Positions 1-33,335 of a DNA stretch of 33,335 nt are shown here, piece after piece. Each line of letters starts with the position of its first letter. Positions within the stretch are counted from its first letter, which is position 1. The stretch lies in NCBI GenBank assembly GCA_018304385.1, contig JAGVWJ010000001.1, positions 4,750 to 38,084 on the forward strand, in the 5' to 3' direction. A program made the translations under genes and the position numbers. Origin of the DNA: Candidatus Micrarchaeota archaeon. GTDB lineage: Archaea > Micrarchaeota > Micrarchaeia > Anstonellales > Bilamarchaeaceae. The notes under the pieces were generated by a model, which ran no database searches, had not been told where the DNA came from, and saw only the letters and a list, made by a program, of their open reading frames with translations.

Positions 1-657
1 ATAAGATCCCAGGCATTTAATATGCATAAAGGTGGAGACGATGTTGCAGTTTCGGTACTTACCGCAGAGGGTCTGGATGTAAATGTAGATGTTAGCGTTA
101 TCTATCATCTTGAACGAGGCAAATCCGCAGAGATACATAGAAATGTTGGTGAATTATATTCTGATGTTTTGATAAAACCAGTTTCACGTGCTACCGTCCG
201 TGATCTTGTCTCAACGTATAGATCTGAGGATTTATATACAACCGAAAAGCGCGTTACATTGCAAACTACATTGACAGAAAAAATTCGAGAGAGACTAGAA
301 CCTCGTGGAATTGAAATAGAGAACGTACTAATAAGAGATATAGAACTTCCAATACAGGTTAAAAGTTCTATAGAATCTAAAATAACTGCTGAACAGGATG
401 CTAAAAGAATGGAATTTGTGTTACAAAAAGAACAAAAAGAAGCTGAGAGAAAGATTGTAGAAGCAGGCGGTGTTGCAGAAAGCCAGAAAATAATCTCTGC
501 TAGTTTAGATGATAAATTGCTTACTTGGTTCTGGATAAAAAGTTTAGAGAAACAAAATAGCGTAATTTATGTACCGATAGGAGAAAGCGGGTTACCTTTA
601 TTTAAGGATATTGATGCTGTTAAGACACAACCAAAGCCTGTGAGCAATGACAGCTAA
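1..657 (+). CDS. SPFH/band 7/prohibitin family protein, 5'-truncated by the window
   Basis: Frame is open from base 1. Band-7 motifs: T.EGLDVNVDVSVIYH, IENVLIRDIELP, coiled-coil AEQDAKRMEFVLQKEQKEAERKIVEA. Confidence 0.85.
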   Translation: MRSQAFNMHKGGDDVAVSVLTAEGLDVNVDVSVIYHLERGKSAEIHRNVGELYSDVLIKPVSRATVRDLVSTYRSEDLYTTEKRVTLQTTLTEKIRERLEPRGIEIENVLIRDIELPIQVKSSIESKITAEQDAKRMEFVLQKEQKEAERKIVEAGGVAESQKIISASLDDKLLTWFWIKSLEKQNSVIYVPIGESGLPLFKDIDAVKTQPKPVSNDS

Positions 658-705
658 CCACTTCAGAGCAGCCATGTTTTTAAATGTTGTATTATTAATA
701 ACACC

Positions 706-1974
706 ATGGCTTCTGCAGAACCAACTCCTAAAAGATCAATTACAGTATTTACTGTTACTCATCACGGACAGAGAAAATTTGTTGGTCAAATGAGACACAT
801 AGAGCCAACGCGATTCTTCGGACTTTATCCTTTGGTTGATGCATTAAATGATAAACACAGAAGCAATGTTCGTTTGATGGCTCCAGACTTAGTGGATCAT
901 GCGTTTGCTGAAGAAGACCATAGTCGTTTTCATGTATTCCCTTTTGTTGTATACGGTAGTCATCCGGTTAATGCAGTTGTGGCATATGAAAAAGTTGGAG
1001 TGCCATTAGGTAGGGAACTTGTTTTTAGAGAAGGTGAGTTAAGTGCAGTTTTTCCAGTGCCTTCTGATCTTGTTGGCGAAAGAGATATTGGATTAGTTGC
1101 ACCTAGTTTAACAACGAGGGATTTTGCGAAACTTGGAGATGAAACAATACTTACTGTTCCAAGAGAACGAATAATTGTAGTTAGAAGTTTTCCAATTGAA
1201 GATGGTTGGTATCGTCAAAGGGACCCAAGAACAGCAATACCTATTGGCGAGCGAGTTCGAGGGGTTCCAGAAGATGCACGTTCTTGCTGTGGTATAAGAG
1301 TTGATGAGCCAGTCCCAGGTGAGCAACCAGAGCCACACGATCATCAAGAACATATTTTTGATATACCTGGTGCTAGGGCGCTTAGAAGACACGAAGGTCC
1401 ATATGTTGGAGGAATGCTAAGACTTAGTGGCGCTGTTGCACATAATTATGATGATTTTGTTTCTGTAACAGGTGCTTTATCAGAAACATTCACAGCATTC
1501 CCATTTGAGATTCCAGAAGGAGATATAGGTAAACTCGATATAGACTATGTTCGGTTGACAATAAAATTAGGTATTACATTTCAAGAGCTTTCTGAATTAT
1601 TAGCATCTGCTTTTCGAGTTTGGTATGCCTTTTGCAAGGTAAATCAGAATGCTCACAAACATGAAAAAGATGTGCTATGGCAAGCACTTAATCTTGACAT
1701 TTATCACGAACCAAAAGGATGGGGGCACCCCGATCTTTCCTCTCTTCAGTCATTTGAAGGTAGAGAATTAGAACCTAGTTGTGCTAATAACCTCGCTGAG
1801 ATTTTGGCTGACCATGGAAATATCGTTAGCGTAAGAGCTGATATGGAAGCAGCAGAACAAGCACTTGGAGATTTGTTAGGACAATTAGATAGTAGAGTGG
1901 GTGCAGAAGACTTTGCGTCCCTAAGAAGATATATCGCTTTATTAAAGACAGCGAGAATAGAACCGATTCTTTAG
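706..1974 (+). CDS. Hypothetical protein, 422 aa
   Basis: Long ORF with a TTTTTAAA box about 20 nt upstream; no family recognised. Confidence 0.75.
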   Translation: MASAEPTPKRSITVFTVTHHGQRKFVGQMRHIEPTRFFGLYPLVDALNDKHRSNVRLMAPDLVDHAFAEEDHSRFHVFPFVVYGSHPVNAVVAYEKVGVPLGRELVFREGELSAVFPVPSDLVGERDIGLVAPSLTTRDFAKLGDETILTVPRERIIVVRSFPIEDGWYRQRDPRTAIPIGERVRGVPEDARSCCGIRVDEPVPGEQPEPHDHQEHIFDIPGARALRRHEGPYVGGMLRLSGAVAHNYDDFVSVTGALSETFTAFPFEIPEGDIGKLDIDYVRLTIKLGITFQELSELLASAFRVWYAFCKVNQNAHKHEKDVLWQALNLDIYHEPKGWGHPDLSSLQSFEGRELEPSCANNLAEILADHGNIVSVRADMEAAEQALGDLLGQLDSRVGAEDFASLRRYIALLKTARIEPIL

Positions 1975-2003
1975 AATACATTTTTATTTCTTAACTTCAA
2001 ATT

Positions 2004-3692
2004 ATGGCTATGAAACACGACATTCTAATTATAGGTGGAGGGTTAGCTGGGTTGCGAGCAGCTATTGAGCTTAAAGGAAAATGTGATGCAGCAATCTTAT
2101 GCAAAACATATCCTAATGAGGCGCATTCAACTGAAGCGCAAGGCGGAATAAATGCAGCAATAAATCCAAAAGACAATTGGCAAGATCATGCATATGATAC
2201 TGTTTATGGCGGAGATTTTCTTAATGATCAAGATGCAGTAGAAGTTTTATGCAGCGATGCACCGCGAGTAATTAACGAACTAGTTGAATTTGGAGTAAAT
2301 TTTAACAGAACGAAAGAAGGCGAAATAGCACAGAGGCCATTTGGTGCACAAAGATTTAATCGAACTTGTTTTGCAGCTGATCGCACTGGCCATGCGCTTC
2401 TTCATTCTTTATATAAAAAAGCAATTGAACTAGGCATAAATGTTTATAACGAATTTCAAGTAGTCGCACTATCTACAAGCCAAAAGCGAATATCAGGTGT
2501 TATTGCTATTAATCGTGCTAATGGCGAATTTACAGCAATTCAAGCAAAAGCAGTAATACTTGCAACTGGCGGCGCTGGACGAGTATATGGAAAAACAACC
2601 AATCCAGATAACACTGGAGATGGGATTGCAATTGCATACAATGCTGGCGCAGGAATAATGGATATGGAAATGGTTCAATTCCATCCAACAACTATTCGCG
2701 GTACAAATAAATTATTAAGCGAGGCAGCGCGAGGCGAAGGCGCGTATTTAATAAATGCAAAGGGCGAGCGATTCATGAAAAGATACGCGCCTGATAAAAT
2801 GGAACTCGCTTCTAGAGACGTGGTTTCAAGAGCAGAAGCAACTGAAATAATGCAAGGTCGCGGCGTTCTAGGCGATTCTGTTTATTTGGATTTTAGGCAT
2901 TTGGATAAAGAAATTATAATGTCTCGAGTTCCAGATATTAGAAAAAATGCGCTTGATCTTCTTGGTATTGATATTATTCATGATCCTGTACCAGTGCAGC
3001 CTGGTCAGCATTATACAATGGCTGGCATTGCAACAGATGTTGATTGCAAAACAGAAATCGCTGGATTATTTGCTGCTGGAGAATGTGCATGCGTAAGCGT
3101 GCATGGCGCAAATCGCTTGGGTGGGAATTCCTTAATGGAAACATTGGTTTTTGGAAGAAGAGCAGGAATTAGTGCACTTAATTATGCTAAGAATGCGAGT
3201 TTCGATGCAATAGACGATAAACTGCTAAAACAGGAAGAATTACGCGCGAAGAAATGGACCGATAACTCAAAGAAAAGCGAGTTAATGCCTCGAGATATTA
3301 GATTAAAAATGGGAAAAATAATGGATGATTTTGTTGGCCCATTTAGAGATGCAAAAATGCTTGAAACAGCTAGAAAAGAAATTGCGAAATTGAAAAAAGA
3401 TTTTGAAAATGTGGCAGTAACAGAGCATAGTGATGTTTTCAATGCTGAATTGCAAGCTGCTTATGAAGTTTCGTTTATGCTTGAATTGGCTGAATGCGTA
3501 GTTGCAAGTGCAATGCATAGAACAGAATCGCGAGGCGCGCATACGCGTACTGATTATCCAAAGAGGGATGATAAATGGTTGAAGCATATATTATGCTATT
3601 GCAATGGGCCTTCAGCAATGAACCATGGGCCACGATTGGCGTATCGCGATGTTAAAATAACTAAATGGAAGCCTGTTGAGAGGAAATACTAG
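2004..3692 (+). CDS. sdhA: Succinate dehydrogenase/fumarate reductase flavoprotein subunit
   Basis: GGGLAG FAD motif, AHSTEAQGG (covalent His), QFHPT, ELASRDVVSR, HYTMAG, HGANRLGGNSL, ESRGAH. Confidence 0.92.
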   Translation: MAMKHDILIIGGGLAGLRAAIELKGKCDAAILCKTYPNEAHSTEAQGGINAAINPKDNWQDHAYDTVYGGDFLNDQDAVEVLCSDAPRVINELVEFGVNFNRTKEGEIAQRPFGAQRFNRTCFAADRTGHALLHSLYKKAIELGINVYNEFQVVALSTSQKRISGVIAINRANGEFTAIQAKAVILATGGAGRVYGKTTNPDNTGDGIAIAYNAGAGIMDMEMVQFHPTTIRGTNKLLSEAARGEGAYLINAKGERFMKRYAPDKMELASRDVVSRAEATEIMQGRGVLGDSVYLDFRHLDKEIIMSRVPDIRKNALDLLGIDIIHDPVPVQPGQHYTMAGIATDVDCKTEIAGLFAAGECACVSVHGANRLGGNSLMETLVFGRRAGISALNYAKNASFDAIDDKLLKQEELRAKKWTDNSKKSELMPRDIRLKMGKIMDDFVGPFRDAKMLETARKEIAKLKKDFENVAVTEHSDVFNAELQAAYEVSFMLELAECVVASAMHRTESRGAHTRTDYPKRDDKWLKHILCYCNGPSAMNHGPRLAYRDVKITKWKPVERKY

Positions 3693-5053
3693 TAATCCAG
3701 CGTAGTATACAAAGGAAACTTCTTACAAAATTCCATTACTTCTTTTTTCACTTGCGCAATAATCACATTGTTTCTAATCTCAGAACGGAAATCATCTAAA
3801 TATTCCTTTATTTTTGTTTTATCTTCTGGCAAGCTATATTTACTAGCAACCTCTTTTATTATTCGAGCGAGCCATTCTGCAACATGCTCCATTTCTTTTT
3901 CCATTAATCCGCGCGTAGTAATTGCAGGCGTACCTAAGCGCACTCCGCTAGGGTAAAATGGAGAAGAAGGATCTGCTGGAATGGTATTTTTATTTAAGGT
4001 TATATGCGCGAGATCCAAAGCCTCTTGTACAAATACACCTTTTCCTTTTCCATAAGGTGTAAGGTCAATAAGCAACATGTGATTATCTGTACCATTAGTT
4101 ACTAGTTTGATATCTCGTTGCATTAATTCCTCAGCAAGCGCTTTCGCATTTTTTACAATCTGTTTAGCATATTCTTTAAATTCTGGTTTCATTGCCTCGC
4201 CAAGCGTAACAGCAATCGCAGCAGTCTGATGGTCATGCGGTCCGCCTTGCAATCCTGGAAATACTGCCTTATCTAATTTATCAGCTAGTTCTGGATCTTT
4301 ATCTAAACCGCGTTGCGTAACCATTACCATTGCGCCGCGAGGACCGCGCAATGTTTTATGCGTTGTAGTAGTTACAATATGTGCATAAGGTACTGGACTT
4401 TTATGTGCACCGCCAATAACTAATCCAGATATATGTGCAATGTCTGCTGCAAAGTAAGCACCAACCTCATCAGCAATCTTTCCAATCTCTTCAAATGGAA
4501 ACTCTCTCGTATACGCAGTTGCACCGCACCAAATCAGCTTCGGCTTGTTTTCGATTGCCAGTTTCCTTATCTCCTCCAAATCCAAGTAACCATCTGCCTT
4601 AACATGATAAGGAACACTTTTGTAGAATAGACCTGAGAAATTAACTTTCCACCCATGTGTTAAATGTCCACCATCAGGCAAATTCTGGCCCATAACAACA
4701 TCACCAGGTTTGCACGTTGCCAAATATACTGCCATGTTTGCCGGGCTACCAGAATAGCATTGTACATTTGCATGCGGAACACCAAATAATTTCTTTGCTC
4801 TCTCGATCGCAAGCATCTCAACTTCATCAACGTTTTCATTTCCACCATAATATCTTTTCTTTGGATACCCCTCAGAATATTTATTAGTAAATACTGACCC
4901 AAGTGCATTGAGAACCGCTAAACTAACAACATTTTCAGATGGAATAAGCTCTAAGCCGTTGCTCATTCGCTCTATCTCATGTCGAATAATTGCAGAAACT
5001 TCCGAATCTGTTTTTTTAACTGAGTCATTGAAAAAAGTTTTCAAATTAGACAT
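3689..5053 (-). CDS. glyA: Serine hydroxymethyltransferase (bacterial-type motifs)
   Basis: NKYSEGYP..RYYGG, GGHLTHG, TTTTHKTLRGPRG (PLP Lys), LQGGPH. SD-like GGAGG upstream. Confidence 0.97.
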   Translation of the reverse strand: MSNLKTFFNDSVKKTDSEVSAIIRHEIERMSNGLELIPSENVVSLAVLNALGSVFTNKYSEGYPKKRYYGGNENVDEVEMLAIERAKKLFGVPHANVQCYSGSPANMAVYLATCKPGDVVMGQNLPDGGHLTHGWKVNFSGLFYKSVPYHVKADGYLDLEEIRKLAIENKPKLIWCGATAYTREFPFEEIGKIADEVGAYFAADIAHISGLVIGGAHKSPVPYAHIVTTTTHKTLRGPRGAMVMVTQRGLDKDPELADKLDKAVFPGLQGGPHDHQTAAIAVTLGEAMKPEFKEYAKQIVKNAKALAEELMQRDIKLVTNGTDNHMLLIDLTPYGKGKGVFVQEALDLAHITLNKNTIPADPSSPFYPSGVRLGTPAITTRGLMEKEMEHVAEWLARIIKEVASKYSLPEDKTKIKEYLDDFRSEIRNNVIIAQVKKEVMEFCKKFPLYTTLDY

Positions 5054-5132
5054 ATAAAATCAACCCTCCATTTTCATTATACAAATAACAATTAAATATG
5101 TTCCTGATTAAGAATAGTTTGGGTGGATTTAT

Positions 5133-5627
5133 ATGACATTAGTTGGAAAAAAAGCACCTGATTTTGAGTTAGATGGAAACTTGAACGGAGAGGTAAAGAA
5201 ATTCAAACTAAGCGATTTTAGTGGCTGGAAGATTTTAATCTTTTTTCCTCGTGCATTTACTGGGGTTTGCCAAAGCGAAGTAAAAGGTTTTTCAGATGAA
5301 ATTGAAAAATTTAAGGCAAAAGCAGCGCAATTAATCGCGATATCTACTGACAGCCCATATGTGCATAAGGCATGGATACAAAAAGACATATCAACATTAC
5401 AATTCCCACTTTTAGCAGATGTTACTCAAGGTGTTTCGCGTGATTATGGTGTACTAGCAGACAACGGTGCTGCGCTACGAGGAACATTTGTAATAAATCC
5501 AGACGGAATCATAGTACACGAGAGTGTTAACTTTTTCCCAATAGGAAGAAATAGCGAAGAGGTCTATAGATTGCTCTGCGCCTCCCAAAGTGGCAAATCC
5601 TGCAACTTAAATTGGAAACCAGAGTAG
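5133..5627 (+). CDS. Peroxiredoxin (AhpC/TSA family)
   Basis: FFPRAFTGVCQSE peroxidatic Cys region, ISTDSPYVHKAW, RGTFVINPDG, GRNSEEVYR. Confidence 0.9.
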   Translation: MTLVGKKAPDFELDGNLNGEVKKFKLSDFSGWKILIFFPRAFTGVCQSEVKGFSDEIEKFKAKAAQLIAISTDSPYVHKAWIQKDISTLQFPLLADVTQGVSRDYGVLADNGAALRGTFVINPDGIIVHESVNFFPIGRNSEEVYRLLCASQSGKSCNLNWKPE

Positions 5628-5680
5628 TTTTAATTTGTTCTTATTCTAATATTTATTTTAATTACGCCGAGATCGCATAA

Positions 5681-5698
5681 TACGATTTTTGTGTGCAA
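5681..5698 (+). other. tRNA intron, position 15/16 (18 nt)
   Basis: Central helix GCAU/GUGC, bulges AA|U and AA|C, inner stem ACG/UGU. Confidence 0.8.
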
Positions 5699-5721
5699 CC
5701 TGGTAGTGCGCACGCCTGGAA

Positions 5722-5802
5722 TTGTACCTTTTGAAAAAAGGCACCCCAAAATATTTAGTAAATAGCGTCCCAGTTTTTGGGCGCTTTTTCCTAAAAAGCG
5801 CA
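5722..5802 (+). other. tRNA intron, about position 37/38 (81 nt)
   Basis: Sequence between A37 and A38. It folds into long or alternative hairpins, but I could not resolve a canonical BHB. Confidence 0.7.
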
Positions 5803-5832
5803 AGCGTGTCCCTCGTGGATTGTCGGTTCAAA

Positions 5833-5854
5833 GCCATTTTATTATGGTAGAAAA
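5833..5854 (+). other. tRNA intron in T-loop, about position 59/60 (22 nt)
   Basis: Hairpin GCCAU/AUGGU; relaxed central helix UUCA/AGAA. Boundary can slide within the A run. Confidence 0.75.
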
Positions 5855-5882
5855 TCCGGCTCTCGGCGTTTTTATTTTAAAA

Positions 5883-6059
5883 TTAGTCTACTTCTTTTCC
5901 AATTAGATCAGTTATTTTGCCATTAGGTCCAGCTAATTCTTTTAATTTTTCTAGTGCTCTGCGAGACTCTTCTGTTCCTTTTGCAACAACTACAAAAACA
6001 CGAAATAATTGGCCTTCTGGTTTTCTTGTAATATATAATTTCAGATTATCTACCTTCAG
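5883..6059 (-). other. Possible small ORF (58 codons, CTG start) or gene remnant
   Basis: Stop-free, protein-like frame LKVDNLKLYITRKPEGQLFRVFVVVAKG...KEVD*; GGAG about 10 nt upstream; no ATG/GTG/TTG start. Confidence 0.3.
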
Positions 6060-7356
6060 GATAAGTAATCTCCTTTAATCTGTCTCTTGCATCCGCAAAG
6101 TGATTCTTTGCTGTTGCAAACTCTTCTGCTTCAAATGCTTCTACTGCTTTTTCCATTGCAGCAATAACTGGTTCTAGATATCTATCTGGTGATTTCTTTA
6201 GTTCATCTAATATGAATCTAGGTTTATTTGCATTAATAAATAATTCAAGATAGTCAAGTTTCTCTCTTGCCTTTGCCCTTTCCCCTCTGTTTACAAACCT
6301 ATAAAGCCAGCCATAATGCCCAATTAGATAATCTATCTTTCTTCCATCATCTTTCCTCGCCACGCCAGCTTCGAAAACTGCAATTGCATCTTCTGCCCCT
6401 TTTCGATCTCTTCCGTTTACTCTAAACAAACTATTATTTGCTTTTATATACCTTAAAATACTTGCCTTTGGTTTCCTTTGATCCATCATTTCTTTTATTT
6501 TCTCTAAAACCCTCAATTTATTTTCATCATAAGTTTGGAATTCAAAAACCTGTTCAGCAACTTCTGCAAATTTAGATAACTGTCCAAATACCCATTGATC
6601 ACGTTCTATACGCAAAGCGCATTCTTTCTGATGGTTCCATTCTACTATTCCTGCAATCTGTCTATCACGCCATTGACCAATGCGATTACGTACAGAAGTA
6701 AAAACTGCGCATGCCCTGCTTATTTGCATTTCCCTCTCGCTACCCATTTGCATTTTCTTTGCAGATTCAAGCATTTTTATTGTTGTTTCTAGTCGCGCAA
6801 CAGCAACAATGCATTTAACTGCTACTTGTTTTTTCTCTAAATCTTCCTTTGCGGTTGTAAGTTGGGCTATTGCTTTATTTATCTCACTATCAGTATATCC
6901 CTTAGATTCTGAAATCCATGCATTAAGCGTATCTAATGCTCTAAGAATCGTTTGCTTTGTATCTTCTATCTCTTTTTCATATCCTTCTCTTAAGTGTTTT
7001 AGTGCACGTACTGCAGTTATCACATGCGTGTTGAATCGTACCACCTTACGCGGTATGTCCCATTCTTTAATTCGTCCCTCAACATCCTGCCAACGTTCGT
7101 GAGCTAGTCTTTCCCTGTCTTCTCGCTTAAATCCCATTCTTACGTACCATTTATCAACAATAATCTTGAATGAGTCTAATTTTCTTGTTTCTTTTTGCAT
7201 GCCGTTTTCGTCTCTGCCAATGGCTAGTGCTCCACTTCTTTTCGAATAAGTAGCATGGCGTTCATGCGCCGCATCAAAAGCCCTTCTTCTATCCTTTCCT
7301 CTTTGGTCTTGTACGGATCTAACTACCTGTCCAATTCTTCTGCTAGTGTGAGTCAT
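6046..7356 (-). CDS. Hypothetical helical, basic protein, 436 aa
   Basis: Long ORF. TTTATAAA box (7378-7385) about 22 nt upstream of the ATG suggests leaderless expression. Confidence 0.8.
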   Translation of the reverse strand: MTHTSRRIGQVVRSVQDQRGKDRRRAFDAAHERHATYSKRSGALAIGRDENGMQKETRKLDSFKIIVDKWYVRMGFKREDRERLAHERWQDVEGRIKEWDIPRKVVRFNTHVITAVRALKHLREGYEKEIEDTKQTILRALDTLNAWISESKGYTDSEINKAIAQLTTAKEDLEKKQVAVKCIVAVARLETTIKMLESAKKMQMGSEREMQISRACAVFTSVRNRIGQWRDRQIAGIVEWNHQKECALRIERDQWVFGQLSKFAEVAEQVFEFQTYDENKLRVLEKIKEMMDQRKPKASILRYIKANNSLFRVNGRDRKGAEDAIAVFEAGVARKDDGRKIDYLIGHYGWLYRFVNRGERAKAREKLDYLELFINANKPRFILDELKKSPDRYLEPVIAAMEKAVEAFEAEEFATAKNHFADARDRLKEITYPEGR

Positions 7357-7388
7357 AAAGATTTTTTGTGGGTTTTGGTTTATAAATG

Positions 7389-7889
7389 TTACTTTATTAA
7401 GATGCTCTCTGCAAACTTCAGTTCCTTCAGTTTTTTTATTACTTTGGCGCTAAGTTTTCCATCTATTATTATACTAAGTACTGGATCAGGGAATAAATCC
7501 GGGTCATCGCTAATTATCTGTCGAATTACTATCCCGTTATCAGCTAATATCTTAGTAACTGCTGCAATTATTCCTTTACCCTTTGGATTCGCTCGAATTT
7601 CTATTGCATCAAATCCCAATTCTTTCGCTGCATTTGCAATAAATGCACGCGATTCAAGCCGATAAAATATCTGCAATAGCTTATCATCATTTGCAATTGC
7701 CTTAGCTGTATCAATTACTACTCTGCGGTCAACACCTATTGCACGTGCAATTTTTGCTGGTGGAAGCTCAATTTTGCCAACATAAATCTTGCCTTTTCCA
7801 TCTACCTTCAATCCTAAGCGCAAGAATTCTGTTGCAACTATCTTGCGGCCTCGCGCATGTTCAAAAAACCTTTCAAGCATTTTTAACAT
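7389..7889 (-). CDS. trpY: TrpY-like HTH + ACT domain regulator of amino acid metabolism
   Basis: HTH-like PPAKIARAIGVDRRVV, C-terminal ACT-like GIIAAVTKILADNGIVIRQIISDDP, divergent from trpE. Start placed at MLKMLERFF, about 25 nt from TTTAAA 7914-7919; alternative starts 7898 and 7880. Confidence 0.75.
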   Translation of the reverse strand: MLKMLERFFEHARGRKIVATEFLRLGLKVDGKGKIYVGKIELPPAKIARAIGVDRRVVIDTAKAIANDDKLLQIFYRLESRAFIANAAKELGFDAIEIRANPKGKGIIAAVTKILADNGIVIRQIISDDPDLFPDPVLSIIIDGKLSAKVIKKLKELKFAESILIK

Positions 7890-7890
7890 A

Positions 7891-7928
7891 ATGTACATTT
7901 TTATACATAAAGGTTTAAATAGATACAT
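7891..7928. promoter_or_regulatory. Divergent trpY/trpE promoter with TRP-box-like sites
   Basis: TGTACA 7892-7897, TATACA 7902-7907 and GATACA 7922-7927 flank the TATA-like TTTAAA at 7914-7919. Confidence 0.6.
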
Positions 7929-7958
7929 TGTGCTGCTATCAGCATTGAGCCATGGGCC

Positions 7959-8084
7959 ATGGGCATTTGGTTCGATAAAAAGGTGAAACACATGGAAAAG
8001 GATGTTCTTTGGATTACACAGTATAAATTTGGAATTACAAATATCCCCAGTAGACTTATTCTCAGTGCTTTCAGAGCATTGTGA
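7959..8084 (+). other. Candidate upstream ORF overlapping the trpE start (41 aa, 2 Trp)
   Basis: MGIWFDKKVKHMEKDVLWITQYKFGITNIPSRLILSAFRAL*. The in-frame ATG at 7992 sits 5 nt after SD AGGTGA and is out of frame with trpE. Confidence 0.35.
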
Positions 8085-9366
8085 AAATGCATTCTTGCTT
8101 GAGAGTAGCGAAGGAGTTGAAAAACTATCCAGATTCTCATTCTTAGGTTTTTCTCCAGGTAAGAAAATAGCGTTAAAGAACAGTGTGCTAAATATCAATG
8201 GGCAAGAATCAGAAGCGAAGAAACCAGTAGTAGCGCTTAAAAACGAAATTTCTAAGAGCGAAATAAAAGCATCTGGGTTCTTAGGTGGTGCAGTTGGTTA
8301 TTTTTCTTTTGACTATATTAGGTATATCGAGCAGTTGAATAGTGCGTTAAAAGATGAAGTAAATTTTCCAGATTTTGAATTTGGTCTATTCAATGATGCG
8401 ATAATTTTTGATCATAAAGAAAACAGAATAAGATATGTCTATCAAAAAGAAAACAGACTTGAGCAAATATTAACGTTTATCAAAGACTCAGCTTTTATTA
8501 CAAAGCCGCTTGAAATCTATAATATAAAATCTAATACAACTAAAGAAAAATTCTGTGAAAATGTAGAAATTGCAAAAGAACACATTCGTGCTGGTGATAT
8601 ATTTCAAACAGTTATTTCTAAGCGTTATGAAATAAAATTTAGTGGAAGTTTAATCTCGTTTTATAAAAAATTAAAGGCAACAAATCCTTCTCCTTATATG
8701 TATTATCTGAAGTTTGGTGAGCGAGAGGTTATTGGGTCAAGTCCTGAGAATCTAATTCGCGTAGAGGATAGAAACATTACAAGCTATGCAACGCTTGCTG
8801 GTACAAGGCCGAGAGGAAAAACTCCAGAAGAAGATAAAAAACTGGAAATAGAGCTGCTGCAAGATGAAAAAGAACGTGCAGAGCACATAATGCTTGTTGA
8901 TTTAACTAGAAATGATATTGGAAAAATAGCAGAGGTAGGAACAGTTAAGGTACCAGAATTAATGAATGTTCACAAATACTCCCGTGTCCAGCACATAGCT
9001 TCTTTGGTTACTGCAAAATTGCGGAATGATAAGGACGTGTTTGACGCTTTTAATGCAATATTTCCAGCAGGCACAGTTTCAGGTGCACCAAAAATAAGGG
9101 CAATAGAAATAATTGATAGATTAGAAAAAACAAAACGTGGTCCATATGCTGGCGCAGTTGGCTATTTTTCAACAAATGGAAATGCAGATTTTGCAATTGG
9201 CATTCGCACTTTATTTGCAAATAAAAATCGTGCTTATATCCAAACTGGAGCTGGTATAGTTTATGATAGTGTCCCGGAAAAAGAATTTCAGGAAACAGAG
9301 AATAAGGCTAAAGCATTGTTGCATGCAATAGGAGAGGATAAATATGAAGCTACTATTAATAGATAA
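8002..9366 (+). CDS. trpE: Anthranilate synthase component I
   Basis: FLLES, GDIFQTVIS, NPSPYMY, LAGTRPRG, EHIMLVDLTRND, FPAGTVSGAPK. Start is uncertain (see findings). Confidence 0.95.
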   Translation: MFFGLHSINLELQISPVDLFSVLSEHCENAFLLESSEGVEKLSRFSFLGFSPGKKIALKNSVLNINGQESEAKKPVVALKNEISKSEIKASGFLGGAVGYFSFDYIRYIEQLNSALKDEVNFPDFEFGLFNDAIIFDHKENRIRYVYQKENRLEQILTFIKDSAFITKPLEIYNIKSNTTKEKFCENVEIAKEHIRAGDIFQTVISKRYEIKFSGSLISFYKKLKATNPSPYMYYLKFGEREVIGSSPENLIRVEDRNITSYATLAGTRPRGKTPEEDKKLEIELLQDEKERAEHIMLVDLTRNDIGKIAEVGTVKVPELMNVHKYSRVQHIASLVTAKLRNDKDVFDAFNAIFPAGTVSGAPKIRAIEIIDRLEKTKRGPYAGAVGYFSTNGNADFAIGIRTLFANKNRAYIQTGAGIVYDSVPEKEFQETENKAKALLHAIGEDKYEATINR

Positions 9367-9904
9367 CTTTGATTCGTTTGTTTATAATCTGTATCAATAC
9401 TTTGGAGAGCTAGGTTGCGAAGTAGATGTTTTTAGGAATGACGAAATAACATTGGAAACTGCAGCGCAATACGATAAGATCGTTATTTCTCCAGGTCCAG
9501 GGGATCCAACTAATAAAAAAGATTTTGGCATTTGCAGTGAGATTATTTCTAAAATAAATAAACCTATTCTTGGCGTATGTTTGGGGCATCAAGGTATAAT
9601 CAGCACCTTTGGCGGCAAAATAATTCGTGCAGCAAAGCCAATGCATGGAAAAATGAGTGAAATTAAACATAATGGTAATGGCATATTTGCAGGAGTTAAA
9701 AACCCACTAAAAGTAATGCGCTACCATTCGCTTATTGGAGAAAATTTGCCAGATTGCTTAGAAGTTCTTGCAAAAAGTCAAGACGATAATTCAATAATGG
9801 CCGTGCAGCATAAAACTCTGCCTATTTTTGGTGTGCAGTTTCATCCAGAATCAATTCTAACAGAAGAAGGAAAGAAAATATTACAGAATTTTTTGAAGGC
9901 GTAG
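9344..9904 (+). CDS. trpG: Anthranilate synthase component II (glutamine amidotransferase)
   Basis: IDNFDSF, SPGPG, GVCLGHQ, RYHSL, QFHPES. Confidence 0.96.
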   Translation: MKLLLIDNFDSFVYNLYQYFGELGCEVDVFRNDEITLETAAQYDKIVISPGPGDPTNKKDFGICSEIISKINKPILGVCLGHQGIISTFGGKIIRAAKPMHGKMSEIKHNGNGIFAGVKNPLKVMRYHSLIGENLPDCLEVLAKSQDDNSIMAVQHKTLPIFGVQFHPESILTEEGKKILQNFLKA

Positions 9905-9907
9905 AAA

Positions 9908-10912
9908 ATGGAATTCTTGCAGATATTACATAAGTTGATTGATAAAGAAAATCTTACAGATGGTGAAGCAGCCTTTGCTTTAGAGGAAATAATGCAAGGA
10001 AAAATAAATAATGCTCAAATTGCAGCATTTTTAACCGGGTTAAAGATAAAAGGCGAAAGTATCGAAGAGATCGCAGCATTTGTAAAAATAATGAGGAAAA
10101 ACGCAATAAATTTTTTTCCAAAAGTAAAGAACCTTGTTGATACTGCAGGCACAGGTGGGGATGGAAGTAAAACATTTAACATTTCAACGTGTGCGGCATT
10201 TGTTGCTGCTGGCGCAGGTGCAAACGTTGCTAAACATGGCAATCGTGCAGCATCTAGTAAAAGCGGAAGTGCAGATGTTTTGGAAGAATTAGGAATAAAT
10301 AGTATTACAGAACCGACAATCGCCGAAAAACAACTAGAAGGTATTGGTATTACGTTTCTATTTGCGCCAGCATTTCACCATGCTATGAAATTTGTCGCGC
10401 CAGTGAGAAAAGAGCTAGGATTTAAAACTGTGTTTAATATCCTTGGTCCGCTAACTAATCCAGCAGGTGCGAAGCGGCAGTTAATTGGGGCCTATGATAA
10501 ATCATTATTAAAAAAATTGGCAGAAGTTCTAAAACTACTTGGAACAGAAAAAACACTTTTAGTTTCAAGCGATATTGACGAAATAAGTATATGTAGTGAG
10601 ACTGAACTTTATGAAATTACTAATGGGGAGATAAAAAATTATAACATCATACCAGAGGATTTTGGATTTAAAAGAGCAAGCTTAGACGCAATTCGAGTTG
10701 AAGATAAAACAAAAAGTGCAGAAGTTTTGCTAAATGTTTTGAAAGGCAGAGACGGCGCTGCTCGAGATATTGTTTTACTAAATTCAGGTGCAGCAATTTA
10801 TGCAAGTGGCATTGCAAATAATATTCAACAAGGTATTTCTCTTGCAGAAAAATCAATTGATTCTGGTAAGGCATTGGAAAAACTAGAATTATTAAGAAAT
10901 TTTAAGGCTTGA
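9908..10912 (+). CDS. trpD: Anthranilate phosphoribosyltransferase
   Basis: DTAGTGGDG, FNIST, AKHGNRA, FNILGPLTNP. Confidence 0.97.
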   Translation: MEFLQILHKLIDKENLTDGEAAFALEEIMQGKINNAQIAAFLTGLKIKGESIEEIAAFVKIMRKNAINFFPKVKNLVDTAGTGGDGSKTFNISTCAAFVAAGAGANVAKHGNRAASSKSGSADVLEELGINSITEPTIAEKQLEGIGITFLFAPAFHHAMKFVAPVRKELGFKTVFNILGPLTNPAGAKRQLIGAYDKSLLKKLAEVLKLLGTEKTLLVSSDIDEISICSETELYEITNGEIKNYNIIPEDFGFKRASLDAIRVEDKTKSAEVLLNVLKGRDGAARDIVLLNSGAAIYASGIANNIQQGISLAEKSIDSGKALEKLELLRNFKA

Positions 10913-10916
10913 TATT

Positions 10917-11669
10917 ATGGACATTCTTGATAAATTTATTGAACAGGCAAAGGAAAATGTGGAAAGTGGGTACTATAATGTTACCATCAAACATACTCTA
11001 GATAAAACTTCATTAAAACAAAAAATCCTATCACAAAACTTTACTTTAATCTCTGAAATAAAACATGCATCTCCTGCTGGAGAATATTCATTTGATAATA
11101 TTGATGTTGAAAAAGCAGCTGAAACATTTAAACAGGCTGGAAGTGATGCAATTTCAGTAGTAGTTGAACCTAAAATCTTCAAAGGCAACCTAAGTAACAT
11201 ATCAATTGCAAAAAAAACCGGTTTGCCAGTACTTTTCAAGGATTTTGTTTTTCATGAAAAGCAGATAAAAACTGCAGCAGCGCTTGGCGCAGATTGTATT
11301 CTTCTAGTTATGAAGGTTGTGGATAGATTAGCTATTGATATAAATGAACTAATTGCTAAAGCGCACGAGCATAAGTTAGAAGTTTTGCTTGAGTGTTACG
11401 ATTCTGATGAAATGAGACGAGCAATTAAAACAGATGCAGATATTCTTGGAATAAATAATCGTGATTTGCGATCTTTGCATGTTGATCTGAACAGGACTAA
11501 AGAAATTATGAAATTTGCTAAAAATAAGCCAGTAATCAGCGAAAGCGGTATAAACTCAAGAAAGGATGCTGAATTTGTACGTGCTTGCGGAGTAAAAGGC
11601 ATATTAGTTGGCACTGCTTTATGGAAAACAGATAATCAGTTAGAGAAAATAAGAGAACTTAAATTGTGA
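10917..11669 (+). CDS. trpC: Indole-3-glycerol phosphate synthase (monofunctional)
   Basis: [26 protein letters not shown]. 250 aa, no TrpF domain. Confidence 0.92.
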
Positions 11670-11674
11670 TTTGC

Positions 11675-12844
11675 ATGAATAAAGGAAGATTTGGTGAGTT
11701 TGGAGGAAGATACATTTCTGAATTACTAGTGCCAGTGCTGGAAGAATTAGAAACTGCGTTTGAAAAAGTAAAGGAGGATAAAGAATTCAAAAACAAATTA
11801 GATTATTACCTTTCAAAGTATGCTGGTAGACCCACCCCGCTTTATTTTGCAGAAAATTTAAGTAAAAAACTCGGAATTAAAATTTATTTAAAGCGAGAAG
11901 ATCTTTTGCATACTGGGGCGCATAAAATAAACAATACCATTGGTCAGGTTTTACTTGCCAGGACTATGGGGAAGAAAAGGGTAATTGCAGAAACTGGTGC
12001 AGGACAGCATGGAGTTGCAACAGCAACTGCTGCAGCGTTATTTGGATTAGAATGCGATGTTTACATGGGAAAAGAAGATGCTGAACGCCAAAAATTAAAT
12101 GTTTATAGAATGAAATTGCTTGGAGCAAATGTTAATATTGTTGATGCTGGTTCGCGCACTTTGAAAGATGCAATAAACGAAGCATTGCGTGATTATGCAA
12201 CTAATTTCAAAGATACGCATTATGTTCTTGGTTCTGCATTAGGTCCGTACCCTTATCCTTCTATTGTAAAATATTTTCAATCTGTTATAGGAATTGAAGC
12301 GAGAACGCAAATATTAGAAGCTGAGCAGTGTTTGCCTGATTATTTAGTTGCATGTGTAGGCGGAGGAAGCAATGCTATTGGGTTATTTGCCCAATTTTTA
12401 GACGATAATACTAAGATGATTGGAGTAGAAGCAGGAGGCAAAGGTATATCTACCGGAAAACATGCTGCTCGAATAAGCGGAGATGGACAAAAAGGGGTTT
12501 TACACGGTTCACTTTCGTATATTTTACAAGATAATGGGCAGATCAGAGAAACCCATTCTGTATCTGCAGGTTTGGATTACCCTGCAATTGGGCCAGAGCA
12601 TGCTTATTTGCATGAATTGAAAAGAGCGCAATATGTTTCAGTTACCGATAGTGAAGCTCTAGAAGCATTTCATTTACTTGCTGAAACTGAAGGAATTATA
12701 CCAGCGCTTGAAAGTGCGCACGCTATTGCATATTTGCCTAAACTTGCTAAGCAGAATAAAAACAAAATTATAATTGTTAATCTTTCTGGTCGTGGGGATA
12801 AGGATGTCGAACATGTTGCAAAAATAGAAGGTGCTAATTTATGA
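11675..12844 (+). CDS. trpB: Tryptophan synthase beta chain
   Basis: [48 protein letters not shown]. Start ATG 11675 (GTG 11666 is possible). Confidence 0.97.
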
Positions 12845-13659
12845 AATTTATCCCTTATGTTTGCTGTGGAGATCCGAATCTGGATTTTACTTACAAGGTA
12901 GTTAAAACGCTAGCGCCATACTCGCATATAATAGAATTAGGTATCCCATTCTCTGATCCAATTGCCGACGGAAAAACAATTCAGGCAGCAGCAAACAGAG
13001 CATTGACAGCAGGGCAAAAAAATGCTGTCAATATTCGTCATGATTCTCATGACGATGCATTAAAAAATGGAGTAAATACCGAGCAAATATTTGAAATGGT
13101 AAAAAAATTACGCAGCGAAAAAATTGCAGTGCCATTTGTCTTTATGACTTACTATAATATTATCTATTCATATGATTCTGAAAAATTTTTGCGAGCTATG
13201 AATGAAGCAAATGTGCAAGGACTAATAATTCCTGATTTACCATTTGGCGAAGATAAAGAATTTGAAAAGCTTGCAGAGGAATATGAAATTTCTATAATAA
13301 ATTTAATCGCCCCTAATACAAAAGAAGAAAGAGCCAAAGAGATTCTAAATAATGAAAAAAAATTTACTTACTTAGTTTCAGTTGCAGGGACAACTGGTGC
13401 GCGAGGCGAAGTGAGTGAACAAAGTTTAGAGTTTGTAAAAAAAATAAGACCGCTAGCTCCAAATGGACAGTTGTTTGTTGGGTTTGGTATTTCAAACGCA
13501 GAGCAGGCAAAAAAATTCGTTCAAGCTGGCGCTGATGGAGTGATAGTCGGCAGTGAGATAATTAATATTTATTCTAAATATATTGTTAATGGAAAGATTG
13601 ACGAGAATAAGGTATTAGAGGAAATTGAAAAATTTGCTGAAGTAATTCAGTCTGCATAA
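12841..13659 (+). CDS. trpA: Tryptophan synthase alpha chain with a 19-aa insertion
   Basis: [47 protein letters not shown]. Confidence 0.96.
13000..13061. repeat. 57-nt in-frame insertion of two perfect inverted repeats, flanked by GCATT direct repeats
   Basis: ATTGACAGCA/TGCTGTCAAT (13002-13011 / 13023-13032) and TCGTCATGA/TCATGACGA (13035-13043 / 13047-13055); GCATT at 13000 and 13057. Confidence 0.85.
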
Positions 13660-13700
13660 GTAATATAACTTATTAAATCACCTAACTACATATATACTAT

Positions 13701-14489
13701 ATGTCAAAATCAAAAAGAGGCACTAGTTTTCCAAGAGGAAAAAGAATTAAAGACAGATGGACTACTTTTAGGCTACTGCTAAGGAAATGCGAAATAATAA
13801 TAGAAGTTCTTGATGCGCGAGATCTGGAAGGCACTAGAGTTAGAAAAATCGAGCATTGGGCCGGACGAGAGCGGCTTATCAAAATAGCAAATAAGATTGA
13901 TCTGATTAGCGAAGAGGCATTAAATTCAATTAATAGAAATGAATACTTGCCAATATCCTCAAAATCAGACCATAAAAACAAGGAAAGGAAAAAGATCATC
14001 AATGCAATACTTGCAAAAGGAAGGGAAAGACCAAGAGTGCTAGTTGTCGGTTATCCTAATGTTGGCAAAAGTACAATAATAAACTTACTAGCAGGAAGAG
14101 AGGTTGCCAGAGCAATGCCTATTGCAGGAACTACAACAAATGTCCAGTGGATAAGGCTTCCACATGATATTTTGCTTATTGATTCGCCAGGCGTTTTTCC
14201 AGAAGATGAGCAAAGAACTGAGCTGCTTAGAAAAGGGGCAATTAATGTTGACGGGCTGAAAAATTTTGAATTCTATGCTTTAAAAGTTGCACAAAAATGC
14301 ATCAGAAGCCAGGAATTGCGTAATTGGATTGAAGAATATTTTGATATTAAATTAGAAAGCGATAAGCCAGAAGATTTAATAGAAAATATTGCAAAAAGAC
14401 GTGGGTTACTACTAAAAGGCGGTGCATACAATATAAATGAAGCATCTAAAGCCTTGCTTAGGGCGTTTTCTAAGGCCCCCAGCTTATAA
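13701..14489 (+). CDS. Circularly permuted GTPase, RbgA/YlqF family
   Basis: VLDARD, NKID (G4) preceding GYPNVGKS (G1), GTT, DSPG (G3). Confidence 0.9.
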   Translation: MSKSKRGTSFPRGKRIKDRWTTFRLLLRKCEIIIEVLDARDLEGTRVRKIEHWAGRERLIKIANKIDLISEEALNSINRNEYLPISSKSDHKNKERKKIINAILAKGRERPRVLVVGYPNVGKSTIINLLAGREVARAMPIAGTTTNVQWIRLPHDILLIDSPGVFPEDEQRTELLRKGAINVDGLKNFEFYALKVAQKCIRSQELRNWIEEYFDIKLESDKPEDLIENIAKRRGLLLKGGAYNINEASKALLRAFSKAPSL

Positions 14490-14551
14490 AGAATATTTAT
14501 AAACCTTTTCATGCATAATAATATTAGAAAAGATGTATAAACGTGTTTTAT

Positions 14552-14617
14552 ATGAGTAATAAAGCTAAAGTAAACAACAAAGTATTCTATTTCTTCAGCT
14601 TTAGCTTTTGGTATTAA
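14552..14617 (+). CDS. Putative aromatic-rich leader peptide of the aro operon (21 aa)
   Basis: ATG AGT AAT AAA GCT AAA GTA AAC AAC AAA GTA TTC TAT TTC TTC AGC TTT AGC TTT TGG TAT TAA TAG. Eight of the last 10 codons are Phe, Tyr or Trp. Confidence 0.8.
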   Translation: MSNKAKVNNKVFYFFSFSFWY

Positions 14618-14620
14618 TAG

Positions 14621-14679
14621 CCAACACCAAACTGTTTGTATTAAGTCTTAACTAGTATCTGTTTGTTGTTGGTTTTTTT
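14621..14679 (+). terminator. Putative attenuator terminator (hairpin + U7)
   Basis: CCAACACCAAAC (14621-14632) pairs with GTTTGTTGTTGG (14661-14672) at 11 of 12 positions, followed directly by T7 (14673-14679). Confidence 0.75.
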
Positions 14680-14735
14680 CTGACTATGATTAGTGTTAAC
14701 AATATAAAATTTGGAAATGAAAAAATGGTGATCAA

Positions 14736-15560
14736 ATGGGGAATATTAAAAATATAAAACTCGCTGCGCTGAATGGAAGCGGTCGTACGATTGTGCGAGT
14801 TGGAAATGTAAAAGTTGGCGAAGGGTTTACTGTAATTGCCGGACCATGCAGCGTTGAAAGTGAAGAGCAATTGCTCGAGACTGCGCGAGCAGTAAAAGCA
14901 GCAGGCGCAGACATGCTTAGAGGTGGTGCGTTTAAACCGCGAACTTCGCCATACGCGTTTCAAGGACTTGGTCTAAAAGGATTAAAACTCTTGGAAAAAG
15001 CACGAGATGAAACTGGCTTGCCAATAGTTACTGAAGTACTCGATACGCGTGATGTTAGTTGGGTATGCGAATATGCAGACGTATTGCAAATTGGTGCAAG
15101 AAACATGCAAAATTTCTCGCTTTTAAAAGAAGTAGGAAAGGCAGAAAAGCCCGTGCTGCTAAAGCGTGGAATGTATTCAACAATAGAAGAGTGGCTAAAT
15201 TGCGCTGAATACATTCTAAATGATGGAAATCCAAATGTAATTCTATGCGAGCGTGGAATAAGAACATTCGAAACATACACAAGAAACACGCTTGACTTAA
15301 GCGCTGTTCCAGTTGCAAAAGAGCTTACGCATCTTCCAGTGATTACAGATCCTTCTCACGGTACTGGAAAATTAAGCCTGATTAAGCCAATGTGTCTTGC
15401 ATCTGTTGCTTGCGGTGCAGACGGTTTAATCTTAGAGGTGCACAGAAATCCTGCAGAAGCGCTTAGCGATAAGGATCAGGCGCTTACGCCAACCCAATTC
15501 GCAGATATACTAAAGGATGTAAGGGCATTACGAAAGTTCATGGATGGTGGGCATAAATGA
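14736..15560 (+). CDS. aroF: DAHP synthase type I-beta, no regulatory domain
   Basis: [46 protein letters not shown]; SD GGTGAT upstream. Confidence 0.95.
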
Positions 15561-16576
15561 GAATAATGCAACTTGACGCTCCAAGTGGAACATGCACATT
15601 AGCAGTAGGTGAATCACTAGCTAATCTAGCTAGCTACTGTACTTCAGGAAAAACAGTAATAGTTACTGATAATAATGTTCGGAGATTACATGCTAATAAA
15701 TTCCCAAAGGCTGAAATAATTGAAATAGAACGTGGCGAGGATGCAAAGACGCTCGCTACTGTGCATCAATTATACGAAAAATTTCTTGAGCTCGAATTAG
15801 ATCGCTCTTCATTAGTAATCGCAATAGGTGGGGGCATTGTTTGTGATGTTACTGCATTTGCTGCATCTACCTATTTGCGTGGCATGCGCTTAGCGTTAGT
15901 TCCTACTACTCTATTAGCGCAAGTGGATGCAAGCGTTGGCGGGAAAAACGGAGTAAACTTCAAAGGATACAAGAATTTAATTGGCACAATAAGACAGCCA
16001 GAGCTTTGCTTGTTTGATTTTGATTTACTAAAAACATTGTCGCAGCAAGAACTGCGCAATGGATTCGCAGAAATAGTCAAATGCGGAGCAATAGCCGATG
16101 CTAATTTATTTGCTTATTTAGAACAACATCATTCAGAGGCGTTTTCGCATAAGAAAACAGCAATCGAGAAAGTAGTTTACGATTCGCTAGTTGTAAAAAC
16201 AGACATTGTTGCGAAAGATGAACGAGAAGAAAGCGGAGAACGAATGAAATTGAATTTTGGGCATACGCTTGGGCATGCTATTGAGAAAACTATTGGTTTA
16301 CCACATGGCGAGGCAATAAGCATTGGAATGGTAGCTGTTGCTAATCTATCTGTTGCAAAAGGATTACTTAGCAATAAAGATGCAGAAAGAATCGAATCAT
16401 TGCTAAAGAAAATTGGTTTACCAACTAAATTAGATTACGATAAATCAAAAGTAATCGACGCTGTTAGAAAAGATAAGAAGCGCAGGGAAGACGATATAAA
16501 TTTTGTATTGCTTGAAAAAATCGGCAAGGCAAAGATTGAGAAGATAAATATAAACGAGCTTGAGGGAATTCTATGA
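15557..16576 (+). CDS. aroB: 3-dehydroquinate synthase
   Basis: [38 protein letters not shown]. Confidence 0.96.
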
Positions 16577-17214
16577 ATGTTTGTGTCAGCATTGGAGATT
16601 GTTCAGTAGAAGAATGCATTAAGTCATTGCAAGATTTAGAGTTAGCTGAGATTAGATTAGATAAGATAAATGCAAAACTATCAACGGATGATGTTAAGAA
16701 TATATTCTCACAGAAACTAAAACTTATTGCCACCTGTCGCGCAACTAAAACACTTAATGATACTGAAAGAAAAAATCTTTTACTTTCTGCAATAGATGCA
16801 GGCGCAGCATATGTTGATATTGAAGTTGAGGCAAGCGATGCTTACAAAAATGAAATATTAAATAAAGCGAAATCTAAAGGTTGCAAGATTATTATTTCTT
16901 ACCATAATTACGAGAGTACGCCTAAAAAAGGTGAGCTTGAACAGATTGTTAATTGGTGCCTTGAGGCAGGAGATATTGCAAAAATTGCATGCAAAGTGCA
17001 ATCGCAACATGATAATGCAAGGTTGCTTAGCTTACTTGATACAGATAAAAAAATAATTGTTATTGGCATGGGTGAAAAAGGAAAAATAACAAGAATAGTT
17101 GCACCTTTGCTTGGTAGTCCATTCACTTATGCTTCACTTAAGGAAGGAAAGGAAACAGCAGAAGGTCAGATAAGCGTTGATAGATTAAAAGAATTAATGA
17201 GGTTACTAAAATGA
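16573..17214 (+). CDS. aroD: 3-dehydroquinate dehydratase type I
   Basis: AEIRLD, IATCR, YVDIE, IISYHNY, DIAKIA, MGEKGKITR, TAEGQ. Confidence 0.93.
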   Translation: MNVCVSIGDCSVEECIKSLQDLELAEIRLDKINAKLSTDDVKNIFSQKLKLIATCRATKTLNDTERKNLLLSAIDAGAAYVDIEVEASDAYKNEILNKAKSKGCKIIISYHNYESTPKKGELEQIVNWCLEAGDIAKIACKVQSQHDNARLLSLLDTDKKIIVIGMGEKGKITRIVAPLLGSPFTYASLKEGKETAEGQISVDRLKELMRLLK

Positions 17215-18494
17215 ATGCAAGTTTATACTGTGTAATCGGAGATCCAATAAGTCATTCGCTTTCTCCAGCTATGCATAATGCAGCATTTGCTAAGCTCGGT
17301 ATTAATGCAATTTACTTAGCAGTGCGAGTGCGAAAAGAAGAGCTTGGGCAAGCAATTGCACATTTGAAGATACTTAATGTTAAAGGAATTAATGTAACAA
17401 TTCCGCATAAGGTTGAAATAATTAAATACCTTGATAAATTAGATGAAACTGCAAAGGCAATTGGCGCAGTTAATACCATTGTAAATAAAAATGGAAAATT
17501 AATCGGATATAATACAGATGCAGCAGGCGCGTTAATCGCGATAAAAAAGAAAGTTAAAAATTTAAAAGGAAAAACCGCTGTTATATTAGGTGCAGGTGGC
17601 GCAGCAAGGGCAGTTTCTTTTGCACTAAATAAAGAAGGTGCAATAGTAAGAATGCTGAGTAGGCAGGAAATTGCAGAAGAACTTCCATCGCTAATACATG
17701 AAGCAAATATTCTATGTAATTGTACACCCGCAGGTATGCATGAGGGGGATAGTTTAATTCCAAAACATCTATTACGGAAAGGATTAGTTGTTTTTGATGC
17801 AGTATATAAAAAAGGTTCAACGAAACTAATCCGGGATGCAGAAGCTGCAGGTTGCGTAACAATTTCAGGAGAAGAAATGCTTGTAAACCAAGGTGCAATT
17901 GCATTTGAATTATGGGTAGGAAAAAAACCAAACGTTGGCATCATGCTTGAGGCTGTAAGCAAGAGCTTACGTTCAAAGTATTCAAAATCCAATATCTACC
18001 TCATTGGTTTTATGGGCAGTGGAAAAACAAGTGTTGGCAAGGCATTAGCTAAGAAATTGAAAATGAAATACATAGATGTAGATGAACAAATCGAGAGAAG
18101 AGCAAGAAAAACAATTGCAAGGATATTTGAAGAGGGCAGTGAGCACAAATTCCGTAAAATGGAAAAAAACGCTATCGTACTTGCAAGCAAAATAAAAAAT
18201 TCAGTTATTGCGGTTGGTGGCGGAGCAGTTTTAGATTACATTAATAGTTACAGGATGCAGCAAACAGGCAAAGTTATTTTACTAAGAGCAAGTCCTCAAA
18301 CAATTGTAAAAAGGTTGGAAGGTGAAAGTACGCGTCCGCTATTACTTGGTTTAAATAAAAAACAAAGATTAGAAAGAACAAAAAAGTTGCTTAAATTGCG
18401 CGAGCCGTTTTATGCTTTAGCGAAACAGTTCGAAGTTAGTACGAACGAGAAGAGAGTGGAGGAAATTGCAGATGAGATTAGGTGTTTACTATGA
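17211..18494 (+). CDS. aroE: Shikimate dehydrogenase - shikimate kinase fusion (AroE-AroK)
   Basis: N-part: HSLSP, NVTIPHK, GAVNT, GYNTD, LGAGGAARA. C-part from about 17990: IGFMGSGKT, EHKFR, GGGAV, RPLL. Confidence 0.92.
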   Translation: MNASLYCVIGDPISHSLSPAMHNAAFAKLGINAIYLAVRVRKEELGQAIAHLKILNVKGINVTIPHKVEIIKYLDKLDETAKAIGAVNTIVNKNGKLIGYNTDAAGALIAIKKKVKNLKGKTAVILGAGGAARAVSFALNKEGAIVRMLSRQEIAEELPSLIHEANILCNCTPAGMHEGDSLIPKHLLRKGLVVFDAVYKKGSTKLIRDAEAAGCVTISGEEMLVNQGAIAFELWVGKKPNVGIMLEAVSKSLRSKYSKSNIYLIGFMGSGKTSVGKALAKKLKMKYIDVDEQIERRARKTIARIFEEGSEHKFRKMEKNAIVLASKIKNSVIAVGGGAVLDYINSYRMQQTGKVILLRASPQTIVKRLEGESTRPLLLGLNKKQRLERTKKLLKLREPFYALAKQFEVSTNEKRVEEIADEIRCLL

Positions 18495-20857
18495 TAAAAT
18501 TTATCGTTAAAAACTCAAATATTGCAGGAACTATAGATGCAACGCCATCAAAAAGTTATACGCATCGTGCTATAATATGCGCAGCACTAGCTAGCGGAGT
18601 AAGTACAATAATTAATCCATTGATTTCAGATGATACAGAAGCAACCCTTACTGCTTGCGAAGCACTAGGTGCAGAGATTTTGGATAAGAACGAAGAACGC
18701 ATTGTAATAAAAGGTACCGGAGGCAAGTTAAAAGCAAAAAACACAACAATTAATTGTAATGAATCAGGCTCAACATTGCGCTTTTTAATTCCTTTAGCCG
18801 CTCTTGCAGATAAAGAAATTATTTTTACTGGAAAGACTGGACTTGCAACTAGGCCAATAGATGATTTACTAAATGCGCTTGCGCAGCTAGGAGTAAAAAG
18901 CACGTACGCTAGCGAAGATAAAAAACTACCAATGAAAATTTGCGGTACCGGCAGTTTAACTGGAGGAAAAATAGCCATTCGCGGAAATGTAAGCTCGCAA
19001 TTTATCTCTGGACTGCTGTTTGCATTGCCGCTTGCAATTAATGACAGCGAAATAGTAATAACAACTGAAGTTGAATCTAAAGATTACATTGAAATTACGT
19101 TAGATGTACTTAAAAAATTTGGAATAAAAGTCGAGCATTCTAGAGATTTAATTGAATTCAAAATAAAAGGCAAGCAACAATACAAATCATGCGAATATAC
19201 TGTTGAAGGAGATTATTCATCTGCAGCATTTATGCTTGTTGCAGGAGCAATTGCTGGCAATGGAGTTACTATTAATAATTTAAATAAAAATTCAAAGCAA
19301 GGAGATAAAAGAATAGTTGATTTATTGAAAGAAATGGGTGCGAAAATAAACGTAGAAGAAAATTCTGTTTCAGTTGAGCGGAGCGAGCTACGTGCTGTGC
19401 CAATAGATGCAAAAGATATTCCAGATCTCATTCCAATTCTTGCAATAGCAGCAACACAAGCTAATTTTACAACAGTAATAAAAAATGTTGGCAGGCTGCG
19501 GCTAAAGGAAAGTGATCGCTTGCAAGGTGTATTAAATATTATTACTTCGCTTCGTGGAACTGCAAAAATAGAAAACAATTCAATAGCAATTAGGGGAATC
19601 GCATCGCTAAAAGGCGCAGAAGTAGAAACACTTAATGATCATCGGTTAGTTATGGCTGCATCTGTTGCTGGTTTAGTTGCTGACGGAGAAACAATTATTC
19701 GTGATCCAACAGCAATTAAAAAATCCTATCCAAATTTTTATGATAATTTGCGGAAATTAGGTGCAGATACTATGGCAAGGTCTAATACTTTCGGTAATGC
19801 GCTTAAAATAACATTAATTGGAGAAAGCCATGGCAAGCGCATAGGAGTAATTATTGAAGGAGTGCTGAAGGACATAGAAATCTCACAGGAATTTATACAA
19901 AGCGAGGTTGATAAAAGAAGAAGTACGAGCGCTCTGACTACGCCAAGAAAGGAGAGCGACACAGTTAATATTGTTAGTGGAATAAAAGATGGAAAAACAA
20001 CAAGCGAAACGATTAGGATAGAGATAGAAAACAAAGACGTGAAATCGGAAACTTATGAGAAAACGAGAAATCTAATTCGTCCAGGCCATGCAGATTATAC
20101 AGCGCGTGAAAAATATGCTAGTGTATTTGATTACAGAGGTGGAGGATTCTTATCTGGTAGGATGACTGCTTGTTATGTAGCAGCAGGCGCTATTGCAAAA
20201 AAAATACTTGAGCGATTGGAGATCAAAGTACTTGCGCATACTGTGCAAGTTGGCAATGTAAAAGTAAAGCGCACTCTAAGTGATGAAGAGCTAGAACAAA
20301 ATCATTTATCAAATCTAGTGAGATGCGCTGATTTGGAAAAAGCAAAAGAGATGGAAATAGCAATTGAAAAAGCAAAAAGCAAAAACGATTCGCTTGGCGG
20401 AATAATTGAATGCCGCGTGCTCAACATGCCCGTAGGTGTAGGCGAACCAGTATTCTACTCACTAGAAAGCGAGCTTGCACAGGCAATGTTCTCAATTCCT
20501 GCAGTTAAAGGTGTAGAGTTTGGCGCTGGCTTTAAGGCAGCAGGAATGCGGGGAAGCGAACACAATGATCCAATAAAAATCGAAAATGGAAAACTTGTAA
20601 CGCTTACAAATAATGCTGGTGGAATCCAAGGTGGTTTAAGTAATGGTATGCCAATTGCTTTTCGCATTGCAATAAAACCAACATCAAGCATTGCAAAGGA
20701 GCAACAAACAGTTGACATAAAGAAAATGGAGGATGCAAAGATTGCAGTGTTTGGTAGGCATGATCCTTGCATTGCTATACGCGCACCACCGATTGTTGAG
20801 GCAATGGCAGCGCTAAGCATTGCGGATTTACTATTAGCTGGAAGATTTGTTAAATAA
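18491..20857 (+). CDS. aroA: EPSP synthase - chorismate synthase fusion (AroA-AroC)
   Basis: AroA: PSKSYTHR, ESGSTLR, SSQFISG, RLKESDR, DHRL, KSYP. AroC from ATG 19772: NTFG, GESHG, RPGHADY, NNAGGIQGG, RHDPC. Confidence 0.92.
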   Translation: MIKFIVKNSNIAGTIDATPSKSYTHRAIICAALASGVSTIINPLISDDTEATLTACEALGAEILDKNEERIVIKGTGGKLKAKNTTINCNESGSTLRFLIPLAALADKEIIFTGKTGLATRPIDDLLNALAQLGVKSTYASEDKKLPMKICGTGSLTGGKIAIRGNVSSQFISGLLFALPLAINDSEIVITTEVESKDYIEITLDVLKKFGIKVEHSRDLIEFKIKGKQQYKSCEYTVEGDYSSAAFMLVAGAIAGNGVTINNLNKNSKQGDKRIVDLLKEMGAKINVEENSVSVERSELRAVPIDAKDIPDLIPILAIAATQANFTTVIKNVGRLRLKESDRLQGVLNIITSLRGTAKIENNSIAIRGIASLKGAEVETLNDHRLVMAASVAGLVADGETIIRDPTAIKKSYPNFYDNLRKLGADTMARSNTFGNALKITLIGESHGKRIGVIIEGVLKDIEISQEFIQSEVDKRRSTSALTTPRKESDTVNIVSGIKDGKTTSETIRIEIENKDVKSETYEKTRNLIRPGHADYTAREKYASVFDYRGGGFLSGRMTACYVAAGAIAKKILERLEIKVLAHTVQVGNVKVKRTLSDEELEQNHLSNLVRCADLEKAKEMEIAIEKAKSKNDSLGGIIECRVLNMPVGVGEPVFYSLESELAQAMFSIPAVKGVEFGAGFKAAGMRGSEHNDPIKIENGKLVTLTNNAGGIQGGLSNGMPIAFRIAIKPTSSIAKEQQTVDIKKMEDAKIAVFGRHDPCIAIRAPPIVEAMAALSIADLLLAGRFVK

Positions 20858-20867
20858 AGGTGATAAA

Positions 20868-21926
20868 ATGGACTTAAACGAAATAAGAAAAGATATAGAT
20901 GTAATTGATTCAGAGATTATAAAGCTTTTAAATAAGCGATTCGAGCTTGCGCTAAGAACAAAAAAATTCAAATCCCAAATTCCGGATCCAATGCGCGAGC
21001 AGGTAGTGCTTGATTCAGTTAGAAGGCATTCTAGAAATTTAGTAAAGCAAGAATTTTCTGAAAAATTATATAAGGAAATAATGAATGAGGCAAAGAAATT
21101 ACAAGAGCAAAATATTAGACTAGTTGGATTCCAAGGAGAGCATGGTGCTTATGGTGAAATTGCAATTAGAGCATATGATAAGAATGCAGTTCCAGTGCCA
21201 TCTTTAGAATTTGTTGATGTTTTCGATGGTGTGAAGAGCGGACAGCTTGATCTTGGTATTGTACCAGTAGAGAATTCATTAGAAGGTGCAGTTACTGCTG
21301 TTAATGATCTGTTGGTTGAAACAGATCTTAATATTGTTGGCGAAATAAATGTGCCGGTTCATCACTGTCTATTAGCTTTGCCTGATACAGATTATAGAGA
21401 GATAAAGGTTGTTTATTCACACCCGCAAGCGCTAGCGCAATGCCGTGGCTTTATTGTAAGAAACAAGCTTGAGGCGCGGCCATATTATGATACAGCAGGT
21501 GCAGCGGCAATGCTTGCAAATGAACAACCAAAGGCAGCTGCAGCAATAGCAAGCAAGCTATGTGCAGAGCTTTATGAGCTAGAAGTATTAAAAGAGAATA
21601 TAGAAGACCACGAATCAAATAATACTAGGTTCCTAGTGCTGTCAAGAGAAAAGAGTGGCGAAAAAGGGAATAAGTGCTCTATCATCTTTTCAACACAGCA
21701 TAAGTCAGGCGCACTTTTCTCTGTTTTGAAAATATTTGCTGATGCAGGTATTAATTTAACCAGAATAGAATCACGACCAATAAGAAAAGAACCAAAGAAG
21801 TTCGCGTTCTTGTTGGATTTCCAAGGTACAGATACAGATAAGAAGATTGCAGACATGATAGAAAAGGTCAAGCAGGAAACTGTTATGTTTAAGTTTTTAG
21901 GATGTTACAAAGAGGCGTTAGTATGA
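20868..21926 (+). CDS. pheA: Chorismate mutase - prephenate dehydratase (P-protein)
   Basis: IRKDIDVID CM domain, PVENSLEG, SHPQALAQC, NNTRF, NLTRIESRP; SD AGGTGA before ATG 20868. Confidence 0.95.
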   Translation: MDLNEIRKDIDVIDSEIIKLLNKRFELALRTKKFKSQIPDPMREQVVLDSVRRHSRNLVKQEFSEKLYKEIMNEAKKLQEQNIRLVGFQGEHGAYGEIAIRAYDKNAVPVPSLEFVDVFDGVKSGQLDLGIVPVENSLEGAVTAVNDLLVETDLNIVGEINVPVHHCLLALPDTDYREIKVVYSHPQALAQCRGFIVRNKLEARPYYDTAGAAAMLANEQPKAAAAIASKLCAELYELEVLKENIEDHESNNTRFLVLSREKSGEKGNKCSIIFSTQHKSGALFSVLKIFADAGINLTRIESRPIRKEPKKFAFLLDFQGTDTDKKIADMIEKVKQETVMFKFLGCYKEALV

Positions 21927-22693
21927 GGATTTTAATATTAGGCTGCGGAAAAATGGGTTCTTGGTTTGCAAAGCAGTTGTCTAGTGATAATGAGGTTGCA
22001 GTGTACGATATTGATAAGAATAAAGCAAAGGCCATTGGTTCTGTCAAGGTTCTTTTCGATTTGCCTGAGCTTTCTTTATTTGGCCCAGAGCTAGTAATCA
22101 ACGCAGTTAGCTTGCAAAATACTGTAAAAGCATTTGAAGGCGTAGTTAGTAATCTGTCAAATTGTATAATCTCAGATATTGCTTCTATAAAGAGCGAGCT
22201 TCCAGATTTTTATAAAAGGCATGGATTTAGGTTTGTTTCCATGCATCCAATGTTTGGCCCAACATTTGCAAATATGGAGTCGCTTAAAGAAGAAAGCGTC
22301 ATAATAATTAAAGAAAGTGATGAACAAGGCAAGCAATTCTTTAAGAAATTTTATAGCTCGCTAGGATTGCGAGTATTTGAATACTCGTTTAAAGAGCATG
22401 ATGATATGATGGCATACTCGCTTACTACGCCATTTGCCGCATCTTTGGTTTTTGCAGCATGTGTTGATAAAACTGCTGTACCTGGAACAAACTTTGCAAG
22501 GCAGATGAAAAATGCAAAAGGCGTGCTCTCAGAAGATGATCATTTGTTAGCTGAGATTTTATTTAATCCTAAATCTCTTCCGCAACTAGAAAAGATAACT
22601 GCTAAGCTAGAATTTTTAAAACATATAATAAAGGCAAAGGATTATGAAGAAGCGAAAAGGTTTTTTAATAAGCTTAGAAAGAATATAGAATAA
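21923..22693 (+). CDS. tyrA: Prephenate dehydrogenase
   Basis: GCGKMG, DIASIK, HPMFGP, EHDDMMA; ATGA overlap with the pheA stop. Confidence 0.9.
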   Translation: MRILILGCGKMGSWFAKQLSSDNEVAVYDIDKNKAKAIGSVKVLFDLPELSLFGPELVINAVSLQNTVKAFEGVVSNLSNCIISDIASIKSELPDFYKRHGFRFVSMHPMFGPTFANMESLKEESVIIIKESDEQGKQFFKKFYSSLGLRVFEYSFKEHDDMMAYSLTTPFAASLVFAACVDKTAVPGTNFARQMKNAKGVLSEDDHLLAEILFNPKSLPQLEKITAKLEFLKHIIKAKDYEEAKRFFNKLRKNIE

Positions 22694-22705
22694 TTGGATG
22701 AGTTT

Positions 22706-23767
22706 ATGCTCTACGAAACATTCGAAAAGATATATGCGTTAGAAAAGCAAGGGAAAGAAATAACTAAATTAAATGTTGGCGAGCCAGATTGGAGACCACC
22801 TGCTAATGTTATTCAAGTCGTGTGCGATGCACTTAGAAAAGGAAAGGATAAATATTCAAGCAGTGCTGGCGTCTATGAATTGCGGGAAAAACTTGCAGAA
22901 TTGCACGGATGCAATGCAAAAAACATAGTAATCACCACTGGGTCCAAATGGGGCATTTATGCATTGCTGAGTTTACATATGCGTGCAGGAGATAATACAA
23001 TCGTGCTTTCGCCGCATTGGACTGCCTATGATTTGATTTGCAAACAGCTTGGCGGACAAACAAAAATAGTAGACCTAAAAATGGAAAATAAATTCGCAAT
23101 CGACTTTAACAAGCTCGAAAGCGCAATTGATTCTAATACTAAATTTATTATTTTAAACAGTCCATGCAATCCTACAAGCAAGGCATGGAGTGAGGGCGAA
23201 GAACAGGAAGTTATCAGTATTGCAAGAAAGAAAGGAATTATAGTGCTTGTTGATGACGCATATCGTGATCTTTGTTTTGATGCTAGGAAGGAAAGAAAAT
23301 TTGAAGACAACTTATTTATTGTTAATACCTTTTCAAAAACATTTGGTATGACTGGATGGCGTGTTGGTTATGTTGTTGTTCCAGAGGATATTGCAAAGAG
23401 GCTTACTTCTCTTAATAATATTACAACAACCAATGTTCCAGTGTTCTTGCAACTCGCTGCTATTAAGGCATTAGAACAAAAAACAAAGGTCGCAGCAAAG
23501 GCGCGCGTTGTTTGCAAGAAGCGAGCTGAGCTAGCATCAAACATACTAAACAAAAAACTAACCTTTTCTAAACCTGATGCAGGGTTTTATATATTTCCAA
23601 AGCTGCCAGTTGAAACAATAAATTTTGTAAATAAGCTTTTAGATAGTGGGGTTGCAGTTGTACCTGGCGCTGCATTCGGAAATTATAATCAGCATATAAG
23701 GATTTCTCTTTCTGTTGATGAGAAAAAGCTAAGGCTAGCGCTGGAGAAAATTGCAGAGTTATTATAA
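22706..23767 (+). CDS. Class I/II PLP aminotransferase, likely aromatic/aspartate
   Basis: LNVGEPD, NSPCNPT, DDAY, FSKTFGMTGWRVGY; last gene of the aro operon. TTG 22694 is an alternative start. Confidence 0.88.
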   Translation: MLYETFEKIYALEKQGKEITKLNVGEPDWRPPANVIQVVCDALRKGKDKYSSSAGVYELREKLAELHGCNAKNIVITTGSKWGIYALLSLHMRAGDNTIVLSPHWTAYDLICKQLGGQTKIVDLKMENKFAIDFNKLESAIDSNTKFIILNSPCNPTSKAWSEGEEQEVISIARKKGIIVLVDDAYRDLCFDARKERKFEDNLFIVNTFSKTFGMTGWRVGYVVVPEDIAKRLTSLNNITTTNVPVFLQLAAIKALEQKTKVAAKARVVCKKRAELASNILNKKLTFSKPDAGFYIFPKLPVETINFVNKLLDSGVAVVPGAAFGNYNQHIRISLSVDEKKLRLALEKIAELL

Positions 23768-23786
23768 TACTAATTTTAGAATGATT

Positions 23787-23814
23787 TTAACTCAGGCTTC
23801 TTTAGACTAACTAG
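23787..23814 (-). promoter_or_regulatory. 3' arm of the pre-16S processing stem (BHB-like)
   Basis: Sense CUAGUUA-GUCU-AAA-GAAGCCUGAGUUAA pairs with the 5' arm at 25721-25751. Confidence 0.8.
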
Positions 23815-24302
23815 AGAATGTGTTTCCACTGCTTGCAATACATACCAATTTCGTATTTTTATCCATTTTATATAAATAAAACGGAGGTGATCTATCCGCA
23901 GGTTCCCCTACGGATACCTTGTTACGACTTAGCCCCCCTCACGTCTAATCGGTTCGAACTAGGCAAGAACCTAGGTCTCACCGAATAAACATTTGGGTGA
24001 CTTGACGGGCGGTGTGTGCAAGGAGCGGGGACAAATTCACCGCGGGATGATGACCCGCGATTACTAGGGATTCCATCTTCATGAGGGTGAGTTTCAACCC
24101 TCAATCCGAACCACGGATGGATTTAGGGGATTAGCTCCTCCTTTCGGAGTTGCAGCCCATTGTTCCACCCACTGTATGCCGCGTGTAGCCCAGCGGTTTC
24201 GGACCATACTGACCTACCGTTGCCCACTCCTTCCTCCCATTTAGCACGGGCAGTCCTCTTAGAGTGCACCTTATCCGGAGATAAAGTTAGCAACTAAGAG
24301 CA

Positions 24303-24334
<32 letters not shown>

Positions 24335-24336
24335 AA

Positions 24337-24371
24337 TTTGTGCCATGAATTCACAATCAACATGAATCATG
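24337..24371 (-). other. 16S intron, 35 nt, about E. coli 1081/1082
   Basis: Central helix UGUG/CACA, cuts AA|C and AA|U, internal stem CAUGA..UUCA/UGAA..UCAUG. Boundary +/-1 nt. Confidence 0.75.
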
Positions 24372-24498
24372 TTCACACCACGAGCTGACGATGGCCATGC
24401 AATACCTCTCGGCTCGTTAGGCAAGATCTTTAGTCTGACCTTCATTCTGCCGTCGCCGCTGGTGATGTTCCCGGCGTTGTATCCAATTAAACCGTAGC

Positions 24499-24532
24499 TT
24501 TCGGTATAGTTAGCACTAATGCTAATCTATAT
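24499..24532 (-). other. 16S intron, 34 nt, about E. coli 947/948
   Basis: Central GUGG/CCGA (3 of 4), stem UAUAG-UUAGCA/UGCUAA-CUAUA. Removal restores h30 AUGCU, matching the partner strand GGCAU. Confidence 0.78.
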
Positions 24533-24533
24533 A

Positions 24534-24576
<43 letters not shown>

Positions 24577-24614
24577 ATCTTGCGATCGTACTCCCCAGGT
24601 GGTCGACTTAACAG

Positions 24615-24659
24615 CTAAGCCAAGATGTAAGCACGTACCTAAAAACCCTTACATCTTGT
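24615..24659 (-). other. 16S intron, 45 nt, about E. coli 866/867
   Basis: Canonical BHB: central GGGU/GCUU, bulges AG|A and AG|C, 11-bp stem CAAGAUGUAAG/CUUACAUCUUG. Confidence 0.85.
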
Positions 24660-24722
24660 CTACCCTACAGCACTATACCAGATTACTCTGGTATAACACC
24701 ACAGTCGACATAATTTACAGCG

Positions 24723-24758
<36 letters not shown>

Positions 24759-24800
24759 CGCTTTAGTTCCTCACCGTCAGATGCGTTTTGGACAGACGCC

Positions 24801-24856
24801 TTAGCTTGCACTCCATCTCATTATATTAAAATTTAAATTTGTGACATGTCGTGCAA
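24801..24856 (-). other. 16S intron, 56 nt, about E. coli 727-730
   Basis: Stem UUGCAC/GUGCAA, central GGCG/AGCU (3 of 4). Boundary ambiguous by 2 nt. Confidence 0.72.
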
Positions 24857-25077
24857 TACGCCACTGGTAGTCCTTCCAGGCTCAACGGATTTTACCCCTA
24901 CCCTGGAAGTACTCCTGTCCTCCCCCGCTCTCAAGTTTAACAGTATCCACTGCACGCGTTAGAGTTGAGCTCCAACATTTCACAGTGGACTTAATAGACC
25001 GGCTACGAACGCTTTAGACCCAATATTCGTGGGTACCACTCGAGGCGCTGGTTTTACCGCGGCGGCTGCCACCAGTC

Positions 25078-25127
25078 TTAGGCCAATTCCTAAAGACTGT
25101 CATGTATAAGCAAATCTTCAGATTTGT
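25078..25127 (-). other. 16S intron, 50 nt, about E. coli 509/510
   Basis: Canonical BHB: central GGGC/GCCU, bulges AA|A and AA|G, flanking helices on both sides. Confidence 0.85.
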
Positions 25128-25154
25128 TTGCCCACACCCTTATTCTCCGACCTT

Positions 25155-25201
25155 TATAAATTTTTTGGTGAAGCTTTTTAGGCAACCCGAAAAAGTTTTA
25201 T
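25155..25201 (-). other. About 46-nt AT-rich insertion at the apex of 16S helix 17
   Basis: Interrupts CCGACUG-UAAAAA-GGUCGG; internal hairpin CUUUUU..AAAAAG; no convincing BHB. Confidence 0.6.
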
Positions 25202-25720
25202 TTACAGTCGGCAAAAGGTATAAGCTAAGCTTACACCACTCAGAGTCCCCCTATCACGCTTGCGCGCATTGTAAAGGTTTCGCGCCTGCTGCATCCCGTA
25301 GGACTAGGGTCCTTGTCTCAGTACCCTTCTGGGGGCCACCACTCCCATGGCCCCTAAGGATTATCGCCTAGGTGAGCCGTTACCTCACCTACTAGCTAAT
25401 CCTCCGCAGTCCCATCCTAAGGCGGACAAGTTCCAATTCACTTGCCTTTTAAACCATCAAGCATTGCAGCATAGATGATTTATCGCGGGTTAGCCTCAGT
25501 TTCCCGAGGTTATCCACGTCCTTAGGCTAGGTTGACTACGTGTTACTCAGCCGTATGCCACTCTTACAAGTGCAAGAGTAGACTTGCATGGCTTAATCGA
25601 ACTCTGATAGCAGTACCCTCCAGCAGGATCAACTGGAGTTAAAAACTCTAGTTGTTCACTGCGAGTATACGAATTTTGGAAGTATCTTAATTGAAATTAG
25701 CGTTGGAATCACTACAATTT

Positions 25721-25751
25721 CTAGTTATTTGTCTCTTGAAGCCTGAGTCAA
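25721..25751 (-). promoter_or_regulatory. 5' arm of the pre-16S processing stem
   Basis: Sense UUGACUCAGGCUUC-AAG-AGAC-AAA-UAACUAG, complementary to 23787-23814. Confidence 0.8.
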
Positions 25752-25840
25752 ATCTACTAGTAGTAGATTTCTAGTTAAGCAATACTAATGCTAACAAAAA
25801 TTATACCGAAAAATCGGTGATATATTTACTATATTAACTC

Positions 25841-25878
25841 TTTATAAAGGTTACTAGCTAAAAGTTATTATATATAAA
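25841..25878. promoter_or_regulatory. Divergent TATA boxes for 16S and the downstream ORF
   Basis: TTTATAAA 25841-25848 and a TATATAAA-like run ending about 25878, about 14-20 nt before ATG 25892. Confidence 0.45.
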
Positions 25879-25891
25879 TTTTAGTGGTTAT

Positions 25892-26815
25892 ATGACATTA
25901 AGAGCACCGATGCATAGAATAAATATTCCAAGGACTCATCGTCATTCCAGACAGGTTATTGATGAAACAATAATAGCTATCGCAGCAGAGCACGCAACTC
26001 GCGAGCATTTAGATCGATTAAATGATATCTCTAGAGAAATTAATGCTAAATCAACAGTGCAGCGTATAGCATCAACTGGTTTTAAATTACAGAGAGAATG
26101 TTACCATCTGCTTCACTGTTTAATTGCACACTACATTAGTCAATTTTTAATGGAAAGACAACCAGAGCTCGCACACAAGGCGTATTTATTTGCTAATCTT
26201 ATCCTATTTTCAGCAGTAGATTCAAGGAGAGCGAAAATTTTAGAATTGGATTATCTAATTGGTTTAAAAGGTTGTAAATTGTTAGGTAGAAAACCAGATA
26301 TTGAAAGTACAGTAAGCGAATTAATTAATACGCCATCAATTTTTGATTCATATGATGAGCGTTTCAGTCTCGAACAAGGAACATTTAGAAGAATATTAGA
26401 TATTGCAGTTGAATTAGTTAATCAAATACCTGATAAATTCTATAAAGCTAGCGTTCGCAATAATGAGCGGCATTACCAAACCATGGGGCATAGAAATAAT
26501 TTTGGGGTAAAACTAAAACTTACGAAAGACAAGATATTTAGAGATATAGATGGTGAGAGAACACCACTAGATGAAAGTACGATAGACCATGTACAATCTT
26601 CTATTAATTATAAGTTAGATTCTAGCGACTTATTTAGTTTGCGTGAAGCACGAGAAGCCTTTGAAAAGATTCTTCAATCACTAGGCTATAACGTTTTAAC
26701 AAAGCAAGAGGCATACGAATTATTACAAACAATGTCCCTTCCTATTAAACTAGCTGATCTCTTGCATCCTGCTACTTTTTCTGATTATGCTCCAACTCAG
26801 GTTCCAGAAGCTTAG
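25892..26815 (+). CDS. Hypothetical protein, 307 aa
   Basis: Long ORF; no family recognised. Confidence 0.75.
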   Translation: MTLRAPMHRINIPRTHRHSRQVIDETIIAIAAEHATREHLDRLNDISREINAKSTVQRIASTGFKLQRECYHLLHCLIAHYISQFLMERQPELAHKAYLFANLILFSAVDSRRAKILELDYLIGLKGCKLLGRKPDIESTVSELINTPSIFDSYDERFSLEQGTFRRILDIAVELVNQIPDKFYKASVRNNERHYQTMGHRNNFGVKLKLTKDKIFRDIDGERTPLDESTIDHVQSSINYKLDSSDLFSLREAREAFEKILQSLGYNVLTKQEAYELLQTMSLPIKLADLLHPATFSDYAPTQVPEA

Positions 26816-26873
26816 ATTTTTAAATTCTCTCCTATAGTATAATTAAACTTCTTATAAACTTAGTTTTATATGA

Positions 26874-26897
26874 ACCAATGACGATGAAAATCGAGGT
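26874..26897 (+). promoter_or_regulatory. Candidate kink-turn in the rpl7ae 5' UTR overlapping the SD
   Basis: ACC-AAU-GA-(C)GAU-GAAA-AUC-GA-GGU; SD GAGGTGA lies inside; one bulged C is required. Confidence 0.5.
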
Positions 26898-26903
26898 GAA
26901 GTT

Positions 26904-27404
26904 ATGCCAAGCTATGTAAAATTTGAAACTCCAAAAGAATTAGTGCCAAATATCTTAGATATGCTATCAGTAGCAAAAGATAATGGCAAATTAAAAAAAG
27001 GAGTAAATGAAACAACAAAAAGCATTGAACGCAAGCAAGCACAATTTGTTGTTATTGCAGAGGATGTTTCTCCTGAAGAGGTAGTTGTACACTTACCAAT
27101 GCTTTGCGAAGAAAACGGAATCCCTTATGCGTATATACCAACAAAGGTTGATTTAGGGAAATCAGTAGGTATTGAAGTAGGTACCTCCTCAATCGCAGTT
27201 GAGAATGCAGGTGGTGCAGGAGAGAAATTACAAGATATATTAAAGAGATTACCAAAACATGCTCCAGTACACAAGGCAGTTGCGCCAGTAGCACATGCAA
27301 AACCAGCTGAGAAACCAGCACATCCGCAACCGCACGCAAAGCCTGATGAAAAACCAGCGCATCATGCAAAAGCAGAAAAACCACACGAAAAAGCTAAAAA
27401 GTGA
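26904..27404 (+). CDS. rpl7ae: Ribosomal protein L7Ae with a His/Pro/Ala/Lys-rich C-terminal tail
   Basis: KKGVNETTKSIER, VVIAEDVSPEEVVVHLP, LGKSVG. Confidence 0.96.
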   Translation: MPSYVKFETPKELVPNILDMLSVAKDNGKLKKGVNETTKSIERKQAQFVVIAEDVSPEEVVVHLPMLCEENGIPYAYIPTKVDLGKSVGIEVGTSSIAVENAGGAGEKLQDILKRLPKHAPVHKAVAPVAHAKPAEKPAHPQPHAKPDEKPAHHAKAEKPHEKAKK

Positions 27405-27409
27405 TCTGA

Positions 27410-27619
27410 ATGGTGGACGACGGTTACGCAGCAGAGGTTGTCGAAGTAAGGACAAAAACTGGAGTTTATGGTGAGATTTATCAAGTTCTTTGCAAAATTC
27501 TCGAAGGCCCAGATACTGGTAGAGTAATACTAAGAAATATCAAAGGTCCTGTAAAAAAAGGAATGATAATAATGCTTCTTGAAACAGAAAGGGAAGCAAA
27601 AGAAATTAAGGCGAAGTAA
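27410..27619 (+). CDS. rps28e: Ribosomal protein S28e
   Basis: [37 protein letters not shown]. Confidence 0.95.
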
Positions 27620-27635
27620 ATTAAAAGTGGTCGAT

Positions 27636-27842
27636 ATGTCTGCATGCTCATTTTGTAGCGAAAATATTTCAAAAGGAACAGGTGTATTATTTGCTAAAAA
27701 AGATGGTACACTTTTTTACTTTTGCTCAAGTAAATGTAAGAAGAATCAAGAACTAGGAAGAGAAGGGCGCAGACAAAAATGGACTAAGGCATCACAATTA
27801 TTCAAGGAAAGAGAGAAAAAGAAAGCTGCCAAAGCAGGTTAG
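27636..27842 (+). CDS. rpl24e: Ribosomal protein L24e
   Basis: CSFC..I.KGTG...KKDG...FCSSKC.KN; start moved to ATG 27636. Confidence 0.93.
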   Translation: MSACSFCSENISKGTGVLFAKKDGTLFYFCSSKCKKNQELGREGRRQKWTKASQLFKEREKKKAAKAG

Positions 27843-27854
27843 TGGTCTGATTAT

Positions 27855-28322
27855 ATGGGAACTAACGAGCGAACATTAATTCTAATTAAACCAGATGGTA
27901 TCCAACGAGGATTAGTTGGAGAAACTATTGCACGCTTGGAGAAAAAAGGTTTGAAGATCGTTGGAATGAAAATGCTTCACGTAGATAAAGCACTTGCAAA
28001 GGATCATTATTCTCATTTAGTAAGTAAACCATTTTATCCTGATTTAGAAAAATTTATTACTTCTTATCCAGTTGTTGCGACGGTAGTTGAAGGAAAAGAA
28101 GCAGTTGAAGTTGTTCGTTTAATTGTTGGCCCAACAAACGCAACAAAAGCAGAAGGCGGAACAATTCGCGGAGATTTTTCAAATTCTACTTCAAGAAATA
28201 TTATTCATGCTTCAGACAGCAAGGAAACTGCAGAAAAAGAAATTAAACGCTTCTTTAAATCTAGCGAGCTTTTTGATTACAAACTAGTTTTGAATGAATT
28301 TTTATATGCGGGCGATGAATAA
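27855..28322 (+). CDS. ndk: Nucleoside diphosphate kinase
   Basis: ERTLILIKPDGIQRGLVG, GTIRGDF, NIIHASDS. Confidence 0.97.
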   Translation: MGTNERTLILIKPDGIQRGLVGETIARLEKKGLKIVGMKMLHVDKALAKDHYSHLVSKPFYPDLEKFITSYPVVATVVEGKEAVEVVRLIVGPTNATKAEGGTIRGDFSNSTSRNIIHASDSKETAEKEIKRFFKSSELFDYKLVLNEFLYAGDE

Positions 28323-28323
28323 G

Positions 28324-29688
28324 TTAGTTCACAATCACAGCCTTAATATTCACAAATTCTTTAATCCCAAGTTTTGAAAGTTCTCTTCCTATGCCGCTTT
28401 TCTTTATACCGCCAAATGGTAGTCTTGGATCGCTTTTAACCATTGAATTAACTGCAACAAAACCAGCCTGCAGCTCGCGCGCGAACTTTTCAATTTTCTT
28501 CTCATCTTTAGTCCAAACACTCGCGCCTAATCCATATTCAGTAGAATTAGCAATACGTAACGCATCATCATCATCTTTAGCAATTATAAGTGTAGCAACC
28601 GGTCCAAATGTTTCTTCTTGCATTATTTTTTCATTTCCTTTGCATTCAATTACTGTTGGTTCAAAGAAATAACCTCTTCCCTCCAGCTTATGGCCTCCAG
28701 CAAGAACTTTCGCCCCGTCTTTTACTGCTTGTTTAAGTTGTCTTTCTAATGCATCTCTTAGATCATCTCTTGCAAGCGGCCCAACATTTGTAGTCTCATT
28801 AAACGGATCTCCAACTTTTTGCGCTTTAACAAATTCAACAAATTTTTTCTTGAATTGCTCATAAACGTTTCTATGAACTATAAATCTTTTAGCAGCAATG
28901 CAGCTTTGTCCAGTATTCTGATAGCGCGCTGTAACTGCTGTTTGGCATGCGAATTGCACGTCTGCGTCTTCCAAAACAATAAATGGATCACTTCCACCTA
29001 ATTCAAACACAACCTTCTTTATGTTTTTTCCAGCTAATTCGCCAATTTTTTTGCCAGCTTCAGTGCTTCCTGTAAGTGAAACTCCATCAACTTTTGCAAT
29101 TAACTTGCTTGCGTCCTCGCCGCTAATCAGCAACGTTTTGAAAACATATCCAGGTAATCCAGCTTCTCTAAAGATCTGTTCAATAGCTAACGCACATTGC
29201 GGAACATTGCTTGAGTGCTTAAGAATACAAACATTACCCACAGCCATTGCTGGAACAGCAAATCTAAATACCTGCCAGAATGGAAAATTCCAAGGCATTA
29301 TTCCAAGAATAACACCAAGAGGTTCAAAAGAAATATAACTTTTCTTATTATCAGTCTGTATATTCTCTGGTGCTAAAAATTTCTCTGCATTTTCATAATA
29401 ATACTCGCAAACCAATGCACATTTTTCTGCTTCAGCTACTGCTTGCTTAATTGGTTTGCCCATTTCTTTGGTTATTATCTCTCCGTATTTTCTTGAATTC
29501 GCGCGAAGCACTTCGGCAGTTTTTTTCAAAAATACAATGCGTTCTGCAATGCTTTTTTTACGCCAGGATTCAAATGCTTCTCTGCATTTTTTTAATTCTT
29601 CCTCTGCTTGTTTTTCAGTAAGCATTTCAAATTTGCCATTTAGCTGCTCAGTTGCTGGGTTTATGGAAAGCATATAATTCTTAGGCAT
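28324..29688 (-). CDS. NAD(P)-dependent aldehyde dehydrogenase, succinate-semialdehyde dehydrogenase-like
   Basis: PWNFP, TGST, ELGGSDP, GQSCIA, EETFGP, PFGGIKKSGIGRE. Confidence 0.92.
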   Translation of the reverse strand: MPKNYMLSINPATEQLNGKFEMLTEKQAEEELKKCREAFESWRKKSIAERIVFLKKTAEVLRANSRKYGEIITKEMGKPIKQAVAEAEKCALVCEYYYENAEKFLAPENIQTDNKKSYISFEPLGVILGIMPWNFPFWQVFRFAVPAMAVGNVCILKHSSNVPQCALAIEQIFREAGLPGYVFKTLLISGEDASKLIAKVDGVSLTGSTEAGKKIGELAGKNIKKVVFELGGSDPFIVLEDADVQFACQTAVTARYQNTGQSCIAAKRFIVHRNVYEQFKKKFVEFVKAQKVGDPFNETTNVGPLARDDLRDALERQLKQAVKDGAKVLAGGHKLEGRGYFFEPTVIECKGNEKIMQEETFGPVATLIIAKDDDDALRIANSTEYGLGASVWTKDEKKIEKFARELQAGFVAVNSMVKSDPRLPFGGIKKSGIGRELSKLGIKEFVNIKAVIVN

Positions 29689-29758
29689 TTAGTTCACCCC
29701 ATTAGAATAAATAATAGAAACAAAGAATGTTTATTAATCTTGTTTCCCAATTTACTTT

Positions 29759-30247
29759 ATGCTTCTCCCTAAACACCATATACAATCATCAAATGCAGTC
29801 ACCGATATTATTCACGAATCGCAATTCCAGCCTGCAGGAGTAGATTTAACATTAAAAAGCGTCCACGCATTCAAAAACGCTGGTAAGATTGATTTCGACA
29901 ATAAAGAAAGAAAAATAAGCGATACTGAGCAATTAGAATTCAAAAACGATGAATTGCATTTAGCAAAAGGTGCGTATAAGGTAATCTTTAATGAATATGT
30001 AAGAATTCCAAGCGATGCAGCAGCATTCTGCTATCCAAGAAGCTCGCTTTTGCGCTGCGGCGCAACGCTCGAGTGTGCAGTTTGGGATCCGGGTTACGAG
30101 GGAAGAAGCGAAGCACTATTGATTGTAGCAAACGAGCACGGCATAACTTTTAAAAAGAATGCAAAAATCGGGCAATTAGTTTTTGTTAAGCTTGTCGAAC
30201 CAGCTAAGCAACTATATGAGGGCGTTTATAAAGGAGAGAACAAGTAA
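29759..30247 (+). CDS. dUTPase / dCTP deaminase family protein
   Basis: QPAGVDLT, PRSSLLRCG, WDPGYEGR, IGQLVF. Confidence 0.88.
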   Translation: MLLPKHHIQSSNAVTDIIHESQFQPAGVDLTLKSVHAFKNAGKIDFDNKERKISDTEQLEFKNDELHLAKGAYKVIFNEYVRIPSDAAAFCYPRSSLLRCGATLECAVWDPGYEGRSEALLIVANEHGITFKKNAKIGQLVFVKLVEPAKQLYEGVYKGENK

Positions 30248-30928
30248 ATGGAAGATAGCACTGCAACTATTCCTTATTCTATTTTAGATCGAGACTTTTA
30301 CGTTTTATTAGCTGCATTAACAAAGGCATTTAGTGCAGTTGAATACGGATTAATAATATCAGATGAAATTGCGTTACAGCTTCATTTAATCAGTAGTTAT
30401 CTTAAGAGATTTGGGTTAACCTCAATTGAGCAAGTTGATTTTAATAGAGACTTATTTTCAGCACCTTCTTTTTCTTGTTTAACTGCATCTTACGGTAATA
30501 CGGCTGCTAATTGTTTAACCTCTGTTGAGGCACCAGGGTATTTTAGATTAGGAGATGATCTATATGAAGTTCGTTTTGCAGACTTTAATGCGCATAAACC
30601 AAGATTTCGTCTAATTAAAAATGGAACAGAGATTGGTAATACGGAAGCAAGAATTGATTATTCTAATGATTCAAGGTTGGTTGAATCAGCTAGTACGTTA
30701 GAATTAACAAGAGAAAATCTAGCTATCCACTGTTTAGTCGCTTCACCAGAATATATAATTGCATTAGCACTTTTGAATGATAAATATGAATTAATAAGAA
30801 GAGCAAAGCCAATAATCGATGAATTGGAAAGAGATGGTAGATTCAAATATTACAGACTTGCAAGCATACTAGGAGAAAAAAACAGAGAAAAATTCGTTAG
30901 GTTCTTAGCTAGGGGTATTAGAGTGTAA
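30248..30928 (+). CDS. Hypothetical protein, 226 aa
   Basis: ORF abutting the previous stop codon; no family recognised. Confidence 0.7.
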   Translation: MEDSTATIPYSILDRDFYVLLAALTKAFSAVEYGLIISDEIALQLHLISSYLKRFGLTSIEQVDFNRDLFSAPSFSCLTASYGNTAANCLTSVEAPGYFRLGDDLYEVRFADFNAHKPRFRLIKNGTEIGNTEARIDYSNDSRLVESASTLELTRENLAIHCLVASPEYIIALALLNDKYELIRRAKPIIDELERDGRFKYYRLASILGEKNREKFVRFLARGIRV

Positions 30929-31047
30929 CAGTTTAATTTTTCAGGAAACCGCCAGGCTGCCGACGCAACCATCAGAAGTATATAGGTGTTGCGTCTCACA
31001 AGAAAACATTAGAAATACGATTGATTCATAAGAAAGCTAGAACGATT

Positions 31048-33335
31048 TCAGACTCTTACAGTAGAATCTCCGCTTAGTTGCCAATCCTTTTCCCTTTTGA
31101 ATATAATTGCATTTCCAATTTTCATAAATATTGTATGCAGTACTAGGAATAATAATACAGATTGGGTTATTGTTAGCCAATCTGCAAAACCAAGTGGCTT
31201 TGTTTTGAAAAATTCATTTAAAGGAGTATATAATACTATTAACTGGAGCAATAAAGAGGATACAATTGCAACAGTTAACCATTTGTTAGCTGATATATCA
31301 GTATGATAATAACTCCTCACTAGTTCTACCTTTACCATCTCCTTTACTACAAATAATGTGAATACAATGCTTTGCGCCTTTAGAATATCATTTAAATTAA
31401 CAGAAAAGACAAATAAAATTGGGATAGTAGCAGCCACGCCTAAAGAAAACATAAAATAAACAGAATGCGAATTAATTATTCTATAATTCTTTGAAACTGG
31501 TTTTCTTTTCATTATGTCTTTAGCTGGTGGGTCAACCCCTAATGCTAGCGCAGGCAAACCATCTGTAAGCAAGTTTATCCATAATAACTGTGCAACAGTT
31601 ACTGGAAATCCTAATCCGATTATAGATGCAATAAATATTACCAGTACTTCAGAAAGGTTCGCGCCTAACAAGTAATTTACAAATTTCTTGATATTGTCAG
31701 ATATTCCTCTCCCTTGTTCTATGGCGTTTCTTATACTTATAAAATTATCATCTACTAGTATCATGTCGCTTGCTTCTTTTGCAACCTCTGTGCCGCGAAT
31801 GCCCATTGCTATCCCAACATCACTGTTTTTTATAGCTGGCGCATCATTTACTCCATCCCCAGTCATTGCAACTACATGGTCATTTTCTTTAAGTGCTTTT
31901 AGAATCATTGCCTTGTGTTTTGGGCTTGTTCTTGCATAGATGTCTACTTCTTCAACTAGCTTTTGTAAATCGCCATTACTCAATTTATCTAATCCATCAC
32001 CATTAATGCTTTCTCCACCAAAGCCTAGCTCTTTTCCTATTGCCTCAGCAGTTAATCTATTGTCTCCAGTTATCATTACAACTCTGATGCCAGCGCTTCT
32101 GCAGTCATCAATTGCTTCTCTTACCCCTTCGCGTGGAGGATCAATCATACCCATTAATCCAATAAAAACAAGGTCATCCTCCATCTCTTCCTCAGTCGTT
32201 TTCTTTAACCCTTCCTTATATGCAAATCCTAAAACACGCAATGCACCATTTGCCATTTTGTTATTTTCTGCAATAATTCTTTGCTTATCTTTTTCTGTTA
32301 TTTTTTTAATTTTTCCATTCTCATAAATAGTATTGCATTTTGATAGTACTATCTCTGGTGCACCCTTTAGGTATACATATTTTTTACCTTTAAATTCATT
32401 TGCAGTGCTCATCATCTTTCGTTCAGCAGAGAATGGCACTTCACCTATACGTATATGATTTTTTCTTGTATCATCTAAATTATATCCTGCTTTGTAAGAA
32501 GGAATTAGTACTGCAATTTCTGTTGGGTCTCCCTTGAATTTACCACTCTCTTTATCTACTCTAGCATCATTACAAAGAACAGCGCATCTAAGCAACAATT
32601 CAAATTCCTTATAATCACATTTTTGATCTGCGCAAAGAAAATCACCCTTTGTTTCGTGTCCTTTTCCAGTTACGAACATATGCTTGCCATCATAGAAAAG
32701 ATTTGTAACTGTCATTGTATTCTCAGTTAAGGTTCCGGTTTTATCCGTACATATTATGTCAATTGCTCCTAAATTTTGCACCGTCGCAAGCTTTCGCATT
32801 AATGCATTCTGTTTTGCCATTTTATTTGTTCCAATCGCAAGCGCGAGCGTTACTACTGCTGGCAATCCTTCTGGTATTGCAGCAACTGCCAAACCAACTG
32901 CTGTAAGTATTATTACATCTAACTCTCCTTTATGCAATAGAAGTTCAGTTATAATTATGATCGCAATAATAATGCCCACACCTATTGCGATCTTTTTGCC
33001 TATATCATCTACTTCTATTTGGAATGATGTAACTTTTTCTTCTGCCTCTGCAATTTCCTTTGCGATCTTTCCTATTTCGGTATGAATATTTGTTGCAGTT
33101 ACTATTGCACGACCTTTTCCACGCGTAACCGTAGAAGTCATGTAAACCATATTTCTTCTTTCTGCGAGCGCTGTTTCTGATTTCAATTCTTCGATTTCTT
33201 TATGTACTGGTACGCTTTCGCCAGTTAACGCAGATTCGTCTACGTGTAACGAAATACTTTCAATTACCCTCGCGTCCGCAGGTACTATATCTCCTTCTCG
33301 TAGAATTAGTACGTCTCCGGGTACAACAAGATTAA
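31048..33335 (-). CDS. P-type II cation (Ca2+-like) ATPase, 5'-truncated by the window
   Basis: Frame open to the window end (..GDIVPAD..DESALTGES..), PEGLP, DKTGTLT, KGAPE, MITGD, TGDGVNDAP. Confidence 0.95.
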   Translation of the reverse strand, partial: NLVVPGDVLILREGDIVPADARVIESISLHVDESALTGESVPVHKEIEELKSETALAERRNMVYMTSTVTRGKGRAIVTATNIHTEIGKIAKEIAEAEEKVTSFQIEVDDIGKKIAIGVGIIIAIIIITELLLHKGELDVIILTAVGLAVAAIPEGLPAVVTLALAIGTNKMAKQNALMRKLATVQNLGAIDIICTDKTGTLTENTMTVTNLFYDGKHMFVTGKGHETKGDFLCADQKCDYKEFELLLRCAVLCNDARVDKESGKFKGDPTEIAVLIPSYKAGYNLDDTRKNHIRIGEVPFSAERKMMSTANEFKGKKYVYLKGAPEIVLSKCNTIYENGKIKKITEKDKQRIIAENNKMANGALRVLGFAYKEGLKKTTEEEMEDDLVFIGLMGMIDPPREGVREAIDDCRSAGIRVVMITGDNRLTAEAIGKELGFGGESINGDGLDKLSNGDLQKLVEEVDIYARTSPKHKAMILKALKENDHVVAMTGDGVNDAPAIKNSDVGIAMGIRGTEVAKEASDMILVDDNFISIRNAIEQGRGISDNIKKFVNYLLGANLSEVLVIFIASIIGLGFPVTVAQLLWINLLTDGLPALALGVDPPAKDIMKRKPVSKNYRIINSHSVYFMFSLGVAATIPILFVFSVNLNDILKAQSIVFTLFVVKEMVKVELVRSYYHTDISANKWLTVAIVSSLLLQLIVLYTPLNEFFKTKPLGFADWLTITQSVLLFLVLHTIFMKIGNAIIFKREKDWQLSGDSTVRV

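Follow-up and report, generated by a model that had tools for sequence, protein, structure and literature searches.

Ribosome-mediated attenuation of amino-acid biosynthetic operons is classical in bacteria. In the enterobacterial pheL-pheA and trpL-trpE attenuators (Rfam Phe_leader and Trp_leader) cognate codons are clustered in a leader peptide, and mutually exclusive RNA pairings are read out by the position of the ribosome. The closest described system is the aroR-aroF attenuator of Corynebacterium glutamicum (Neshat et al. 2014, as summarised in PMC11802643). Here a short leader ORF with Phe/Tyr codons lies directly upstream of the DAHP synthase operon, and ribosome stalling is reported to raise transcription under limitation for Phe, but not for Tyr. 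In archaea, control of aromatic biosynthesis is represented by a protein, the DNA-binding repressor TrpY of the trp genes of Methanothermobacter. Transcription and translation are coupled in archaea, but no established case of leader-peptide attenuation in them was found in the literature searched; one tool paper states in general terms that uORFs act in all domains (PMC10219788).

The locus described here belongs to a 33,335-nt stretch of Candidatus Micrarchaeota DNA (assembly GCA_018304385.1, contig JAGVWJ010000001.1, positions 4,750 to 38,084; hereafter the window). It carries an aromatic-rich leader ORF upstream of aroF, as in C. glutamicum, but in an uncultured archaeon with a TATA promoter. 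As compared with aroR, the leader is longer and richer in aromatic codons (5–18 in the family), no canonical terminator hairpin is present, and the U-tract is embedded in a long helix abutting the stop codon. In contrast to pheL and trpL, there is no GC-rich 3:4 terminator, the first helix encloses the whole ORF including the start codon, and the alternative partner of the switch segment is the leader's own SD region; no Rfam leader family was hit even at E of 10 or less. The layout is not the classical bacterial 1:2/2:3/3:4 terminator design. In contrast to TrpY, the element is a translated-looking leader.

The leader ORF and its conservation

The ATG at 14552 opens a frame of 21 codons (MSNKAKVNNKVFYFFSFSFWY) on the + strand, terminated by TAA at 14615–14617 and TAG at 14618–20. 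The last ten codons hold 5 Phe, 2 Tyr and 1 Trp, and the aroF ATG (14736) lies 118 nt after the stop. The observation made by the first-pass annotation, including its residue counts, is therefore confirmed. That annotation cautioned that T-rich DNA inflates the number of Phe codons; chance and T-richness are rejected as the cause by the genome-wide rank and by the frame control described below. Among 19,008 ATG ORFs of 12–45 codons on both strands of the 1.53-Mb genome (36.5% G+C), only two have at least 8 aromatic residues in the last ten codons, and the other one lies antisense inside a 93-codon ORF, which leaves the present ORF as the only intergenic one. The conserved core of the element occurs once in the genome.

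The conservation of a short ORF ending in F/Y/W codons, named beforehand as the test of the idea, was examined by searching aroF in 60 relatives and then in 400 genomes of the phylum and reading the upstream DNA of all loci found. The gene was found in 70 of 401 genomes sampled, and 47 of about 70 Micrarchaeota loci, spread across the order and class and with aroF identity of 47–90%, carry a homologous ORF of 19–40 codons (median 24) whose second half is aromatic. Thirty-two of these are among the 37 loci whose aroF is at least 72% identical, and fifteen more have distant, long-form aroF genes; the leader family spans both AroF forms. The test is thus passed, as orthologous loci keep the ORF despite nucleotide drift. 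All 47 leaders have at least 3 Phe codons, 46 have Tyr and 36 have Trp, and overall they are 32% aromatic against 8.8% in long ORFs of this genome. Most share the core F-S-F-S/G-Y, whereas the rest of the peptide drifts freely, including F/Y/W interchange. The C-terminal half is 52% aromatic in its own frame, against 4% and 14% in the other two; in-frame stops number 0 by construction, while the other frames hold 51 and 100, so neither can be read through. Three loci (L108, L117 and L125; L numbers denote individual aroF loci) have one or two perfect mini-hairpins inserted inside the ORF, and all three keep the frame. In one locus, L116 (G339:C53:4580-5350), the leader and switch are absent, and the GTGGTTTGA motif that normally precedes the leader ATG sits directly before the aroF ATG, as if the leader had been deleted precisely.

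These data bear on two alternatives. A functional aromatic micro-protein acting in trans could account for the conservation of the F-S-F-S/G-Y core at the protein level, and some bacterial leader peptides, such as peTrpL, have trans roles (PMC7298713). However, only the composition and an RNA-constrained core are conserved, length varies, in-frame hairpin insertions are tolerated, and the ORF is always immediately upstream of aroF and present as a single copy, so this explanation is very unlikely. It is also improbable that the ORF is incidental to a structured 5'-UTR RNA binding a ligand or a protein, or to a DNA operator palindrome. The core AGCUUUAGCUAU is indeed conserved even at synonymous sites, the H1 arms (see below) form an inverted repeat, and a TrpY-like HTH+ACT regulator is encoded nearby. 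Nevertheless the reading frame, start, stop position and aromatic composition are all kept as length and sequence change, also outside the conserved core and in lineages with a different core (L016–L018, L136, L153). Bacteria with unrelated sequences have the same aromatic ORF before aroF, there is no Rfam match, and frequent G-U pairs argue against a DNA palindrome.

The first-pass annotation saw no clear SD and no securely placed TSS, and both points can be refined. A TATA box matching TTTATAWA in at least 7 of 8 positions lies at a median of −50 from the leader ATG in 32 of 47 loci; in the window it is TTTATAAA at 14496–14503, which predicts a TSS near 14526, upstream of the ORF and inside the conserved AATATTAGA. 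No TATA box is conserved between the leader, or H2, and aroF: the TATA-like ATATAAAA at 14702–09, considered as an internal promoter, is not conserved, and in L011 and L118 there is no room for it. An SD-like stretch (GUGUUUU at 14543–14549 in the window, GUGGUUU in most relatives) sits 2–4 nt before the ATG. The 16S rRNA ends in GAUCACCUCC, with which this stretch can pair only through wobbles, and the leader SD is weak in the window, while the SD of aroF (GGTGATC, 14727–14733) is a perfect match.

RNA helices and the alternative pairing

Two helices recur at these loci and covary. H1 (14561–14608) pairs the first codons, often including the AUG, with the F-S-F-S-Y codons and the last codons, so that it encloses the whole ORF. 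In the window 14561–14571 (the N-terminal Ala-Lys codons) pairs with 14598–14608 (the F-S-F-S codons), and outer pairs reach the start and stop codons. H2 (14616–14679) has a purine-rich 5' arm, C (for example GGAAAACC), which begins between 22 nt before and 9 nt after the stop codon in nearly all order-level loci, and a 3' arm, D (GGUUUUCC followed by UGAUGC). In the window 14619–14632 pairs with 14661–14674, and the base of the helix (14616–17 with 14676–77) joins the stop-codon A's to the T7 run at 14673–14679.

RNAalifold on MAFFT alignments found almost nothing because of indels, and the helices were therefore tested with explicit structures. Over 47 loci the mean z-scores against dinucleotide shuffles are −1.8 for H1 and −2.4 for H2. 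H1 is 75.8% paired against 28–47% for slid controls, with 28 doubly changed cells against 9.3 in shuffles, and H2 is 73% paired against 41–53%. On a cleaner 18-row alignment (A4) the two together are 83% paired against 35–54%, and eleven pairs show compensatory changes (30 cells against 10.3 in shuffles, a level reached by 0 of 500 shuffles). As the sequences are related and not independent, the shuffle counts are not probabilities and overstate the support. Many positions alternate A-U with G-U, which points to RNA of the + strand.

Segment C has a possible second partner. The SD-like stretch before the leader AUG (region 0) resembles D in each lineage and is complementary to C. This 0:C pairing is 84.6% paired on the alignment, though with little covariation within that group; duplex energies are −10 to −13.5 kcal/mol in many loci, with mean z of −1.3, and lineages with different C sequences (L008, L009, L012, L111, L120 and the window's own group) have matching region-0 sequences. 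C can pair either with D or with region 0, and the two pairings are mutually exclusive. In the window itself the 0:C pairing is only about 5 bp (14543–47 with 14623–27), against 7–13 bp in relatives. Pairing of the aromatic codon stretch with C, the classical 1:2, is not supported (mean z +0.2), and neither is a region-4 partner for D nor sequestration of the aroF RBS: nothing downstream pairs with D or consistently with any upstream segment. The latter holds also for a conserved block after H2 (14682–14703, consensus UGAC..UUAGWGKUAWUGAU). No tRNA or known RNA family was found in the gap.

Runs of five or more T lie within 70 nt after the stop in 35 of 47 loci, nearly all of them inside the H2 loop or 3' arm, and twelve loci lack such a run. 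The intrinsic terminator of the bacterial class, a GC-rich hairpin immediately followed by a U-run, is not found in the family; only the window's group has a U-run right after H2. The bacterial aroF loci obtained in the same search differ in this respect. Aromatic-rich leaders precede the homologous DAHP synthase in many bacteria of several phyla (L027, L037, L044, L056, L059, L069, L073, L074, L077 and L081), including Spirochaetia (L027), Geobacteraceae (L056, L074, L081), Clostridia (L037, L059, L073), Anaerolineae (L077) and Ktedonobacter, and they are followed by canonical GC hairpins and U6–9. This is a widespread attenuator class beyond the described aroR. The Micrarchaeota family shares none of that sequence and has its own F-S-F-S/G-Y, H1 and H2 design.

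Inferred mode of control

The element is probably a cis-acting leader-peptide sensor of aromatic supply at the 5' end of the aro operon mRNA, and the model as a whole is held to be more likely than not. The analysis itself demonstrates the conserved aromatic ORF, helix H1 closing it, helix H2 (C:D) with U-tracts in its 3' arm and loop, and the complementarity of C to region 0. Translation of the leader, the response of the operon to aromatic amino acids, the output step and its sign are inferred from sequence alone. The interpretation of the first-pass annotation, a multivalent sensor of all three aromatic amino acids, is only partly supported: conservation of the ORF and its flanking helices agree with a leader-peptide sensor, but sensing of all three is not shown, since Trp codons are present in only 36 of 47 leaders and aroR, the one tested bacterial analogue, reportedly does not respond to Tyr.

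In this view transcription would start about 26 nt before the leader AUG, and the ribosome would slow at Phe/Tyr/Trp codons when the charged tRNAs are scarce, its position deciding how C pairs. A ribosome stalled on the aromatic codons would keep H1 open, so that 0:C could not zip on from H1; C would pair with D as it emerges, masking the U-tract, and the polymerase would read on into aroF. A ribosome reaching the stop codon would cover C, and after its release H1 plus 0:C would re-form faster than D can compete. In either case the U-rich D would be left single-stranded and the transcript would end there, by intrinsic oligo-U termination or by aCPSF1/FttA-type termination; archaeal termination relies on U-tracts rather than hairpins. 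The logic would be that of the bacterial 1:2/2:3 attenuator with the 3:4 terminator hairpin replaced by an exposed archaeal U-tract. It gives the sign expected for a biosynthetic operon and would explain the fixed geometry of the stop codon and C, as well as the tolerance of insertions of 170–370 nt between H2 and aroF, which fits a decision made at H2. Control of premature 3'-end formation at the U-tracts is the most likely output, but this particular output and sign remain tentative. U-tracts in the H2 loop stay exposed even when H2 forms, and it is not established that an RNA hairpin can block archaeal termination.

The T7 run directly following H2 in the window looks like a bacterial-type terminator, and if H2 is the terminator the wiring is reversed, with 0:C as the antiterminator. 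In most relatives the inner stem (CCAC/GUGG) is followed by U4–5, and the bacterial homologous loci do use hairpin-plus-U terminators. This alternative is nevertheless unlikely. The stop codon lies on or next to the H2 5' arm, so a ribosome that finishes the leader would block the terminator, which is the wrong sign for a biosynthetic operon; the inner stems are short with 15–25 nt loops, and archaeal RNA polymerase needs no hairpin to terminate.

A translational mechanism is also possible but unlikely. H2 hides an SD-like GUGGUUU plus AUG at its 3' arm, and a ribosome stalled on the last aromatic codons, or terminating, might melt H2 and allow translation of a second short ORF running to or over the aroF ribosome-binding site, thereby setting aroF translation. 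D resembles the leader's own SD region and is usually followed by AUG or GUG. In the window the possible second ORF (ATG 14686, 23 codons, 14686–14757) partly covers the conserved block and overlaps the aroF start out of frame; an ORF starting at the H2 3' end covers this block in one frame in about 15 of 31 loci, and in L110 it is in frame with aroF, so that the same AUG would start aroF itself. The aroF SD is slightly more open with a stalled ribosome than with a terminating one (0.48 against 0.42; 12 loci against 3). However, the second ORF is not universal and its frame varies, the aroF SD and AUG are not consistently paired with upstream segments as an ermC/cat-type attenuator would require, the insertions in L003, L004 and L009 would break the coupling, and in the L001 group D drifts away from the SD consensus while staying complementary to C.

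Leader-peptide attenuation and an aromatic leader before aroF are known from bacteria; the archaeal family with its H1/H2 design was not found described. It provides a defined case on which attenuation in archaea can be examined, with 47 natural variants carrying built-in compensatory changes, a clear sensor (aromatic codons) and a compact switch of about 180 nt. It is possible, though tentative, that Micrarchaeota carry a native archaeal form of ribosome-mediated attenuation in which a helix anchored on the leader's stop codon hides an oligo-U termination signal, the leader's own Shine-Dalgarno region is the competing partner, and the position of a single ribosome sets 3'-end formation by the archaeal machinery. 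This would be the first attenuator design adapted to hairpin-independent archaeal termination; it would show how the bacterial logic can be rebuilt on archaeal termination rules and would give a natural tool for amino-acid-responsive control in archaea. On the sensor reading, some DPANN archaea regulate a complete aromatic pathway rather than simply lacking it.

Genomic surroundings and origin of aroF

The window carries a trp operon (trpE to trpA, 8002–13659), a GTPase gene (13701–14489) and, after a 246-nt gap, an eight-ORF aro operon running to 23767. Its first gene, aroF (14736–15560, + strand), encodes a short-form DAHP synthase I-beta (PF00793, E 3.6e-81) and is followed by aroB, aroD, aroE-aroK, aroA-aroC, pheA, tyrA and an aminotransferase. 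An ACT-domain gene (7389–7890, − strand) lies divergent from trpE in a TrpY-like layout. No Trp-rich leader is present before trpE (7890–8002), where an ATG at 7992 with a good SD opens a 29-codon frame out of frame with the trpE ATG at 8002. A crude scan of the genome for other amino-acid leaders (His, Trp, Cys, Leu and similar runs) gave nothing convincing.

The distribution of aroF is patchy: it was not found in the two same-genus genomes G001 and G002 (92% and 75% complete). The short-form AroF is 70–72% identical to Spirochaetia enzymes, that of L027 being 70% identical to the window's. In a quick tree the short-form AroF of these Micrarchaeota forms a supported clade (SH-aLRT 96), inside which two Spirochaetia, one Aminicenantes and one Paenibacillaceae sequence sit unresolved; other archaeal AroF sequences are scattered among bacteria. 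Transfer between the domains is likely, in a direction that the tree leaves open.

The insertions between the switch and aroF are arrays of small perfect hairpins (L004:2314-2679, L003:2311-2493 and L009:2308-2451), with 11 hairpin tips in 366 nt in L004 (dG −145 kcal/mol). Together with those inside the leader ORFs of L108, L117 and L125 they look like mobile mini-hairpin insertions, in line with the hairpin insertions noted in this genome by the first-pass annotation. The archaeal 16S rRNA gene (23882–25639, − strand) spans 1758 nt against a 1478-position model and thus carries about 280 nt of insertions, which the same annotation called micro-introns. Two gene fusions occur in the aro operon, namely shikimate dehydrogenase with shikimate kinase (17211–18494) and EPSP synthase with chorismate synthase (18482–20857).

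Follow-up and report, generated by a model that had tools for sequence, protein, structure and literature searches.

In this study, we describe an RNA leader directly upstream of an eight-gene operon for aromatic amino acid synthesis in an archaeon of the Micrarchaeota, in which a small reading frame ending in a run of aromatic codons is combined with two helices that are conserved, with compensatory changes, across related loci. The idea that this leader is an attenuator is supported in its broad form, that of a leader ORF and two helices tied to aroF, and the evidence across relatives that helices 1:2 and 3:4 go beyond chance is strong. We hold it about equally probable either way that the leader is a leader-peptide regulator, read by the ribosome, of the operon that leads from shikimate to Phe and Tyr, with hairpin 3:4 as its OFF element. 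The three-way mutually exclusive switch (1:2, 2:3 and 3:4) proposed in a first-pass annotation of the same DNA is not supported at this locus, as 1:2 and 2:3 share only one or two nucleotides and 2:3 is worth -3.5 kcal/mol in its best register against -14.6 kcal/mol for 3:4.

Genomic setting and leader reading frame

The window, that is, the whole stretch of 33,335 nucleotides that was analysed, lies on an archaeal contig, as seen from a full archaeal SSU rRNA (16S) gene at 23882-25639; the related loci described below are likewise titled Micrarchaeota. The host organism is uncultured. The element is located between a GTPase gene, which ends at 14489, and eight tightly packed genes with 4-nt overlaps between them, which Pfam identifies as aroF (DAHP synthase), aroB, aroD, an aroE-aroK fusion, an aroA-aroC fusion, pheA (with CM-PDT-ACT domain content), tyrA and an aminotransferase. 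This set spans the complete route from DAHP to Phe and Tyr, and the amino acids made by the operon match the aromatic residues of the leader. Within the 246-nt intergenic region the order is TATA-like box, small ORF, hairpin, T7, conserved box and Shine-Dalgarno sequence of aroF (Table 1). The latter (GGTGATC) is perfectly complementary to the 16S 3' end of the host, GAUCACCUCC. A strong Shine-Dalgarno sequence before aroF is conserved in the relatives, which implies that the aroF mRNA is leadered.

In most related loci, a TATA-like box lies about 48-60 nt upstream of the leader ATG, as the putative promoter of the leader transcript. The motif just before the leader ATG belongs to a conserved element whose GUGGUU can pair with the 16S 3' end through G-U pairs; the version at the present locus pairs poorly, and the Shine-Dalgarno-like motif of the leader is weak here. 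With the ATG at 14552, TGG is codon 20, TAT is codon 21 and the TAA stop codon falls at 14615-17. Eight of the 21 codons are aromatic, and Phe, Tyr and Trp account for 8 of the last 10 sense codons, so that the ORF has the richness in cognate codons that marks attenuators of the trpL/pheL/aroR type. A core of FFSF(S/G)Y is common to the homologous leader ORFs of about 40 Micrarchaeota loci. As a side observation, 41 small ORFs in this AT-rich genome reach at least 7 aromatic residues in a window of 10, and such ORFs are thus common by chance; a search of the whole genome for further amino-acid-rich leader ORFs, made without gene calls, gave too much noise to be of use.

Table 1. Features of the aroF leader and operon (coordinates in the window).
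Feature	Position	Strand	Basis and remarks
TATA-like box TTTATAAA	14496..14503	+	Sequence; putative promoter of the leader transcript
5' UTR motif GTGTTTTAT	14543..14551	+	Two alignments; homologous to conserved GTGGTTYRA, weak Shine-Dalgarno-like, just before leader ATG
Leader ORF MSNKAKVNNKVFYFFSFSFWY, then stop	14552..14617	+	21 codons; homologous aromatic-rich ORFs in about 40 Micrarchaeota loci
Segment 1, codons 4-7	14561..14571	+	5' strand of helix 1:2; folding, covariation, cross-locus test
Segment 2, codons 16-19 (FSFSF)	14598..14608	+	3' strand of helix 1:2; conservation within the element is highest here, TTCAGCTTTAGCT
Claimed antiterminator 2:3	14607..14631	+	14607-15 with 14623-31; best-energy register 14608-12 with 14620-24
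Hairpin 3:4	14620..14673	+	-14.6 kcal/mol; begins 5 nt after the first base of the stop codon; homologue in 39/39 loci
U7 tract	14673..14679	+	Directly after the stem; aligns with near-invariant GG-UUUU of relatives
Conserved box CTGAC..TTAGTG..AATATAAAA	14680..14709	+	Two alignments
Second small ORF, 23 residues	14686..14757	+	Begins 12 nt after the hairpin; overlaps aroF Shine-Dalgarno and ATG out of frame
aroF ribosome-binding site	14727..14738	+	GGTGATC (14727-33), perfect match to 16S 3' end; ATG at 14736
aro operon, 8 genes	14736..23767	+	Pfam matches; gene borders abut or overlap

Conservation across Micrarchaeota

A small upstream ORF ending in an aromatic run was found before 10 of 11 aroF orthologues from other genera and families of the order. 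Scanning one genome per species added about 30 Micrarchaeota loci and brought the set to about 40 loci from several families. These share the same arrangement: a TATA box some 50 nt ahead of the ATG, GTGGTTYRA, GCTAAAG or GCTGAAG in the N-terminal part of the ORF (segment 1), segment 2, a hairpin of the type GGAAAACCRC...GYGGTTTTCC, a downstream box (YTGAC..YTAGWG..ATTGATATAAAAA), a Shine-Dalgarno sequence and aroF. Across loci the leader stop codon lies at or inside the 5' arm of the hairpin, which begins between -21 and +13 nt from that codon in 39 of 39 loci; an ORF that ends within reach of the 5' arm, or inside it, is the layout of occlusion systems of the pyrBI/pyrE type.

A covariance model built from segment 2 and the hairpin (R1) found one match per genome in 31 of the 151 genomes of the order, with 27 of the 30 matches examined directly upstream of aroF, and the present genome holds a single copy. 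As the upstream neighbour genes differ between loci, we assign the element to aroF rather than to the preceding gene. The Rfam leader families (Phe_leader, Trp_leader and others) gave no match at the gathering score, nor any with an E value up to 10 in 14400-14800.

Helices 1:2 and 3:4

RNAalifold on MAFFT alignments returned either the core of 3:4 or nothing. As 1:2 uses two registers and loop lengths vary, we counted the named structures instead. For helix 1:2, the pairing read from the sequence in the first pass is correct: AAAGCTAAAG (14561-70) and CTTTAGCTTT (14599-608) are fully complementary, and the helix reaches 11 bp by adding T14571/A14598. As a hairpin it is worth -10.2 kcal/mol, and 2.2% of dinucleotide shuffles contain a perfect 10-bp helix. 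Across the MAFFT alignments, pairing holds in 79.7% of cells and in no more than 54.7% once the partner is slid, and the 17 double-change cells compare with 6.9 expected, a count reached in none of 500 shuffles. A duplex of a locus's own arms is worth -15.9 kcal/mol, compared with -12.5 for arms taken from other loci and -9.8 for shuffles. The two registers in use are GCTAAAG with CTTTAGC and GCTGAAG with CTTCAGC. Segment 2 is nearly invariant across relatives (TTCAGCTTTAGCTAT, coding FSFSY), and its Ser codons are always AGC, which indicates a constraint at the RNA level.

Hairpin 3:4 is just as evident in the sequence, where 11 of 12 positions of CCAACACCAAAC (14621-32) pair with GTTTGTTGTTGG (14661-72) and T7 comes next (14673-79). 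Here 81.9% of cells are paired, against 52.9% at most with the partner slid; there are 51 double-change cells where 20 are expected (0/500 shuffles as high), and compensatory changes occur in 11 of the 15 pairs. The own-arm duplex reaches -19.9 kcal/mol, with -9.7 for arms of other loci and -7.8 for shuffles. The covariation among homologues that the first-pass annotation had suggested as a check was thus found for 1:2 and 3:4; 2:3 is not conserved family-wide. The fold of the single 151-nt sequence (z = -1.13) is weak evidence when taken alone.

Helix 2:3 and the competition between helices

Classical attenuators have a stable 2:3 (about -10 kcal/mol) built from the bases that also form 1:2, and their leader ORF stops well short of the terminator. 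The present locus differs from pheL, pheM and trpL in each of these points, with a 2:3 of only -3.5 kcal/mol, an overlap with 1:2 of 1-2 nt and a stop codon that touches the terminator. The complementarity itself exists as described, TTTGGTATT (14607-15) pairing at 8 of 9 positions with AACACCAAA (14623-31). In its best-energy register, the helix shares a single base with 1:2. At this locus, 2:3 is no better than shuffles (z = -0.7). The notion that overlapping segments compete holds for 2:3 and 3:4 and barely holds for 1:2 and 2:3, which have only 14607-08 in common. Constrained folding likewise speaks against the expectation that 2:3 would compete once the ribosome masks the upstream segments, since at equilibrium it is never competitive with 3:4. 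A conserved 2:3 antiterminator was sought family-wide by cross-locus and shuffle tests and gave no signal; in the cross-locus test the values were -6.7 kcal/mol for own arms, -6.7 for other loci and -6.3 for shuffles.

An antiterminator of the classical kind, that is, a stable 2:3 which prevents the terminator and is in turn prevented by 1:2, is absent at the present locus and present at four others (L011, L012, L026 and L069). At the stage when the 3' arm has yet to be made, a 2:3-type fold is clearly better than shuffles only in L011 (z = -4.9) and L012 (z = -3.7), and less strongly so in L026 and L069. The strength of 2:3 grows with the distance of the 5' arm from the stop codon (rho = -0.40, p = 0.011), and where this arm is out of the ribosome's reach, the loci have a strong RNA antiterminator instead. 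This suggests that the hairpin can be blocked in two interchangeable ways, by an RNA antiterminator or by the ribosome itself, and the weak 2:3 of the present locus would contribute little. In layout, the present locus looks nearest to the classical one, with U7 after the stem and the UUGGU of the Trp codon pairing with GCCAA; its RNA antiterminator is marginal.

A further pairing noted at the outset, between AACAACAAA (14573-81) and its perfect complement TTTGTTGTT (14662-70), is there in the sequence. We rejected it as a functional helix: a ribosome on Phe12-Phe15 covers it, and the region of segment 1 against the 3' arm gave no family-wide signal (-10.2 kcal/mol for own, -9.4 for other loci and -9.2 for shuffles).

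Position of the ribosome and the putative termination signal

The ribosome was placed on each codon in turn, with the first free base at A site + 13, and the probability of hairpin 3:4 was computed. At the present locus this probability is about 1.0 from Phe12 to Phe19, 0.8 at Trp20, 0.2 at Tyr21 and about 0.4 (0.38) at the stop codon. Over 39 loci, the median falls from 0.92 at the first aromatic codon to 0.09 at the last, and a ribosome at the stop codon brings it to 0.00, with values below 0.5 in 35 of the 39. In most loci, then, the hairpin is blocked only by a ribosome on the last aromatic codons or on the stop codon.

These values bear on the switch logic that was first proposed. Stalling at early Phe/Tyr codons was supposed to free the antiterminator, and this is not supported, as the hairpin still forms almost always with the ribosome on Phe12-Phe19. 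Stalling at Trp20/Tyr21 was supposed to mask the 5' arm of the terminator, which is the case for Tyr21 and less so for Trp20. Finally, completed translation was supposed to allow termination; this requires a kinetic assumption, because the 5' arm is kept from pairing by a ribosome at the stop codon as well. Two consequences follow. As a normally terminating ribosome covers the 5' arm too, the ON and OFF states differ only by an assumed dwell time; and as stalls at the six earlier aromatic codons leave the hairpin intact, they have the wrong sign unless 2:3 acts kinetically.

The suggestion of termination at oligo-U agrees with the ordinary terminator signal of the present genome, in which T5 or longer runs occur in 39% of the regions downstream of genes and in 19% of those inside genes. 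These ordinary terminators are oligo-T without a hairpin. Archaeal termination has been described at U tracts, often two in a row, where a hairpin is not needed and aCPSF1 acts (PMC7515710). Between the leader ORF and aroF, the present locus has the hairpin and U tract of a terminator, a 12-pair stem and then U7. This U7 is unique among the 39 loci: the other 38 have U3-5, and in most relatives the longest U run lies inside the 3' arm and not after the stem, which makes bacterial-style termination doubtful for the family as a whole. Points in favour of termination are the near-invariant GG-UUUU, the U7 of the present locus and the oligo-T gene ends of the genome, and from these we infer that U7 may act as a terminator.

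Proposed model and alternative explanations

Based on our results, we propose the following sequence of events. Transcription would start at the TATA box about 50 nt upstream of the 21-codon ORF, and the hairpin abutting the leader stop codon, followed by U7, would act as the OFF element. With charged aromatic tRNAs in good supply, the ribosome would finish and leave, the hairpin would form, and most transcripts would end at the U tract before aroF. When charged tRNAs are scarce, the ribosome would dwell on Trp20/Tyr21 and cover the 5' arm, so that no hairpin could form and RNA polymerase would enter aroF. Helix 1:2 (codons 4-7 with 16-19) probably holds segment 2 engaged, or else times or limits translation of the leader. 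That the ORF is translated, as well as the direction and the kinetics of the switch, are predictions from sequence.

The region between the hairpin and aroF gives rise to the alternative that survives best, although we consider it unlikely: that the leader ORF senses aromatic tRNAs as in the model above, but hairpin 3:4 hides the start of a second small ORF (here 14686-14757) and thereby tunes aroF translation by coupling or occlusion, an effect that overlapping gene borders and polarity would carry on to the later genes of the operon. An ATG is found between -8 and +16 nt from the 3' end of the hairpin in 30 of 39 loci, where about 54% would be expected, and the 3' arm in many loci reads GGTGGTTTTCCTG-ATG, which places a Shine-Dalgarno-like motif 7 nt before the ATG. 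The second ORFs end 15-31 nt before the aroF start, at it (ATGA) or inside it, including in the most divergent family (L011, L012). In the minimum-energy fold of the present locus, the extended stem includes the A of ATG 14686 as a paired base. The missing U tract after the stem in most relatives and the 4-nt overlaps of the operon genes also fit such translational control. However, the enrichment of the ATG is modest and comes from loci that are related to each other; conservation of the second ORF, in frame and in peptide, is partial and fails in several loci (L033, L038, L046 and L061 have in-frame stops); and the present ATG lies 12 nt past the stem without a good Shine-Dalgarno sequence. 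In translation attenuation, the 3' arm hides the Shine-Dalgarno sequence and start codon of the regulated gene; here, the ribosome-binding site of aroF pairs with no conserved segment, and it is only the second small ORF that begins at the hairpin base. aroF has its own strong Shine-Dalgarno sequence in an A-rich, unpaired context without conserved upstream pairing, and pairing of its ribosome-binding site with segment 1, segment 2, the 3' arm or the downstream box gave no signal in the cross-locus test. Moreover, whether the second ORF would have to activate or to repress varies with the architecture.

Other candidates in the same region were not retained. No conserved pairing partner of the box at 14680-14709 was found by the cross-locus test. 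A second promoter in the conserved A-rich box was rejected, as its distance to the aroF ATG ranges from about 14 to 36 nt and aroF keeps its strong Shine-Dalgarno sequence. Pairing of the GTGGTT motif of the 5' UTR with the 5' arm of the hairpin was set aside with a weak signal (-7.6 kcal/mol for own, -6.8 for other loci, -5.8 for shuffles); by eye, a few compensations at this pairing are suggestive.

A further possibility, which we regard as improbable, reverses the logic of the model: the hairpin would shield U-rich termination signals from machinery of the aCPSF1/FttA type, so that under plenty the ribosome at the stop codon would open the hairpin and cause termination, and under starvation a ribosome stalled further upstream would leave the hairpin closed and lead to read-through. 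In most relatives the 3' arm contains U4-5 that pairs with an A tract, and the loop is filled by a second tract, rich in U and C. Archaeal terminators are U tracts, frequently two in succession and hairpin-free, with aCPSF1 acting at them (PMC7515710). This arrangement would give the correct sign for most of the aromatic codons, which lie upstream of the 5' arm, and would require no antiterminator. Against it, the U7 of the present locus is outside the stem and not hidden, and L011, L012 and L069 show clear 2:3/3:4 alternatives of the bacterial type, which fit the classical sign.

The relatives of aroF outside Archaea raise a third possibility. Relatives that are 72-78% identical occur in Leptospirales, Syntrophorhabdaceae, Desulfobacterales and Bacteroidota/Chlorobi MAGs, and several of these bacterial genes are preceded by a canonical attenuator, with a sigma-70 promoter, an aromatic leader ORF and a GC hairpin with U7-8. 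In the leaders from Leptospirales (which bear the motif SFGFGFF), Syntrophorhabdaceae and Bacteroidota/Chlorobi MAGs, the aromatic ORF has the same position as the archaeal one. The two kinds of leader differ in that the bacterial one has its sigma-70 promoter and places its GC-rich hairpin with U7-8 about 40-50 nt after the stop codon, whereas the archaeal one has a TATA box and an AU-rich hairpin that abuts the stop codon, with mostly internal U tracts. From these bacterial relatives with attenuators we conclude that the operon and a leader-type control have crossed domains; the direction of transfer was not resolved by a quick aroF tree. The leader and hairpin might then be a relic that arrived with the aro operon from bacteria and has no function in archaea, which we judge slightly less probable still. 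This would agree with the closeness of aroF to bacterial genes bearing canonical attenuators, with the bacterial type of the pathway and with bacterial sequences that nest among the archaeal ones in the poorly resolved tree. Yet several families of the order retain the element, with aroF diverged by up to 50%, and the compensatory changes in both helices, the conservation of synonymous sites (the AGC Ser codons), the replacement of the promoter by a TATA box and the conserved geometry of stop codon and hairpin are unlike neutral sequence.

Least probable of all, by our estimate, is a functional hydrophobic micro-protein, or a chance ORF beside a hairpin and U7 that merely terminate the upstream GTPase gene: the abundance of aromatic-rich small ORFs in this genome and the non-significant single-sequence fold would allow it, but the ORF and hairpin travel with aroF whatever the upstream gene, a TATA box separates the element from the GTPase stop codon, conservation extends to nucleotides and structure as well as to the peptide, and the ordinary terminators of the genome are hairpin-free.

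Relation to known systems

Among known systems, E. coli pyrBI and pyrE have an ORF that ends in or at the terminator hairpin, and the ribosome blocks this hairpin without an RNA antiterminator. Their geometry matches that of the present element, with the stop codon at the hairpin. They differ in that they sense the speed of RNA polymerase (UTP) and not tRNA charging, and their logic, naively applied, would have the wrong sign for the biosynthetic operon here.

By gene context, the closest system is aroR-aroF of C. glutamicum, in which a Phe/Tyr leader ORF lies upstream and stalling raises expression (Neshat et al., 2014, via PMC11802643). It shares with the archaeal element a Phe/Tyr leader ORF before an operon starting with DAHP synthase; it is bacterial, however, uses an intrinsic terminator and has no sequence relation to the archaeal element, which has 8 aromatic codons and a stop codon abutting the hairpin. 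Common to E. coli pheL-pheA, pheM-pheST and trpL (PMC11802643) and to the present locus are the ORF of cognate codons, a 1:2 helix in or over the ORF and a 3:4 hairpin with a U tract. In translation attenuation of the cat/cmlA/ermC type and in mycobacterial poly-Cys short-ORF attenuators (bioRxiv 10.1101/834739), the leader ORF overlaps the 5' arm of a single hairpin, and a ribosome stalled there frees the 3' arm with the start region. These systems expose the ribosome-binding site of the main gene itself, whereas here only the second small ORF could be gated and the ribosome-binding site of aroF seems constitutively open.

Conclusion

In conclusion, our results point, with a probability that we place just short of even, to a working ribosome-mediated attenuator in Archaea: a leader that would sense charged Phe, Tyr and Trp tRNAs and switch an eight-gene operon, conserved in several families of Micrarchaeota, related to bacterial attenuators that moved between domains along with the operon, and rebuilt with a TATA promoter and with a hairpin that abuts the stop codon, which would make the ribosome the antiterminator. 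According to a study from 2021, no mechanism of transcription attenuation or antitermination was known in archaea (PMC8448881), and our literature searches found no archaeal leader-peptide attenuator. If the reading as an attenuator is true, this would be the first archaeal example of attenuation or antitermination relative to that study, in a domain whose gene control is thought to work almost wholly through promoter recruitment, and it would show directly, at the level of function, that DPANN archaea use transcription-translation coupling as a sensor.

The element raises questions that can be tested: whether the coupling of ribosome and RNA polymerase in archaea is tight enough to regulate genes, whether an RNA hairpin can modulate archaeal termination, and whether a cis-regulatory mechanism can cross domains together with its operon. 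The family itself supplies natural variants for this purpose, in loci with an RNA antiterminator and loci with ribosome occlusion only. For the biology of these organisms, it would mean that DPANN archaea with small genomes regulate a costly biosynthetic pathway and do not merely possess it.

From the proposed attenuator to aroF

A conserved box, YTGAC..YTAGWG..ATTGATATAAAAA, stands between hairpin and aroF. At many loci it can be read in one frame as a short ORF (M/L-T-x-R/S-G/V-I-D/N-I-K...), represented in the window by the ORF at 14686-14757, which overlaps the start of aroF out of frame. Because the ORF is interrupted by in-frame stops at several loci, the box may represent a motif of the nucleotide sequence, not an encoded peptide. 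In two relatives, inserts made up of short perfect inverted repeats, 230-410 nt in all, separate attenuator and aroF; CAATTGACGCG..CGCGTCAATG and ACATTGTCCGG..CCGGACAATCG are examples. The repeats resemble small palindromic elements arranged in clusters.

Features in the window and in upstream DNA of aroF relatives (L-numbers)
Feature	Location	Position	Strand	Remark
Conserved box with short ORF	window	14680-14757		between hairpin and aroF
Two gene fusions	window, operon	within 17211-20857		aroE-aroK (427 aa), aroA-aroC (791 aa)
16S rRNA gene	window	23882-25639	-	1758 nt vs 1478-position model
Inverted-repeat insert	L030 (= L004)	about 2095-2490		
Inverted-repeat insert	L028 (= L003)	about 2290-2490		

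The length of the 16S rRNA gene relative to its model indicates insertions, which the first-pass annotation called micro-introns.

Terminators and other leaders

Across the whole genome holding the window (G000), runs of T6 or longer occur in the first 20 nt past long ORFs in 17% of cases, against 5% within genes, and RNA structure upstream of these post-ORF runs shows no excess. This is the pattern of archaeal terminators that lack hairpins. Canonical attenuators, with leader ORFs rich in Tyr/Phe/Trp and GC hairpins followed by U7-8, stand upstream of the aroF match in bacterial loci (L073, L085, L086, L093, L080, L067, L068, L052 and L054) from Leptospirales, Syntrophorhabdaceae and Bacteroidota/Chlorobi MAGs.

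The covariance model also matches in L127 (G110:C63), upstream of a gene only 38% identical to the aroF of the window; this gene may be a diverged paralogue, DAHP-synthase-like and governed by the same leader. For three weaker matches (L126, L134 and L135), the fetched DNA contains no aroF match.

Possible basis of feedback control

The DAHP synthase of the operon consists of the 274-aa catalytic domain alone and, since it carries no regulatory domain, feedback control may rest on gene expression.
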